NCBI GenBank assembly: GCA_964505635.1
Contig: CAZDIP010000002.1
Span: 165,843 to 229,842 of the forward strand
Direction of reading: 5' to 3'
From: an uncultured Candidatus Saccharibacteria bacterium
GTDB taxonomy: Bacteria; Patescibacteriota; Doudnabacteria; UBA920
Length of the DNA: 64,000 nucleotides
The notes under the pieces were generated by a model that was not told where the DNA came from, did not search any database, and was given only the letters and a program-made list of their open reading frames with translations. Shown here in pieces: positions 1 to 64,000 of the stretch. The translations under genes and the position numbers were made by a program. Every line of letters begins with the position of its first letter. The first letter of the stretch is position 1.

Positions 1-150
1 CAAATATTTCCTCCTTAGGAAAATTCTTTGTGATTTTATAAACCAAAATCGCTAACTTATAAGCCTCCTGCCAGGCATACAAATCTCGGAAAGATTGAAT
101 TTTGTTTTCCGCCTTATACATTATACTTTATACCTTATACACTCTTATTT

Positions 151-1182
151 TTACTTAATAAGGTTCACCACCAACTTCACCATCACATCTTTTTGCCCTC
201 TGTCGCTTTCAGCCACCAGCAAAGCCAAAGCAGCCAAGGCCGTGTCGTTTATTTTTCTCTGGCCTTTTTTATTCATCAAAAAATTATTCTCTACCAAAAA
301 AATCAAAAATAGCAAAGAGCCTATGCGCTTGTTCCCGTCGGCAAACGGGTGGTCTTTTATGCAAAAATAAAATAAATGCGCGGCCTTCTCTTCTATGGAC
401 GGATATAGCTGCTTGCCTTCAAAAGTCTGTTCTATATTTCCAAGCAAGGCTTTAAATTTTTCCCCCACCTCTTGCCCAAACAGGCTGCCGGCTTCTTTTT
501 TTGCTTCCAGTCTTTTTTTGAACTGCAAAATTGTCTTTTGGATTTCTTCGTGCTTAAGGCACCTGGCCTGCTTTTTACTTACGTCCTGAATTTTTAGTTC
601 GCCTTTGTCATATAAATTTAAAACCGCCCAAGTGGTGGCGTAGTCGGAAATTATGCTTAAAAGCTCTTTTTCATAACCCGTCGCTTTTTGCGCTTCTATT
701 AAATTTTGGAATAACCTTGCCGTTTGCCGCAGTTCCGTTAACTGTAAATCATGCTCTTTTTTAAGCTCGTTTAACCTATTTTCATTAACAACAAAACCTT
801 TAACAATATAGTCTCTTAAGCGCTGAGTAGCCCAAATTCGGAACTGAGTGCCGCGTTTAGATCTTACTCTATAACCAACTGAAATTATTACATCCAGGTT
901 ATAATAACCAACTTCTCTTTCTACTTCTTTTAAGCCCTCCTTTCGAACTGCCCGGAATTTCCGGGTAGTTTGATTTTGGCTTAATTCAGCCTCTTTGTAT
1001 ACATTTTGAATATGTTCAGATATTGTATCCCTGTCTTTCCCAAAAAGTGCCGCCATTTGAGCTTGGTTCAGCCAAACTGTATCATTTTCCAACTTAACCT
1101 CAATTTCCGGCCCAACCTGGTCTTTGTATATAATAATTTCGCCCTTTTTTGTTTCTTGCATATGTTTATTAATAAACTTCAA
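151..1182 (-). CDS. Fic/Doc-family protein with N-terminal RhuM-like domain
   Basis: N-terminal YYNLDVIISVGYRVRS (RhuM family signature); C-terminal HPFADGNKRIGSLLF (Fic/Doc HPFx[DE]GNxR motif). Confidence 0.7.
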   Translation of the reverse strand: MKFINKHMQETKKGEIIIYKDQVGPEIEVKLENDTVWLNQAQMAALFGKDRDTISEHIQNVYKEAELSQNQTTRKFRAVRKEGLKEVEREVGYYNLDVIISVGYRVRSKRGTQFRIWATQRLRDYIVKGFVVNENRLNELKKEHDLQLTELRQTARLFQNLIEAQKATGYEKELLSIISDYATTWAVLNLYDKGELKIQDVSKKQARCLKHEEIQKTILQFKKRLEAKKEAGSLFGQEVGEKFKALLGNIEQTFEGKQLYPSIEEKAAHLFYFCIKDHPFADGNKRIGSLLFLIFLVENNFLMNKKGQRKINDTALAALALLVAESDRGQKDVMVKLVVNLIK

Positions 1183-1250
1183 AAACTATATAAATTTTTT
1201 TCTTTATTCTTCAAAATACATAAATATAATACATAAATCCGGATTTAAAA

Positions 1251-4097
1251 TTATTTAATAGGATCCATCTCTCCCCAATTATCGCCCACTTTAGCTTCAG
1301 CCTTAATAGGAACGGATAAAGAAATTGCTTCTTCCATTAACTTCTTTATTATTTTGGCATAATGTTCTACCTTATCTTCCTTAACCTCAAATACCAATTC
1401 ATCATGCACCTGTAATAAATTTCGGATTTCGGATTTCGGATTTCGGATTTCTTTATGTATGTTTATCATCGCCACCTTTATTACATCTGCCGCCAAACTT
1501 TGTATGGGGAAATTAACCGCTGCCCTTTCCGCAGCCGCCCGAATAAAAAATTGGGAAGATTTAATTTCCGGAAACTTGCGCATTCGGCCTAATTCATTTC
1601 TCACAAAACCTTCCTGGTTAACCTGCAATTTAATTTGTTCAATATATTCTTCCACTTGCGGATAAGCTTTAAAATATTTTTCTATATACTGCTTGGCGTC
1701 CGCCCTGCTCATTTCACCCACGCGGGCAGAAAGCCCAAAACTGGACACGCCGTATAAAATGCCAAAGTTAATAGTTTTGGCATCGCGGCGCATATCTTTA
1801 GTTACTTGGGCGGCCTCAACTCCAAAAATTTCCATGGCGGTTTTTTCGTGAATATCTTCTTCGTCCTTAAACACCTGCATCATTTTTTTGTCTTGGGCCA
1901 AATGCGCGACTATTCGAAGTTCAATTTGCGAATAGTCCAAACTCAAAAGCTTAAAGCCTTTTTCTGCCACAAAAGCCTTGCGCACCTGGCTACCCAAACC
2001 TTCGCCCCTGACCGGGATATTTTGTAAATTGGGGTCAACAGAAGAAAGCCTGCCGGTAGCCGCAATCGTTTGGTTGTAACTGGTATGCAGCCGGCCGGTT
2101 TTTTTATTTACCATTTGGGGCAGCGTTGTTAAATAGGTGCTGTATAATTTCGCTACTTCCCTGTACTCTAAAATTTTTGGGATAATTTCGTGCTGTCCCA
2201 GCATTTTTTCCAAATTATCGGCCGAAGTGGACACTCCGGTTTTAGTACGCTTATTATTTATTGCTTCTAATTTTAGCTCGTCGAACAAAACTTCCTTAAG
2301 CTGCTTGGGGGAGGCGATATTAAATTCCCGGCCGGCTAATTTATAAATTTTGCCTTCCAAATCTTTTATAGAAATTTCCGCTTCCCCGGCCAGCTTGTTT
2401 AAAAGTTTAGTGTCTAATTTTATGCCGTTTAATTCCATGTCCGACAAAACTGCCACTAAAGGCATTTCTATTGTTTCAAAAACTTTAACAAGTCCGTTCT
2501 TTTTTAATTCCGGTTCAAATATTTCTTTAAGCCGCATTGTCATGTCCACATCTTCGCAGCAATACCAAGAAACTTTCTCTGGACTAACTTTGTCCATGGT
2601 AATTTGATCTTTGCCTTTGCCAATCAAATCTGTAATAGGCTGCATTTGGTAGCCCAGCTCGTTAAAAGCCAAGGCATCTAGCCCGTGCTGCCTGGTTCCG
2701 GCATTTAAAAGATATGAGGCTATCATCGTATCGAAGCTGATAACTGATAAATGATAACTGATAACTTTTAACACCTGTGCATCGTACTTTATGTTATGGC
2801 CGATTAGTTTTACTTTTCCAGACGTAAGTAAGGTTTTTAATTCAGGAGATGATAAAAATAGATCCGCGGGTACATAAAAAGCCTGGCCTGGCTTTACGCA
2901 AAAACCCACGCCCACCAATTCCGCGATAATTGGATCAAGCCCCGTGGTTTCCGTGTCAATTGATATTTCTGTAGTTTTCTGTAGTTCGGTAATTAATTTC
3001 TGTAGTTTTTCTTCCGTATCTACAAATATATAATCCTGTTTGCCAATAGCTTTTATTTCTTGATTCTGATCTGTAATGTCACCTCTTGCTACTTGATACT
3101 TGCCTGCCTCGCCGGCAGGCGGGCTTCCTGCTTCATTCTTCGGCAACTTCCCAAGCAAATTTCTAAATTCCAAGCTCTGAAACATCTTCACTGTCTTTTG
3201 CAAATGCTCCTGGTCTAATTCATACGCTTTAATTTCCGGGTCTATGCCCGGCACGTCGCAAATAATTTGCGAAAGTTCATACGACATTTTCGCCTGTTCT
3301 TCCTGTTCTTCTAAAAGCTTTAAAATTCTTTCTTTAATATTTTTTCGTGCTTGTGATTTTGGATTTCGGATTTGCTCATACAACTCTTTTATAGAATGGT
3401 ATTTTGAAATTAACTCGCTGCCTGTTTTTTCGCCAATGCCGCGCACGCCCGGGATGTTATCGCTCGGGTCGCCTCTTAAAGCTTTATAGTCCACCATTTG
3501 GTCGGGATTTAAGCCATAACGTTCCCTAACAGCCTTAGAGTCGTAAATTACAGTGTCGGTTAAGCCTTTTCTTGGCGCGTAAACCCTGACTTTGCCGTTT
3601 ACCAGCTGTAAAGTATCCATATCGCCGGTTAAAATAAATATCTCGGCATTCTCGTGGCTTTTGTCGTGAAAATGTTTGGACAAAGTTCCTAACACGTCGT
3701 CTGCCTCATAACCTTCCTTTTCATAAATTGGCACATTCATAGCCCTAAGCACGTCTTTAATTACCGGGATTTGGTCGTACAAAGCTTGGTCGGCCTTAAC
3801 CCTTGTTGCTTTATATTCTTTGTATTTTTCGTGCCTAAATGTAGGTCCGGCTAAATCAAAAGTCGCGGCTATGTGAGTAGCTTTTATATCCTTCATGGCC
3901 TTTAAAAATATAGTCAGAAAACCAAAAACTGCACCTGTTGGCCGTCCGTCTTTAGTGGTTAAATTAGGCAAAGCGTGATAGGCCCTGTGCACCAAGGCAT
4001 TCCCGTCTATTAAAAGATAGCGTTCACGCACACTTCCCCCTCTCCCTCTGGGAGAGGGTTGGGGTGAGGGTGAATTTTTAGATAGATATTCAGACAT
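1251..4097 (-). CDS. polA: DNA polymerase I
   Basis: 5'-nuclease N-terminus (LLIDGNALVHRAYHAL), 3'-5' exo and polymerase motifs (RRDAKTINFGILYG, LLQVHDELVFEV). Alternative GTG start at 4031 is preceded by a strong SD (AGGGGGAAG). Confidence 0.9.
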   Translation of the reverse strand: MSEYLSKNSPSPQPSPRGRGGSVRERYLLIDGNALVHRAYHALPNLTTKDGRPTGAVFGFLTIFLKAMKDIKATHIAATFDLAGPTFRHEKYKEYKATRVKADQALYDQIPVIKDVLRAMNVPIYEKEGYEADDVLGTLSKHFHDKSHENAEIFILTGDMDTLQLVNGKVRVYAPRKGLTDTVIYDSKAVRERYGLNPDQMVDYKALRGDPSDNIPGVRGIGEKTGSELISKYHSIKELYEQIRNPKSQARKNIKERILKLLEEQEEQAKMSYELSQIICDVPGIDPEIKAYELDQEHLQKTVKMFQSLEFRNLLGKLPKNEAGSPPAGEAGKYQVARGDITDQNQEIKAIGKQDYIFVDTEEKLQKLITELQKTTEISIDTETTGLDPIIAELVGVGFCVKPGQAFYVPADLFLSSPELKTLLTSGKVKLIGHNIKYDAQVLKVISYHLSVISFDTMIASYLLNAGTRQHGLDALAFNELGYQMQPITDLIGKGKDQITMDKVSPEKVSWYCCEDVDMTMRLKEIFEPELKKNGLVKVFETIEMPLVAVLSDMELNGIKLDTKLLNKLAGEAEISIKDLEGKIYKLAGREFNIASPKQLKEVLFDELKLEAINNKRTKTGVSTSADNLEKMLGQHEIIPKILEYREVAKLYSTYLTTLPQMVNKKTGRLHTSYNQTIAATGRLSSVDPNLQNIPVRGEGLGSQVRKAFVAEKGFKLLSLDYSQIELRIVAHLAQDKKMMQVFKDEEDIHEKTAMEIFGVEAAQVTKDMRRDAKTINFGILYGVSSFGLSARVGEMSRADAKQYIEKYFKAYPQVEEYIEQIKLQVNQEGFVRNELGRMRKFPEIKSSQFFIRAAAERAAVNFPIQSLAADVIKVAMINIHKEIRNPKSEIRNLLQVHDELVFEVKEDKVEHYAKIIKKLMEEAISLSVPIKAEAKVGDNWGEMDPIK
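4034..4075. repeat. GC-rich palindromic element (CCCTCTCCC-tct-GGGAGAGGG) at the polA 5' end
   Basis: Perfect 9-bp inverted repeat at 4038-4058 inside a GC-rich ~40-nt stretch that encodes the non-conserved SPSPQPSPRGRGG segment, or lies in the 5'UTR if the GTG start is used. Confidence 0.45.
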
Positions 4098-4140
4098 AAT
4101 CACATTATACCTAATTCCAAAAAGACGGTCATCATTTATC

Positions 4141-4203
4141 AAAAAATAAAAACAGGGGGAGGCGGGGGCGCTTGTGGCGCCCCGACCCCGATCCCTGTTT
4201 TCG
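4141..4203 (-). terminator. GC-rich hairpin terminator downstream of PEP-CTERM gene
   Basis: acagggggaggcgggggcgc/gcgccccgaccccgatccctgt imperfect long stem flanked by A/T runs. Confidence 0.45.
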
Positions 4204-4287
4204 AATGACGATGTCTTTACCGAGCCGGCGCCTATAGCGCCGGTAGTGCGCCCGCAGCTTGCGGGCATTGGTACGTTTTGGCATGGC

Positions 4288-5052
4288 CTAGCTCCTTCGG
4301 CGGAAAACGCCTACGGAGAGCAGTCCGAGACCAATCAGCCCCAACGATGCTGGTTCCGGCGTATCCGAAGGCTTTTCTGAAGGAAACACCGACGGAACCT
4401 GCGCATAGCCATACTTAGACCACTGCGTGGTGTGCATCTGCGCGTCAGGAAAACTCTCCTTAAACGCATATTGCCAGGTATCGCTGTTCTGATACTGGCC
4501 GAACATGTATGCTGTCCACCACCCGAAAGATTCGTAGCTGCGTTGAGCGTTGTTATTCCAGATGCTGGTCTGGGTGCACAATCCCAGGTCGTCGCAGGTA
4601 TAGTAATACGAGCTGAAAGACTTGGTCTTGTACGTGTCTACCGACGTGCTGCCACCGATAGACGAGTAGCCCGTCGTATCGGCGTAGGAGTACGTATTGT
4701 TCATTTGCGTGGTTACGGTTGAGGTGGACAGCTGACTGCCCGATCCCCAATCCGCCCCCCACATATCCACCCCGCTGTACTCGCCGTAGCTGTCCTGGTA
4801 GGAAACCGTTTTCCAGGAGTTGACCCAGAATACGTCCCGCGCAAACCACCCGTCGTAATATGAGCCATTGCCGGCTCCCGAGTCCGTTGTTGTGGTGCCG
4901 TAGGCCCACGTGCCAGAGTAGTTGCAGGACGTCACGGTGCCGTAGCTACACGGCTCGTTGTTGTACGTACCATAGCTGTAATTTTCCACCGTGATAGGGG
5001 TTGCGCTGGCCGTGGCCGCGAAAACAAAAAACAAAATCGTCAAAAAGTTCAT
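4288..5052 (-). CDS. PEP-CTERM sorting-domain secreted protein (S/T/Y/G/W-rich)
   Basis: N-terminal signal peptide MNFLTILFFVFAATASA. C-terminal PEPASLGLIGLGLLSVGVFRRRS (PEP motif, TM helix, Arg cluster). Local GC is markedly higher than flanks. Confidence 0.65.
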   Translation of the reverse strand: MNFLTILFFVFAATASATPITVENYSYGTYNNEPCSYGTVTSCNYSGTWAYGTTTTDSGAGNGSYYDGWFARDVFWVNSWKTVSYQDSYGEYSGVDMWGADWGSGSQLSTSTVTTQMNNTYSYADTTGYSSIGGSTSVDTYKTKSFSSYYYTCDDLGLCTQTSIWNNNAQRSYESFGWWTAYMFGQYQNSDTWQYAFKESFPDAQMHTTQWSKYGYAQVPSVFPSEKPSDTPEPASLGLIGLGLLSVGVFRRRS

Positions 5053-5212
5053 GGTGCCTCCTTATGGTTCCATGTGTCTGTTTGAGTCGTACGCAATTAA
5101 TGCCATCTTTTCGCCAAGTGGCTAAAGAAAAACATTTATATGTCACCACTGACTCGGTATAGTGACCTTATATTATACCTTATTTTAAGCTTTTTGTCAA
5201 TATCAAACAATA

Positions 5213-5238
5213 AAAAACCGCTTTTTTAAGCGGTAATA
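5213..5238 (-). terminator. rho-independent terminator after pilB
   Basis: accgctt-aaaaaa-aagcggt hairpin followed by a T-run on the minus strand. Confidence 0.6.
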
Positions 5239-5259
5239 AATTATTTATTTTGTTTATAC

Positions 5260-6912
5260 TTAATCCCCAGCTACCCGAAAAACCTCTTCCACATCCGTAA
5301 TACCTTCCAGAGCTTTTAAAAGCCCGTCCTGCAACATGCTAACCATGCCTTGCTGCACGGCAACTTTTTTAAATTCACTCATTGCCGCCTCTTTCATTAT
5401 TAAATCCTGAATTTTTTCATCCACTTCAATAATTTCATAAATCCCCAGCCGGCCTTTATAACCCAAATTATGGCACCTAAAACAACCCGGGCTATGGTAA
5501 AAAGTTAAATTTTTGGGCAATTTAATATCCAGGCTTTTTGGCAACGCACCAAGGGCATGCCGCACCCTTTCCATTAAAGTCGGCGAAAGAGCGTAATTAA
5601 CTTTACAGGCCTGGCAAATTTTTCTAACCAGTCTTTGAGCCAGTACAGCCGACAAAGCAGGACCCACCACAAACGGCTTTACTCCCATGTTAATAAGCCG
5701 GGGGATAGCGCCGGAAGCATCGTTAGTATGCAAAGTAGAAAAAACCAAATGACCGGTCAAAGCCGCCTGCATGGCTACTTCGGCCGTCTCCTGGTCTCTT
5801 ATTTCCCCCACCATTACAATGTCCGGATCCTGCCTGAGTATCGCTCGTAAACCTTTGGCAAAATTAAAATCCACGTTATGGTCTATGGGTGTTTGGACAA
5901 TGCCTTCCAATTTATACTCCACCGGGTCTTCCAATGTAATAATTTTTACCCCGGGTTTATTTAGTTTGCTAATAAATGAATACAATGTAGTTGTTTTACC
6001 GCTGCCTGTGGGGCCGGTTGTAACAATCATGCCGTTGGGCTTTTCTAAAATTTTGCTAACTATGGAAAGCACTTCCGGCCTAAAACCCAAAGTCCCGACT
6101 TCTAAGCTAACATCTCCCCGGCCAAGCAGCCTCATAACAATTTCTTCCCCGTAGGCACTGGGCAAAACCGATACGCGTACGTCTATGGGTTTTTGTAAAA
6201 AATAAAAAGTCGCCCTGCCGTCCTGCGGGGAATTCTCCACATTTAGTTTTAATTTGGAAATTATTTTTATTCTTGATACCAGGCCCTTATAAACGCTCCT
6301 GTCTAAATGCAGCATGTCTTGCAAAACTCCATCTATACGAAAACGCAATTTCAAAAAATGCTCTTCCGGCTCCAAATGGATATCTGAAGCTCCAAGGTGC
6401 ACGGCGGCGCCAAAAATAATATCTATTAACTCGGAGGAGGTTTTCTGTTTTTGTATTTCCGCAGATTTAAGACTTTCCAGAATTTTTTGGAAATCAACCT
6501 GTCCGGAAATCATTACAGTGTCTTCATGCCTTGCTGTGGGTCTTAAAATTTTAGCAAAAAATTTTTTAACCATTTCCAGGCTGGTTTTGGAAACCAGATA
6601 TAAAGTCACGGTATTAGTTTGCGACAATTCCTCAACCTTGGCCATCAGTCCCGAATTGTAAGGATCAACCATTCCTACTCTTAAATCTTGATTTTCTTTA
6701 TAAAAAGGCACGGCGCCAAAACTTTCAGCCTCTTTTAAAGTAAACATACCCAACACGTTTAAGTCCACCGGAAACCCCTTAAGGTCAACATAGGGCAAAC
6801 CCAAAGCCACCGCTTTTACACGCGTTTCCTCTTCTTCCATCTTGCGGTTTACATCACTCAAAGTACGCTGTAAATCCTGGGGCGTACTGGATAAAAAATT
6901 ATGTTTTGACAT
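5260..6912 (-). CDS. pilB: type IV pilus/type II secretion ATPase, GspE/PilB family
   Basis: Walker A GPTGSGKTTTLYSF; N-terminal GspII_E_N-like region; C-terminal CxxC...C zinc motif (CFRCHNLGYKG). Confidence 0.85.
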   Translation of the reverse strand: MSKHNFLSSTPQDLQRTLSDVNRKMEEEETRVKAVALGLPYVDLKGFPVDLNVLGMFTLKEAESFGAVPFYKENQDLRVGMVDPYNSGLMAKVEELSQTNTVTLYLVSKTSLEMVKKFFAKILRPTARHEDTVMISGQVDFQKILESLKSAEIQKQKTSSELIDIIFGAAVHLGASDIHLEPEEHFLKLRFRIDGVLQDMLHLDRSVYKGLVSRIKIISKLKLNVENSPQDGRATFYFLQKPIDVRVSVLPSAYGEEIVMRLLGRGDVSLEVGTLGFRPEVLSIVSKILEKPNGMIVTTGPTGSGKTTTLYSFISKLNKPGVKIITLEDPVEYKLEGIVQTPIDHNVDFNFAKGLRAILRQDPDIVMVGEIRDQETAEVAMQAALTGHLVFSTLHTNDASGAIPRLINMGVKPFVVGPALSAVLAQRLVRKICQACKVNYALSPTLMERVRHALGALPKSLDIKLPKNLTFYHSPGCFRCHNLGYKGRLGIYEIIEVDEKIQDLIMKEAAMSEFKKVAVQQGMVSMLQDGLLKALEGITDVEEVFRVAGD

Positions 6913-7000
6913 GCTTTTTGTTTCTCTCTGTGAAATAAAAACAACAACTGCCTTTATTATAGCATTTGTTGTTTATGCTTGTCCTCTGCTTTCAAAAATT

Positions 7001-8149
7001 TTAATGGCTGGCAAATAAGCGCGCGAGCTTGTTTTCCAACTCTACGACCGTGGTGTCTGAAAGCTCATACTGCCTGGTCCAATAAGGCATCAAGCCATGA
7101 ACCCCTATCTTTATAGGTTGGCCTAAAAGCTGGTCCACTATAGAAGGATCGACTTGAACATGCCCAGCAAACTGCAAAGAAAACTTTCCATTACTGTGCT
7201 CTCCGGCCAAACAGAGCATTTTGTAACCGCTAATGTTGTCTATCAGCTCCCGCAAAAGCATGGGTAAATTTTCAAGACCAGCGCCGGACTTTTCAAAATC
7301 CGTGGTCAACAAAATTGAAAACACACCCTTGCTTTCCTGAATCAATTTAAGCCTGGCCAAAGAACGCCCCCAGAGTCTCAAATAAGGTAATGACCGGGTT
7401 TTATATAAATGCCTGACAATTTCCTGCTGATGTCCGCCTAAATCCATTAAGCGCGCCGCCTGCAAAAAAACCTTGGGCGTAGTTTGTGGCCTTTGAAAAC
7501 TGTTAGTCTGGCTAATAATTCCGCATAAAAGGCAGGTGGCAATATCTTCGGTTACCAGTTCCTTACGAGTCGCTTCAAAAAGTTCGGTTAATATTTCCGC
7601 GACCGATGTAGCGTTAATGTCTACGATATTAACAGCCGCAAAGTATTCGTTGCCGGCATTAAAATCCAAATTAACTTTTGGGGTTTGAAAAAACAAGTCT
7701 CCGGCATCTTCAAATAACTTGCCCAAAACCGACAAATTTTCACAACCCAAAATAATAATTAGGTCATAAAAGTCGTTTTGAATTTCAAAACTTACATCTT
7801 CCTGAGCAAAAACCCCGGGTTCAGATTTTAAATAAATTTTTACCTGGTTTTCAAAAATGTCATAACTCAGCTCCTTTAGCTTGTTATTTTTAGTGTTTAT
7901 TACTAAAGCGCCGGATTTACCCGTAAAGACAGAGTTTTTAATGTCTTCTATTCTAGGCAAAAAACCTGCGATCTTCGGCAGCTTGCCCGAGGTCGCAATA
8001 TACGGAGTCTTTTCAAAACCCCTTAAAAAAGCAGCCAAACTTAGTGCGCTGGCTGTAAGGTCAACTGTTAAATCTTCCGGCAGCGCAATTAAGATATTTT
8101 TTGCCTTATTAATAGCATTTAAAAATTCTGTAAAAGTAGTTTTTTCCAT
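7001..8149 (-). CDS. DHH/DHHA1-family paralog (NrnA-like) with degenerate catalytic motifs
   Basis: Shares DIATCLLCGIIS, LYKTRSLPYLRLWGRSLARL and GHVQV with the NrnA at 53990-54970, but the N-terminal DHH aspartates are replaced (ALPEDLTVDLTAS). Confidence 0.5.
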   Translation of the reverse strand: MEKTTFTEFLNAINKAKNILIALPEDLTVDLTASALSLAAFLRGFEKTPYIATSGKLPKIAGFLPRIEDIKNSVFTGKSGALVINTKNNKLKELSYDIFENQVKIYLKSEPGVFAQEDVSFEIQNDFYDLIIILGCENLSVLGKLFEDAGDLFFQTPKVNLDFNAGNEYFAAVNIVDINATSVAEILTELFEATRKELVTEDIATCLLCGIISQTNSFQRPQTTPKVFLQAARLMDLGGHQQEIVRHLYKTRSLPYLRLWGRSLARLKLIQESKGVFSILLTTDFEKSGAGLENLPMLLRELIDNISGYKMLCLAGEHSNGKFSLQFAGHVQVDPSIVDQLLGQPIKIGVHGLMPYWTRQYELSDTTVVELENKLARLFASH

Positions 8150-8264
8150 AAATAAATGATTAAACAGTATAATTGATTCTTGCGCCTAAGTCAATATTAT
8201 TTAGGACACGCCTGCCGATGGCAAAAAGTTGCGGTATTAATAACAATTGGGTTAAAATAACCAC

Positions 8265-8669
8265 ATGAAGCCGGACATGCTGATAGAAATCAAAAATTCC
8301 AAAACAGCAGCGGAAAAAATAGCCCAAACCCTCAAGGGTGGAGAAATTATGGGGCTTATAGGCACTTTGGGCGCGGGAAAAACGACTTTTGTTCAACACC
8401 TTGGTAAGGTCCTTAATGTTAAACAGCGCATCACCAGTCCCGGTTTTAGCCTTATGAATATTTATTATGCTAAATTAAGCAGCGGGAAAAAAATTTACTT
8501 TTACCATTTGGATCTCTATAGGACGCGTAATTTTCGCGAGGTTAAAGACTTGGGCCTAACTGAGGTTTGGGGCAAAAAAAATGTAATTACCATTATTGAG
8601 TGGGCAAATAAAATTAACAAACATTTACCAACAAAAACCCGTATTTTAAAATTTTCCAATGAACATTAA
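8265..8669 (+). CDS. tsaE: tRNA threonylcarbamoyladenosine biosynthesis protein TsaE
   Basis: P-loop GLIGTLGAGKTTFVQ; size and context match the YjeE family. Confidence 0.8.
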   Translation: MKPDMLIEIKNSKTAAEKIAQTLKGGEIMGLIGTLGAGKTTFVQHLGKVLNVKQRITSPGFSLMNIYYAKLSSGKKIYFYHLDLYRTRNFREVKDLGLTEVWGKKNVITIIEWANKINKHLPTKTRILKFSNEH

Positions 8670-9861
8670 CCGACTTGCTATTTTTTTATTTGCAATTACC
8701 TTTACCGTTTTGCCCAATGCAGCTCGGGCGGAAGAAACGGCTGTTTTTAATTTTGTCCACCAAAATGAGTCTTTTGAAGTGGACACGGCAACCCTTTCGG
8801 CTTGGCAGGGCAAAACAGTACTGCCAACTAGCAACTTGTTAACCTTATCCGTTACAGCAGCAAATCCGGTGGCATTATATTTTGGCCAACAAAGCAGGCC
8901 AAGCACAACAAGAGCCAGTTATAATTTTCGACCTGACAAAATTTACGCCTTTATTGCCAAACTGGCGGAAAAAATTGAACAAAAACCCCAGGAGCCGGTA
9001 CTGGAAATAATAAATAATCGCGCGGTCAAGTTTACGCCGCCAAAAAATGGTAAAAATCTGGACGCCTACGCCAGCACCCTTTGGGCGCTCGCGGCATTAA
9101 ACAACCGCGACCAAAAAGTCGAACTGACTGTTTATGAACAGTCGCCGCGCAAAAAACTGAGCGAGCTTAATAACTTAGGAATTAACGAGCTTTTGGCTGA
9201 AGGAAAATCCAGCTTTAAAGGCAGCCCCAAAAACCGACGTCACAATATTACGGTGGGGGTGGAAAAAATGAAAGGTATAATTTTAGCTCCGGGCGAAGAA
9301 TTCAGTTTCAATAAATTTTTAGGGCCGGTGGAGAAAGAAGAGGGTTTTTTGCCCGAACTGGTAATTAAACGAACCGGCACCGTGCCTGAGCTTGGAGGTG
9401 GCTTATGCCAAGTTTCCTCTACCACTTTTAGAGCGGCCATGAACGCCGGCCTGCCTATAGTGCAAAGAAAAAACCACGCTTATGCCGTGCAATACTATTC
9501 CCCCCAAGGCACAGACGCAACAATTTACCCGGGAGTTGTAGATTTAAAATTTAAAAATGATACCTTGGCGAACCTGTTAATCTGGCCAAGTTTTCCTGAC
9601 AAAGATACCTTGGTTTTTGATTTTTACGGCACCAAGGATCAGCGAGTTGTGGATGTTAAAAAACCAATACAGTACGACCGCAAAGAAGACGGCAGCTTAA
9701 AGGCAGAATGGACGAGAGTGGTTTTAAAAGACGGGGTAACCAGCACCTCCACCTTTAAGTCTGTTTACCAACCCCCCGCCCTTTTCCATAAAGAAGAAGA
9801 ATTTGTTACATCCGCCTCGCCCGCTCCCACGCCAACGCCTGCTCCGTTGACTGTAAATTAA
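8659..9861 (+). CDS. VanW-family secreted protein
   Basis: Signal peptide; GGGLCQVSSTTFRAAMNAGLPIV VanW core. Confidence 0.75.
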   Translation: MNINRLAIFLFAITFTVLPNAARAEETAVFNFVHQNESFEVDTATLSAWQGKTVLPTSNLLTLSVTAANPVALYFGQQSRPSTTRASYNFRPDKIYAFIAKLAEKIEQKPQEPVLEIINNRAVKFTPPKNGKNLDAYASTLWALAALNNRDQKVELTVYEQSPRKKLSELNNLGINELLAEGKSSFKGSPKNRRHNITVGVEKMKGIILAPGEEFSFNKFLGPVEKEEGFLPELVIKRTGTVPELGGGLCQVSSTTFRAAMNAGLPIVQRKNHAYAVQYYSPQGTDATIYPGVVDLKFKNDTLANLLIWPSFPDKDTLVFDFYGTKDQRVVDVKKPIQYDRKEDGSLKAEWTRVVLKDGVTSTSTFKSVYQPPALFHKEEEFVTSASPAPTPTPAPLTVN

Positions 9862-9932
9862 CAATTTTTATTTCTTCGTTACTAGATTAGCAACATACTA
9901 TGCTATGAAAATATTAAATTTTGCCTCTATTT

Positions 9933-9962
9933 AATACCGCCTAAACAAGCGGTATTTTTATT
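9933..9962 (+). terminator. rho-independent terminator
   Basis: aataccgc-ctaaacaa-gcggtatt followed by tttattt. Confidence 0.55.
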
Positions 9963-10012
9963 TATCAATTTTCAAATTTATACAAAAGCATGGTAAAATT
10001 GAGCTATAAACC

Positions 10013-11056
10013 ATGATAACTTCATCTAACCAACAAGAAACTTCCGGTGTTATTCGGCAAGATATTGAACCCGAAGATCTTTTAATAGAGCAAAACCTGC
10101 GCCCGCAAATCCTGGATGAATACATTGGCCAGGCCTCGGTTAAAGAAAACCTCAAAGTTTTAATGCAGGCGGCAAAGCAAAGAGCGGAACATTTAGAGCA
10201 TTTGCTATTTTATGGCCCACCGGGTTTAGGTAAAACCACCCTGGCTCTGATTATAGCCAAAGAAATGGGTGCAAATATTAAAGTAACCTCCGGCCCGGCG
10301 ATTGAAAGGGCAGGCGACCTAGCTTCACTTTTAACCAACCTTTCCGAAGGTGATGTTTTGTTTATTGACGAAATTCATAGGCTTAACAAAGTGGTGGAAG
10401 AAGTCTTGTATCCTGCTATGGAAGACTTTATTTTAGACATTGTTCTTGGCAAAGGCCCGGGAGCCAGGAGTATTAGAATGGATTTGCCAAAATTCACGTT
10501 AATTGGAGCCACGACCAGAATCGGCTTAATCTCCAGTCCGCTAAGAGATCGTTTTGGAGCCACCTATCGCCTGGAGTACTACCAGCCCCACGAAATAAAA
10601 TCTATAATCCACCGTTCTAGCAAAATTTTAAACACCAATATAGAAGGAAGTGCGGCTTTAGAATTAGCCAACCGATCCCGCTTTACTCCGCGCATTGCCA
10701 ATAGACTGTTAAAGCGAGTGCGTGATTTTGTTCAAGTCCACAAGCGTGATACAATAGATCTAAACTCCGCGCAACAAGCCTTACAAATGCTAGAGGTTGA
10801 TTCTTTGGGATTAGATAAAAATGACTTAAGAATTCTTGACGCCCTGATTAACAAGTTTAACGGCAAGCCGGTCGGCCTCACCACCCTGGCAGCCGCAACC
10901 GGCGAGGAAGAGGACACAATAACCGATCTGCACGAACCCTTTTTACTACGGCTGGGGCTTATAACCAAAACCCCCAAAGGCCGGCAAGCCACCAAAAACG
11001 CCTACACTCACCTGGGTATAAATGCCCCGGAAAACTTACAAAACACTTTACTTTAA
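10013..11056 (+). CDS. ruvB: Holliday junction branch migration ATPase RuvB
   Basis: [15 protein letters not shown] Walker A, sensor and winged-helix regions. Confidence 0.92.
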
Positions 11057-11059
11057 CTT

Positions 11060-11269
11060 ATGGACTTTGCTAACCTAAGCGGTTTGTTTATTTCAATTTT
11101 ATACTATGCCTTAGTTGGCATTACTGCTTTTTTAGGCATCTTTGGCGCATACATACTAATTCGTTATGGCCAATCCCTGACCTTGTCATTTTTAGGCAGC
11201 GTTGTCTTTTCTATTTTCTTTATAGTTCTGCTTAGCAGCTCGTATAATATTTTGCAGTCCATACTCTAA
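11060..11269 (+). CDS. small membrane protein (2 TM)
   Basis: hydrophobic 69-aa ORF tightly following ruvB. Confidence 0.4.
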   Translation: MDFANLSGLFISILYYALVGITAFLGIFGAYILIRYGQSLTLSFLGSVVFSIFFIVLLSSSYNILQSIL

Positions 11270-11272
11270 GCT

Positions 11273-11806
11273 ATGAGAAGACTTTTTCCCAGCCAACAAG
11301 AGGATGAAAAAATTTACCTGGTCATCCGGGAACATTGGTTTAGGTTATTTTTTAAACTCCTGGTGTGGGCGGTTTTTGCCTCACTTTTCCCGCTTTTCCA
11401 ATATTTCGGCCCGCAAATTGCCCCAGGCCTCTTTGAAGGTGCTGTGGGTAATTTATTCAAACTACTCGGAACGGTTTATTTATTAATCACTCTTTTGGCC
11501 CTATTTTTAATTTTAGTGCTGTACTACCTTAACCTGCACATTATTACAGAAATTCGGGTAGTAGATATTGACCAAAAAGGCCTTTTCTCCCATGTGGTTT
11601 CGGAATTGCATATTCACCAGATTGAAGATGTCAGCAGTGAAAGCAACGGCGTTTTCGGAACGCTATTTAACTATGGTAACGTTTACGTGCAAACCGCGGG
11701 GACAAAAGAACGCTTTGAGTTTGATAATGTTCCAAATCCCGCAGCTATAAATAAACTGCTCTTGGATCTTTATGAAAAGATCCCCCACAAAACACCTAAC
11801 GACTAA
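11273..11806 (+). CDS. membrane protein with bacterial PH (bPH_2/YdbT-like) domain
   Basis: two N-terminal TM helices then a PH-like beta-rich domain (IITEIRVVDIDQKGLFSHVVSELHIHQIEDV...NYGNVYVQTAG). Confidence 0.5.
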   Translation: MRRLFPSQQEDEKIYLVIREHWFRLFFKLLVWAVFASLFPLFQYFGPQIAPGLFEGAVGNLFKLLGTVYLLITLLALFLILVLYYLNLHIITEIRVVDIDQKGLFSHVVSELHIHQIEDVSSESNGVFGTLFNYGNVYVQTAGTKERFEFDNVPNPAAINKLLLDLYEKIPHKTPND

Positions 11807-11808
11807 TT

Positions 11809-12276
11809 ATGAAAAAGGTTATTGCTGTATCAGGAGGCTTTGACCCTTTGCACATAGGCCATGTGGAAATGATGCAAGAAGCCAAAGCTTTAGGCGACAA
11901 ACTTATAGTAATTATCAACAACGATAATTGGCTAAAAGCAAAAAAAGGTTTTGCTTTTATGCCTGAGCAAGAAAGGGCTGCTATTATAAAGGCTATAAAA
12001 TATGTTGACGAAGCTGTGCTTACCGACCACCCGGAAAATCCTGAGGGCGCAGAAGCAATGTCTGTTTCAAATATGCTAGAAAAAATCAAGCTGGATATTT
12101 TTGCAAACGGCGGAGACCGGGACGAAAAAAACGCCAGCGACCCTAATTCTTCTCTTTACTATGATATTAAAACCTGCGAAAAATTAGGGATTAAAATGAT
12201 ATTCAATGTTGGCAAAAGCGGCAAAATTCAAAGCTCAAGCTGGTTAATAAACAAAGCAAAACAAAACAAGGCCTAA
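11809..12276 (+). CDS. cytidylyltransferase-superfamily nucleotidyltransferase (TagD/HldE-domain-II-like)
   Basis: GGFDPLHIGH (HxGH) motif and IIKAIKYVDEAV resembling glycerol-3-phosphate cytidylyltransferase. Confidence 0.6.
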   Translation: MKKVIAVSGGFDPLHIGHVEMMQEAKALGDKLIVIINNDNWLKAKKGFAFMPEQERAAIIKAIKYVDEAVLTDHPENPEGAEAMSVSNMLEKIKLDIFANGGDRDEKNASDPNSSLYYDIKTCEKLGIKMIFNVGKSGKIQSSSWLINKAKQNKA

Positions 12277-12289
12277 AGGCCTTGTTTTG

Positions 12290-12562
12290 CTAATCCGTTG
12301 GGTCGTCGGCGGGCTTTAAATCCACCACATCTTCAAGACCCAATCTTTGAATACCCTGAGGCCCAAAGTCAAATAAAAAAACTCCTTCTTTTGAGTCAAA
12401 ACCTTTAAAAACCCCATTAGCTTCTTTTGCTTCTCCTTGTGAGTCTCTATATTCAACCCTTACCCGGCGGTCTTGATTGTTTGGATTCTTTAAAAACAGA
12501 CCTTTTTCCATCTGGCCAGGTAATGAAGCCATATCCACCTGGTGCTCGTTGTCTTCAAACAT
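12290..12562 (-). CDS. hypothetical protein
   Basis: ORF only; protein-like composition. Confidence 0.35.
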   Translation of the reverse strand: MFEDNEHQVDMASLPGQMEKGLFLKNPNNQDRRVRVEYRDSQGEAKEANGVFKGFDSKEGVFLFDFGPQGIQRLGLEDVVDLKPADDPTD

Positions 12563-12582
12563 AAAAAATTTACTTTAATATT

Positions 12583-13299
12583 CTAATTGTTTAAATAAGA
12601 AATAATCGACAAGCTTGCCAGCGCAGAAGTTTCTGACCGAAGAAAAATCGGCCCAAGTGATAGCGTCTTGCAGCTCGGCAGAGATTGTATCTGGTTAACC
12701 TCTTTTTGAGTAAAACCGCCTTCTGGGCCAATTATGATTGCAACATCGGGCATCTTGCCTCTAACATTTAACTTACCGCCTGCGATATCGCATAAATATA
12801 TTTGCTCAAAATTACCGGCTGATAAAATTACATCGTCTAATGCCTTCAAATATTCTAAAGTTGGCGGACAAACCCGGTCTGACTGCTTAGCCGCTTCCCA
12901 AAGTATTTTATTCCAACGCTCGTATTTCTTTTTAAATACTTCCGGCGTTATTTTTGTTGCCGTGTTTTGTGAATTAAAAAGGATAATTTTATGCGCCATA
13001 AGCTCTGTAGATTTTTGAAAAATAAAATCCAAAGCTTTTTCGCTGACAACTGATTGAAACAGGGTAATTTTTACCTCTGGTTCAGGGGGAGTTTGTATTT
13101 TTTTTAAAACCTTAACGGTCAAAGATTTTCTCTCGGCTTTTAAAATTTCAACAACAAACCTCTCTTCCCCCGCTCCTTGCAAATTAAAACTTTCCCCTTT
13201 TTTTATCCGACGTGAAAGTAAAATATGCACCGCCTCTTCGTCTGACAGTTCTGCAACCTGACCGGGTAATATTTTTTGATTTGTTAAAAAATAACTCAT
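12583..13299 (-). CDS. rsmE: 16S rRNA (uracil1498-N3)-methyltransferase
   Basis: IIGPEGGFT and LGPIFLRSETSALA motifs of RsmE. Confidence 0.8.
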   Translation of the reverse strand: MSYFLTNQKILPGQVAELSDEEAVHILLSRRIKKGESFNLQGAGEERFVVEILKAERKSLTVKVLKKIQTPPEPEVKITLFQSVVSEKALDFIFQKSTELMAHKIILFNSQNTATKITPEVFKKKYERWNKILWEAAKQSDRVCPPTLEYLKALDDVILSAGNFEQIYLCDIAGGKLNVRGKMPDVAIIIGPEGGFTQKEVNQIQSLPSCKTLSLGPIFLRSETSALASLSIISYLNN

Positions 13300-13304
13300 A
13301 CAAA

Positions 13305-13610
13305 CTAAAACTCAACGGCAATTGTAAAAACTAACTGCTTGCCCAAAACCTGGTTTAAAGCATGAACCATGCGGCTGGTTAAAATTTTAATTTGGTAGGC
13401 AATTTCCCTGCTCAAACAAGCAACAAACAAAACTCCTTTTTTAAAATCCAGCGCCCGGGTCTGCTCCCTGCCAGCTTCCATAAAAGTTTCGACAATTTTA
13501 TACCAACAGCTCAAAACCTGATAACGCACTAGCCCAGGTTTTATTTTTTTATTTTCTCCCACCTGGCTTAAAACTTGATCAATTTTTATGAACTGGGTTT
13601 TATTTTTCAT
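13305..13610 (-). CDS. DUF721/DciA-like protein
   Basis: ~100-aa protein immediately downstream of recF, which is the typical DUF721 context. Confidence 0.5.
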   Translation of the reverse strand: MKNKTQFIKIDQVLSQVGENKKIKPGLVRYQVLSCWYKIVETFMEAGREQTRALDFKKGVLFVACLSREIAYQIKILTSRMVHALNQVLGKQLVFTIAVEF

Positions 13611-13629
13611 GTTTTTATTTTAACTTATA

Positions 13630-14715
13630 TTAATTTTCCTCAACCTCCACAGCCGGGCTTAAAGTAACATGCTGGGCCGGCATTTCCAAAGGATGAGTGG
13701 TGGTGATAAAAGTTTGAAATCTGCCCTGTAAATACTTCAACAAAAAAGTTCTTCTAGTTTCATCCAATTCCGACAGCACGTCGTCGAGCAGCAATATCGG
13801 CTTGTCCTCACCCCGACTCAAATATTCAAGTTCTAATATTTTTAAGGCCAATACCTGGCTTCTTAATTCCCCGCGGGAAGAAAAGGGCGACAACAGCAAA
13901 CCCTCGCTCTTGAGGGAAAAGTCGTCCCTGTGCGGACCAACTAAACAGCTCCCCGCGGCCAACTCCTTACTGTGGTAATTTTTAAGTTTTTGGAGTATGG
14001 CGTTTTTAACCTCCTCCCTGCTCTCACCCAAAAAAGCATCATAAACCACCTCAACCGGGCGATGAAAGCCCGAAATGGTTGTATAAATTTCTGCTATACT
14101 GGTATTTAAAAAGTTAACAAATTTCTTTCTTTGTAAAACTATCTCAGATCCAAAATCAGCTAATTGGGCATTCCAGCTTTCAAGTCCGCTACCAGTTGAA
14201 CGACCGGCTTTTATATCCTGCAGCAGTCGGCTTTTTTGGAACAAAACCTTTTTATACTCGCCCAAAGACTCCAAATAAGAAAGATTTTTCTGCGATAAAA
14301 CCATGTTAAAAAATTTGCGCCTGGCTTCCGGAGGCTTGCTGAATAAATCAACGTCTGTCGGGTCAAAAATAACAACGCTGATAAAATTCTGGACATCCTT
14401 TCTTTTCTTTTTTACACCATCAAGCAAAAAGTTAGCATAAATTTTGTCACGCTTTTCCAAAAAAGCCTGTAGTGTATGACTTTCGTTGTTTTTTTCAACC
14501 TGCATTTTTATCTCTATTTCATTTGCGTCTCTTAAAAATATAAACTCGTTGTCATCCCGAAAAGATTTAAACAGCGAAGCAAAGTAAACAGACTCCAGCA
14601 GGTTGGTTTTTCCGACTGCGTTAGGCCCCGTAATAACCACCACATCACTGGTAATATCCAAGTTCAGGCTCGGGTAATTACGAAAGTTTTTTATTTGAAT
14701 ATTATTGATTTTCAT
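13630..14715 (-). CDS. recF: DNA replication/repair protein RecF
   Basis: ITGPNAVGKTNLLES Walker A, LLLDDVLSELD signature. Confidence 0.9.
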   Translation of the reverse strand: MKINNIQIKNFRNYPSLNLDITSDVVVITGPNAVGKTNLLESVYFASLFKSFRDDNEFIFLRDANEIEIKMQVEKNNESHTLQAFLEKRDKIYANFLLDGVKKKRKDVQNFISVVIFDPTDVDLFSKPPEARRKFFNMVLSQKNLSYLESLGEYKKVLFQKSRLLQDIKAGRSTGSGLESWNAQLADFGSEIVLQRKKFVNFLNTSIAEIYTTISGFHRPVEVVYDAFLGESREEVKNAILQKLKNYHSKELAAGSCLVGPHRDDFSLKSEGLLLSPFSSRGELRSQVLALKILELEYLSRGEDKPILLLDDVLSELDETRRTFLLKYLQGRFQTFITTTHPLEMPAQHVTLSPAVEVEEN

Positions 14716-14754
14716 ATTTAAAATTTGGCCAATATAATTAATTTATATTTTTTG

Positions 14755-15855
14755 TCAGTTTTTTATCGGCATCACCAAATACAAATAACCCTTATCGCCG
14801 GAAGGAAAAAACACCGCTGGCGAACTGCTGTCTATTACTTTTATTTCTACCTTATCCGACTCTATAACATTAAGTGCGTCTATAACATAGCGATAATTTA
14901 ACAACATCCCCCCTTTTTCTCCGGCAATCTCTGCTTCAACTTCTACCACACTCCTGCCAAGATCCCCTGCTTCTGCGGTCAAGATTAGCTTGCCGGCATC
15001 TGGTAAATACTCAAACATAACGCTGTTGGTATTATGGCTAAAAATAGAGGCGGTTTTTATTGCGCTAATTAAATCATTTTTTACAACCAGCATCTTTGTT
15101 AAAAATTCTGTGGGAATTATTTCTTTATATTCAGGAAATTGGCCATCCACCAACCGGCTGGTTAACTGGGTATCGTTAAAATTAAACACCACCTGGCTCT
15201 CTGTTAGGCCAATTATAACTTTTTCGGTGTAGCTAGAACAAAGGCGGGAAATTTCAACGGCTGTTTTGTGGGGTAAAATAATCTCCCTGTCGTCTTCGTC
15301 AACCAAATTTAAACTCATTGTTTTTTCCGCCAGCCTATACCTATCTGTTGCGGCATAAATAATTTGGTTGTTCTTTATTTTTATCAACACCCCGGAGATT
15401 TCCGGCTGGGTCTGGTTATTGGAAGATGCGAACATGACCATGTCCAAACTATTTTTCAGCTCTGCTGGATCGATTTCAATGGTTTTACTGTTATCAACTA
15501 CTGGTATTAAAGGAAAGTCTTCGGGTGGCAATGTTTTAATGTTGGTATTATAGTTTTCTGTTTGAATTTCAAGAATACCTGTTTTTGAGTTAATGTTTAT
15601 GTTTTTATTTGGCAGGTTACCCACTAACTCCATTATTGTTTTGGCGTTAACGGTCAACTCGCCTTCTTCTTCGACTTTACACCTTATTTGTGTTGTTATG
15701 GCAATTTCCAGGTTTGTTGAAGATATTTTCAAGGCCCCATTTTCTGTTTTAAGTAAAACATTGTTTAATATTGGCAGTGTATTGCTTGGAGAAATTATTT
15801 TACCAACAACACCAAACCCGATTTTTAAATTTTCTTGTGTACACACTATTTTCAT
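14755..15855 (-). CDS. dnaN: DNA polymerase III beta sliding clamp
   Basis: three-domain beta-clamp length and conserved context dnaA-dnaN-recF. Confidence 0.9.
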   Translation of the reverse strand: MKIVCTQENLKIGFGVVGKIISPSNTLPILNNVLLKTENGALKISSTNLEIAITTQIRCKVEEEGELTVNAKTIMELVGNLPNKNININSKTGILEIQTENYNTNIKTLPPEDFPLIPVVDNSKTIEIDPAELKNSLDMVMFASSNNQTQPEISGVLIKIKNNQIIYAATDRYRLAEKTMSLNLVDEDDREIILPHKTAVEISRLCSSYTEKVIIGLTESQVVFNFNDTQLTSRLVDGQFPEYKEIIPTEFLTKMLVVKNDLISAIKTASIFSHNTNSVMFEYLPDAGKLILTAEAGDLGRSVVEVEAEIAGEKGGMLLNYRYVIDALNVIESDKVEIKVIDSSSPAVFFPSGDKGYLYLVMPIKN

Positions 15856-16023
15856 AAATAATTAATTATATATAATAAATAATAATAATATTAAGCCGTG
15901 TTGATTTGTGGATTACTAAATTTCTTTAATAATTACCTCTTTTTGCTTGTTGTTTGTTGTTGATAGGGTTGTTGTTTAATACTGGATAAAAATTTTTATT
16001 ATAAAAAAATTATAATTTATTAT

Positions 16024-17370
16024 TTATATATACAACTTATCCAGAATTAAATCCACCTCCTGCTTAAACTCAACCTTTTCGCTTAATAGATTCTCTATTT
16101 TTTCTACGGCGTGCATAACCGTTGTGTGATCCCTTCCTCCAAAAAAATCACCAATGGAAGGGAATGAATTATCCAGGTTTTTTCTTATCAAATACATTGC
16201 AATTTGCCTGGGTTTTACAAATTCTTTCCTGCGGGACTGTTTAATCAGGTCTTCAAGGGTTATGTTGTAGAATTCGGCGACTAGTTCCGCTATTTTTTTT
16301 GCGGAAGTTACCCTTTTTTTTATTCCTATTATGCTGGTTAAAATGTTTTTTGCTTCTTCTAAAAACAACCCACGGTTGTGCATTTGTTGGTATACTGCAA
16401 GTTTATTTAGGGCACCTTCTAACTCCCTAACATTGTTTTGTATATTCTCTGCAAGGTAAAAAAGAATTGGTTCTTCTATGGCTACCCCGCGTTTTTCCAT
16501 TTTGTTTCGGAGTATGGCCATGCGGGTTTCTAAGTCAGGGGCCTGTATATCTACCACCATTCCCCACTCAAAGCGTGAAATCAACCTTTGTTCAATAGCC
16601 GGTATTTCTTTTGGCGGTCGGTCGGAGGTAATAATTATTTGCTTGCCTTTATCTCTTAGTTCATTAAAAGTATGAAAAAATTCTTCTTGGGTTCCTTCTT
16701 TGCCGGCAATAAACTGAATGTCGTCAATTAGCAACATATCAGCGTCGCGGTATTTTTTTTTGAATTCGTCGGTACGTTTTTGTTTAATAGAATCAATATA
16801 ATCGTTAGTGAATTTTTCACTGCTTACGTATAAAATTCTACTCCTGGGATTTGAACTTAGTAATTTATGACCCACGCCCTGCATTAAATGGGTTTTTCCC
16901 AAACCAACACCCCCGTAAATAAATAATGGGTTGTACTGGCTGCCTGGGTTTTTTGCCACAGCGATACTGGCCGCGTACGCCAGCTCGTTATTTTTTCCAG
17001 TAATAAAGGTTTCAATAGTGTATTTGGGATTCAGCCCCAGGATTGGGATTGTTTGATTTTCTGTTTGTTCAAAGTTTTTTCCAACCGCCCTGCTGTTATT
17101 ATTGGTTTTTTGGGTAATTTGGGAAACATTCCCTATTTGGTAGCGCACTTCTTTTATTTCCGGTGCAATTGTTTTTAGAGCTTTAAGTATTTCTGCCTGA
17201 TATTTGCTACTAATCCAGTTTTTATGGAACATGTCAGGGAGGTGAATTGTAATATAGTCGTCGCCTTTCTCCGAAATCCCTGTATTTTTAAACCAAGTGT
17301 TAAAATTAGCCTTGCTTAGTGTAATTTCTAAATGTCCCAATATGGCTTGCCAGAGCTGCTGGTTGTTCAT
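16024..17370 (-). CDS. dnaA: chromosomal replication initiator DnaA
   Basis: GGVGLGKTHLMQ Walker A, C-terminal DnaA-box binding HTH. Confidence 0.93.
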   Translation of the reverse strand: MNNQQLWQAILGHLEITLSKANFNTWFKNTGISEKGDDYITIHLPDMFHKNWISSKYQAEILKALKTIAPEIKEVRYQIGNVSQITQKTNNNSRAVGKNFEQTENQTIPILGLNPKYTIETFITGKNNELAYAASIAVAKNPGSQYNPLFIYGGVGLGKTHLMQGVGHKLLSSNPRSRILYVSSEKFTNDYIDSIKQKRTDEFKKKYRDADMLLIDDIQFIAGKEGTQEEFFHTFNELRDKGKQIIITSDRPPKEIPAIEQRLISRFEWGMVVDIQAPDLETRMAILRNKMEKRGVAIEEPILFYLAENIQNNVRELEGALNKLAVYQQMHNRGLFLEEAKNILTSIIGIKKRVTSAKKIAELVAEFYNITLEDLIKQSRRKEFVKPRQIAMYLIRKNLDNSFPSIGDFFGGRDHTTVMHAVEKIENLLSEKVEFKQEVDLILDKLYI

Positions 17371-17547
17371 GGTTTTTAAAAAGTTTTAGTGACTTTGTTT
17401 ATAGTACTTATTGAATTTTATCAGTGAGTTATCAACATGTAAAACAGTAAAAAATGCGCAGAAATATAAGGTTTTTAACAGTACGTGTTAATATGGTGTG
17501 GATATTTTGTGATAATAAATTTTTTTTACGCCCCCTCTTTTTTAGTA

Positions 17548-17576
17548 TTGACCAAGAACGGTCATTTCAGTATAAT
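17548..17576 (+). promoter_or_regulatory. sigma70-type promoter upstream of rpmH
   Basis: TTGACC - 17 nt - TATAAT. Confidence 0.5.
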
Positions 17577-17603
17577 TACTTAAGAAATTATTAATCTGAT
17601 TTT

Positions 17604-17738
17604 ATGAAAAGAACGTATCAGCCGAAGGTTAAACGCAGAAAGCGCAGGCATGGGTTTTTAAAGCGAATGCAGACAAAAACAGGGCGAAATGTTTTGGCAA
17701 GGCGTCGTGCCAAGGGTAGAAAGAAACTAAGCGTTTAA
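17604..17738 (+). CDS. rpmH: 50S ribosomal protein L34
   Basis: [44 protein letters not shown] (44 aa; below ORF-track cutoff). Confidence 0.88.
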
Positions 17739-17765
17739 TTTTCAGACCAGCCAGTTTAGTGTATT

Positions 17766-18098
17766 ATGTTAGCTAAAAAGCATCGTCTAACCAAAACTAA
17801 GGACGTTTTAGCGGTCTTTGCCAGGGGACGGGCTTTTTTTAACCCATATTTTTCTTTAAAAATCCTCAAGAATAAAACGGGAAAGCCTCGTTTTACGATT
17901 GTGGTTTCTACCAAAGTTTCAAAAAAAGCCGTCGTAAGAAACCGGCTAAAGCGAATAATTAGGGAGCTTATAAAAAAAAATATGGCAAGTTTTTCTGAGG
18001 CAGATTTTGTTTTTACCATCAAACCGGGTTTTCTTCAACTGGAAGAAAGGGAAGGCTTGGCTAAAATAGAAAGTATGATTAAAAACCAAAAAGTCTAA
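17766..18098 (+). CDS. rnpA: ribonuclease P protein component
   Basis: basic 110-aa protein directly after rpmH. Confidence 0.85.
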   Translation: MLAKKHRLTKTKDVLAVFARGRAFFNPYFSLKILKNKTGKPRFTIVVSTKVSKKAVVRNRLKRIIRELIKKNMASFSEADFVFTIKPGFLQLEEREGLAKIESMIKNQKV

Positions 18099-18108
18099 AA
18101 GTAATTAC

Positions 18109-18360
18109 ATGATGAATCTGCCTAAAAAAATTAGCATATTTATAATTAAAATTTATCAGACTCTAATTTCTCCCGATCATAGCTGGTTAAAAGCACGCTA
18201 TCCGTATGGTTACTGCAGGCACTACCCTTCTTGTAGTGAGTATACAAAAAGTGCTATTGAAAAATTTGGCTTAATTAAAGGTGTTTTTTTAGGGACCCGC
18301 AGAATTATTCGCTGTAATCCCTTTGCTTCCCCATCAATAGACCCAGTACCAAAATCTTAA
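18109..18360 (+). CDS. yidD: membrane protein insertion efficiency factor YidD
   Basis: YPYGYCRHYPSCSEY conserved Cys motif. Confidence 0.8.
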   Translation: MMNLPKKISIFIIKIYQTLISPDHSWLKARYPYGYCRHYPSCSEYTKSAIEKFGLIKGVFLGTRRIIRCNPFASPSIDPVPKS

Positions 18361-18367
18361 AAAATCT

Positions 18368-19081
18368 ATGTTTTTAAATCTTTATAACGAGGTTATTTAT
18401 AGGCCACTTTTAAATTTGTTAGTTTTTTTCTATCAAGTTATTCCCGGACACGATATCGGAATCGTGATTATTTTACTAACCTTATTCATTCGTTTTCTTT
18501 TGGCCCCTAGTTTCCATAAGTCTTTGAAAAGTCAAAAGGCAATGAATGACTTGCAGCCCAAGCTAAACGAGTTAAGAGAAAGGCATAAAGACGACAAAGA
18601 GGCTCAGGCCAAGGCCATGATGGCTTTGTATAAAGAACATCAAATAAATCCTTTTTCCTCATGTTTGCCTTTATTGCTCCAGTTGCCTATTTTAATCGCA
18701 TTGTATCAAGTTTTCAGCAAAGCTCTTTCTAATCACCTGACGGGCTTATATAGTTTTGTCAATTTTACTGGACAAATTGATCCTAGATTTTTGGGCTTAA
18801 TTGACCTGTCCAAGCATTCCGGGGGTTCCGTCGCAGGTATGATTTTGGCATTTTTGGCGGGTCTTGCCCAATTTTGGCAGTCTAAAATGATGTTGCCTAA
18901 AAGTCAAAGCACCGACGCAACAACCAAAGCCATGCAAATGCAAACTACCTATATTTTACCGGTTATCAGCGTGGTTATTGCGTTTAAGCTTCCGGCTGGC
19001 CTACCGCTTTATTGGATTGTCACCACACTATTCGCTGTTGCCCAGCAGTATTATATTCACAAAAAACAACCGCTTAGTTAA
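18368..19081 (+). CDS. yidC: membrane protein insertase YidC (short form)
   Basis: YidC/Oxa1 core TM helices; conserved operon position. Confidence 0.85.
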   Translation: MFLNLYNEVIYRPLLNLLVFFYQVIPGHDIGIVIILLTLFIRFLLAPSFHKSLKSQKAMNDLQPKLNELRERHKDDKEAQAKAMMALYKEHQINPFSSCLPLLLQLPILIALYQVFSKALSNHLTGLYSFVNFTGQIDPRFLGLIDLSKHSGGSVAGMILAFLAGLAQFWQSKMMLPKSQSTDATTKAMQMQTTYILPVISVVIAFKLPAGLPLYWIVTTLFAVAQQYYIHKKQPLS

Positions 19082-19098
19082 AAAGTAAAGCCCAGCAC

Positions 19099-19569
19099 AT
19101 GACGGATTACGATAAAATTGAACAAATTAAAGCGATTATTTTAGAGTTGCTTGAACAAGCCGGTTTTTCAGCGGCTGTGGAATACGAGGAAAGTATTACC
19201 AAAGGCCTGATTTTTAATATTAGCACGCCGGATTCTTTTTTGTTGATTGGAAGACAGGGGTCTGCTCTCCATGCCTTGCAAGTGCTGGTTCAGTCTTTGG
19301 TTTTTAAGCGCATGCCCGCCCAAGATCCAGTATGGTTTTCTATTGACGTTGATGATTACAAGCGTAAAAGAGAGTGGTATTTGAAGGAAACCGCTAAGGC
19401 GGCCGCTGAAAAGTTGAAAAAAACCGGCCGCGCTCAGGCGCTAGAATTTATGCCGGCTTATGAACGCCGTTTTGTTCACGCGTATTTGCAGCAGCATGAA
19501 CCAGAGGTTTATTCGGAGAGCTTGGGTCAGGAACCGAGCAGACGCATAGTAATTAGATTAAAAAAATAA
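19099..19569 (+). CDS. jag: Jag/KhpB R3H-domain RNA-binding protein
   Basis: C-terminal R3H-like region (ERRFVHAYLQQH); operon position after yidC. Confidence 0.8.
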   Translation: MTDYDKIEQIKAIILELLEQAGFSAAVEYEESITKGLIFNISTPDSFLLIGRQGSALHALQVLVQSLVFKRMPAQDPVWFSIDVDDYKRKREWYLKETAKAAAEKLKKTGRAQALEFMPAYERRFVHAYLQQHEPEVYSESLGQEPSRRIVIRLKK

Positions 19570-19570
19570 G

Positions 19571-19598
19571 AAAATACCCCCTAAAAAGGGGGTTTTTT
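19571..19598. terminator. bidirectional terminator between jag and convergent gene
   Basis: ccccctaaaaaggggg hairpin flanked by A- and T-runs. Confidence 0.6.
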
Positions 19599-20763
19599 AA
19601 ATTAAACTTAAAATTAACCAAAAAACTACGGCCAGGTCATTTTTAAAATATGGGTTGTCAAACTGGCCTTGCACAAGTACGGTAATTAAAAAAATGGCGA
19701 CAGAAAGACCAATTAGGTTTTTATGATCTGTTAAGCCTTTATAAATAGCGGAGAAAATTATTATCAAAACGGAAAATAAACCCAAAATACCGGTTTCGGT
19801 CCAGAAATTTAAAAATATATTGTGGGGGTAATTATGGTTTGGCAAGCTTTGGTCTTGGATTATTCTTTTATATTCCCTGGCATAGCCTCCAAGGCCCAAA
19901 CCAAAAATCGGTGATTCTTTTATGGCCGCTATCCCGCTTTGCCAGAGAGTCAGCCGGGAGGTAGATGACTTTTCCCCTTGCAAGGGAGCTGTTAAACGCT
20001 CTTTTAAAAATGGGTTGGCATAAACTGTCAGTCCGGCCACCAAAGCCAGCGCGCCAAGCAAAAGTCTGGTTTTTTTGTTTCCGGCAAAAAAGATATAAGT
20101 TAACAGGGCGAAAAACAGTCCAATCCAGCCGGAACGTGATAAGGACAATAGCAGGCCAAAAGCCCCTATAAGCCAGAGCATTAACCAAAATTTATTTTTA
20201 TTTAAAGATTTAATTTTTTGTCCTAGGTCCGGGATTAAAAAGCCTAAAAGCGGGGCAGACCACAGTGCGTAAAAATTAGGATGGCCAAAAATAGAAAGTG
20301 CCCGCCTTGGTTCTTGCTGGTTGCCTGCAAATAAGGGTAAAAGCCCCATGCCGGTGAAATATTGAATTATGGCGTAAAGACCCAAAGCGGAAAGTGCCAA
20401 ATAAAGAGCAATAATAAGAAAGTTTTTTGAAGCCGGGGATTTTTCAAAAGTATATTTAGCAATAAAATAAAGGCTGAGAGGCTGCAAAAACAAAACTAAA
20501 AATAATCCTAATGACCCCGTGTCATACCCGGCCTTAATTAGACCCACAACTCCGGCAATAAAAAAAAATCCAACCGCAATATTTTGTTTTTTAAGCCAGC
20601 TTGCAAAAGTAAATATTTCGCCTTTCTTTTTTAACGTATAACAGAAAACTAACCAGACTAAAGCAATCCAAGCCATTAACATGTTGGCAGGAAGCCCTAG
20701 CAGGTTAAATCGCAATGAATAGGCTGGGTTTAAAAAGAGGCTGATTAAGATTAAGTATGTCAT
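19597..20763 (-). CDS. O-antigen ligase/polymerase (Wzy_C) family membrane protein
   Basis: ~10 TM helices with central periplasmic loop; overlaps PBP gene by 4 nt. Confidence 0.5.
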   Translation of the reverse strand: MTYLILISLFLNPAYSLRFNLLGLPANMLMAWIALVWLVFCYTLKKKGEIFTFASWLKKQNIAVGFFFIAGVVGLIKAGYDTGSLGLFLVLFLQPLSLYFIAKYTFEKSPASKNFLIIALYLALSALGLYAIIQYFTGMGLLPLFAGNQQEPRRALSIFGHPNFYALWSAPLLGFLIPDLGQKIKSLNKNKFWLMLWLIGAFGLLLSLSRSGWIGLFFALLTYIFFAGNKKTRLLLGALALVAGLTVYANPFLKERLTAPLQGEKSSTSRLTLWQSGIAAIKESPIFGLGLGGYAREYKRIIQDQSLPNHNYPHNIFLNFWTETGILGLFSVLIIIFSAIYKGLTDHKNLIGLSVAIFLITVLVQGQFDNPYFKNDLAVVFWLILSLI

Positions 20764-23351
20764 TGTTCGCTTGGGGTGTTTAAGCTGGGCAGCGCTTCTT
20801 TGCTAAAAGTTACATTTACGCTCGTATCAGCAGTGTTTCCCAAAATATCAACAACTTTTATGGCAATGGTGTGCGGCCCGTTTGAATATTGGTTGTACAA
20901 AGTAAAAAGGTAAGGCATTGAGGTTTTGCTTGCAACAAAAAACCCGTCTATATAGACATCTACTCTGGATATGGGATTATTGCCAACCGCGGAGACATTA
21001 ACCAAAAAAGGAACTTCCGAAATAATAGCCTCTTCTTGCGGTTGTAGTATGTTGACAACAGGGTTTGTTGTGTTGTTATTGGGCACAGAAGGTATGCCTA
21101 GCCCTTGCGGGTATCTGTAGCCGTTGGCTAAAGCCCAGGCAATAACCGCGTTTTCCCAAGCTGGGATTTCGGGTTTTTCGCTATGAAGTACAACGTAATT
21201 TTCGTAAATAATTTGGCTCGGAGGAGTTTGGCTGGTAGCAGGCAAATGAGTGATTGAGTCAATCGCAACTGTCTGGTGCACATCGTCGGTTTGTACGGGG
21301 ATCGAATAGTCTGCAAATACTTCTTCTTTAGTGCTAGGGGTGTTGTTTGAAGGTAATTTTCCGGATAATTCGTCTACAACTATTTTGGTAATTCCAGGCG
21401 GTTGTTTAAATTCTTCAACTGGATTGTCTTTAAGCGCTGTTTTCATAAATTCATTCCATATTGGAGCCGCAACGAAAACCCCGTCAGCACCTTTTTTTAG
21501 CAAGGTGCCGTCGTTGTTTCCTACCCAAACCCCCGCGGCCAAAGACGGGGTAAATCCTACGGTCCAACCGTCTTGCCATTTTTGGGTGGTGCCGGTTTTG
21601 GCTGCTACAGGCCTGTCAGGTAAAATTAGTGGCGAGTTGGAGCCAAAAACATAAGCTCGAGCCTTATTGTCTGTCATAATACTAGTTAGTAAATATACAG
21701 CTTGCGGGTCAGCAATAATTTGCGGCTCATCTTTATATTCTTCTAAAATTTTTTGGTCTCGGTTGATTATTTTTAAAATCGCTGTTTTTTCATGTTTAAC
21801 CCCCCCGTTGGCTATGACCGAATAAGCGGCCACGTGATCAAGTAGTTTTATTTCACAACCGCCCAATACCAAAGACAGACCGCAGTCAGCCAGAGGGCTG
21901 GTAATGCCAAGGTCTCTTGCTGTTTGCACAGCATTATCGACACCGACTAATGCCAATGTTTTTACAGCTGGAATGTTTAGAGAGCCAGCCAAGGCCTGGC
22001 GCATGGAAATGGGTCCGCGTTCTTTGCCGTCATAGTTTTGAGGTGCATAGTCTTTGTCGCCGTACCTTCCGAAATTTGTGGTCACATCTAAGAGCATAGT
22101 GGCCGGAGCGTACTTGAATTCTTTGGAAAAGGCTGTCAGGTAGACATAGGGCTTAAAACTACTGCCGGGCTGGCGGCTGGAAACGGCAACGTTTACATTA
22201 GGTTCAAATAAGCAATTTTTTCCGGGCTTACAACCTTCCGGCAAAGGGTCAGCAAAATAGTCTTTACTTCCAACCATAGCTAAAATTTGTCCTGTTTTAG
22301 GGTCAATTGCCACTAAAGCCGCATTATTACCGTTATATTTTTTTGAATTTTTTTCTACGCCCTTCAAAACAGCTTCTTCGGCAATTTTTTGTAAAGATGG
22401 ATCTAGAGTGGTATAAACTTTTAACCCCCCTTCCTGCAAAGTTTTTTCTCCGAATTTTTGAGCCAGATAGTCCTGAACCATTAACACAAAATGCGGGGCA
22501 TTTATAGCGGTTTTTGTTTTGGAAAATTCCACTTTTTCGTCTTTGGCTGCTTGTTCCTGTTCTTTGGTTATATAACCTTGCTCGCGCATTTGACTTAATA
22601 TGTAGTCTTTCCTGCCATCCAATATTTGTCTGTTTGGGCCGAATGGGTTGTACCGGCTTGGCGATTGCGGGAGAGCTGCCAGATAAGCGCTTTCAGCCAG
22701 ACTTAAATCTTTGGCGTGTTTGCCAAAATAACTTTGAGCAGCCGCCTCTACCCCGTAGGAATTACGGCCGTAAGGAATTTCATTTAAATATAATTTTAAT
22801 ATGTCATCTTTGGAAAAACGCGCTTCTAAACTTAAAGATAAAATAGCTTCTCGGATTTTACGATCAAAGCTTTTGCTGTTGTTTAAAACCGCATTTTTTA
22901 CAAATTGTTGAGTTAGGGTGCTGCCGCCTCCGCCGCTGGGACCAAGGTTTATCGCATACCTGAAAACTGAACGGAAAATCCCTCTAAAATAAAGGCCGTG
23001 GTGTTGGTAAAAATCTTTATCTTCTATGGCAATGGTAGCATGTTGTAGGTCCGGGGAAATTTGGTCCAAATTTACCAATGTTCTTTTCGCTTCCCCGTGA
23101 ATTTCATAAAGCAGGGTGTTGTCCCGCGCGTAAATTTTAGTGCTTTCGGTAACCTGCCGTTCAAGCAGCTTGTTGGGGTCTGGCAAGTCTTTAGCGTAAT
23201 AAGCAAAAATTAAAGCCCCGGTAATTATGCCTAAAGCAATCAGCCTAAAGCCCCACAGGCCTAATTTTTTAACATCCCAGTGCCATTTTAAAAACCCCTT
23301 TTTCCTGAATTTTGATTTAGGCTCCTTATTTTTATAACTATACACGCGCAT
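20760..23351 (-). CDS. penicillin-binding protein 1A (bifunctional glycosyltransferase/transpeptidase)
   Basis: GT51 motifs (IAIEDKDFYQHHG, RKIRE), SSFKP active-site serine, C-terminal Ig-like extension. Confidence 0.9.
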   Translation of the reverse strand: MRVYSYKNKEPKSKFRKKGFLKWHWDVKKLGLWGFRLIALGIITGALIFAYYAKDLPDPNKLLERQVTESTKIYARDNTLLYEIHGEAKRTLVNLDQISPDLQHATIAIEDKDFYQHHGLYFRGIFRSVFRYAINLGPSGGGGSTLTQQFVKNAVLNNSKSFDRKIREAILSLSLEARFSKDDILKLYLNEIPYGRNSYGVEAAAQSYFGKHAKDLSLAESAYLAALPQSPSRYNPFGPNRQILDGRKDYILSQMREQGYITKEQEQAAKDEKVEFSKTKTAINAPHFVLMVQDYLAQKFGEKTLQEGGLKVYTTLDPSLQKIAEEAVLKGVEKNSKKYNGNNAALVAIDPKTGQILAMVGSKDYFADPLPEGCKPGKNCLFEPNVNVAVSSRQPGSSFKPYVYLTAFSKEFKYAPATMLLDVTTNFGRYGDKDYAPQNYDGKERGPISMRQALAGSLNIPAVKTLALVGVDNAVQTARDLGITSPLADCGLSLVLGGCEIKLLDHVAAYSVIANGGVKHEKTAILKIINRDQKILEEYKDEPQIIADPQAVYLLTSIMTDNKARAYVFGSNSPLILPDRPVAAKTGTTQKWQDGWTVGFTPSLAAGVWVGNNDGTLLKKGADGVFVAAPIWNEFMKTALKDNPVEEFKQPPGITKIVVDELSGKLPSNNTPSTKEEVFADYSIPVQTDDVHQTVAIDSITHLPATSQTPPSQIIYENYVVLHSEKPEIPAWENAVIAWALANGYRYPQGLGIPSVPNNNTTNPVVNILQPQEEAIISEVPFLVNVSAVGNNPISRVDVYIDGFFVASKTSMPYLFTLYNQYSNGPHTIAIKVVDILGNTADTSVNVTFSKEALPSLNTPSEQ

Positions 23352-23377
23352 GGCCTAATTATAACGGATTATGTATA

Positions 23378-24589
23378 ATGTATAAAGTATTAAAAATGAG
23401 ACCTATGGATGATATAAAAATAGAAGAACTTTTGAGCCGGGGGGTTGAAGAAGTTATAGACAAAGCTAATTTGGAAAAGGCTTTGAGAAGCAAAAAAAAA
23501 TTAAGGGTAAAATTGGGAATTGATCCGACCTCGCCCAATATTCATATTGGCCGCGCTGTTGTTTTATGGAAATTACGAGCTTTTCAGGAATTGGGGCACA
23601 AAGTCGTATTTATTGTAGGTGATTTCACCGGACTTATTGGCGACACTTCAGATAAAGACAGTGAAAGACCGATGCTTGACGACAAAATAATACAAACCAA
23701 TCTTAAAAGCTATTTTTCACAGGCTGCAAAAATTATAGATCAGAAGAAAGCCGAAATGCACTATAATTCTAAGTGGCTAAAGAAAATAGGTTTTTTTGAG
23801 CTTGGGAAGCTGGCAAACTTATTTGGCCTGCATGAAATGTCGGCCAGGGAAAATATTGCCTTAAGGCTTAAGGCTGGTAAGCCTGTTTCTTTGAGGGAAT
23901 TGCTATATCCTCTTATGCAGGGCTATGACTCCGTTGCAGTGAAGGCTGATGTTGAACTTGGGGGAACAGACCAGAGATTTAACTTGTTAGCGGGGCGCAC
24001 AATTCAAAAAGCTTACGGTCAAAAGCCGCAAGATATTTTAACCACACGATTAATGGAAGGAACGGACGGAAGAAAAATGTCATCTTCTTGGGGCAATACC
24101 GTCAATATTACCGATGAACCCAATAATATGTTTGGGAAAGTAATGTCCATACCCGACAATTTAATCAAAAAATATTTTGTGTTGGCGACTCGAACGCCTT
24201 TAGAGGAAATAGATGAAATTTTAAAATTCCCTAATCCTCGCGATCAAAAACTAAAATTAGCGGAAGAAATTACCAAACTCTACCATGGTGAGAAAAAGGC
24301 TTTAGCCGCTAGAATTGCTTTTATAAACCAGTTTAGTAAAGGCGAGCTCCCGCCTGATATAGAAACAAAAAAAATTACCGGTGTAATGCAACCGGTTGGA
24401 AATTATAAGCTGTCAGTTTTAATGAAAACTGTAGGATTGGTGGAGAGCAAAGGAGAGGCTCGTAGGTTAATAGAGCAAAAGGGTGTAAAGGTTAATGAGA
24501 TTGTAAGCGATGATGTTGAAATATCTTTAGATGGCAAACAGGAATATCTACTCCAGGTAGGAAAAAGAAAAATTTTACGAATAAAATAA
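23378..24589 (+). CDS. tyrS: tyrosine--tRNA ligase
   Basis: HIGH (PNIHIGRAV) and KMSKS-like (KMSSS) motifs; C-terminal S4-like domain. Confidence 0.9.
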   Translation: MYKVLKMRPMDDIKIEELLSRGVEEVIDKANLEKALRSKKKLRVKLGIDPTSPNIHIGRAVVLWKLRAFQELGHKVVFIVGDFTGLIGDTSDKDSERPMLDDKIIQTNLKSYFSQAAKIIDQKKAEMHYNSKWLKKIGFFELGKLANLFGLHEMSARENIALRLKAGKPVSLRELLYPLMQGYDSVAVKADVELGGTDQRFNLLAGRTIQKAYGQKPQDILTTRLMEGTDGRKMSSSWGNTVNITDEPNNMFGKVMSIPDNLIKKYFVLATRTPLEEIDEILKFPNPRDQKLKLAEEITKLYHGEKKALAARIAFINQFSKGELPPDIETKKITGVMQPVGNYKLSVLMKTVGLVESKGEARRLIEQKGVKVNEIVSDDVEISLDGKQEYLLQVGKRKILRIK

Positions 24590-24597
24590 GTTATTTT

Positions 24598-24634
24598 AAA
24601 ACCCCCTTTCTAAACTAGAAAGGGGGTTTTATTT
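24598..24634 (+). terminator. rho-independent terminator after tyrS
   Basis: aaaccccctttctaaactagaaagggggtttt. Confidence 0.6.
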
Positions 24635-24640
24635 TCTTTG

Positions 24641-24832
24641 TTATACAGCCTCTTGCGAGGGAGTTTCCTCACTTGTTTCGTTTTCTGGATCCATCGTTCC
24701 TGAATCATCGGCAGCGCTGCCTGCGTCAGGCATGCCGGTTGTGGGAGTGTCTTCGAAAAGCATAGTTGATTCCTTTCTGCATCCCTCCAAAAAGAGAGAG
24801 CGGGTTAAGAATAAATTTAGTATATCAGCCAA
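24641..24832 (-). CDS. small acidic low-complexity ORF (doubtful)
   Basis: 63-aa ORF overlapping ruvC end by 8 nt; no recognisable domain. Confidence 0.2.
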   Translation of the reverse strand: MADILNLFLTRSLFLEGCRKESTMLFEDTPTTGMPDAGSAADDSGTMDPENETSEETPSQEAV

Positions 24833-25325
24833 GTTTTTTTCTGTCCAGGTTTTTTGAGTAAAAATGGCCGGTACACAAAGCAGCAGCTAACGCATCTGCG
24901 GCATCGTCTGGCTTAGGCACACTTTTTAAATTAAAAATTTTTTGTACCATATACTGCACTTGTTTTTTTTCCGCCTTGCCGTAACCGCATATAAAATTTT
25001 TTATTTGCAGCGGGGTAAATTCATAAATCGGTAGCCCGTTGTTTTGCGCTATGTATAGCACAACTCCCCTGGCTTGGCTCACGCTCATAACAGTTTTTTG
25101 ATTAGTGGTAAAAAATAGTTTTTCCACCCCAACAGCCTTTGGTTTATATTTGTCTATAATTGCAGAAATATCATCGCCTAAAATTTTAAGGCGATCAGCA
25201 TCTCTCAGTCTTTTATCTGTGGAAATCACCCCAAAATCAACCAAAGTGGGCTGATTGGTTTTTTCTATTTTAATTATGCCGTATCCGGTTGTGGCGGTGC
25301 CGGGGTCAATGCCGAGGATTGTCAT
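24825..25325 (-). CDS. ruvC: crossover junction endodeoxyribonuclease RuvC
   Basis: MTILGIDPGTATTGYGII N-terminus with catalytic Asp. Confidence 0.9.
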   Translation of the reverse strand: MTILGIDPGTATTGYGIIKIEKTNQPTLVDFGVISTDKRLRDADRLKILGDDISAIIDKYKPKAVGVEKLFFTTNQKTVMSVSQARGVVLYIAQNNGLPIYEFTPLQIKNFICGYGKAEKKQVQYMVQKIFNLKSVPKPDDAADALAAALCTGHFYSKNLDRKKLG

Positions 25326-25353
25326 ACCTTAACTAATAACAATTAATTTATAA

Positions 25354-25716
25354 CTAGTAACTGTTGCGGATAAACTTCTCAAAGCCACGGAGCTGTTTTG
25401 AAACATTTTCTATTTTAACCAGGATATCATCATATTGAGATTGATTAATACATTCATCATCCAAAGCGCAGTCAAAGCAAGCAACGACTTCGTCTAAGGA
25501 TGTCATTGAGCGGTTAATGAATAAATTTTTATCCTTTTCGGTTTTTCTGTTAGAACCTTCTGCGATTTGCAAAACCACCGAGAGAACTGCTCGTCTCAGT
25601 TGATTAGTTAGAATGTAAAATTCGTCTTTAGGGAATAGCTTTGCAAGCTTATTTACATCTACTCTTAGTTTTCTGGCATCTTTATAAACTTGCCAATTTT
25701 GGAACCTGTAAGCCAT
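25354..25716 (-). CDS. four-helix-bundle protein (23S rRNA intervening-sequence protein family)
   Basis: ~120 aa, pattern typical of TIGR02436-like proteins. Confidence 0.55.
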   Translation of the reverse strand: MAYRFQNWQVYKDARKLRVDVNKLAKLFPKDEFYILTNQLRRAVLSVVLQIAEGSNRKTEKDKNLFINRSMTSLDEVVACFDCALDDECINQSQYDDILVKIENVSKQLRGFEKFIRNSY

Positions 25717-25748
25717 GCCTTTGTTTGTTACTTGTTATCAATTATTTG

Positions 25749-26471
25749 TTATACGTTTGCTGAAGTATGCACCGCAATTACGTCTTCGTCATTCTCTAAT
25801 TCAGCAAATAAATTATCAACTTTAGGTTTTTGATCTTCAGTTAAATTAACACCCTGCGAAGACTCTTTTATTATATCCGCCCGTGCGATTTTTGCGCCAG
25901 CTGTTGTTAAAGATTGTTTTATTTTACCCAAGTCTAAAGGCTTGGTGTAAACTTCTAAGCCTTCTGCCGATTCGCGCACATCTTCGGCGCCGGCGTCGAT
26001 GGCGGCTAATTCAATTTGTGATAAATCATCGCGGTCGCGCTCCACTAAAATTTGCCCCTTAGTGCTAAACTGCCAAGCAACAGAGTTTTGCGCGCCTATG
26101 CTTCCGCCGTGTTTGGCAAATATGTGGCGGATGTTTTGAAAAGTCCTGTTAGAATTGTCGGTCGCACATTCTACCAAAAACGCAGTGCCAAAAGGCCCAT
26201 AGCCCTCGTAAACCACCTCCTGTATTTGCCCTGCCCCACTTCCTGTTGATGCCTTAATCGCCCTTTCAATGTTTTCGTTAGGCATGCCCTGGTCTTTGGC
26301 ATATTCAATCGCGCCTTTTAATTTAAAGTTAACAGAGGGGTCGCCGCTGCCTCCGCCTTCTTTTACTGCTATGCTGATTTTTTTCCCAAGCTTGGAATAC
26401 AAAAGTCCGCGCTTTTGGTCAAGTGTGCCTTTGGTTCTTTTAATTTGTGACCATTTACTGTGCCCGCTCAT
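25749..26471 (-). CDS. yebC: YebC/PmpR family DNA-binding regulator
   Basis: MSGHSKWSQIKRTKG N-terminus. Confidence 0.9.
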   Translation of the reverse strand: MSGHSKWSQIKRTKGTLDQKRGLLYSKLGKKISIAVKEGGGSGDPSVNFKLKGAIEYAKDQGMPNENIERAIKASTGSGAGQIQEVVYEGYGPFGTAFLVECATDNSNRTFQNIRHIFAKHGGSIGAQNSVAWQFSTKGQILVERDRDDLSQIELAAIDAGAEDVRESAEGLEVYTKPLDLGKIKQSLTTAGAKIARADIIKESSQGVNLTEDQKPKVDNLFAELENDEDVIAVHTSANV

Positions 26472-26740
26472 AGATTTTTATAAATGTCGTGCTTGCCAAT
26501 GCTAATAAACACTACTCCCCCGTTGGGTTTTCGGTAGAAAATTATTCTGTAGCTTAAATTTATTGATATTGAAAAAAGCCCAGCCAGTTTACCTTTTAAG
26601 CTGTGTAGCCCAAGCGAAGGATGGAGAGGGTTTTCCCGGAAAACTTTTTCTTTCGTAATTGTCAGCTCTTGAATATCCCTGGGTATTTTTTTCAACAGTT
26701 TTACAAACTCCAGTGAGTAGGATATTTCTTTTATAATCAT
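26468..26740 (-). CDS. type II toxin-antitoxin toxin, RelE/ParE superfamily
   Basis: 90 aa, immediately downstream of a 75-aa RHH-like partner, separated by 2 nt. Confidence 0.55.
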   Translation of the reverse strand: MIIKEISYSLEFVKLLKKIPRDIQELTITKEKVFRENPLHPSLGLHSLKGKLAGLFSISINLSYRIIFYRKPNGGVVFISIGKHDIYKNL

Positions 26741-26742
26741 AA

Positions 26743-26970
26743 TTATAAAAGGTCGGCCAGCGAGCTTGCTTTTATGAGTTTTCCGTCCTTTTCGTCCTTT
26801 TTTGCTTGCTTGTATATGCGCAGCAGTTCTTTTTCGGTAATTAGGTTTTCATCGGAATCCACTAAATAGCGAATATAACTACTGGTATTGGGGAAACCTC
26901 GCTTTTTGGCCCTTGTTTTTATTTCCTGTGCCGTTTCCGGCGGCAAAGAAAGGTTTAAAATGGTTCTCAT
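26743..26970 (-). CDS. putative antitoxin (ribbon-helix-helix/ParD-like)
   Basis: 75 aa, basic N-terminus, upstream partner of RelE-like toxin. Confidence 0.5.
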   Translation of the reverse strand: MRTILNLSLPPETAQEIKTRAKKRGFPNTSSYIRYLVDSDENLITEKELLRIYKQAKKDEKDGKLIKASSLADLL

Positions 26971-26978
26971 AACTTAAT

Positions 26979-26998
26979 TGTATTACAGCTGTAATACA
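26979..26998. promoter_or_regulatory. perfect 20-bp palindrome (TGTATTACAGCTGTAATACA), putative TA operator
   Basis: located 9 nt upstream of the antitoxin start on the minus strand. Confidence 0.45.
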
Positions 26999-27062
26999 GG
27001 TGTCAAGGCACATTAATTTTTAAACTTAAGTCCATCTGTGTTCTGTCCTAAAAGGCGTTTTA

Positions 27063-27980
27063 TTATGGATATTTCAAAAAATTAGTAATAATATGGCCAA
27101 GCTCTTTCTCTTTACCCGTAAAACCATGATCCCCGTTATTTATTATTCTAAAATCAAAATTTTGTTTTTTCTTTAGCTCGTGTTTAAAAATTTCAATAAT
27201 TTTAGGTACTTGGCCAAAACAAAATTCGTCTTTGTCACCGTATATAAGAATTGACTTTGAGTTTATTGATTTAATCTCTCTAAATAATTTTTTTTTGGTA
27301 ATATTTAACTTGTTTAATTTTTCTAAAAATGGAAAGGTATTATACAATCCTTCTGGGTTTAAAATGTCAAACATGCCTTGGTAGGAATAACATCGTCCGT
27401 TGATAATCTGGGGGTCCATAAAATTTATACCCTCACCACGTTTTATTTTTCTTTTGCAAAGACCTAAAATCTTAAAGAATTTTGTTCTCCCAAACTCATT
27501 GTAATATAAACCTTTATCATCTGCTCCGCAAATGATCAAGTTTTTTAATATTTGATTGCCTGGTTTTTTGTAGTGATATACGCAAATTTTATTTGCACCG
27601 GTTGAAAAACCAGAAAGCGCGAATTTTTTATACCCCAAAGTCTTTAAAAAACTAATCGCCCCGTCAATATCCTTAACACAGTCTTCGATTCGTTCGTGAG
27701 AAGTACCGCACCAATATCTTATAATTTTTCCATTTTTTTCGTACTTGATCCTGTTCGTTATACCACACCCACGGTTATTAAAAGCCAAAAAACTCCATCC
27801 GGCCGCATTGACGTATTTTGCGAGGCCGTTGTATTTTTTGGGATTCTGGAATACGGTGGTTATGCCATTACCATGTAGATTTATAAGAATATTCTTTGCG
27901 TTTTGCTTCTCAAATAAAAGTCCTGGAAGAGGTATTCCATCGGTGGCTTTGAAATGCACAAATTTCGCGTTACTAATCAT
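27063..27980 (-). CDS. alpha/beta hydrolase fold protein
   Basis: GFSTG nucleophile elbow (GxSxG), HGNG oxyanion region. Confidence 0.55.
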   Translation of the reverse strand: MISNAKFVHFKATDGIPLPGLLFEKQNAKNILINLHGNGITTVFQNPKKYNGLAKYVNAAGWSFLAFNNRGCGITNRIKYEKNGKIIRYWCGTSHERIEDCVKDIDGAISFLKTLGYKKFALSGFSTGANKICVYHYKKPGNQILKNLIICGADDKGLYYNEFGRTKFFKILGLCKRKIKRGEGINFMDPQIINGRCYSYQGMFDILNPEGLYNTFPFLEKLNKLNITKKKLFREIKSINSKSILIYGDKDEFCFGQVPKIIEIFKHELKKKQNFDFRIINNGDHGFTGKEKELGHIITNFLKYP

Positions 27981-28642
27981 TTAAATGAAACTAATATTGT
28001 TAATTCTCCTTTTATAGAAACCCGTTCTTTTAATTGATGAATGACATCTTGTGGATTGCCGCGAATAAATTCTTCATGCATTTTGGTAAGTTCGCGAGCG
28101 ACTACCACTTGGGAATTGGGAAAGGCGTTAGCCACGAAACTTAAAGTTTTTAAAATCCTTTCCGGACTTTCGTAAAATATAGCCGTACTTTCTGTGTCGG
28201 CCGCCGCCTGCAAAGCAGAAACAGCTTTGGCCGCGGTTTTTTGCAAAAAACCTAAAAACATAAAGCGGTCGGTTGGCAGGCCTGAGGCAGAAAGTGCGGT
28301 AATGGCAGCGTTCGCGCCAGGTATAGGAATAACCTGTACGTTTTGCGCTACACATTCTCTAACTAGCCTAAAGCCGGGGTCAGAAATACCAGGCGTGCCA
28401 GCGTCGGTAATTAAGCAGCCACTTTGTTTTATAAGCCTGCGGGTTAATTCTTTTACCACTTGCTGTTCATTAAATTCCGCGAACTGCATCAATTCTTTTG
28501 GCCAGGTGTCTATATGTTCCAAAAGCCTTCTGCTATACCCCGGATTTTCTGCAATTATAAAATCGCACGACTTTAATGTTTCGATAGCGCGTAAGGTTAT
28601 ATCTTGCAAATTTCCTATTGGGGTTGCGACTATGTAAAGCAT
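27977..28642 (-). CDS. rsmI: 16S rRNA (cytidine1402-2'-O)-methyltransferase
   Basis: MLYIVATPIGNLQDITLRAIETL tetrapyrrole-methylase-like N-terminus typical of RsmI. Confidence 0.85.
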   Translation of the reverse strand: MLYIVATPIGNLQDITLRAIETLKSCDFIIAENPGYSRRLLEHIDTWPKELMQFAEFNEQQVVKELTRRLIKQSGCLITDAGTPGISDPGFRLVRECVAQNVQVIPIPGANAAITALSASGLPTDRFMFLGFLQKTAAKAVSALQAAADTESTAIFYESPERILKTLSFVANAFPNSQVVVARELTKMHEEFIRGNPQDVIHQLKERVSIKGELTILVSFK

Positions 28643-28688
28643 GGATAGAATGATATGACTTAAAAGAATTAAATGAATGACACGAATA

Positions 28689-29054
28689 TCAACTTTTATG
28701 GTTATTAATCGCTGTATTTTTAGATGAAGTCATTATGGCGGTTAGCTCATCAGCTTCTTTTAGTAGTTTATTAATTACTTCTGGTTTTATTATGTTTGAG
28801 GCCACTAAAAGTTCGAGCCAGTCAAGGGTTTCGTCGCATTCTTCTACTACTGTCCCAATTTTGTGGATAAAGTCTTTTGCGGATTTACAGCGACATGCGG
28901 CGCGGTAGTTTGTATAGACCGAAGTCCCGGATCTTAATAATTGGTCTCCGATTCTTCTTCCAACATTGCCGCAATTCGCTTCTAAATATTTATACAATTT
29001 TACTGTTTCCACTGCGAATTCTTTTGTTCTTTGTTTTAAGTCTGATTTTTCCAT
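28689..29054 (-). CDS. four-helix-bundle protein (23S rRNA IVS protein family), second copy
   Basis: 121 aa with the same family pattern as 25354-25716. Confidence 0.5.
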   Translation of the reverse strand: MEKSDLKQRTKEFAVETVKLYKYLEANCGNVGRRIGDQLLRSGTSVYTNYRAACRCKSAKDFIHKIGTVVEECDETLDWLELLVASNIIKPEVINKLLKEADELTAIMTSSKNTAINNHKS

Positions 29055-29088
29055 ATTTTTGTCACTCTTTTAATTGCTGTCATTCTTG

Positions 29089-29364
29089 TCATTCATCATG
29101 GCTTTCTAGCCCAAACATTTCTTCTATTAAAGCGTATTCGTTACGTAGACGTTCGCGGTAATCGCCAAGCTCCCATTTTTCATCCCCCGAGGCTTCCTGG
29201 TATTTTTCTTCAGTTTGATCTAACTCGTCGTTTATAACTTCCAGGCGGGCATAGGCCTCTTCTTCTGTTTGGGGGGAGTGTTCAAGCCAGTCTCTGTAAG
29301 ACAGGCCTAGCCGATCTTCGTATTTTTCTTCAAACAAATCTTTTATTTTTTCTTCATCTAGCAT
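29089..29364 (-). CDS. hypothetical acidic protein
   Basis: start taken at MLDEEK; highly acidic, no domain recognised. Confidence 0.3.
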   Translation of the reverse strand: MLDEEKIKDLFEEKYEDRLGLSYRDWLEHSPQTEEEAYARLEVINDELDQTEEKYQEASGDEKWELGDYRERLRNEYALIEEMFGLESHDE

Positions 29365-29412
29365 AGTTTGCAAATTAATACTTATGTATTTTAGCCTAAA
29401 ATTTAATAAATT

Positions 29413-29470
29413 AAAAACCCCTTTTATGGGTTTCTGGCCGTCAGGCCTAAAAGAAACCAAAGGGGTTTTT
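29413..29470. terminator. large nested hairpin (bidirectional terminator-like)
   Basis: aaaaaccccttt...gggtttct-ggcc-gtca-ggcc-taaa-agaaacc...aaaggggttttt perfectly nested stems. Confidence 0.5.
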
Positions 29471-29690
29471 AGGAAAAGCTTAAAGAAGAGCTTAAAACCT
29501 ATCCGAACCCGGATAGGCGATTACCCAGAAAATTAGGGTAATTATGCCGCTTAGCGCGGGTATTTTTTTTATTTCGTTGTTTTTTGTTTTTGTTTCTTCT
29601 TTAGCTGAGAAGAAATTTTATCCACCAAAGCTTTTGACCATGATGGAAGCTTTTCTATATATATATTATAGCAGATATTGAGTTTTTTGT

Positions 29691-30680
29691 CTATAGCGTG
29701 GTTATTGGTCTGCTTTGAGTAATGTAGAATTTTCCTTTTTCATAAGCCCATTCTATGTCTTGGGGGTTTTTGTAATGTTGCTCAATTTTTTTACATACCT
29801 TGGCCAATTCTACAATTTGTTTGCCGCTAAGTTTTTGTTTTCCGCCAATTTTTTCCGCCAATTTTTTTTGTATATTTCCTTTTGAAGTTTTAGCAATCAT
29901 CATACTCTGCCGGGAAATATTTATGTCTAAAATGGAAAAATCTTTTTTGTGCACAATATAAGTGTCAGGTGTAATAAGTCCTCCAACAATAGCCTCGCCA
30001 AGTCCAAAGCCTGCTTCTATAACCATCTGGTCATAATCTTTGGTAACCGGATGTACGGTAAAGCTAATTCCGCTTACTTCGCTTTGGACCATTTTTTGCA
30101 CCACCACTGCCACGGAAACTTTGGTTTTATGAAGTTTTTTTTCAAACCTGTAAAATATAGCCCTTGGGGTAAACAAGGAAGACCAACATTTCTTTACCTG
30201 TTTTATTACATCTTTTTCTGTAACGTTTAAATAGGTTTCCAATTCCCCTGCCCAGGAAGCGACCTTGCTGTCCTCTGCCGTGGCGCTGGATCTGACCGCC
30301 ACTAGTTGTAGTAATCCCCTCCTAGAATAGGAGGGGTGTCTCGCTAAACGGGACGGGGTGGTATTAAATAATTTATCATAAGCTTCCATAATCCCTTTTT
30401 GTAAATCTTTAGGCATATCAACGTCTAAAATCATCCTTCTTATTTCCGCACTAGCTTTGTCTACTGAATTTATGTCTTTATGGTTTACTTTTTTTTGTAC
30501 GGATTCTATTTCTGCGTCTAAGTCTGTTTCTTTTAAAAATTGGTCAAAGGCTGAGGCCAGCACAACAAAGCCCGGCGGCACGGACATTCCTGCCCCTGTC
30601 ATCTCTCCCAAAGAAGCGCCTTTACCACCTGCAATCGCGACATCTTTTTTTGAAAGTTGTTTAAAAGTTTTTATAAACAT
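29691..30680 (-). CDS. stand-alone PEP-utilising-enzyme ATP-grasp module (PPDK_N domain only)
   Basis: KDVAIAGGKGASLGEM and VAVRSSATAED motifs of the PpsA/RPH ATP-binding domain; no His-swivel or PEP/pyruvate domain. Confidence 0.8.
   Translation of the reverse strand: MFIKTFKQLSKKDVAIAGGKGASLGEMTGAGMSVPPGFVVLASAFDQFLKETDLDAEIESVQKKVNHKDINSVDKASAEIRRMILDVDMPKDLQKGIMEAYDKLFNTTPSRLARHPSYSRRGLLQLVAVRSSATAEDSKVASWAGELETYLNVTEKDVIKQVKKCWSSLFTPRAIFYRFEKKLHKTKVSVAVVVQKMVQSEVSGISFTVHPVTKDYDQMVIEAGFGLGEAIVGGLITPDTYIVHKKDFSILDINISRQSMMIAKTSKGNIQKKLAEKIGGKQKLSGKQIVELAKVCKKIEQHYKNPQDIEWAYEKGKFYITQSRPITTL
30299..30368. repeat. GC-rich palindromic in-frame insertion inside ATP-grasp gene
   Basis: CCCCTCCT-agaat-AGGAGGGG inverted repeat (30316-30336) encoding extra residues before the conserved VAVRSSATAED. 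Confidence 0.4.
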
Positions 30681-30685
30681 AAAAA

Positions 30686-31747
30686 TTATTTTATTTTTGT
30701 AATAATCCCCTTGTTTGCATCTACCTCAATTATATCACCATCTTTTAGTACTTTGGTGGCTATTTTAGTGCCAATTATGCAAGGTTTTTTTATTTCACGA
30801 GCAGTGATAGCTGCATGTGACAAAATTCCTCCTGCGTCAGTTACAAATGCGGCGGCCTTATGCATAATAGGTAAAAATTCAGGCCGCGTAGCGCCAGTAA
30901 CTAAAATATCGCCAACTTTAAAATCCGTAGCCTTTTTTGGATTTATAACAATTTTAACTTTGCCAACAATTTTACCCGGATAAGCTACGCTGCCTTTCAA
31001 TTCTTTTAAGTTTTGTTTTGAGACTAATAGGCTTTCAACTTTTTTGATGGTTTGATCAGTATAAAATTCATAGCCAACTTTAGTGGCTAATAATATTGCT
31101 TTTTTATCTCGCTTATTTAATTCTTCTATTTTTGGTAATTTGGCAGTGTTAAAATATTCAGCTAACTCTTCTTTTGTTAAGCACAATAATAAATTATATT
31201 TATATTTTATTTTTTTTCCCAGAAGCTTAGTAAAACTAATCATAAAATCCTCGGTTCGATTTAAGACAGGTTCGGCTGCTAATCTGGCAGATTGCAAGGC
31301 AGGCAAATATTTTTTTAGTAAATTAGGCTGTAAATAATCAACAACATATTTTATATTAATGTGTGGATGGTAATAAGCCAGAAGTTTTTTCCAGAAAGTA
31401 AAATAAAGCTTGAGCGTAGGTTTTGAAGATTCGTGCGCATTTATAAATTTTAAAAAGCTTTTGGCTTGTTGTTTTAAGCGGCGGGCTATAACCAACGCAT
31501 GCCGTGGATTTTTTTCTATCTGATTGGCTAAATATTTACCCAAACGGTCGCGGTCAGTTTGGCGCATCCAGCCGGCGCTTCTACCATGAGAAATAAAAAT
31601 TATTGATTGGCTTTTAAAAGGATGCCCACCAAAAATTAATTCTTTGGTGTACTGATTTATAAAATGAGTGCTGGTTAAAAAACTCCAACGTCCGTCGTAA
31701 ATTTTAACCCAGTCATTGTGAATAAAAGATTTTAGATTAAATTTCAT
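30686..31747 (-). CDS. PEP-utilising-enzyme mobile (phospho-His swivel) domain protein, paralog A (short N-terminal region)
   Basis: C-terminal [22 protein letters not shown] with conserved catalytic His. Confidence 0.75.
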
Positions 31748-33186
31748 TTTATTTTCCTAACAATCCCTTTATCTGCATCTATCTGAATTATATCACCATC
31801 TTTAAACACCTTGGTAGCAAACTTGGTACCGACAATACAGGGTTTATGGAGTTCACGCGAGACGATGGCCGCATGACAGGTAATACCTCCAATGTCTGTT
31901 ACTATTGCTTTAGAGAGTTTCATAATCGGCAAATAATTGGGGTCGGTCATGCGAGTTATAAGTATTTCCCCGGGTTTAAAATTAACAGAATCCTTACTGT
32001 CCAGAATTATTTTTACCCTTCCCTTAACCCGACCTGGATAAGCTAATTCGCCCGTTAGCCTCTTGGTGGATTTGATTTTTGGCAAAAGTTTGATGATTTT
32101 AGAAAATTCGCTTTCTGCTTTTTCGCCAACATACTCATTTATTTTAGGCCTTTTAAATACAACAAGCACTCTCTTATACTTGTTGTTAATTTTTTCTATA
32201 TCTAATTTTGACTTAAATAGCCCAGACACCTTATTTGGAGGAATAACCCTCATTTGATTTAACGAGAGGTTTAAGCGAATACCGATCTCAGTCATTATTT
32301 TATCCGCTAAAAAATAGGTTAAAGAATGTGCGTCTACTCGTTTTGCTTTTAAATCTACAAGCATTCTCAGCATAATTGAAAATTTTTTTTGAGACCCTTC
32401 AAATTTGGTAAGAATATTTGCTTGCTTAATCAGCAAATTTTTTTTGCTGTTAAACCTAACGCCAATATTTTTTAGGATCCTAGGATTTTTTGCGGCAATA
32501 ATAAAATTTGTTTTAAAATATTCTTCGCTTAAAGCCGGTCCCGCCCACCCGTACGTCATCCAGCTGTATTTGACGCAGTGTTTTTTTAATATATTTTTTT
32601 GTTCTGCTATAAATTTCCCGTATTTCTTAAAAAGAGTTAAAAGATCTAAATCTTGTTGTTCAGCTCGGGAGCTGTAATGGCTTGTTGTGAGAACAGTGAA
32701 TACGGAGTTTAATTTTGAAATAGAATACCTGGTAAGTATTATGTCTTTAACATAATCTGTTAAAAAAGAATTTGATAATTCAAGAATGTTTGGAATTTGA
32801 CCTCGTCTCCATAAAGTTTCATCTAACTCAAATAGTTCTTTATGGTATTCTAAAAGCCCTTTATTATCAAGCTTAGAAAAATTAATTTTTGTCCATTTTT
32901 TTTCTAAATCAAGAATTTTATCTGCCGCAATATTTATTTCATTCAATACATTTAATAATAAGCCCGGGTTTGTCTTAATTTTAGTTAAAAATTTTTTACC
33001 TGCTTGTGTATACTCTTGTCTGTTAAAATAGTATGCTTCGGTGCCTTGAGAAAAGGTCGCCGCTATAGTATTTACCTCGCATCCGTATTTTTTGAAATCA
33101 TAAAGCCAGGCCTTAAGAGGAGCCAGTCCTTGGTACCAATAAAACCCCGGCCACTCCCAAGCAAATAATTCGGATGATTTTTTCAT
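31744..33186 (-). CDS. substrate-binding-like region + phospho-His swivel domain protein, paralog B
   Basis: C-terminal [22 protein letters not shown]; N-terminal region homologous to paralogs C and D ([12 protein letters not shown]). Confidence 0.75.
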
Positions 33187-33187
33187 A

Positions 33188-34687
33188 TTATATTTTCCTC
33201 ACGATTCCCTTATTTGCATCCACCTCCACCATATCCCCGTCTTTCAGTACCTTGGTCGCGAATTTGGTGCCAATTATGCAGGGCTTTTTCATTTCTCTGG
33301 CTACAATAGCCGCGTGGGAAGTTATGCCTCCCTGGTCGGTTACAAAGGCGTTGGCTCTATACATGGCAGGCAAAAAGTCGGGATTGGTGGAAAGGGCAAC
33401 TAAAATATCCCCATGCTGGACTTTGTTTAGGTCTTTGGCAGTAAAAACCAATTTGGCTTTACCAATGGCTTTGCCTAAAAAAGCAGCTTGGCCATGAAGT
33501 TCGGAAGCATCTGATACTTCTTCAGGCAGTACCAAACGCCTTAGTACCTTTTTTGCTGTTTTTATAGTATAAAATTTGCGGCTTTTTGGTGTTATTACTT
33601 CCACCACATATTTTGTCCGCCCTAAAATAGTTTTTTTATTAACTTTTTTTCCACTTAATATTTTTAAAATTTCTTCGCGGGTACAGTAACATAAAAATTT
33701 AGGCGGCAATTTTAAACGCGTAGAAAGTTCAGAAAAAATAATATCTGAAATATAGGAAAAATAATGCCTTATACCTACACGGTAGATTTTAAGACAGCTA
33801 AATTGCCTGGCTGCTTCAAATAATATTTTTTCTTTGGCAATAAATTTTAACTGCCTGGTTAATTTTATTTGGTCTGCTTTTAGTTTTTTTAGGAAGTTGC
33901 CATGGTCGTTGAGTTGTTTTTTTAAGCCGGCTTTATTTGTAAAGATTTTTTCCAGGCGAATAATAAAATCTTTGGGTTCCACAATCGGGCCTTGGTAGCC
34001 ATAATGAAGCCAAATATATTTTTGGGTATGGTTTGCAAAATCCGGGGAATTTATTGCCGCATCTAGCCGCTTGTATTTAAAAGCTATTTCCAGTAAATCT
34101 TTTTGTTCCTGCCAAAACAGGGTTTCATCAGCCGGTGTAATTAGGGTATTTAAAATGTTTTGAATATTGTTTTCGGCAACATCGTGTACCCGCAAGGCTG
34201 AAATTAATTTTTTGGTTAAATAATTATGTTCAAAGTCGCTTAAAACAGGAATACTGCCTATTGCGTTTAATTCTAAATATGGCTTCCACATGGCTTTTAA
34301 CCAAGCTTTAATTTGCGCCAAACTTTTTTGCTCAAGGTTTGCGTGTTCAATTTTTTGGCACAATGCCATTATTTCTTCGCCATTTTTTATATGTTCGGAA
34401 TTAAGTTTTTTTAATGACAGTTGTCCGTTTTCCAAACGTTTTATGCAAGCCATGCCCATAGTATTCCAATTAGCCAAATTAAAACCGTATCTCAGTGATT
34501 CGTTTTTTATTTCCATTAATCCCGCGCTAAAACCTACCCCTAAATATTTTTTTACATGCGGTAAAAACATAAAAGCATCTGAAACCATTGAGATGGCAAA
34601 ATAATTGACGTTATTTTCTTCTACCAAAATTTTAATTGATTGTGGTTCCATAAATTTAAATCTTTTTAACAGTCCCCTTATTAGCAT
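33188..34687 (-). CDS. substrate-binding-like region + phospho-His swivel domain protein, paralog C
   Basis: C-terminal [22 protein letters not shown]; likely true start at MEPQSIK (34651), overlapping the stop of paralog D. Confidence 0.75.
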
Positions 34688-36170
34688 CCACTTCCACCAT
34701 ATCCCCGTCCTTAAAAACTTTGGTAGCGATTTTAGTGCCTATAACACAAGGAATACCTAGTTCACGGCTAACAATAGCCGCGTGGGAAGTTATACCTCCC
34801 TGCTCGGTTACAATTGCCGCAGCCTTTTTCATTGCTGGGACAATGTCCGGGTCAGTCGCCACGGAAACTAAAATATCGCCTTTGTTAAACTTGGCCATAT
34901 CTTTGGCTCGAAAAATCTTTTTCACCACGCCTTTGGCAAAACCCGGCTGCGCGGTTTGCCCGACTACTTCGGTAATGCCCTCGGCCGAAAACTTTTTAAA
35001 AGTTTTAATTATATTTTTAGCTTTCTTGCCAACATACAAAGTTTCAAAGTCTTTTTCCGTGTACAGTATGCATTCCGTCATACACTGGTTTATAAATTTT
35101 TTGTTGATTTTGCCATATATCAAAGCCTGTTTAACTTGATCCATAAGCATAAATTGTACCTCAAAGCGATTTAATTTAAGCCTCTTGGCAATTTCAGGTA
35201 AAAGCGTTTTATGCATTAAGTACAAATGTAAAAGCTGGGCATGGCGGCGGTAAAGCTTGGTAATGGCAAAGCCTCGCGCTGTCTTAAACTGTGTTTGGTA
35301 AAGGCGGCCGATTTTTAATTTTTTTATTAAAACTTTTTGCTGCGCATGCGCTGCTTTAAGCTGGCTTTTTTCTTTTTGTAAAATTTTATCTCCGCCTACG
35401 CCTGTTTCAAAAATTTCCAGCATCTCATTAAAGTAATGCTTTTCAGAAAAAGGTTTGACATTACCCGCGTAAATATAACCCAAGTGACCCCATTTTTGGC
35501 TGTGTGCTAAAAGTGTTATTTTAAGTTCTGTCGAAAGCTTTTTTAGTTTTATATCTTTGAAAAATATATTGTAAATTTTTAAAAATTCTTCCCGCTCTTT
35601 AGCGACAATGGTTTTTTGCGTGGGCGTAGTGAGAGTAATAAAAGCATTTTCTGCTTCTTCCTTACTTGCGCACACACCATACAAATAGCTTTTTAGTTTT
35701 TTGGTAAAATTGTTATGGAACATGTCTACAGCCACCGGCAGCCAGCCATAAGTGTAAAGCTTGGTGTGTATTTGATCCTGCTTTTTATAGATTTCCCAGA
35801 GTTGCCTGTTAGAAAGTTTGGTTAAATCTTTGGCCGCGATACTTTTTGAATAAATTATAAGTTTGTCCGACCATTTAACAATGTTGTCGTTTAATTCTTT
35901 TCCTAGAGATGGTTTTTTAAATAAGGCTTTTAGGATATTCTCGGCCACTTCCAAACTGTCGCGTTCGCCAAAGTAAAAATGCATTAAAAATTTTTTATAA
36001 TGCGTTACCACCCGCTTGTAATTTTTTATAAATTTATAGCTGGTGTTGCTGCAAAAGCAGGACATAGGCACCTGAAAGAAAAAGACGTCGGAGTCCGGAA
36101 TTTGTTCAGCAAGCATCCATTCGTCCGGATGCTGTAAAAATTTAGGAGTAACTTTTTTCATAGTCGTCAT
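34656..36170 (-). CDS. substrate-binding-like region + phospho-His swivel domain protein, paralog D
   Basis: C-terminal [22 protein letters not shown]; first gene of the operon. Confidence 0.75.
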   Translation of the reverse strand: MTTMKKVTPKFLQHPDEWMLAEQIPDSDVFFFQVPMSCFCSNTSYKFIKNYKRVVTHYKKFLMHFYFGERDSLEVAENILKALFKKPSLGKELNDNIVKWSDKLIIYSKSIAAKDLTKLSNRQLWEIYKKQDQIHTKLYTYGWLPVAVDMFHNNFTKKLKSYLYGVCASKEEAENAFITLTTPTQKTIVAKEREEFLKIYNIFFKDIKLKKLSTELKITLLAHSQKWGHLGYIYAGNVKPFSEKHYFNEMLEIFETGVGGDKILQKEKSQLKAAHAQQKVLIKKLKIGRLYQTQFKTARGFAITKLYRRHAQLLHLYLMHKTLLPEIAKRLKLNRFEVQFMLMDQVKQALIYGKINKKFINQCMTECILYTEKDFETLYVGKKAKNIIKTFKKFSAEGITEVVGQTAQPGFAKGVVKKIFRAKDMAKFNKGDILVSVATDPDIVPAMKKAAAIVTEQGGITSHAAIVSRELGIPCVIGTKIATKVFKDGDMVEVDANKGTVKKI

Positions 36171-36395
36171 TGCGATCCCGATAAGGTCGGGAGAAACAAT
36201 CTATAAAAAGTAATTGATTTTTACTGCCTTAAACTTACCTTAAATATAGCAAATATCTATAAAAAACGTGAGTCTAAAAACCCATTCCGAGCGAAGAGAG
36301 GAATCCCTTTATGTAACAATTCCCTAATATTTTAAAGCGATACTTCACTTCATTCTGTATGGTTACTCGGGGTTTGGGATTTATACCAAAAACTA

Positions 36396-36424
36396 TTGAC
36401 AAAAAGTATAGAAAATGATATAAT
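36396..36424 (+). promoter_or_regulatory. near-consensus sigma70 promoter
   Basis: TTGACA - 17 nt - TATAAT; ~270 nt upstream of the next CDS. Confidence 0.45.
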
Positions 36425-36698
36425 ATATTGTTATATTTTGTGGCTGTTGGTGCCAATTTTGGCGCTTTTACTCAAATATAACCGGTGGTTCTTTAACAAT
36501 TGGTTGTTGGTTGAGCAAATTACAGCCATCTAAATCACATATGACTTCTTAGGTCTATTGAATAGAAAATTAGAAAGCATCTTCTCCACAAGGTCGAAGA
36601 GTATTTTTGTTTTTTCGGACACAGCGAATAGTGGTTAAATTTTAACCCCTGCCTGCTATGTCCGAATTCTGTTGGAAATTTCTGTTAGGAGAAAGACA

Positions 36699-37307
36699 AT
36701 GAAACGTTTGTACTATTTCCGCCATTCCATCAAGGACGGAGAGGCGAGCACGCTCGGGCCCAAGGGGCTTGAACTCGCCAATTTGGTTGGCGCGTGGGTT
36801 TTCTGCCACGACCATGAGTTTGACCCCGCTCTGGTGTTCACCGGTCCTCTTGTCAGAACGGTTCAAACCGCCTACGCTTTCATGCAAGGCGTGTCCAAGA
36901 GGTGCGGTGGCTCGATGCCTATACTCATGCCTGCCATTCCCGAAATCGGCGACGACGCACTCTTTGCCGAAATGGTGAAGCCTGCTGAACAGTTCCGCGC
37001 CCTGGCAGGCGAGATGGGCAATTACCGCGCATTACTGACATGCCACGACGGCGACGTTGTGGACTTCTGGATTGTGCGCGCCATGGAGGGGCTCAAAAAG
37101 ATGGTCGGTGCGATGGAGGAAGTGAACTGCGCAGTGGTGTTTGGTCATTCTCCGATCATTGAATTGACATTGGCCGGCATCCTCGGAAAACAGCTCCCCG
37201 AGGAACTTCTGACTTTTTCGGAAATGGAAGGTGTGCTGTTGACCGTTGACGGCGACGGCAAAGTCAACGTCATAGTCCACAAGATCTCCATGCCCGCGCA
37301 GGCCTAA
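36699..37307 (+). CDS. histidine phosphatase superfamily (phosphoglycerate-mutase-like) protein, GC-rich
   Basis: LYYFRHSIKDGEAS (RHG-type motif) and FGHSP; RBS aggagaaagacaATG; GC content much higher than flanks. Confidence 0.5.
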   Translation: MKRLYYFRHSIKDGEASTLGPKGLELANLVGAWVFCHDHEFDPALVFTGPLVRTVQTAYAFMQGVSKRCGGSMPILMPAIPEIGDDALFAEMVKPAEQFRALAGEMGNYRALLTCHDGDVVDFWIVRAMEGLKKMVGAMEEVNCAVVFGHSPIIELTLAGILGKQLPEELLTFSEMEGVLLTVDGDGKVNVIVHKISMPAQA

Positions 37308-37340
37308 CCACAACCACAACAACCAACCCACCGCAAATTC

Positions 37341-37391
37341 GCGGGCAGAAGGGCGTCCATCCTAGGACGCTTTCACTTCTGCCCGCTTTTC
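37341..37391 (+). terminator. rho-independent terminator
   Basis: gcgggcagaag...cttctgcccgc 11-bp stem with nested ggcgtcc/ggacgc hairpin followed by tttt. Confidence 0.55.
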
Positions 37392-37459
37392 ATTTGCCTT
37401 TATATTTTTACTTTTATAACTTCTGCACTCTATATCTGAAATTTAATGCTATAATACCT

Positions 37460-37493
37460 GTACCCGAAATTAACGGCCGTTAAAAAGAGGTAC
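37460..37493. promoter_or_regulatory. imperfect palindrome GTACCCGAAATTAACGGCCGTTAAAAAGAGGTAC overlapping promoter/RBS of the PaaX-like gene
   Basis: core TAACGGCCGTTA shared with the 34-bp perfect palindrome at 38053-38086; extended -10 (TGcTATAAT) at 37447-37455. Confidence 0.45.
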
Positions 37494-38024
37494 ATGGGAA
37501 AAAGTAAAAAAGAACTGACTTTAACCAGCAAGTTTTTATCGCATTTATATTTAGCGCACGACTTTTTGCTGCCTTTTGTATCCATCCCCGAATTTAAAAA
37601 ACGGGCCCTGTTTGGAAGTTACGGCAGTTACCGTTCGTCTGTTTACAAGCTTTATAAGCGGGGTTGGATAAAGTTTGTAAATAAAGACGCGCAAAGATTT
37701 ATCAAGTTAACCGGCAAAGGACAGTTGCGAGCTTTATTAGCTAAAGCAAAACACCCCCTGCCACAAAAGTGGGACGGCAAATGGCGGATGATTATTTTTG
37801 ACATCCCCGAAGAGGCTAAGGAATTAAGAAACCAGCTCAGGAATTTGTTGAAAGAAAATGATTTTTTCAAACTCCAGGCCAGTGTGTATGTAAATCCATA
37901 TTCCTTAAATCGGGAAGCCATTAAATATTTACAGGAGACAAAGCTTTTGCCGTATATAAGAATTTTAAAAATTGAGGAAGTTGATAATGACTCGGATTTA
38001 AAAAAACATTTTAACCTTGTTTAA
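37494..38024 (+). CDS. PaaX-like transcriptional regulator (short form: wHTH + PaaX_C-like region)
   Basis: KWDGKWRMIIFDIPEEAKELRNQLRNLLKENDFFKLQASVYV matches the W..G.W..V.FDIPE...R..LR..L...GF..L..SV pattern of the PaaX C-terminal region; N-terminal winged-helix-like segment. Confidence 0.5.
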   Translation: MGKSKKELTLTSKFLSHLYLAHDFLLPFVSIPEFKKRALFGSYGSYRSSVYKLYKRGWIKFVNKDAQRFIKLTGKGQLRALLAKAKHPLPQKWDGKWRMIIFDIPEEAKELRNQLRNLLKENDFFKLQASVYVNPYSLNREAIKYLQETKLLPYIRILKIEEVDNDSDLKKHFNLV

Positions 38025-38052
38025 AAAATTGACCAAAGACCAGGCGTAATTT

Positions 38053-38086
38053 GTACCCGTTTCTAACGGCCGTTAGAAACGGGTAC
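38053..38086. promoter_or_regulatory. perfect 34-bp palindrome GTACCCGTTTCTAACGGCCGTTAGAAACGGGTAC
   Basis: 15-bp arms around a GGCC centre; 28 nt downstream of the PaaX-like gene and ~35 nt upstream of the tRNA-Ile promoter. Confidence 0.5.
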
Positions 38087-38120
38087 AAAGGCTTTATATT
38101 TATTGTGATGGATTATGGCC

Positions 38121-38148
38121 TTGAAAATTCGTTTGCGCTGGGTTATAA
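38121..38148 (+). promoter_or_regulatory. sigma70-type promoter for tRNA-Ile
   Basis: TTGAAA - 17 nt - TATAAT ending 10 nt before the tRNA. Confidence 0.45.
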
Positions 38149-38158
38149 TATTTTTCAC

Positions 38159-38235
38159 GGGCGTGTAGCTCAGCTGGTTAGAGCACGAAGCTTATACCTT
38201 CGGGGTCCTAGGTTCAAATCCTAGCACGCCCACCA
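38159..38235 (+). tRNA. tRNA-Ile (anticodon UAU)
   Basis: cloverleaf: acceptor gggcgtg/cacgccc, anticodon loop cuUAUac, T-loop ttcaaat, encoded CCA. Confidence 0.8.
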
Positions 38236-38263
38236 GTAAGTAAAAAAACTGAGTTCGGGTAAT

Positions 38264-38647
38264 TTGAATTATAAAATTATGCACGAACATTGCTATCAGG
38301 TTGCTCCTTGCAAATGGTGCATGTTAGGTTCAAAAATTTTTGGACACGGCCTAACCAAGCTTTTGGGAAAAAAATGGCCCAGGCTTACACTTCCGCAAGT
38401 GACTCCAAATTTATCGGGCTTGGATTTGCAAATAGTCGGAGGTTTGGTTAACCGGGGTTTTACCGAGCATGACATAGACGTTATTGGCCAGGAAAGTGAT
38501 GTAAAGGTCTTGGCTAAAAGACTGTCTGAGGCGGGAATTTCTAATTTATTGCACTACTGCGGCCCAAAAGCCAGCAGCCATTCCCATTGGCGGGCTTTGA
38601 AAAACGGATTTTTGGTAACTTTTTTGGGGAATAAAATGTATTTATAA
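38264..38647 (+). CDS. hypothetical protein (Cys-cluster, possible minimal nucleotidyltransferase fold)
   Basis: CYQVAPCKWC and GGLVNRGFTEHDIDVIG. Confidence 0.3.
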   Translation: MNYKIMHEHCYQVAPCKWCMLGSKIFGHGLTKLLGKKWPRLTLPQVTPNLSGLDLQIVGGLVNRGFTEHDIDVIGQESDVKVLAKRLSEAGISNLLHYCGPKASSHSHWRALKNGFLVTFLGNKMYL

Positions 38648-38648
38648 T

Positions 38649-38677
38649 AAAACTCCTCCGCAAGAGCGGAGGAGTTT
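38649..38677. terminator. rho-independent terminator (shared by convergent genes)
   Basis: aaactcctccgc-aaga-gcggaggagtttt. Confidence 0.55.
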
Positions 38678-38704
38678 TGCGTAATACGTTATACCTAATA
38701 CTTT

Positions 38705-41170
38705 TTATATTACTGTGGCGCTGGCTACTTTGTCGCCTTCATCAAGGCGCATTACCCTTACGCCTTGGGTGGCGCGTCCCAGGGTAGAGATGGAATTAAG
38801 AGGAGTGCGGATGGTCTGGCCCATTTTGGAAATTATTACCAGGTCATGCTCTTCAGCGTTGTTTAAAATATACATGGCCACAATTTTTCCTGTTTTGGGC
38901 GTAACCTTTAAAGTCTTAATGCCGCTGCCGCCGCGATGTTGAATTTTATAATATCCGGCTTCGGTTTTTTTGCCCAAGCCGTTTTCCGTGACCACTAAAA
39001 CTTCCAGGTCTTTGACGTTAATTTCTTTTCTTATTACGTCCATGGAAATGATTTGGTCGTCCTTTTTAATCCGCATGCCGGTAACTCCGGCAGCAGACCT
39101 GCCCATGGCGCGGACATCTTTTTCGTTGAAACGTATGGCCTGGCCATTGGCGGTAGAGAGCATAATTTGGTCGTCGCCACTGGAAAATTCTACCCATTTA
39201 AGTTCGTCACCGTCTTTTAAGGTGATGGCTATCATGCCGCTGCGGCGGACTTTGGCAAATTCTTCCCGGTCGGTTTTTTTAACAAGGCCGTTTTTGGTGG
39301 CCATAACAAAGAATTTCGCGCTGTCTTTTTTAGACAGAGTTAAAACGGCCTGACTGGTTTCGCCGGCGCCTAATTGTAAAAAGTTGACTAAAGCCTGACC
39401 CTTGCTGACGCGGGAGCCTTCGGGAAGTTCGTAAACTTTGGTTAGGAAAACCCGGCCTTTGTTGGTAAAAAAGAGTATGTCGTCGTGGGTGTTGGAGGAA
39501 ATTAATTTTTCCACAACATCTTCTTCTTTTAAGGTTTGGCCTATAACCCCCTTGCCGCCGCGCGCCTGCTGGCGGTAGGTGTCCGGCGCCAGGCGTTTAA
39601 CATAGCCTGATTTAGTAATCGTAATTATGACGTTTTCTTCCGGAATTAAGTCTTCAGCAGAAAAAGTCCCCACCGCGTGTTTAACTACCTGGGTTCTGCG
39701 TTCGTCGCCAAAGCGGGCTTTTAAATCTTCCACTTCTTTTTTTATGATGCCTAAAATCTTCTTGCTGGATTTTAAAATGCCTTCCAATTCTTCTATTAAA
39801 GCTTTCTTTTCTTTAAGTTCGTCGTCAATTTTTTTTCTTTCCAGCCCGGCCAGAGTCTGGAGCCGCATGTCCAAAATGGCGTTTGACTGGATGTCCGTCA
39901 GTTTGAACTTTTTCATTAAGTTTTCGTGGGCTTCTTCCCGGTTGGCCGATTTTTTTATGGTATTTATAATCGCATCTATATTGTCGAGAGCTTTTTTTAG
40001 TCCCTCTAAAATATGCGCGCGCTCTTTGGCCTTGCGCAGTTCAAATTCCGTGCGCTTGCGAATCACAATCTGGCGGTGTTCTAAGTATTTTTCCAGAACA
40101 GTTTTTAAATTTAAAACGTGCGGCTCTATGCCGTCTACCAAAGCCAGCATGTTTAAGTGGAAAGTTTCCTGCAGCTGGGTGTAGGAAAAAAGTTGGTTTA
40201 AAATTTTGTTGGCTAAGGCGTCCTTCTTAAGGTCAATTACAATTCTAACCCCGTCTTTGTCGCTTTCGTCCCTCACATCCCGGATGCCTTCTATTTTTTT
40301 GTCGCGCACCAGTTCGGCGATTTTTTCCAAGAGCGTTGCTTTGTTAACTCGGTAAGGAATTTCATGGATTAAAATTTGGAAGCTGCCGCTTTTAGTTTCC
40401 GAAATTTCCGTTTTACCGCGCATGACAATACTGCCTTTGCCCGTGGCATAGGCGTTTTTTATGGCTGCCTGGTCGTAAATTATTCCGCCAGTCGGGAAAT
40501 CGGGGCCTTTAACAAATTCCAACAGGTCTTCGGTGGTGGCTTCCGGGTCGTTAATTAAGGCGACTATCGCGTCGCAAAGTTCGGTTAAGTTATGGGGCGG
40601 GATGTCGGTTGCCATGCCAACCGCGATACCCAAAGTGCCATTTAAAAGCAGGTTGGGAAGTTTGCCCGGCAAAACCGAAGGTTCTTTTCTGGTCGCGTCG
40701 TAGTTGTCCCTCCAGGTAACGGTTTCTTTGTCCAAGTCAGTCAATAGTTCTTCGGCTAAGGCCGACATTCTGGCTTCCGTGTACCTCATGGCAGCGGCGC
40801 CGTCCCCGTCCATGCTGCCAAAGTTGCCTTGCCCGTCTATAAGCGGGTAGCGCATGGCAAAATCCTGAGCCATGTGCACCATGGAGTCGTAAACCGCAAT
40901 GTCGCCGTGCGGGTGATATTTACCTAGCACGTCGCCGACCACGGCTGCGGATTTTCTGAATTTAACATTGTGCCTTAAGCCCAGTTCATGCATAACGTAT
41001 AAAATTCTGCGGTGTACGGGTTTTAGTCCGTCGCGCACGTCGGGCAGGGCTCGGCTAACTATTACGCTCATGGCGTAGTCTAAATACGACTCCTGCATTT
41101 CTGTTTCTATGGTGCGGGGTTTTATGCTGCCAATATCGGCGGAAAGTTCTTGAGATGAATCTTTAGGCAT
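38705..41170 (-). CDS. gyrA: DNA gyrase subunit A
   Basis: [26 protein letters not shown] active-site region with the catalytic Tyr, and C-terminal beta-pinwheel repeats. Confidence 0.93.
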
Positions 41171-41171
41171 G

Positions 41172-41663
41172 TTATTTCTTTTTAGGTTTACGAGGTGGTT
41201 CAGGTTGTTTTTCCCCCGTTATTTTTAAATTACGGGGATTAAGTACCCAGACTTTAAATTTTTCCAACGCGCTGACAAGTTTGTCTGCTTCACTATAAAT
41301 TAGAATCGCTCCATACTTATCGGTGCCTTTATGTGAAATAAAATTTTCCAGTTGTTTTATAAATCTTTCCAAATCGCATTTTATGGTATTCCGTGAGCAG
41401 AAATTTGCAAACTGTTGCTTTAATTCCAAACTTATAAAATCTGAACGCTTAAATGGCGAGGCTACATTGGGGAAGTTATTTATGAGTTTTGTTCTTGCTT
41501 CCCACACCCCTTCTTTCCAGGGCTCTTTGCCTGCTTTTGTAAAATTGGAATAATGGGGTATGATCGGTTTTAGCCAATTAAAAATATTTAATAGTTCTTG
41601 TTTTAATTCATCAATCTGCCGAATTTCGTCGGGCCTTTCTCGGTTTAATAATATTTCCTTCAT
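41172..41663 (-). CDS. hypothetical protein
   Basis: ORF only; translationally coupled to gyrA. Confidence 0.4.
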
Positions 41664-41863
41664 TTTTTATAATTTTCTTTTATGTCCTTTATTCCCCTGC
41701 CAACGGTTTGAAATAAAGTGGTGTCGGCCTGGGTTTGTTTATTAAGGCCTGAAGTCGCAACCCAGACTATGAGCATAAAACAGAGGGCCATAAAAGCTGC
41801 CAACCAAACCAGTTTTATTTTTTGCTCTCTGGGTTTTTGACGCAAGCTTTCTATAAACGACAT
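41660..41863 (-). CDS. small membrane protein (1 TM)
   Basis: 67-aa ORF with hydrophobic core, overlapping neighbour by 4 nt. Confidence 0.3.
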   Translation of the reverse strand: MSFIESLRQKPREQKIKLVWLAAFMALCFMLIVWVATSGLNKQTQADTTLFQTVGRGIKDIKENYKK

Positions 41864-41867
41864 AAAA

Positions 41868-42494
41868 TTACCTTAAAGGCTCTAAAATTACCAACCTGGT
41901 TCCTTCTTCCTGTAAATCTTTCTTTTTTACAGTCAGCTTGTCGGTTTCTTCTTTTTTTCCACCCATTTCTTTGGTAAATTTATCCACGCTATCTAAATCC
42001 AAAATTAGACCATTCATTTTATAGTGACTGGGAATAACAATTTTAGGTTCTATTTCGTTGACGATTTTGGCTGCTAAAGAGGCCGAAATAACCGTATTTC
42101 CGCCGACCGGCAGAATCAAAATATCAATTTCCCCCAGTTCCTCAATTTCTTCCTCTTTCATATTCCAGTCTTTTATATGGGTCAGGTTTAAGATGCGAAT
42201 GTCCTCGCTTTCAATTAAAAAGACGGTTATATATTTGTCTTGTTGTTTTAAAGGGAAACCGGAAATGCTTACGCCTTTTAAATCGTAGTCGCCCGGATCC
42301 GAAACGTCAAAATGTTCGCCCGAAATGCCCGAACTGGCTGAATATAATTTGCTGTTTTTTTGAGCCAACATTAAAATATCGGCCGTCCCGCGGGGTGGAA
42401 TTAAGCCGCTGTCTTTATGGAATGGATCAGTTATAATAGTTGCTTCTTTGGTTGTGATTTTAAAGCTGGAAAGGCCAAAATATTGAATTTGCAT
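41868..42494 (-). CDS. MBL-fold metallo-hydrolase (UPF0173-like)
   Basis: beta-lactamase-like fold pattern, ...ILILPVGGNTV...VIPSHY. Confidence 0.55.
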   Translation of the reverse strand: MQIQYFGLSSFKITTKEATIITDPFHKDSGLIPPRGTADILMLAQKNSKLYSASSGISGEHFDVSDPGDYDLKGVSISGFPLKQQDKYITVFLIESEDIRILNLTHIKDWNMKEEEIEELGEIDILILPVGGNTVISASLAAKIVNEIEPKIVIPSHYKMNGLILDLDSVDKFTKEMGGKKEETDKLTVKKKDLQEEGTRLVILEPLR

Positions 42495-42739
42495 AGGCTA
42501 CAGAACTAGAGAATATGAGAATCTAGGGAAAACTACAAAACCTTAATCTCGTAGTTTTTTGTAGTGAATTAATGAATTTCTGTAGACTAATTATATACAA
42601 TTTTAAGCAAAATGGGAAGGGAAAAAAGACTTGAAATTAAACAGATAATAGCGTAAAATATCCATACAAAGGAGGTGCACTATGGCCATCAGTTAGGAGT
42701 CTAACTCTGGTCATGTTAACACATCACACCGCAACCATT

Positions 42740-42979
42740 TCACGTTCCGTGGATGATCACGGCGAAATCTTGATTGTTCGGAGCTTCAACGGGCTTAATG
42801 CCCTTGTTGATCCAATTTTTCAAGACGTAGTCGTGTTTGTTCCCAACGGCCGGCGTGCCAGGCTTGTGGAATTTCAATTCCCAAGTGTTGGCCGTTTTTG
42901 TGGCCGTGACCCCGAGGTGGTAGTGAGCCGCATTTGCGGCGGAGCCGTTGGCTTTCGTTTTATCTGCCATGATCTTCAT
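42740..42979 (-). CDS. hypothetical small protein in GC-rich island (doubtful)
   Basis: 79-aa ORF with balanced composition; the competing plus-strand ORF is Arg/Val-rich, typical of wrong-frame GC-rich DNA. Confidence 0.2.
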   Translation of the reverse strand: MKIMADKTKANGSAANAAHYHLGVTATKTANTWELKFHKPGTPAVGNKHDYVLKNWINKGIKPVEAPNNQDFAVIIHGT

Positions 42980-43347
42980 GTTCTATTGCAAGAACTTAGT
43001 GAAGGTCAACGGGTAGATGTTATGCCAGCCGCCGACCCTGCCCATGCGTATGCGCCGGTCTTCCGCCCCTTGCCTGTACTTTCCGGAGCGGTTGCCGCGC
43101 AACCCGTGTATGCTTGCGCTGCTGCGTAAGCGTCATTTCGGCCGCTGGAAACAGGCAACCAGCGGCTTCTTTAATAACCAGATATAGGCGCTTGCTTTTT
43201 TTGGCAAAATCAGTATAATAATAGAGCTTATTTAGACAAGCGCCATATAATTATTAACCCTAAATAAGCCTATGTAACCGGCGCTTATAAGTTTTAATGC
43301 AAACTAAAGTTTTTATTTTATCGATCTAAATAGGGATCGTTTTTTAT

Positions 43348-44553
43348 TTGCATTTTTATAATTTTATGATGGAAGAAAAAGCACAGACTACCACCGTTGC
43401 CCAAACCAGCATTCCTGCCGGTGCGGCAAAAGCCAAAACCATGGGAGAGTTAATAGACAGCGGGGTGGAAATTAAAGTTTTAAAGCCCGGGGACATGGTA
43501 GAGGGCGCATTAATTTCGGTCGGTAAGAACGAGGTTTATGTGGACTTGGAAGGCTACGGGATAGGCGTGGTTCGCGGCCGCGAGCTTTACGACGACCAAG
43601 CCACGCTTTCCGCGCTAAAGCCCGGGGACAAAGTTTTTGTTTCCGTGGTGGAAATAGAAAATAAAGAAGGCATAGTGGAATTGTCCATGCGCCAGGCCGG
43701 CCAGGAGCGCGTTTGGCAGACCCTGCGCGAGAAGATGGAAAGCAAGGAAGTAGTTAGAACCAAAATTTTGGAAGCCAACAAGGGCGGGCTTATGGTGGAA
43801 ATCAACAATGTAATCGGTTTTTTGCCGGTTTCCCAGCTGTCGTTGGAACATTACCCCAGAGTGGAAGATGGCGATAAAAATAAGATTTTGTCGGTTTTAA
43901 ATTCCTATGTCGGCCAGCTTTTTGATGTGCAGATTATTACCGCGGACAACGAGGAGGAAAAATTAATTGTCAGTGAAAAAGCGGTGTTTGAAAAAGAAGT
44001 GGAAAATCGCCTGGGCCAGTTAAAAATCGGCCAGGTGGTAGAGGGTTTTATTACCGGCGTGGTGGACTTCGGCGCTTTTGTAAAGTTTGGCGACTTGGAA
44101 GGTTTGGTGCATATTAGCGAGCTGGCTTGGCAGCGCATAGAAAATCCTAAAGATATTGTAAAAGTCGGTCAGCAGGTTTCGGCCAAAGTTATTTCTATAG
44201 ACAAGGGTCGCGTTAGCCTGTCTATAAAACAATTACAGCAGGATCCTTGGCTGGAAGCTGTGAAGAAATATCAAATTGGACAAAAAGTTACCGGCAAAAT
44301 AGCAAAGATTATGCCGTTCGGCGTATTTGTTGAATTGGATAAAGACATTCAAGGCTTGGCTCATGTTATGGAATTGTCGCATGAGGCAGTTAAAAGTCCG
44401 GAAGATGTTTTAAAAATCGGCGAGGAAAAAGAGTTTAAAATTATTTCCATTGAGCCGGGCGAGCACCGTTTAGGCTTGTCTTTAAAGGCTTTAACCGAAG
44501 CTCCGGTTAAGCCGGAACAAAAGGCCGAAGCAGTCGAGGCTCCAAAAGAATAA
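43348..44553 (+). CDS. rpsA: 30S ribosomal protein S1 (four S1 domains)
   Basis: repeated S1 OB-fold motifs (GxV.G.V, ISEL). Confidence 0.85.
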   Translation: MHFYNFMMEEKAQTTTVAQTSIPAGAAKAKTMGELIDSGVEIKVLKPGDMVEGALISVGKNEVYVDLEGYGIGVVRGRELYDDQATLSALKPGDKVFVSVVEIENKEGIVELSMRQAGQERVWQTLREKMESKEVVRTKILEANKGGLMVEINNVIGFLPVSQLSLEHYPRVEDGDKNKILSVLNSYVGQLFDVQIITADNEEEKLIVSEKAVFEKEVENRLGQLKIGQVVEGFITGVVDFGAFVKFGDLEGLVHISELAWQRIENPKDIVKVGQQVSAKVISIDKGRVSLSIKQLQQDPWLEAVKKYQIGQKVTGKIAKIMPFGVFVELDKDIQGLAHVMELSHEAVKSPEDVLKIGEEKEFKIISIEPGEHRLGLSLKALTEAPVKPEQKAEAVEAPKE

Positions 44554-44565
44554 ATTTTCAAAATA

Positions 44566-44602
44566 AAATACGGTAAGCCCTATAAGGGCTTACCGTATTT
44601 TT
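44566..44602. terminator. bidirectional rho-independent terminator
   Basis: aaatacggtaagccc-tata-agggcttaccgtattttt. Confidence 0.6.
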
Positions 44603-44609
44603 AGTTAAA

Positions 44610-44834
44610 CTACATAGTGGGCTGGCTTTGCGCGCCAGAACACATTTTGCAGGTTTGTTTGTGAGTGACTAATTCGTAAACCGCAGAAAGACCGACTAAG
44701 ACATAAACCACTTTAGCGGCCACGCCTACGCCTAGCAGGTACATGACTAAGTTGAAGTTAAAGGCGCCAACCAAACCCCAGTTAAGGGCGCCGACAACAA
44801 CCAATATCCACGCTACCATGTGTAAAGCTTTCAT
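44610..44834 (-). CDS. DUF378-family small membrane protein
   Basis: ALNWGLVGAFNFNLV pattern, 2 TM. Confidence 0.55.
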   Translation of the reverse strand: MKALHMVAWILVVVGALNWGLVGAFNFNLVMYLLGVGVAAKVVYVLVGLSAVYELVTHKQTCKMCSGAQSQPTM

Positions 44835-44904
44835 TTAGTTCACCCCCTTTCGGGAAAGTTTTTGCTTGTTTAAATCAGTACTTATATATTATAGCATGTT
44901 CAAG

Positions 44905-45402
44905 TCAAAATATCCGCAATAGTATTTTGGTAAAGCCCGAGGCGTCTAAATTAAAGTGGAATTCTCCTTTGACGGTTTTGCCTTTTAAAACCAACGGAAG
45001 CCAATAGCGGTCGTCCGGCCACATTAGTTTGTAAGGTATATTTTTAAATTTAAACCAGCGCGGCTTCATTTCCCCGGATTCTTTGGGTGTGCCGCGCCAG
45101 CTATTTGTTAGGTACAAATAAACCTTTTGATTATTTTGAGGCTTATTGGAAAAAAAGAATTTTAGCCAACCCGCTGGCTTTAGATCTTTTTTGTCTGACT
45201 TAATGCCAACCTCTTCCGCTAATTCTCTTAAAGCCCCTTGTTTCAAGTTTTCGCCCGGTTTGAGTTTGCCTCCGCAACCATTATATTTACCTTGGCCAAA
45301 CCCTCTCTTTTTTAGAGCCAGTAAAATAGACGCTTTACGTATTAAAAAAATCAAAGTTGTTTGCTTCATAACCAGTTTGTGTTTGTTTCTAACCGCTGGC
45401 AA
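44905..45402 (-). CDS. NUDIX hydrolase
   Basis: Nudix box GGKLKPGENLKQGALRELAEEVGI. Confidence 0.75.
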   Translation of the reverse strand: MPAVRNKHKLVMKQTTLIFLIRKASILLALKKRGFGQGKYNGCGGKLKPGENLKQGALRELAEEVGIKSDKKDLKPAGWLKFFFSNKPQNNQKVYLYLTNSWRGTPKESGEMKPRWFKFKNIPYKLMWPDDRYWLPLVLKGKTVKGEFHFNLDASGFTKILLRIF

Positions 45403-45458
45403 AAAAGTCTAAAAGCGTTATGCTAAAATAATAACCCCTTTTAGGGGTTATTATTAAA

Positions 45459-46844
45459 TTACCAGCCGAATTGTTTGCCGACTTCCTCGGGCATTTCGCG
45501 GCGGCGCGCGATTTTTATTTCCCCGTTGGTTGCTATGAGCTTGGCCGGGGAAGACAATAGGCAGTGATGGGAAGCCAGGCTGTCCTGGTAGGCGCCGGTA
45601 TCCAGCAGCGCGATATATAATTCGTCGCAGTCACTTAAGCGGGGCAGCAAAATGTAGGAGCCGCCAGCCGTATACTTGTCGTCAGAGTCGCAGGAAGAGC
45701 CGGCTAACCAGACTTTTTCCAGTTTTTTATTGTTCATATTATTAACCGGTATGACATGCCATTTTTGGTGAATTGCCCAGGTGTCTATTAAGTCATTCAT
45801 AAAGCTTCCGTCTATGACATACCAGCGGTTGTTGCCTTTGTTGTCAACAGTTTTTTCGGCTAAAATTTTGTAAATTGTAATCTGAGCCGGGGCGGCCACA
45901 TACCTGCCCCATTCAGTAATTAAGTTTGGGTGTTTAACTCCTAATTTGTCGCAGTGGTTTTTGGCGGCTTTGACAATTTGTTGAATCAGATTTTTGGCTG
46001 AATAAAAATGTTTCTTCTTTTCGTAAGGCACGCCTGCTCCCCCGCCTATATCCAAAGTATCCAACCCGGGATTTTTTTCCCGAAGTTTGGCGTAAAGCTC
46101 TAGAGCGCGTTTTAGCGGCTTTACAAAGCCGTCAATTTTTTCAATCTGGCTGGAAATGTGGTAATGCAGCACGGATAAATTGCGGATTTTGCCCAACGCA
46201 AGCAGTTCGTTTTCGGTAAAGCCGTAGCGATTATACTTTTTATCCCAGTGGCTGTCTACCTTTACGTCCAAATTAACCCTAATCCCCACCTCGCCTTTAA
46301 ATTTTGCCATCCGTTCCAGCTCCACGTGGTCTTCTATAATAGGAATGACTATTAAGCCCTTGCTTTTTAACTCCTCAATCAATTCTATATATTTGGGAGT
46401 TTTGGGGCCATTACAAATAACTCTGATTTTTGCGTTAAACTTGTCCTGCTCTATCATTTTTTTCACCAGATAGAGTTCGTTGGCTGAAGCAACGTCTAAA
46501 TTGGCGCCCTCAGCCACGGCCGGCAAAACAAACTCCTTGTTCTGATTAACTTTCATGGCGTAATGGTAAAAGAATTTGCCTTTATAGCCTAAAACTTTTA
46601 TATAGGCGTTGAAGGTCTCAATTAAGTCTCTGACCCGGTTTTCTATGATAGTTGGAAAAACTATTTCAGTTGAGGTCCCGTATTTTTTTACAATGTCAAA
46701 AATGTTGTACTGGAAATTGCCTTCCCTGACAATTAACTCTCCGTCCGGACCAATGTCAAAGTTTTGGGTATTAACTTCTTCCAAACCCAAACGCCAGAAT
46801 TTTTTAAAACCGTTTTTCTTTTTTGCCGCGCTTTTAGTAGTCAT
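45459..46844 (-). CDS. PLP-dependent fold-type III decarboxylase (arginine decarboxylase-like)
   Basis: YAMKVNQNKEFV, HYHISSQIE, DIGGGAGVPY, EWGRYVAAPAQ motifs. Confidence 0.7.
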   Translation of the reverse strand: MTTKSAAKKKNGFKKFWRLGLEEVNTQNFDIGPDGELIVREGNFQYNIFDIVKKYGTSTEIVFPTIIENRVRDLIETFNAYIKVLGYKGKFFYHYAMKVNQNKEFVLPAVAEGANLDVASANELYLVKKMIEQDKFNAKIRVICNGPKTPKYIELIEELKSKGLIVIPIIEDHVELERMAKFKGEVGIRVNLDVKVDSHWDKKYNRYGFTENELLALGKIRNLSVLHYHISSQIEKIDGFVKPLKRALELYAKLREKNPGLDTLDIGGGAGVPYEKKKHFYSAKNLIQQIVKAAKNHCDKLGVKHPNLITEWGRYVAAPAQITIYKILAEKTVDNKGNNRWYVIDGSFMNDLIDTWAIHQKWHVIPVNNMNNKKLEKVWLAGSSCDSDDKYTAGGSYILLPRLSDCDELYIALLDTGAYQDSLASHHCLLSSPAKLIATNGEIKIARRREMPEEVGKQFGW

Positions 46845-47143
46845 TTATTAAATGATTAATAACCGCAAATAATACTATATTTTTTAAATTTTGTCAAGCC
46901 TTAGTTAAATTTATTCAGAAAAATAAAAAAAGCACCCGGGATTTTTACCAGCTGCAATAAATTAAGCCATTGAATTGACCTGTTTGGTTTTGGTTTAAAA
47001 ATTCAGTTATGTTTTTTTCTAGCAACCCCTTAAAATATAATGAACGATAAAAATAATTTATCACCCGAATTTTTCTTTGTCAATAGAATTTTAGGATTTT
47101 TTGGTTGACCTTAGCAGTTGTAAAAAGAACAAGCCGTATAAGT

Positions 47144-47229
47144 GGTGCCCAGGGAGGGAATCGAACCCTCAATCCCTTGCGGGCGACAGATTTTAAGTCT
47201 GTAGCGTATACCAGTTCCGCCACCTGGGC
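47144..47229 (-). tRNA. tRNA-Leu (anticodon UAA)
   Basis: anticodon loop cuUAAaa, long variable arm, T-loop ttcgatt, CCA encoded. Confidence 0.85.
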
Positions 47230-47390
47230 GCGTCGCAATTTGTTTCGGGCCTTCGTTCCGACTTGAGTTTAAATTCGTAACTCGCACCCTTCACAATTGC
47301 TTCTTTTCCCCAAAAATCCGTGCTCGTCCCGATTAGTATCGGGACTGCGCTCCTGATTTTTGAGGACCTCTTTTTAGGGGATTTATATTT

Positions 47391-47465
47391 TGGAGGTGCA
47401 GATGGGAATCGAACCCATGCATTGCGGTTTTGCAGACCGCCGCGTTACCACTTCGCCACTGCACC
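47391..47465 (-). tRNA. tRNA-Cys (anticodon GCA)
   Basis: 3-bp D-stem, anticodon loop cuGCAaa, discriminator U, CCA. Confidence 0.8.
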
Positions 47466-47518
47466 GCATAACAAGAATGCTATCTAATTTTAATCAAAAA
47501 CCTAAAAACTGGCAATAG

Positions 47519-47550
47519 AAAACCCCTAAAGGTTATTTTAGGGGTTTTCT
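47519..47550. terminator. hairpin terminator
   Basis: aaaacccctaaaggttattttaggggtttt. Confidence 0.5.
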
Positions 47551-47554
47551 TAAA

Positions 47555-48205
47555 TTATTTAGCCAGAGCTAATTCAAAGTTTTTTAATAAGGTAATTCTT
47601 TCCTGTTCAGCGTCTTCGGTTAGCTGGTTTAATTCATTTAACTTTTTTTCACAGCCGTAAACCCAGTTGCTGCTACCCGGATACACATAAATGCCTTTCA
47701 TTTTTTTGCAGGTCGTGTATCTTTCTTTGTAAATCGGTTTTTCAAGCAATTTACTCAAGTCTTCAAACCAGTCTAATTTGGTCGGGTAAGTTCTCCATAA
47801 AGGGTGGCCGGGGGCTACCCCGATTCCGCTACAGTTATTGCTCTTGCCCGGACAGTGTTTGCCGAAATTGCTTTCTACCCAGGAAATAGCCAGGGCGCGC
47901 TGCCACTGAGGGAAATTGGGAATTTCTTCCGCGTATTGAGCTAAGGGTGAACCGTGTTTTTCTAAATAACTTTTTAAGTTTTTGGTTAAGGGATCTTCGC
48001 TAATTATAGCGTTGATGTTTAAAAGGTTTTGGGTTTGGATTTTGGAAAAGTCTTTGATTTCAAAAACTAATTGCTGATTGCTCTGAGTCTGAGGGCTTAA
48101 AGCGGCCCGCATAACTTCCGGATATACCAAAGGAGTTATGGAAATTGCCAAAGTTATAACAACGGCAATTTTTTTAGCAGACTCAAGAGTAAAGAGAGCT
48201 TTCAT
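47555..48205 (-). CDS. secreted hypothetical protein, possibly lysozyme-like/lytic transglycosylase-like
   Basis: N-terminal TM/signal; ALAISWVESNFGKH...SGIGV loosely resembles the SLT ES-x-F/N...GA.G motif. Confidence 0.35.
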   Translation of the reverse strand: MKALFTLESAKKIAVVITLAISITPLVYPEVMRAALSPQTQSNQQLVFEIKDFSKIQTQNLLNINAIISEDPLTKNLKSYLEKHGSPLAQYAEEIPNFPQWQRALAISWVESNFGKHCPGKSNNCSGIGVAPGHPLWRTYPTKLDWFEDLSKLLEKPIYKERYTTCKKMKGIYVYPGSSNWVYGCEKKLNELNQLTEDAEQERITLLKNFELALAK

Positions 48206-48679
48206 TCTTTAAATCAAACTCCTTTCTCCCCTTGCCTTAAAGCTTGTTAGCTTTTTTGGCAATGCTGATTATATGTATTAAAAGGTACTATTAGCCAATT
48301 TCGACCTTAAGTTATTAATTTAAGTTATTGGCTATAAATAAAAAAGTGCCATGTAGCACTTTCTTAATATAATTATACTCTCTTTTCAAAGCTTTTTCAA
48401 GCCTTTTTTGCTTGTTTAAGCCATATTTAAGCCAAAAAACATTTCTTTACTCTTACCTTTGCCAAAATTCAGCCCTCTTAAATAAGCCAAAACTTGTTTT
48501 TTAAATATATGGCCAAAGATTGCCGTCATGGTGGTTTAGTTGGTTTATAAAGGCTTAAATTTGTTTATATAAAAAGCTCAAAAGTCGCTTTTTGGGTAAT
48601 TAGCGAATGCATACTAAGGGTGAAACCGTATTTTACCGTAATTTAAAACCCAATATTTAGAAAATTAACTAAATATTAC

Positions 48680-49417
48680 TTATTTTCTTTTGCCAAAGAT
48701 CCTTAAAAATTTTAGGAATAGGTTTATAAAATCTAAGTATAAGGTCAGGGCCCCCATAATTGCCTCTTTTTTATCTGCGTCAGAGTTTGTGTTCATCACT
48801 GTATTCATATCTTTTATTTTTTGCGTGTCGTAGGCGGTTAAGCCGACAAAAATAAAAATACCCGCATAAGTTGTTATCCAATCGAGTGTGCTATTAAGCC
48901 AAAATAAATTAACAAGGGTGGCAACAACTAAACCAAACAGCAGCATGCCGAGCAAATTTCCCCAAGCAGTTAAATCTGTTTTAGTATAATAACCATATAG
49001 CGCCATGGCCCCAAATACTCCCGCGGTTATAACTAATGCAAGAGCAATTGAACTTGCAGTATAAACCAGGAAGATAAAACCTAGGGTTATCCCATTTAAA
49101 GCCGAATATAAAATAAATGTTAGGCGCGCTGCTGCAAGCGACATTGTTTTTACCATTGAAGATAAATAAGCAACCATTATAATCTCTAAAATTAACAACC
49201 CGTAAAAAATAAGATGATTGCCGAACACTAACTGGCTTAAAGAAGGGCTGCTTGCGATGAAGCCGGCAGCTGCGGCGCTTATGCATAAAGCAATGGCCAT
49301 CCAGCCAAAAACCTGAGTTATAAAACTTTGTTCGTCTATGGCAAAAGTCGGGTCAATTAGGGTAGGGGCTGCTGTTATATTCCGCTGCAGAACAGGCGGA
49401 ATCGTTTTGTTTTCCAT
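48680..49417 (-). CDS. Bax inhibitor-1/YccA family membrane protein
   Basis: 7 TM; C-terminal GALTLYLDFINLFLKFLRIFG typical of BI-1 family. Confidence 0.75.
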   Translation of the reverse strand: MENKTIPPVLQRNITAAPTLIDPTFAIDEQSFITQVFGWMAIALCISAAAAGFIASSPSLSQLVFGNHLIFYGLLILEIIMVAYLSSMVKTMSLAAARLTFILYSALNGITLGFIFLVYTASSIALALVITAGVFGAMALYGYYTKTDLTAWGNLLGMLLFGLVVATLVNLFWLNSTLDWITTYAGIFIFVGLTAYDTQKIKDMNTVMNTNSDADKKEAIMGALTLYLDFINLFLKFLRIFGKRK

Positions 49418-49488
49418 TGTTTTGTTTCTTTTATTTAATTATATTCTTAGAATGAGTATAACAAAAAACACCTTTAAGTAAAGATGTT

Positions 49489-49715
49489 TTTGTGGAGCGC
49501 CTAACCCCGCATAACTAGAAAACTCGTATGCGGGGCGTGGCGGGAAGTTTCCAATTCCCTTTGACAAATGAAAAAACTTTCACAAAATTGTGAAAGTTTT
49601 TTCATTGGAGCGGGTAATCCACCTACGCTAAAGCTTCGGCGGACAGGCGGGAAAAGTTCTCATTCCCACTGACAAAAAGAAAATGCCCGACCGTTGAGGT
49701 CAGGCATATTCTTTT
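49489..49715. repeat. two ~110-bp tandem repeat units, each beginning with a copy of the tRNA-Gly 3' end (TGGAGCG[GG/CC]TAA) and ending in a terminator-like hairpin
   Basis: unit1 49492-49600, unit2 49606-49715; shared GGCGGGAA(A)AGTT.C.ATTCCC..TGACAAA core; unit3 is the intact tRNA-Gly. Confidence 0.5.
49679..49715 (-). terminator. terminator hairpin downstream of tRNA-Gly
   Basis: atgcctgacc-tcaac-ggtcgggcat stem (with a G-U) followed by uuuuc on the minus strand. Confidence 0.45.
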
Positions 49716-49788
49716 GGAGCGGGTAACGGGAATCGAACCCGTGTCATTTGATTGGCAACCAAATGTACTACCATTGTACTATACCCGC
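49715..49788 (-). tRNA. tRNA-Gly (anticodon GCC)
   Basis: acceptor gcgggta/tacccgc, anticodon loop uuGCCaa, T-loop ttcgatt, CCA. Confidence 0.85.
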
Positions 49789-49789
49789 C

Positions 49790-50080
49790 TGGTGCCTCGG
49801 GTCAGAATCGAACTGACTACGCCAGCCTCTTCCAAGGCTTTTTTGGACTATATCATCATCCCGAAATTTTCGGGAGCTGGGCGCTTAGTACGGGATTATT
49901 GTTGGGACTCACCCGTTAGTCTCTACGCCTTTTCCGGCACCTTTGCCCGCCGGAACTTGGTTCGGGATTGTTATCTTTTAAGATAGTTTTTCCCGAGTTC
50001 ACCCAGTTTTTCTCAATCCACCTTGCGGCGGATGGCCCCAAAGATTTTAGGGCTGCGCTCTACCAATGAGCTACCGAGGC
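49790..50080 (-). tRNA. tRNA-Phe (anticodon GAA) interrupted by a group I intron in the anticodon loop
   Basis: 5' exon GCCTCGGTAGCTCATTGGTAGAGCGCAGCCCT (ends at U33); 3' exon GAAGAGGCTGGCGTAGTCAGTTCGATTCTGACCCGAGGCACCA; the spliced product closely matches canonical tRNA-Phe. Confidence 0.65.
49833..50048 (-). ncRNA. group I self-splicing intron (~216 nt)
   Basis: P1 between exon GCCCU and internal guide GGGGC (U.G at the splice site); P-like GCGGGCAAAGG, R-like GUAGAGACUAAC and S-like AUGAUAUAGUCC elements (P7 GACUA/UAGUC); terminal G before the 3' exon. Confidence 0.55.
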
Positions 50081-50105
50081 ACATAAATTATTTACGATTT
50101 TTGAG

Positions 50106-50182
<77 letters not shown>

Positions 50183-50212
50183 AAGTTTGCTTAGGGCTGC
50201 TTGCCTAATATA

Positions 50213-50551
50213 TCAAAAAAAGACTTTTTTGGCAATAGCTTTTGACAGTTCGGTTAATGCGTCAATGTTGTCTGCTTTTGAAGTTTTGCATTTAAAAATT
50301 TTGCCGCATTTTTGGCATTCATGCGTTAAAATATATTCGCCTTTTTCCATTTCTAAATTAATTGGCTTCATAAGCCCCCCGCATTTTTCCGCCCTGTCGC
50401 CGGGGTTTATGTCCACATGCAGGCTAAAAAGGCATTTAGGGCAATGGTTGGTGTAGCCGTTGCCTTTGACTTTAAACCCGCAGTTTTTGCAAATAAAATT
50501 TTCAGTTTTTTTGGTGAATTTTTTAAGCATGCTTTTATGGTATAGTAACAA
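50213..50551 (-). CDS. RNHCP-domain zinc-ribbon protein
   Basis: CKNCGF...GYTNHCPKC...CQKCG Cys pairs with the TNHCP motif. Confidence 0.5.
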   Translation of the reverse strand: MLLYHKSMLKKFTKKTENFICKNCGFKVKGNGYTNHCPKCLFSLHVDINPGDRAEKCGGLMKPINLEMEKGEYILTHECQKCGKIFKCKTSKADNIDALTELSKAIAKKVFF

Positions 50552-50669
50552 ATTCTTGAATAATAAAAAAGTGAGCTAGTATTTTAAAGTGTAAGACATA
50601 AGGCTTGAAAGAAAGTATAAAAAAGTCTATAATGCCCTAGTTATAGACAGAAAAAATCCTTAAATATTT

Positions 50670-50753
50670 GCCCAGGTGGTGGAATGGCATACACGTACGC
50701 TTGAGGTGCGTATTCCTTTTGGATTGAGGGTTCGAGTCCCTCCCTGGGCACCA
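50670..50753 (+). tRNA. tRNA-Leu (anticodon GAG)
   Basis: anticodon loop uuGAGgu, long variable arm, CCA; acceptor and T arms identical to tRNA-Leu(UAA) at 47144. Confidence 0.85.
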
Positions 50754-50754
50754 T

Positions 50755-50784
50755 AAAAATCCCAAAAATGCTTTTGGGATTTTT
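50755..50784 (+). terminator. rho-independent terminator
   Basis: aaaaatcccaaaa-atgc-ttttgggattttt. Confidence 0.55.
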
Positions 50785-50796
50785 ATGTGGCATGAG

Positions 50797-50831
50797 AAAA
50801 GCCGCGCGATCCTCCATGTCGCGCGGCTCTT
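50797..50831 (-). terminator. GC-rich hairpin terminator for the GC-rich hypothetical gene
   Basis: aagccgcgcga-tcctccatg-tcgcgcggctctt. Confidence 0.5.
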
Positions 50832-50846
50832 GGTTGTATAAGTAGG

Positions 50847-52319
50847 TTACCACCCGGACCGTTCTTTCCTGACAGCAATTACCATTTTGCGCAGTGGGTC
50901 GTTATCTTTTGGCATTCCTGCCCAGGTGGAAGTCGCTCCACCCATGAGGCGGCTCATGAGACAACCGTTGTTGCAACGAATTTTGGGATTCGTTTGAGCC
51001 GCCAGGCGACTCATTCCTCCCAGCAAGTAGTCTTCTACCTGCTGGATGCTTTCTATCCGAACAAGGTCGCTTACAGTATAGCGGTTCCAGTAGCAGGCTA
51101 GTTTGAGGCCAGGGAAGACGCCTGCTTCCCACGGCGTGACGGTTGCGGCTCCGGCGCCTTCAATCTTAACCTGTCCCCAGGTTTCGCCGGTGATGCCCAT
51201 CTGCGTATAGAAGCCGGCACCAATGTCTTCGTAGCAGCGCCAGAGTCCGTGGCCAGACATGGCCAAACACAGGCGATCTGGGTCTTTGTTATACAGTCGG
51301 ATTGCGGCTTCCAGGAGATCCCAGAAATGGTGCCGTGACGGGATAAACCGTTGATTGGCCGGTTTATCATGTTCGTCTAGGGCCCAAGTGACGATTTTGT
51401 GGATGTGAGGCAGGTCGTCCGGCGAAAACAATGCTTCGCCATTGGACGGGCTGCTCTGCGCCGGGTACGGGTTGAAAATCATGGACGGAAACTCAGCATG
51501 AGCCGCTGCCGCCATTTCCAACAAGTGTGGGACGTTGGTATGCTTGAACACCACGTTCCAGAGAATGCGCGAATTCGGAAATCCTTCTCGCAAGATACGC
51601 CGGGTGGCAGCGACGCCTGCAAGCAGTTTCTTTCGCGGCCCCTGGAATTTGTTGAGTTTGTTGTGCGCGGCGACCAGTTCTTCTTCTGTCATGGACAGAA
51701 CCTGAGCCAGATCGTCAGGGCTGGTGATGTGGTCAAAGCTGAAGGCAAATACTTTTGGAGGGTGTCGCTTCAACATGGCAACGAACCTGCCGGTTGTGTC
51801 GGATGCGATGCGCCAACCTACTGCTGTCAAGTTGGCACTTACATCATTTTCCTCGCACCACCGAAACCCTGGTTCGAGGTTGTTGAAGAGCTCGGTGTTG
51901 CCACCGAAAAAGTTCAACCCCTTTTTGCCGGAAACCACCCCTGCCTTGAATGCTTCCGATTGTGCTGTCGGCGCCTCCATACGCTCCATCAGTTCGTTGA
52001 ATTTTGTGCTGTTGACCCAAAAATTCCACGCTCTGATTTGGGCTTGGAAAATCATGTCAACGCGCTGGATGATCTCTCCAATAGGCGCGTAGCTTGCCGT
52101 CCGGATACCGGGATTTCTGACAGAAGCCCCGTCGCAGTCGTAGTCGTTTTGGGTTGGATTGCCTTGGTCGTCTGTAAGGACACAGTTGTAGTTACAGACC
52201 TCTCCTTCGCCGAAGCTTCCGTTGCCATGATCCGCCCACGCAGACACGAAGTTGATCTGTGCGGCTGCAGTTTCGGGATGAATGTAACCCTGTTCACGAA
52301 GTTTGTCTATAGCGCTCAT
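50847..52319 (-). CDS. hypothetical 490-aa protein, GC-rich (Cys motifs CNYNC and CNNGC; function unknown)
   Basis: long ORF with much higher GC than the genome background; no confident family assignment from sequence alone. Confidence 0.45.
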   Translation of the reverse strand: MSAIDKLREQGYIHPETAAAQINFVSAWADHGNGSFGEGEVCNYNCVLTDDQGNPTQNDYDCDGASVRNPGIRTASYAPIGEIIQRVDMIFQAQIRAWNFWVNSTKFNELMERMEAPTAQSEAFKAGVVSGKKGLNFFGGNTELFNNLEPGFRWCEENDVSANLTAVGWRIASDTTGRFVAMLKRHPPKVFAFSFDHITSPDDLAQVLSMTEEELVAAHNKLNKFQGPRKKLLAGVAATRRILREGFPNSRILWNVVFKHTNVPHLLEMAAAAHAEFPSMIFNPYPAQSSPSNGEALFSPDDLPHIHKIVTWALDEHDKPANQRFIPSRHHFWDLLEAAIRLYNKDPDRLCLAMSGHGLWRCYEDIGAGFYTQMGITGETWGQVKIEGAGAATVTPWEAGVFPGLKLACYWNRYTVSDLVRIESIQQVEDYLLGGMSRLAAQTNPKIRCNNGCLMSRLMGGATSTWAGMPKDNDPLRKMVIAVRKERSGW

Positions 52320-52468
52320 TGCTTTCTCCTACTTTCCTTTGAGATATACCCTCTTTGGTATTGGCCTTATTTTATTTCAAATCTTTAAATAGTTCAACCC
52401 TCCTTGACCCGGGAGTTGATACTGGATAAAATAATCAGGATCTAGAAGTACAATTACAGGGAGGTTTT

Positions 52469-53152
52469 ATGGCGAAAGCCGGTATCGTGGTGGTAAGTAA
52501 TACGCTTACGAATCACGCGCTCACTATCATGCGGGACAAGCGTACTAAGATGCGTGAGTTTCGTGAGGGGGCAATTTATTTGTCCCGAATCCTTGCTTAT
52601 GAGGTTGGTAAAACCTTTGAAGCCTCGAGCAAGACCATTGAAACCCCGCTCGGTCGTTTTGAGGGCCAAAGGCTCGTCTCGAGGGCTTCGATCGTTCCGG
52701 TCCATCGCGCGGGCGGCATCATGACTCAGCCGTTCATTGACATGTTGCCGACAGCAGACCAGGTGCTGGATGTTGGCGTTTATCGCGACGAACTCGATGG
52801 TTGCAGGCCAAAAGAGTATCTGAACAAAATCCCTGCTCGTATCAGCGGTCGTCGGGTTTATGTGGTGGTGGATCCAATGCTTGCGACCGCGGGATCCGCG
52901 ATTCACACTATTAGCCTTTTAAATAAGGCCGGTGCTCAAAGTGTTGTCTACGCGGGCATTGTGTCTGCACCCGAAGGAGTGAAAGCTCTTTTACAGGCGC
53001 ATCCAAACACCAAGGTTTTTACAGTCTCAGTGGATGAGTGCCTCAACGCCTCCAACTATATTGTAAAGGGGTTGGGCGACTTCGGTGACCGGATGAATGG
53101 TACGAGAGTATATGTTCGTAGAGTCAAACGTCTTGATGGTATGGCGGCTTAG
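52469..53152 (+). CDS. upp: uracil phosphoribosyltransferase
   Basis: VYVVVDPMLATAGS PRPP-binding motif and IVKGLGDFGDRMNGT C-terminal signature; RBS agggagg; GC-rich. Confidence 0.85.
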   Translation: MAKAGIVVVSNTLTNHALTIMRDKRTKMREFREGAIYLSRILAYEVGKTFEASSKTIETPLGRFEGQRLVSRASIVPVHRAGGIMTQPFIDMLPTADQVLDVGVYRDELDGCRPKEYLNKIPARISGRRVYVVVDPMLATAGSAIHTISLLNKAGAQSVVYAGIVSAPEGVKALLQAHPNTKVFTVSVDECLNASNYIVKGLGDFGDRMNGTRVYVRRVKRLDGMAA

Positions 53153-53242
53153 GCTATACAGATTTCTCGCTGGCGTGTGTGGGGCACGCTGGCGAGACTC
53201 GTTTTTTTATATTAAAATTAGAGTGCAATTAAGTTTATTTTT

Positions 53243-53818
53243 ATGTTTATCCCCGTAGTGTTAGGTTCAGTCAGAGACCAGCGCCGCAGCCTTGCTCCGG
53301 CGAAGTTATTGGTGGAAAAAATCAAAGCGGCCGGGCATGAGTCAGAACTTGTAGACTTTAAAGAAATGCCTTTGCCGTTTTTTGACCTTCCTACTGTGCC
53401 GGTGGCTTTAAAAGGAGTTTATCCAAACGAAAATGCGCAAAAATGGAGCAATGTCGCCCGCAGGGCTGATGCTTTGGTGTTAATAGTAAGCGAATACAAC
53501 CACGGCTATTCTGCGGTATTAAAGAACGCCCTTGACTGGCTGTATATGGAATTTAATAGAAAGCCCTTTGGCATGGTAGGCGTGTCGGACGGCAAATATG
53601 GCGGTATGCGCGCCATGGAAGCCTTGCGGCAGGTAATAGAAAATTTTGGCGCTGTAGCTATGCGCGAGGTGGTGGCATTTGGCCCGGTTCAGGATGCTTT
53701 TGATGCGGAAGGAAAATTGGTTGATGAAAGTTATTTAAAAAAGATTGACGGCCTTTTAAAAGTTTTAGTTGAATTTGCCCAAGCATTAAAGCCCATAAGG
53801 CCGGACTTAAAAGTTTAA
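53243..53818 (+). CDS. NAD(P)H-dependent FMN reductase family oxidoreductase
   Basis: flavodoxin-like pattern SEYNHGYSAVLKNALDW. Confidence 0.7.
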   Translation: MFIPVVLGSVRDQRRSLAPAKLLVEKIKAAGHESELVDFKEMPLPFFDLPTVPVALKGVYPNENAQKWSNVARRADALVLIVSEYNHGYSAVLKNALDWLYMEFNRKPFGMVGVSDGKYGGMRAMEALRQVIENFGAVAMREVVAFGPVQDAFDAEGKLVDESYLKKIDGLLKVLVEFAQALKPIRPDLKV

Positions 53819-53846
53819 AGTTACTTTATTGATTGAAATATTTTTT

Positions 53847-53882
53847 ATCAACTTTTTTACGCAATTGCGTAAAAAAGTTGAT
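53847..53882. promoter_or_regulatory. perfect 36-bp palindrome ATCAACTTTTTTACGCAATTGCGTAAAAAAGTTGAT between convergent genes
   Basis: 16-bp arms around an AATT centre; T/A runs lie inside the arms rather than trailing them. Confidence 0.4.
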
Positions 53883-53989
53883 AAACTGAGATTGTTGAAA
53901 GTTTAAATAAGAGTTATTAGCCCGCAAAAATCAAATTTAATGGGGGCTGATTTTGAATCAACGCAATAATTACTATTTTAATTTAGCTG

Positions 53990-54970
53990 TTAAGTTACTT
54001 TCCACTTGCCGGATTCATCTTTCACGAGTTTGCCAACTACAGAAAACCCCGCGGCCAGCCTATGCCCCCCGCCACCGAAGGTTTTTGCCAGAGCAGAGAC
54101 GTCGGTGTTTTTAAATTCATCGCTTCTTAAACTGGCTTTAATAACCGGGCCGTCCTGGCGTAAAAATATTGCGCATTTGGCTTCCGGCACCTTATTTAGC
54201 GTTTCCGCCAAGCCGTCGAACGCGGTTTGGGACAGGTTTTGGAATCCTGTTAAATCCTTGTCAGTCATGACAGAGTAAATAATTTTTTCTTTTTTGTCGT
54301 AGTGGGTGTTTTCTAAAGCCTTGCCCCAGGCTTTTAAGCCGGGCGCATCTTTGCTTTTATAGGCATTGGTAATTATTAAATTAATTTGCCCGCCTTTGCG
54401 AACCAGTTCAGCTGAGGCTTTTAGAGTGCTTGCTTGAGTATTGCTATGTTTAAAACATCCAGTGTCGGTAATAATGCCGCAGAGTAAGCATGTGGCAATA
54501 TCTTTTGTAATTCCCCAGTTATTATAAATAAAAAAATCGTAAACTAGTTCGGCAACCGAAGATTTGTTTTTATCCACCAGGTTTATGTCGCCAAACAGTT
54601 TGTTGTCGGGGTGGTGATCAATGTTCAAAATTTTTAAATCAGGACTAAATTTTTTAAGTTCAGTGATTGTGGTCAAACCGGTTCGTTCTAAATTTGAACA
54701 ACCGCAGGCTATTAGCAGATCAAAATTATTGGTAGTTATGTCTTCCTGAATTTTTTGGCTGCCTGGCAAGAATGCCAAAGAGGGTGGCACGCCTTTTTTA
54801 ATAACTACCGTTACTTTTTTCCCCATTTTTACCAACTGGTGGTACAAGGCTAAAATACTGCCTCCGTCGTCGCCGTCCATTCTTTCGTGCATGGTGAGAA
54901 GAATATTGCCGGAGGAATTTATAAGTTTTGTAGCTTGCTCAAAGTGTTCAATCATATTTGTAAAATTCAA
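53990..54970 (-). CDS. nrnA: bifunctional oligoribonuclease/pAp phosphatase NrnA (DHH-DHHA1)
   Basis: DHH motifs HERMDGDDGGS, NIDHHPDN and DHHA1 GGGGHRLAAG. Confidence 0.8.
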   Translation of the reverse strand: MNFTNMIEHFEQATKLINSSGNILLTMHERMDGDDGGSILALYHQLVKMGKKVTVVIKKGVPPSLAFLPGSQKIQEDITTNNFDLLIACGCSNLERTGLTTITELKKFSPDLKILNIDHHPDNKLFGDINLVDKNKSSVAELVYDFFIYNNWGITKDIATCLLCGIITDTGCFKHSNTQASTLKASAELVRKGGQINLIITNAYKSKDAPGLKAWGKALENTHYDKKEKIIYSVMTDKDLTGFQNLSQTAFDGLAETLNKVPEAKCAIFLRQDGPVIKASLRSDEFKNTDVSALAKTFGGGGHRLAAGFSVVGKLVKDESGKWKVT

Positions 54971-54999
54971 AATTTGGATATCTGTTTCGGGTTTTGAAT

Positions 55000-55368
55000 T
55001 TAGGGTTTAGGACTTTCTTCCTGGTGCACTTTCCGTATTAGTTCGTCGACATGTTCTACATATCTTGGGCTGGTATCCAAATAAAAGCTAATTCGGGGAA
55101 AAATTTTGGTTTTCATTGCGTTATTCAAGCGTCCCTGAATTTCATATATATTCTCGGATAAAAATTTTAATATTGCTTCATCTTTGCCGCCTAAAATTGA
55201 AATCCAGATTTTTGCCCATTTCATGTCTCCGCTGGTTTCTACGCGGCTTATGGTAACCAAGCCGTTTTGACCTTCTAAATATTCGTGCAGCACCGGTCCT
55301 AATACATGTTCAATTAGAGAATTAATCCTGGCAATACGGTTGGTGTTTTTAGGTTGTTGTTTTTTCAT
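55000..55368 (-). CDS. rbfA: ribosome-binding factor A
   Basis: KH-like RbfA pattern; follows infB. Confidence 0.85.
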   Translation of the reverse strand: MKKQQPKNTNRIARINSLIEHVLGPVLHEYLEGQNGLVTISRVETSGDMKWAKIWISILGGKDEAILKFLSENIYEIQGRLNNAMKTKIFPRISFYLDTSPRYVEHVDELIRKVHQEESPKP

Positions 55369-55523
55369 AAAAGTTGTCAGCTTTCTATATTAATGGGGGA
55401 ATTACATTCATTATATCAAGTGTAAGACTAACCATTATATCCCACGAGCCAACTTTTTTCAATACCAATATTAAACCCCCGATTTAAGGGGGTTTAATGT
55501 CAAAGTTAAAGCCTGTAAATTAT

Positions 55524-57452
55524 CTACAAAGTTTTAAGTTTAATTTTTTCTTCAAAACTTTCCAATACGTCACCTTCTTGAATTTTTATCGGGCTTTTGA
55601 TTTTCATTCCAAATTCATTGCCTTTTTCTATGGTTTTAGCCGCGACTTTGTTGTGCTGCAGTTCTAATATTTCGCCGGTACCAATTTCTTTATCTTGTCT
55701 CCAAATGGCAATTTTGCCAATTTTTTTAATTTCTCCTTCCTCAGCCTTGCCGCCTATGATCATCAGGTTTTTTTCTGTTCTAAAAATAGCCATCACTTTT
55801 CCTTTACCGTGAGTGATTTTTTCCGTTTCCGGGGCAAACATTTTTATAACCGCGCTGGTTACGTCTTCTAAAAGTTCGTAAATTACCTGGTATTCATCTA
55901 TAACAATATTTTTTTGCCTGGCTAAAGAGGCGGCTTTGGGGTTAACCTTGGATCTAAATGAAATTATCTCAGATTTACTGGAAGCAGCTAAAAGTACGTC
56001 AGACTCGTTAATCTCGCCAACGCCTTCGCTTAAAACATTTATTTTTACCTCGTCATTCTTTAATTTGGCAATGGATTGTTTTATGGCTTCCAGTGAGCCG
56101 GCTACATCTGTTTTTATTATTAAATTTAATGTCTTATTTTCCAAATCCCCGACCAGAGACTGTTTGGAAGACAGTTTGTGACTGCGGTTTTTCTTTTGGG
56201 ATATGCTGGCTATTTGTTTAGCCTCGTCCAAAGTTTCAACAGTCTGCAAGATATCCCCGGCCATAGGGGTTTCGCTAAAACCTGAAATTTGCGCGGGGGT
56301 GGAAGGTTTGGCTTCTTTGAGTTTGCGCCCGGTTTCGTCTTCCAGGCTGCGGACGCGACCAAAAGCAGCGCCGGCTACAATAATATCCCCGACTCTTAAC
56401 GTGCCGTTTTGGACAATTACCGTGGCGGTACTGCCTTTGCCGTGCATAATTCGGGATTCAATAATTGTTCCTACTGTTTTGCCTTGGGGGTTGGCTTTTA
56501 AATCTTCCAGTTCCGCTGTTAACAGAATCATTTCGAGTAAATTGTCTAATCCGAGATTTTGCTTGGCTGAAATTTCACAAGCAATGGTTTTTCCTCCCCA
56601 TTCTTCCGTTAGCACATTTTGTGCGGCCAACTCTTGTTTTACGCGCATAACATTGGCATCCGGCTTGTCTACTTTGTTTATTGCTACTATCATGGGGGTG
56701 CCTGAAAATTGAGCGCGCTTAATGACTTCCAGGGTTTGAGGCCTTACTCCGTCGTCTGCAGCAACCACCAAAACAATAATATCTGTAACGTTTGCGCCTC
56801 TGGCGCGCATTTCTGAAAAGGCTTCGTGTCCGGGTGTGTCCAAGAATGTTATCCATTTATCGTTCTTTTTTACCCGGTAGGCGCCGATGTGCTGGGTAAT
56901 CCCCCCGCTTTCGCCTTCAGCCACACGAGTTTTGCGGATGGTGTCTAGTAAAGTGGTTTTACCGTGGTCAACATGACCCATAATTGTAACTATGGGAGGC
57001 CTAAGTTTAAGATTTTCCTGGTTTTCGCTTTTTATAACCTGTTCTAAAAATCCGGATCCAAAATCCTGTTGGTTGGTATCGGCTTCGGTTTCCACTTCAA
57101 AGCCCAAATCTTGAGCCACAATGCTTGCGGTTTCAAAATCAACTTCCTCATTAATGGTGGCCATAATTCCGTTTTTAATGAGTTCTTTTATAACGTCCAC
57201 TACCGGCAGCTTAAGCAGCAAAGCAAAATCTTTAACTTTAATATAGCTGGGGAGTTTAACTTTTTGCGGGACAGATTCCGTTTTGGCAGTTTTAGTTTGA
57301 GTGTTTACCGACAGAGCTTCGGTAAGTTTTTTGGCTAGAAAGTTGTCTACTTTGTTGGCTTTGGGCGAAATAAAAATCCCCTTCTCCCTGGCTTTTTGGC
57401 GAAGTTCCTGAATGGACATGTTTAATTGTGAGGAGAGCGAGGAAAGATTCAT
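55524..57452 (-). CDS. infB: translation initiation factor IF-2
   Basis: G-domain [24 protein letters not shown]. Confidence 0.93.
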
Positions 57453-57564
57453 TTTAAACTAGATTTTTCAATTAAGCTTATTAACCATACCAGAAAACCT
57501 TGATAAAATCAAGGTAGAAAGCGAAATCAAAAATTGAAAAAAAATTTTAAACTAAAAAGAGGTT

Positions 57565-58407
57565 TTAAAAAGTTCTGTTTTTCCCGACAATCATCCTAAG
57601 CCGTTGCGGAATAATTTCTACCGTTGAGGGAAACTTGGCAACAATTCTTCCCAGCATGGACAAGGGAGTCCCTCGGGGTTCTATAAATTCAATTTTTTTA
57701 CATTTTATAACCGTGGTTTTGGGAACATTTTCCAAAACCCCTTCCGCAATATCCCGCCTGTATTGCAAAATTTGAAATTTATTAAGCGGTTCTAAAATTA
57801 GCAAATCCAAATGACTGTCCGTGGGATTGGCTATGTTGTGGGATTTGGCAGAGGTAGAGCGAATGTTTACCGCAAGTCCCCCCAGAGCCGAGAGGGTTAC
57901 GTTGTACGAGTCGTCTATTCTTATGGTTAGGCTTTTCGGCTCATTGGACAAAAGTTTGAGAGCAGACCATAATCCAACGCTTTTTAAATTTTGACTAAGA
58001 GCCCCAAATTCCAAATAACTAATGAAGTAGTTGCCGGCAATTTTTGCCAGGTCAATTTTTTCAATCCTCCGGGCAGCTAAAGTTTTGGCTCCCCCAAAAA
58101 CCCCTTCAATTCCCAGGATTTTACCTAAGAAAGAATTGTCGTCAAAGGGAATAAAGCCTAATGTAAAATCGCGGCCTTTTAACGCGGCCAACATTAAATT
58201 AAAGGTGTCGTCTGAGCCACAGGCAACTAAGGTTTTAACGCCTCTTTGGCTGGCGGTTTCCACCAAATCTTGCACAGTTCTTAAGGGTGTAACCCTAGCC
58301 ATTTCTCCAGAAATTTTGAATTCAGCCAAAAGACCGTGCAGTTCGTTTTGCAAGCGTTCAAATTTATCTATGGCCAGGCCGTTTTGGTCAAGTATGTAGT
58401 AATACAT
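57565..58407 (-). CDS. diacylglycerol-kinase-catalytic-domain (YegS/BmrU-like) protein with degenerate GGDGT motif
   Basis: LVACGSDDTFNLMLAAL in place of the canonical ...GGDGT... Confidence 0.45.
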   Translation of the reverse strand: MYYYILDQNGLAIDKFERLQNELHGLLAEFKISGEMARVTPLRTVQDLVETASQRGVKTLVACGSDDTFNLMLAALKGRDFTLGFIPFDDNSFLGKILGIEGVFGGAKTLAARRIEKIDLAKIAGNYFISYLEFGALSQNLKSVGLWSALKLLSNEPKSLTIRIDDSYNVTLSALGGLAVNIRSTSAKSHNIANPTDSHLDLLILEPLNKFQILQYRRDIAEGVLENVPKTTVIKCKKIEFIEPRGTPLSMLGRIVAKFPSTVEIIPQRLRMIVGKNRTF

Positions 58408-58511
58408 TGGGATAAACTAACAACAGATAATTAATAACCCATAACCACCATAGATAACTGATTCTTTGCCGCACTATCAGTTATCAATTATTGGTTATGA
58501 GTTAATCTGAA

Positions 58512-58907
58512 TTATTCTTCCTCAATTTGTTCAACAGCAGGTTTTTTCCCGTTTGCGTTATTGTTTCCCATAACGCACTTACCTGAAAATATTGCCCCGT
58601 CTTCTACCCGCAAAATTTGGCAATTTATATCCCCTGTAATTTTTGAAGTACCCTGAAGGATTAAATGGCCCATAATTTTTAGATTGCCTTGAATTTCCCC
58701 GCCAATTACAGCATTGCCGGCTTGCACATCAGCTAAAATTTTTGCGCCTTCGTTAATAAAAACGCCTTGGCTGGTTTTAACTTTGCCGTTGACTTGGCCT
58801 TCAATTTTGATGTTTCCTTCTGAGTTTAAATCCCCCTGGATTTTTACTGAAGGCCCGACCACGGTTTCTGCCGCGGCGCTTAGGTTTTCGTCAAATGTTT
58901 TCTCCAT
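58512..58907 (-). CDS. bactofilin family cytoskeletal protein
   Basis: repetitive beta-helical pattern VVGPSVKIQGDLNSEGNIKIEGQVNGKV... Confidence 0.75.
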   Translation of the reverse strand: MEKTFDENLSAAAETVVGPSVKIQGDLNSEGNIKIEGQVNGKVKTSQGVFINEGAKILADVQAGNAVIGGEIQGNLKIMGHLILQGTSKITGDINCQILRVEDGAIFSGKCVMGNNNANGKKPAVEQIEEE

Positions 58908-58943
58908 ATCAGCTCCTTTTTATGCATCAATAAGATGCGGTGG

Positions 58944-59438
58944 TTAATTTAGTGGGTTGGTTGCTGCCATTGCTATGGCTTTAAGTTCTTCTTCCGTAAG
59001 TTTTTGTTCACTAACGCCTTTTATAAGCTTTTTAATATAAATGCGGTTTTGTTCCCTGCCGTGCATGGAAGTTAAGATTAAGCCGCTTGAATTATTATCT
59101 AGCATTGCCAGACAAAAACTGAAATTTCCTCCGCCGTCGGCAAAGGGGTTAAACCTGATTAGGCCTACTTTTTGCACCGCAAACTGCAGCTGCTTGCGCA
59201 GCTCTTCCAGCTGGCTTTCCAAATTTATTTGGTTGTTGTGCAGTCCTTGAATATTTTCGGAAACTCGATATATTAAACTTTCCAAATTACCGGCATTTTG
59301 GCCGGAAAAAAGCGTGTTTTTAAGCCTGTAAATTTTTATAAATAAAAATCCCAACCAACCGTTTAAGGCCAAGCTTATTATGGCAAGAATCAGCGTTACT
59401 AAAGCCAAAGTTTGATAATTTTGGTTCCACATGGACAA
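58944..59438 (-). CDS. DUF4446 family protein
   Basis: N-terminal TM + coiled coil; RFNPFADGGGNFSFCLAML motif. Confidence 0.5.
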   Translation of the reverse strand: MSMWNQNYQTLALVTLILAIISLALNGWLGFLFIKIYRLKNTLFSGQNAGNLESLIYRVSENIQGLHNNQINLESQLEELRKQLQFAVQKVGLIRFNPFADGGGNFSFCLAMLDNNSSGLILTSMHGREQNRIYIKKLIKGVSEQKLTEEELKAIAMAATNPLN

Positions 59439-59503
59439 ATACTGTTAATATTGTAAAATGCTTCCGCCCTATTCTAACACCAAAAGAGGTTTGCTTTCAA
59501 ATC

Positions 59504-59764
59504 ATGAAACTGCTATTCTTGAAGGGCCGTTGTTTAAATAAAGTTACCGAATTTATGAACAATAAAACATCAAAAGAAAATGGTATCCAGGGGATTTCTG
59601 CCATTGCCGCGGAACACCGGGCTGAGTACAAAGTCATTAAGCACGATTTAGTAAGGCTTTTTTTATTGAATTTAGTTTACCTGGCAGCCGTGTTATTTTT
59701 GTATTCTTATGAGCAAAAAACTGGGTTTTTATCGGAATGGTTAAGCAAAATACTTAAGTTTTAA
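59504..59764 (+). CDS. small hypothetical membrane protein
   Basis: 86-aa ORF with one TM. Confidence 0.3.
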   Translation: MKLLFLKGRCLNKVTEFMNNKTSKENGIQGISAIAAEHRAEYKVIKHDLVRLFLLNLVYLAAVLFLYSYEQKTGFLSEWLSKILKF

Positions 59765-59849
59765 TAGCTCTTATTTTTGCCTCGGATTTCGGGGCTTTTT
59801 CTTTTATCCCAAGAATGTGATAGTATATATCATATACGATATAATTTTT

Positions 59850-60026
59850 ATGAGCCTCCGTCGAATACCACGGCTAAAGCCTCAGATGAAGGCGGAACGG
59901 ATTACTTATATCATTAACACATCCATACTGCTTCGGCCGGTTCCAAAGAAATTAGGCTGATAAACCCGCCGAAGCTTTAGCGAAGGCGGGTATGGATGGC
60001 ACACGGCTTTAGCCGTGGGAGTCCAT
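59850..60026 (+). ncRNA. structured 5' leader RNA of HTH-murA (riboswitch/attenuator-like, class unknown)
   Basis: long-range helix CCACGGCUAAAGCC (59866-59879)/GGCUUUAGCCGUGG (60004-60017), helix CAUCCAUAC/GUAUGGAUG, and mutually exclusive pairings UGCUUCGGC/GCCGAAGC vs CCCGCC/GGCGGG adjacent to the RBS GGGAG. Confidence 0.4.
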
Positions 60027-61538
60027 ATGACTGAACAAGAAAAAATCGGGCAGTTTGTTTTTCAAATAAGAGAACAAAAGGGCCTGACTCAATCAGAATT
60101 TGCAAAAAGGCTTAAAACCAGCCAATCGGCGGTGGCTCGCATGGAAAAGGGTCAACAAAATTTTTCTACCGAAATGCTGGCTAAAATCAGCGGAGTTTTG
60201 GGTAAAGATATAATCACCCTTTCCGGAGATTCCTTGAGTTTTAAAATTACGGGGGGATTTAAACTCTCGGGACGCGTTTTTACCAACGCCTCAAAAAACG
60301 CCGCTTTAGGCCTTTTGTGCGCTTCGCTGCTTAATAAAGGCGTAACAACTTTAAAGAACCTCCCAAAAATAGAGGAAATTTTTAGATTTATTGAGGTTTT
60401 GCAAAGTATTGGGGTATTGTTGAAATGGGATGGCGCGGATTTAATTATTAAACCCCCTAAAAGGTTTTTAATTAAGAATTTAGACAAGGATGCGGCTGTT
60501 AAAACCCGGAGTGTAATAATGTTGATGGGCCCCCTCGCGCATTTTGTTAAAAATTTTTCCCTGCCCTTTGCCGGAGGTTGCAAGTTGGGAGAAAGAACGG
60601 CAGCTCCCCACCTGCTCGCGTTGGAGTCTATGGGAGTTGAGGTTAAAACCGTTCACGATCATTATGAAATTACATGCGGAAAGCTTCGGCCGGCGGAGTT
60701 TGTTTTATATGAAATGGGAGATACTGTGACGGAAAATGCCATTATGGCCGCGGCGTTAATTCCGGGCAAGACTGTAATTAAGCTGGCCTCCAGTAACTAT
60801 ATGGTGCAGGATGTTTGTTTGTTTTTACAAGCCTTGGGGGTAAAAATTGAGGGTTTGGGAACATCCACTTTGGCCATACATGGTGTGCCGGAAATTAATA
60901 AAGACGTGACTTTTAGCGTTATGGAAGACCCGATTGAGTCAATGATGTTTCTTACCATAGCCGCTTTGACTGAGTCGGCGATTATAATAGAAAAGTGTCC
61001 GATTGATTTTTTGCAGATGGAATTATTCAAAATGCGAAAAATGGGGTTTAAATATAAAATACTCAAGAGCTATAAGTCAGCCAATAATTATACCAACTTG
61101 GCTGATATACAGACTTTTCCTTCCCGGCTTGTTGCCGCTGATGTAAAAATTCATCCCCTGCCTTCTAACGCAGGCATAAACATAGATAACTTGCCATTTT
61201 TTGTTCCCTTGGCGGCAAAAGCCGAGGGCAAAACCTTAATTCACGATTGGGTTTATGAAAACAGGGCAATATATTATTTAGAGTTAAATAAATTGCGCGC
61301 AAATGTTACCCTGTTAGACGCACATCGGGTTATAGTAGAAGGGCCGACTGAATTAAAGGCCGCCGAGGTTATTTGTCCTCCGGCTTTGCGGCCGGCTGCC
61401 GTGATTTTAATTGCCATGCTTGCGGCTAAAGGTACTTCCATTTTAAGAAATGTTTACTCAATTTCCAGGGGCTATGAAGATTTAGCCTCCCGCTTGGCAA
61501 AATTAGGAGCAAAAATTGAAGTTATAAAAGGAATTTAA
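60027..61538 (+). CDS. murA: UDP-N-acetylglucosamine 1-carboxyvinyltransferase with N-terminal XRE-type HTH domain
   Basis: N-terminal ~65 aa IGQFVFQIREQKGLTQSEFAKRLKTSQSAVARMEKG (Cro/C1 HTH); MurA core KITGGFKLSGRVFTNASKNAALGLL and the catalytic Cys loop FAGGCKLGERTAAPH. Confidence 0.85.
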   Translation: MTEQEKIGQFVFQIREQKGLTQSEFAKRLKTSQSAVARMEKGQQNFSTEMLAKISGVLGKDIITLSGDSLSFKITGGFKLSGRVFTNASKNAALGLLCASLLNKGVTTLKNLPKIEEIFRFIEVLQSIGVLLKWDGADLIIKPPKRFLIKNLDKDAAVKTRSVIMLMGPLAHFVKNFSLPFAGGCKLGERTAAPHLLALESMGVEVKTVHDHYEITCGKLRPAEFVLYEMGDTVTENAIMAAALIPGKTVIKLASSNYMVQDVCLFLQALGVKIEGLGTSTLAIHGVPEINKDVTFSVMEDPIESMMFLTIAALTESAIIIEKCPIDFLQMELFKMRKMGFKYKILKSYKSANNYTNLADIQTFPSRLVAADVKIHPLPSNAGINIDNLPFFVPLAAKAEGKTLIHDWVYENRAIYYLELNKLRANVTLLDAHRVIVEGPTELKAAEVICPPALRPAAVILIAMLAAKGTSILRNVYSISRGYEDLASRLAKLGAKIEVIKGI

Positions 61539-62110
61539 TGGACTTAATTACCTACATTTATAGCAATGAATTGTACGGGATTGTTTACGTGATTATGTTT
61601 TTTGGCATGTTTATTGATGCAAACTTGACCATACTAAGCAGTATATTTTTGTTTACCGAAAGCCATGGTATTTTTTCGCAGGCTATTTTTTTGCCTGTTA
61701 TTTTGGGAGGCTTTGCCGAGCAGTTTGTTTTGGTTTTTATTGGCTGGCACTTACGTAGTAAAGAAAAAATTGCAGTTTGGGCAGACAGGGTTGTTGGGAA
61801 ATACGACTCACATTTAACCGGGAATATTTTTCGTTCGCTTTTATTGTCAAAATTTGTTTTAGGGTTGCATCGCGCAGTGTTAATCCGCATTGGTATGTTA
61901 AAGCTTTCTTGGCAAGATTTTTTGAAAGCCACCCTGAAGTCAACTTTAATTTGGCTGTTTATTGTCGGTTTTTTAGGTTTCGCGTTTAGTAAATCCTATC
62001 AAATTTTGGCTGAATATTTTAATTATGCCGGCCTACTTTTGCTGACACTTTTTTTGGTATTTGTAATTTTGGAAATATTGGTTTCTAGAAAACTGAAAAA
62101 AGACATTTAA
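61538..62110 (+). CDS. DedA/VTT-like membrane protein
   Basis: multi-TM 190-aa protein, start overlapping murA stop. Confidence 0.4.
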   Translation: MDLITYIYSNELYGIVYVIMFFGMFIDANLTILSSIFLFTESHGIFSQAIFLPVILGGFAEQFVLVFIGWHLRSKEKIAVWADRVVGKYDSHLTGNIFRSLLLSKFVLGLHRAVLIRIGMLKLSWQDFLKATLKSTLIWLFIVGFLGFAFSKSYQILAEYFNYAGLLLLTLFLVFVILEILVSRKLKKDI

Positions 62111-62189
62111 AGGTCTTTACTGAAGTTGGATTTTTAGTATAAAATTACTCAAACGTTAAATATTGGGTTATAAAAATTTTGTTTGTTTG

Positions 62190-62263
62190 GGGCCTATGGT
62201 CCAGTGGTAAGACGTGGCATTCGCATTGCCAAGACGCGAGTTCGATTCTCGCTAGGTCCACCA
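62190..62263 (+). tRNA. tRNA-Ala (anticodon CGC)
   Basis: G3.U70 identity pair, anticodon loop uuCGCau, CCA. Confidence 0.85.
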
Positions 62264-62288
62264 AAAACTCCCCTTTGCGGGAGTTTTT
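62264..62288 (+). terminator. rho-independent terminator
   Basis: aaaaactcccc-tttgc-gggagttttt. Confidence 0.55.
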
Positions 62289-62306
62289 AAATGCTATACT
62301 TTAAAT

Positions 62307-62777
62307 ATGTATAAAATTAAAATTATTGTCTTAGGAAAATTTAAAGAAAAAGCTTACAAGGAATTAGAAGCAGAATTTTTGAAACGTCTCTCCCCTTTTG
62401 CGAAGATTTCAGTTTTGGAACTGGCTGAAATTGGGTACGGAAAAAACCCTGACTTAGATAAAGTTAAACAACAGGAAGCGCAAAAAATTATTAAGTCTTT
62501 ACCGACTAATTCAATAATAATTTTACTGGAAGAAAAGGGCACCTTAAGGGATAGTAAAGATTTTTCAAAGTTTATAGAACGCGTGGGCTCGTTGGGCAAA
62601 GAACTGGTTTTCGTGATAGGCAGCGGAATTGGTCTTCATTCATCGCTTAAAGAATATGCCAATTACTCAATTTCACTTTCTCCCCTAACCTTCCCTCACA
62701 ACCTGGCTAGAATAATTTTAGAAGAGCAGTTATACCGGGCTTGCATGATTTTGGGAAATAGAGAATACCACAAATAG
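62307..62777 (+). CDS. rlmH: 23S rRNA (pseudouridine1915-N3)-methyltransferase
   Basis: SPOUT-class RlmH size and pattern (IIVLGK...LVFVIGSGIGLH). Confidence 0.85.
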   Translation: MYKIKIIVLGKFKEKAYKELEAEFLKRLSPFAKISVLELAEIGYGKNPDLDKVKQQEAQKIIKSLPTNSIIILLEEKGTLRDSKDFSKFIERVGSLGKELVFVIGSGIGLHSSLKEYANYSISLSPLTFPHNLARIILEEQLYRACMILGNREYHK

Positions 62778-62835
62778 TTATTAGTTAGTAGCCTTTAGTT
62801 TTTAGAACAGCCACCACCAATCGGTGGTTGTTTTG

Positions 62836-63246
62836 TTAAAACCAAGTAGATTTTTTGTATTCTAAATACTCGTCAGAAAATTTTTTCAATAAAACTTTTT
62901 CTTCTAAATGTGACCTAATAAATTGAAGTATTATTACTGCTATCAGTAAAATATACATCCACCATAAATTGTACATAATACATACCCCCGCGATTGCTAT
63001 AGTGGAAGCCAGGTAAATTGGGTGCCTTATCTTTTTATAAACACCATTTTTTACTAAAAATCTGGCTTGTGGTGTTATGGAAAAAGCTTGCCCCAGCGTT
63101 ATTCTGGCATTTAACCAAATATAAATTCCCACTGCGGATAAAATTCCCGCAAGAATTTTTCTTGTGCTAATTCCTAGATAGAAGGAATATATTATTGAAG
63201 TAATAACAATAATAATATCTGCTACATTTCCTCTTATTTTATTCAT
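62836..63246 (-). CDS. isoprenylcysteine carboxyl methyltransferase (ICMT)/phospholipid methyltransferase family protein
   Basis: GVYKKIRHPIYLA motif, 4 TM. Confidence 0.75.
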   Translation of the reverse strand: MNKIRGNVADIIIVITSIIYSFYLGISTRKILAGILSAVGIYIWLNARITLGQAFSITPQARFLVKNGVYKKIRHPIYLASTIAIAGVCIMYNLWWMYILLIAVIILQFIRSHLEEKVLLKKFSDEYLEYKKSTWF

Positions 63247-64000
63247 AATTCATTTTTAGCAGCGATTATGCCCAAAAATACCCAAAGCAGCATTTGGGAT
63301 TGCTGTAAAGTGTAAAAATAGTGGTCAAAAAACATCAAAATTAGAAAAACAAACAGAATAGTGGTAAGTAGTAAGAAGTAAGCAGTAAATTGGAATTCTT
63401 TAGAAGATTTTAATTTATAGATTATAGATTTTAGATGGCAAAGGAAGATTCCAATTAAAATTAAAGCTGCCGGAATGCCTAATTCAGCGGCAGAGAGTAA
63501 AAAATAGTTGTGGATTGGTTGTTTTTGCCAAGGTTGTAGCGTTTTTTGGCTATATGGTTCCATGTGAAGCACTCCCTCCCCTGCCCCAACGCCAATAATT
63601 GGCTTGGCTTTAATTATTTTTAGGGCAATGCTATTGTATTCAACCCTTTCAAAATAGGCATTATCTTTAATTGAAGCTCGCGAAAATAAATACGGATAAA
63701 ACAAGAACGATGAAAATACTACTGAAAGAATAATAACAATAATTGCCGTAGTGGATTTAATCCAAAACCCATTATTTTTGAGCTTTATTAGAAGGAATAG
63801 AAAGAATAAAATTAATCCTAAAGCTAAACCTAAATATGCTGCACGTGAAAACGTAACAGTTAGGCCTAAAATATTGAGAAAAGTGATAATTGCCCAGTAA
63901 ATTTGAGCTTTTCTTTCTGAATTTATAAGTTTATAGACACCAAAAAATATAGCTATCAATAAAAATACAGCTAAAACATTAGGATGAGGAAATGTCCCGT
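63243..64000 (-). CDS. O-antigen ligase/polymerase family membrane protein (5' end beyond window)
   Basis: multi-TM with Wzy_C-like loop; reading frame stays open to the window edge. Confidence 0.5.
   Translation of the reverse strand, partial: GTFPHPNVLAVFLLIAIFFGVYKLINSERKAQIYWAIITFLNILGLTVTFSRAAYLGLALGLILFFLFLLIKLKNNGFWIKSTTAIIVIILSVVFSSFLFYPYLFSRASIKDNAYFERVEYNSIALKIIKAKPIIGVGAGEGVLHMEPYSQKTLQPWQKQPIHNYFLLSAAELGIPAALILIGIFLCHLKSIIYKLKSSKEFQFTAYFLLLTTILFVFLILMFFDHYFYTLQQSQMLLWVFLGIIAAKNEL

What the first reader, a model, noticed from the sequence alone, without database searches (positions are those of the whole stretch)
60027..61538. MurA fused to an N-terminal XRE-family helix-turn-helix domain
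Seen: a complete MurA core (glycine-rich N-terminal motif, catalytic Cys in FAGGCKLGERTAAPH) is preceded in the same frame by a ~65-aa Cro/C1-type HTH (GLTQSEFAKRLKTSQSAVARMEKG). Established: MurA is normally a stand-alone enzyme. Inference: a DNA-binding domain fused to the first committed enzyme of peptidoglycan synthesis suggests autoregulation or coupling of cell-wall precursor synthesis to gene regulation.
Basis: partly seen in the sequence, partly recalled or inferred. Interest (0 to 1): 0.6.

Follow-up and report, generated by a model that had tools for sequence, protein, structure and literature searches.

The report
Self-regulating MurA enzyme with DNA-binding head
The first enzyme of bacterial cell-wall precursor synthesis is here genuinely fused to a DNA-binding domain. 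A matching 18-bp palindrome sits in the gene's own promoter across hundreds of species, including Streptomyces, so the enzyme very probably also switches off its own gene, and in some lineages the next pathway gene.

Summary
ORF 60027-61538 encodes one 503-aa protein: an XRE/Cro-C1 HTH (aa 13-62), a poorly conserved linker, and a MurA domain that keeps every core catalytic residue checked.

The fusion is not an artefact:
- Two assemblies give the identical protein.
- All 120 best homologues carry both domains.
- 75 of 80 loci from species-representative genomes are fused. These span Patescibacteria and cultured Actinomycetota, where it looks like Streptomyces MurA2 (SCO5998).

An 18-bp palindrome, consensus TATATCATATATGATATA, occurs once in the window, at 59826-59843, inside the promoter-like site upstream of the gene.
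- 60 of 76 fused loci carry it upstream, about 300-fold enriched. This includes 70%-GC Streptomyces.
- All five unfused orthologues lack it.
- Searching from the palindrome back to genes finds HTH-murA, divergent murB, and Gp49-toxin/XRE-antitoxin operons with a homologous HTH.
- Some relatives have lost the catalytic residues but keep the HTH and the operator, inside mur gene clusters.

Best reading: a bifunctional "trigger enzyme", both MurA and autorepressor. Control of DNA binding by a ligand is inferred, not shown. I found no paper describing this.

The parts
59779..59795 (+). Terminator-like hairpin followed by a T-run. It ends the upstream 86-aa ORF (59504-59764) and so isolates the murA transcription unit.
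   Evidence: Consensus scan.
59817..59845 (+). Sigma-70-like promoter: -35 GTGATA (59817-59822), 17-nt spacer, -10 TATAAT (59840-59845).
   Evidence: 10 of 12 matches. This is a consensus match only; the transcription start site was not measured.
59826..59843 (.). 18-bp palindromic operator candidate, TATATCATATACGATATA. It fills the promoter spacer and overlaps the -10 box.
   Evidence: It is the only match in the 64-kb window at up to 3 mismatches (1 mismatch; 0.01 expected). It appears as inverted repeat I15. The same palindrome lies upstream of 60 of 76 fused orthologues.
59846..60026 (+). Predicted 5' leader of about 180 nt, strongly structured. Its 5' end (UAUGAGCCUCC) pairs with the Shine-Dalgarno and start-codon region.
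   Evidence: MFE -66 kcal/mol, z = -3.97, 0 of 200 shuffles fold as well. Long-range inverted repeat 59863-59881 / 60005-60023. No Rfam family matches. No similarity to relatives' leaders.
60017..60021 (+). Shine-Dalgarno GGGAG, 5 nt before the ATG.
   Evidence: Read directly from the sequence.
60027..61538 (+). HTH-MurA coding sequence, 503 aa plus the stop codon.
60063..60212 (+). XRE/Cro-C1 helix-turn-helix domain (aa 13-62). The recognition helix is aa 33-40 (60123-60146), in the motif T31-S32-Q33-S34-A-V-A-R-M-E.
   Evidence: Pfam HTH_3. AF2 helices at 3-17, 22-29, 33-40 and 48-58. Recognition-helix region is 68-69% identical across phyla.
60213..60239 (+). Inter-domain linker (about aa 63-71), poorly conserved and modelled with low confidence.
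   Evidence: pLDDT below 50 at aa 63-67. Only 23-29% mean identity, against 57-60% for the two domains.
60240..61526 (+). MurA (enolpyruvyl transferase) domain, aa 72-500. The catalytic Cys185 codon is at 60579-60581.
   Evidence: NCBIfam NF006873. PDB and Foldseek matches. Equivalents of E. coli K22, N23, R91, C115, R120, D305, R331, R371 and R397 are all present.
61538..62110 (+). Downstream 190-aa membrane-like ORF whose ATG overlaps the murA stop (TAATG). It is probably co-transcribed.
   Evidence: No Pfam family at E <= 1e-3.

Best explanation
The gene encodes a bifunctional 'trigger enzyme'. The C-terminal domain is a catalytically competent MurA (UDP-GlcNAc enolpyruvyl transferase). The N-terminal XRE-type HTH, presumably acting as a dimer, binds an 18-bp palindrome (consensus TATATCATATATGATATA) that lies within or overlaps the gene's own promoter. 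The protein would therefore repress its own transcription. In lineages where murB or a mur operon is transcribed divergently from the same short intergenic region, it would repress those genes too.

Shown here by computation: the fusion; intact catalytic residues; the conserved operator at the promoter; its co-occurrence with the HTH; and its link to murB and mur clusters.

Inferred: that binding represses rather than activates, which rests on the overlap with the -10 box and spacer; that the protein binds as a dimer; and that the ligand state of the MurA domain tunes DNA binding. Candidate ligands are UDP-GlcNAc, PEP, or the pathway product UDP-MurNAc, a known tight-binding MurA inhibitor seen in PDB 3su9, 3swd and 8d84. 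If the last point holds, precursor supply would feed back on transcription.
For: 1. The fusion is real and under selection. All 120 best hits carry both domains. 75 of 80 loci from species-representative genomes are fused. The HTH is as conserved as the enzyme (57% against 60% mean identity), the recognition helix more so (68-69%), and the linker much less (23-29%).
2. The catalytic residues K22, N23, R91, C115, R120, D305, R331, R371 and R397 are intact. The model has the MurA fold.
3. The operator occurs once in the window, inside the promoter-like site.
4. Across 76 fused loci there are 68 palindrome hits in 20.3 kb of upstream sequence against 9 in 820 kb elsewhere, about 300-fold. 60 of 76 loci are positive. 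All 5 unfused orthologues are negative.
5. The AT-rich palindrome survives in about 70%-GC Streptomyces, Nocardioides and Knoellia, ending 10-12 nt before the ATG.
6. Reverse search: of 120 metagenome loci holding the exact palindrome, 23 have HTH-murA adjacent, 8 have murB adjacent (7 of them divergent from an HTH or HTH-murA gene), and 16 have a Gp49-like toxin next to the palindrome. In at least 8 of those 16, a homologous XRE HTH (42-58% identical) lies about 450-495 nt beyond the palindrome. Two unrelated gene contexts therefore share this HTH type together with this operator.
7. Relatives that have lost C115, R120, R91 and R397 keep the HTH (TSQSAVARIEKGEQN). They sit divergently next to a separate murA-murB or mur-ligase operon, with the same palindrome in the 29-71-nt intergenic region.
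8. Within the family, replacement of S32 (to TTQS, STQS or TKQS) co-occurs with the operator variant TATAGC..GCTATA in 12 of 12 loci, against 0 of 55.
Against: There is no experimental evidence of DNA binding, repression or enzyme activity for any family member that I could find.

Sixteen of 76 fused loci lack a good palindrome. Some of these have a divergent recognition helix (L045, L070) or truncated upstream sequence.

The S32 covariation is largely confined to one clade, so it represents about two evolutionary events. It is also not a general rule: Gp49-associated antitoxins with TTQS sit next to the unmodified palindrome.

Canonical MurA is monomeric, and nothing here shows how a dimer would form. 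74 of 120 exact-palindrome metagenome loci have no recognisable partner, so the AT-rich 18-mer also occurs by chance or serves other proteins.

The TIGR01072 equivalog cutoff is not reached, and D369 of E. coli MurA is Ala throughout the clade.

In the window, the operator is 183 nt from the ATG. In most relatives it is 15 nt or less.
Confidence: 0.65

Rival explanations
1. The protein is only an enzyme. The HTH is a protein-interaction, localisation or vestigial module, and the conserved palindrome is bound by some other factor or is merely part of the promoter.
For: DNA binding is untested. The palindrome's 3' half doubles as a -10-like TANNNT hexamer in 25 of 60 loci. Many exact palindromes in metagenomes have no HTH partner.
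Against: The recognition helix is the most conserved part of the HTH across phyla. The palindrome is absent from all 5 orthologues that lack the HTH. It co-occurs with a homologous HTH in an unrelated toxin-antitoxin context. It persists in GC-rich actinobacterial DNA. Catalytically dead relatives still keep the HTH and the operator.
Confidence: 0.12
2. In this organism the protein is a pure transcription factor. The MurA-like domain only senses a ligand, in the way the shikimate-kinase-like domain of BzdR does, and a different MurA does the catalysis.
For: Such pseudo-enzyme versions do exist in relatives, next to a separate murA. Whether the window's genome has a second murA could not be checked beyond the 64-kb window.
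Against: All catalytic residues checked are intact in the window protein and in its close relatives. There is no second MurA-like gene in the 64-kb window. Five orthologues lack the HTH altogether and still keep the catalytic residues, which implies an enzymatic role. Catalytic decay coincides with an adjacent separate murA, so the intact versions appear to be needed as enzymes.
Confidence: 0.08
3. The enzyme domain is an enolpyruvyl transferase acting on a substrate other than UDP-GlcNAc. It would be a MurA paralogue like NikO, so the regulation concerns another pathway.
For: It is only 28-30% identical to structurally characterised MurAs. It falls below the TIGR01072 equivalog cutoff. The clade has specific changes: D369 to A, S93 to V, V163 to D, and RPVDL to RT(V/A)xP in the loop after C115. 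Streptomyces has another murA besides MurA2 (PMC12161575).
Against: It passes the NCBIfam MurA subfamily cutoff. NikO scores far lower (84 bits against 191 bits for MurA). The operator is shared with murB, the very next step of UDP-MurNAc synthesis, and lies inside mur ligase clusters. Reduced CPR genomes would be unlikely to keep a non-essential paralogue so universally; this last point is inference.
Confidence: 0.1
4. The fusion is a sequencing or assembly frameshift that joins a small XRE gene to murA.
For: None found.
Against: Two independent assemblies give the identical protein. Hundreds of independent genomes carry the same architecture with no stop or frame change, including isolate genomes of Streptomyces, Nocardioides and Knoellia.
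Confidence: 0.01

Closest known systems
Streptomyces MurA2 (SCO5998 / sven5810 / vnz_28735)
   Same: The Streptomyces members of this family are 51-52% identical to the window protein over residues 6-503, HTH included. They lie near aconitase, as SCO5998 lies next to SCO5999 (PMC12161575). The published SigB-dependent SCO5998 promoter sequence is recognisable about 350 nt upstream in several Streptomyces loci (PMC8346170). They carry the same palindrome 11 nt before the ATG.
   Different: Papers treat MurA2 simply as a second UDP-GlcNAc transferase, regulated by BldM-WhiI, SigB and perhaps DmdR1 (PMC4125116, PMC8346170, PMC12161575). None that I could search mentions its HTH or an operator. 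I did not have the SCO5998 sequence itself, so orthology rests on synteny and the promoter match.
Trigger enzymes: BirA, PutA, NadR (enzyme plus DNA-binding domain that represses its own pathway genes; from general knowledge)
   Same: One polypeptide carries an active metabolic enzyme and an N-terminal DNA-binding domain, with an operator at the promoter of its own or its pathway's genes.
   Different: The enzyme (MurA), the HTH class (XRE/Cro-C1) and the pathway (peptidoglycan precursors) all differ. Ligand-dependent DNA binding is proven for BirA, PutA and NadR, and only inferred here.
BzdR of Azoarcus (XRE HTH fused to a shikimate-kinase-like sensor domain; NCBIfam PRK08154)
   Same: An XRE HTH is joined by a linker to an enzyme-derived domain. 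The window HTH hits the PRK08154 model weakly (E 8.4e-06). The catalytically dead HTH-pseudoMurA relatives have the same logic: the enzyme fold is retained as a presumed sensor.
   Different: The window protein keeps all catalytic residues, so it is not merely a sensor. It has a different enzyme fold and a different regulon.
Canonical MurA (E. coli 1UAE, E. cloacae, MurAA/MurAB of Firmicutes)
   Same: Same fold (target-normalised TM about 0.9) and the same catalytic residues, including the fosfomycin-target Cys.
   Different: About 28-30% identity. No DNA-binding domain. Known control is by UDP-MurNAc feedback and, in Firmicutes, by ClpCP proteolysis (general knowledge), not by autorepression. 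D369 is Ala in this clade.
XRE antitoxins of Gp49 (HigB-like) toxin-antitoxin operons
   Same: The HTH is homologous (42-58% identity, similar recognition helix T-[ST]-Q-S-x-V-A-R-[IM]-E). The identical 18-bp palindrome is embedded in a TTGACA-17-TATAAT promoter, for example in L108.
   Different: Those proteins are about 100 aa and are paired with a toxin. The window gene has no Gp49 neighbour and carries a 430-aa enzyme instead.

Membership tests
MurA, UDP-N-acetylglucosamine 1-carboxyvinyltransferase (EC 2.5.1.7) | Two-domain enolpyruvyl-transferase (EPSP_synthase) fold. | tested here: met
   Pfam PF00275, E 1.3e-47. The AF2 model matches 1uae and 5ujs with target-normalised TM 0.84-0.91.
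MurA, UDP-N-acetylglucosamine 1-carboxyvinyltransferase (EC 2.5.1.7) | Catalytic and PEP-binding residues K22, R120, R397, C115 (or Asp) and D305, plus N23, R91, R331 and R371 (E. coli numbering). | tested here: met
   All are present in the alignment with E. coli MurA. The reference sequence was verified as identical to 1UAE. D369 is Ala across the clade.
MurA, UDP-N-acetylglucosamine 1-carboxyvinyltransferase (EC 2.5.1.7) | Score above curated family thresholds. | tested here: inconclusive
   NF006873 subfamily scores 312.4, above its cutoff of 297. The TIGR01072 equivalog scores 309.2, below its cutoff of 392.7.
MurA, UDP-N-acetylglucosamine 1-carboxyvinyltransferase (EC 2.5.1.7) | Transfers enolpyruvate from PEP to UDP-GlcNAc, and is the functional (sole) MurA of the cell. 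| not testable with these tools
   There is no second MurA-like gene in the 64-kb window, but the rest of the genome could not be read.
XRE / Cro-C1 helix-turn-helix DNA-binding domain (PF01381) | Profile match above the gathering score, with a helical HTH fold. | tested here: met
   HTH_3 scores 51.8 bits against a cutoff of 23, at aa 13-62. AF2 predicts four helices at 3-17, 22-29, 33-40 and 48-58.
XRE / Cro-C1 helix-turn-helix DNA-binding domain (PF01381) | Binds a palindromic operator as a dimer. | not testable with these tools
   A conserved candidate operator was found. Binding and oligomeric state need experiments.
Trigger enzyme (bifunctional enzyme / transcriptional autoregulator, BirA-PutA-NadR type) | An intact catalytic domain and a DNA-binding domain in one polypeptide, conserved together. 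| tested here: met
Trigger enzyme (bifunctional enzyme / transcriptional autoregulator, BirA-PutA-NadR type) | An operator at the promoter of its own or its pathway's genes. | tested here: met
   The palindrome lies inside the window's promoter-like site. 60 of 76 orthologous loci carry it, about 300-fold enriched. It is shared with murB and mur operons. This is comparative evidence only.
Trigger enzyme (bifunctional enzyme / transcriptional autoregulator, BirA-PutA-NadR type) | DNA binding is modulated by the enzyme's substrate or product. | not testable with these tools
   Inference only. The flexible linker and the known UDP-MurNAc-bound MurA structures (one search list) make it plausible.
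Type II toxin-antitoxin antitoxin (HigA-like XRE) | A small HTH protein encoded next to a cognate toxin gene. | tested here: not met
   The window protein is 503 aa with an enzyme domain. Its neighbours are a small membrane ORF, DUF4446, bactofilin, a DAGK-like protein, an unassigned membrane ORF and RlmH, with no toxin family. Only the HTH and the operator are shared with Gp49/XRE modules.

The most novel reading that the evidence does not exclude
HTH-MurA is a metabolite-sensing switch for cell-wall precursor synthesis. The MurA domain's ligand state would set how strongly the HTH represses murA, and in some lineages murB and the mur ligase genes. The likeliest ligand is UDP-MurNAc, the joint product of MurA and MurB and a known tight MurA inhibitor. 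That would give direct transcriptional feedback in Patescibacteria and in Actinomycetota, including Streptomyces MurA2. The HTH and operator module would have been recruited from a Gp49/XRE toxin-antitoxin or phage-type repressor. In some lineages the enzyme half has decayed into a pure sensor. The gene may also have moved between Saccharibacteria and their actinobacterial hosts.
Probability: 0.3. Interest if true: 0.8.

Novelty: new variant of a known kind. Interest (0 to 1): 0.66.

Why it matters
MurA catalyses the committed step of peptidoglycan synthesis and is the target of fosfomycin. Its known controls are post-translational: UDP-MurNAc feedback, and ClpCP proteolysis in Firmicutes.

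A MurA that carries its own repressor domain and operator would be a new, very direct way of matching cell-wall precursor supply to demand. It would operate in the transcription-factor-poor, reduced genomes of Patescibacteria and also in Streptomyces, where murA2 is already known as a developmentally regulated gene.

The hypothesis is immediately testable in a genetically tractable organism. It needs purified SCO5998 / vnz_28735 protein, an 18-bp operator and a handful of nucleotide-sugar ligands. The catalytically dead relatives provide a natural separation-of-function series. The shared operator with toxin-antitoxin modules gives a concrete example of how an enzyme can acquire a ready-made regulatory module.

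Tried and rejected
- **Leader RNA as a known riboswitch.** Rfam found nothing at gathering thresholds or at E <= 10. BLAST found no similar leader in relatives. The leader is specific to this genome and is not part of the conserved mechanism.
- **K160-to-Glu as a clade-specific loss of UDP binding.** Rejected: most canonical MurAs also have Glu there.
- **The Streptomyces palindrome as the predicted DmdR1 iron box between SCO5998 and SCO5999.** Rejected: the published site is CTAACTTAGCCTTACCTTA, a different sequence.
- **S32-to-Thr as a general specificity determinant for the G5/C14 operator variant.** It holds within HTH-MurA. It is contradicted by Gp49-associated antitoxins that have TTQS next to the unmodified palindrome. 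I keep it only as weak support.
- **A split gene in the five unfused loci.** There is no separate HTH gene nearby, so the HTH is genuinely absent.
- **A regulon within the window.** There is no second operator in the 64 kb.
- **Literature.** Eight full-text searches found no description of an HTH-MurA, its operator, or MurA as a trigger enzyme.
- **A dimer model.** Not attempted, because the structure tool predicts single chains.
Full report
**The observation**

The window holds one uninterrupted ORF at 60027-61538 on the + strand, 503 aa. A GGGAG Shine-Dalgarno lies 5 nt before the ATG.
- Pfam places an XRE/Cro-C1 HTH (HTH_3) at aa 13-62 (E 8.3e-14) and an EPSP_synthase-type enolpyruvyl-transferase domain at aa 75-488 (E 1.3e-47).
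- The NCBIfam MurA subfamily model NF006873 is passed (312 bits, cutoff 297). The strict equivalog TIGR01072 is not (309 bits, cutoff 392.7).
- The best solved relatives are all MurA (5ujs, E 2.5e-55).
- An AlphaFold2 model has mean pLDDT 83.7. It shows four N-terminal helices, a low-confidence linker around aa 60-69, and a MurA body that superposes on 1UAE and 5UJS with target-normalised TM-scores of 0.84-0.91.
- I aligned the protein with E. coli MurA, after verifying that my reference sequence is identical to PDB 1UAE. The window protein keeps K22, N23, R91, C115, R120, D305, R331, R371 and R397. D369 is Ala throughout the clade.

**Not an artefact, and not rare**

- The identical protein is on record from an NCBI 235-kb contig and from an independent Logan assembly.
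- All 120 best hits (66-76% identity) carry both Pfam domains. Those that carry a source name are labelled Doudnabacteria or 'Patescibacteria group'.
Of the 80 best loci, 75 are fused.
- The fused loci span Doudna-, Pacei- and Saccharibacteria-type Patescibacteria and cultured Actinomycetota (Streptomyces, Nocardioides, Knoellia), at 51-55% identity including the HTH.
- Five loci lack the HTH and have no separate HTH gene nearby.
- Across the family the HTH is as conserved as the enzyme (57% against 60% mean pairwise identity). The recognition-helix region is more conserved (68-69%) and the linker is not (23-29%).
- The clade is distinct from canonical MurA, with only about 33-36% identity in the 1.84-billion-protein representative search.

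**Link to a named gene**

The Streptomyces loci place the gene near aconitase. The published SigB-dependent promoter of S. coelicolor SCO5998 is recognisable about 350 nt upstream in several Streptomyces loci (PMC8346170). SCO5998 is MurA2, adjacent to SCO5999 AcnA (PMC12161575), and is a BldM-WhiI target (PMC4125116; PMC11005364). None of these papers, nor any of eight full-text searches, mentions the HTH or an operator.

**The operator**

I lined up the upstream regions of the orthologues. This exposed an 18-bp palindrome with consensus TATATCATATATGATATA and symmetric variants TATAGC..GCTATA and TATCTC..GAGATA.
- In the window it occurs exactly once in 64 kb, at 59826-59843, with one mismatch and 0.01 matches expected by chance.
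- It sits inside the only good promoter-like site upstream of the gene (-35 GTGATA at 59817-59822, -10 TATAAT at 59840-59845). It fills the spacer and overlaps the -10 box.
- Across 76 fused loci, a symmetric scoring scheme gives 68 hits in 20.3 kb of upstream sequence against 9 in 820 kb elsewhere, about 300-fold. 60 of 76 loci are positive.
- All five unfused orthologues are negative.
- The AT-rich palindrome survives in about 70%-GC actinobacterial DNA. In Streptomyces it reads CATCTCATATCTGAGATA and ends 11 nt before the ATG.
- In 43 of 60 loci the site ends 15 nt or less before the start codon, which implies leaderless or near-leaderless mRNAs. The window is one of six with a leader longer than 80 nt.

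**Independent support that this HTH type recognises this palindrome**

- I searched metagenome contigs for the exact 18-mer.
- HTH-murA was adjacent in 23 of them.
- A bona fide murB (Pfam MurB_C plus FAD_binding_4) was adjacent in 8. In 7 of these it is divergent from an HTH or HTH-murA gene across the palindrome.
- A Gp49-like (HigB-type) toxin was immediately downstream of the palindrome in 16. In at least 8 of these it is followed by an XRE antitoxin whose HTH is 42-58% identical to the MurA HTH.
- In L108 the palindrome is embedded in a perfect TTGACA-17-TATAAT promoter.
- So two unrelated architectures that share only this HTH subtype also share this operator.
- Within HTH-MurA, replacement of Ser32, the residue just before the recognition helix, goes with the G5/C14 operator variant in 12 of 12 loci against 0 of 55. 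This is essentially one clade, and the toxin-antitoxin antitoxins break the rule, so I count it as weak support.

**Link to the pathway**

- In L017, L018 and L019, murB is divergent from HTH-murA, with the palindrome at the murB start.
- More distant fused relatives (P0129, P0132, P0137, P0141, P0150, P0173, P0248) have lost C115, R120, R91 and R397, yet keep the HTH with an almost unchanged recognition helix.
- Three such lineages were examined (L082, L083/L084, L085/L086). In each, the HTH-pseudoMurA gene sits inside a mur cluster.
  - It is divergent from a separate, catalytically intact murA followed by murB, and in L082 from a longer operon that begins with mur ligase genes and ends with murA and murB.
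  - It is followed by ddl or mur ligase genes.
  - The same palindrome occupies the 29-71-nt divergent intergenic region.
- Where a second MurA is present, the enzyme half of the fusion has decayed while the DNA-binding half and the operator are retained. This argues that regulation is a selected function, and that the intact fusions are needed as enzymes.

**Mechanism**

The best-supported reading is a trigger enzyme: an active MurA whose XRE HTH binds the palindrome and represses its own promoter, plus murB or mur operons where these share the control region.
- Repression is inferred from the overlap with the -10 box and spacer.
- Dimeric binding is inferred from the dyad symmetry.
- Modulation by the MurA domain's ligand state is an inference. 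It rests on the flexible linker, on MurA's known open/closed transition, and on the existence of tight UDP-MurNAc-MurA complexes (for example 3su9, 3swd and 8d84). I rate the DNA-binding autoregulation at about 0.65 and the ligand-feedback extension at about 0.3.

**Specific to the window**

Between the operator/promoter and the ATG lies a leader of about 180 nt. It is strongly structured (MFE -66 kcal/mol, z = -3.97). Its 5' end pairs with the Shine-Dalgarno and AUG region. It has no Rfam match and no counterpart in relatives. It may add translational control, but it is not part of the conserved system. The downstream 190-aa membrane-like ORF overlaps the murA stop codon (TAATG) and has no Pfam family.

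**Novelty and score**

The protein family is abundant in databases and is routinely annotated as plain MurA. Its Streptomyces member is a named gene. The fusion itself is therefore not new sequence space. What I could not find described anywhere is the following:
- the DNA-binding domain as a functional feature;
- the conserved operator;
- the link to murB and mur clusters;
- the pseudo-enzyme derivatives;
- the kinship of the HTH/operator pair with toxin-antitoxin modules.

I classify the finding as a new variant of a known kind (trigger enzymes), with interest about 0.66. A peptidoglycan or Streptomyces specialist would be surprised, and the hypothesis can be tested directly.

**Limits**

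Everything rests on comparative sequence analysis. No binding, expression or activity data exist. The presence of a second murA in the window's genome could not be checked.

Noticed in passing
window 59846-60026 (+): The 5' leader of about 180 nt between the operator/promoter and the murA start folds very stably (MFE -66 kcal/mol, z -3.97). Its first bases (UAUGAGCCUCC) pair with the Shine-Dalgarno and AUG region. It has no Rfam family and is not found in relatives, most of which are near-leaderless. It may be a lineage-specific translational control element or an insertion.
   Followed up: partly
window 49626-49642 (-) and 59966-59982 (+): A 17-nt stretch of the murA leader (CCCGCCGAAGCTTTAGC) recurs exactly, in reverse complement, next to the tRNA-Gly / group I intron region (BLAST E 5.5e-04). 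It could be chance or a small repeated hairpin element.
   Followed up: no
window 49823-50058 (-): A group I catalytic intron (Rfam RF00028, 61.3 bits) lies between tRNA-Gly (49715-49788) and tRNA-Val (50106-50182). It may interrupt a tRNA gene that ARAGORN did not call.
   Followed up: no
window 38159-38235 (+): A tRNA-Ile with anticodon UAU. This is an uncommon way for bacteria to read AUA, in place of a lysidine-modified CAU tRNA.
   Followed up: no
window 61538-62110 (+): A 190-aa multi-pass membrane-like ORF whose ATG overlaps the murA stop codon (TAATG), so it is probably co-transcribed and translationally coupled. It has no Pfam family at E <= 1e-3. Its conservation next to HTH-murA in relatives was not examined.
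   Followed up: partly
L082 10001-11518; L083 10001-11536; L085 9975-11477: HTH-pseudoMurA genes with C115, R120, R91 and R397 lost and the HTH intact, embedded in mur clusters. They are divergent from a separate intact murA-murB or mur-ligase operon, with the same palindrome in the 29-71-nt intergenic region. This looks like an enzyme turned into a dedicated regulator or sensor.
   Followed up: yes
L108 5232-5249 and flanks; also L109, L130, L132, L154, L155, L169, L172, L191, L197, L198: Gp49-like (PF05973) toxin plus XRE antitoxin operons carry the identical 18-bp palindrome inside a TTGACA-17-TATAAT promoter. The antitoxin HTH is 42-58% identical to the MurA HTH. This suggests the MurA HTH and its operator were recruited together from such a module, or the reverse.
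   Followed up: partly
L046, L053-L079 (Actinomycetota) versus L037, L042, L044, L047, L051, L080: In a neighbour-joining tree of the MurA domain, the actinobacterial proteins form one clade that is sister to a low-GC, Patescibacteria-type group (several of these records are titled Saccharibacteria). That whole grouping is nested within the Patescibacteria-type diversity. This is compatible with gene transfer between Saccharibacteria and the phylum of their hosts. The tree is only midpoint-rooted and was not tested.
   Followed up: partly
L045 and L070 (upstream of 1268 / 373): Two fused orthologues have a divergent recognition helix (SSISEVTKIENGESN) and lack the palindrome. Both share another upstream sequence (TTGCTTTTTTGTAAAAATATAGC), possibly a re-specified operator.
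   Followed up: no
L028 681-698: Here the palindrome (TATCTCATATATGATATA) lies 593 nt upstream of HTH-murA, directly before another ORF that starts MAREAKPKYIVMCVGFTHSGKT (unassigned). In this lineage the operator apparently controls a two-gene operon.
   Followed up: no
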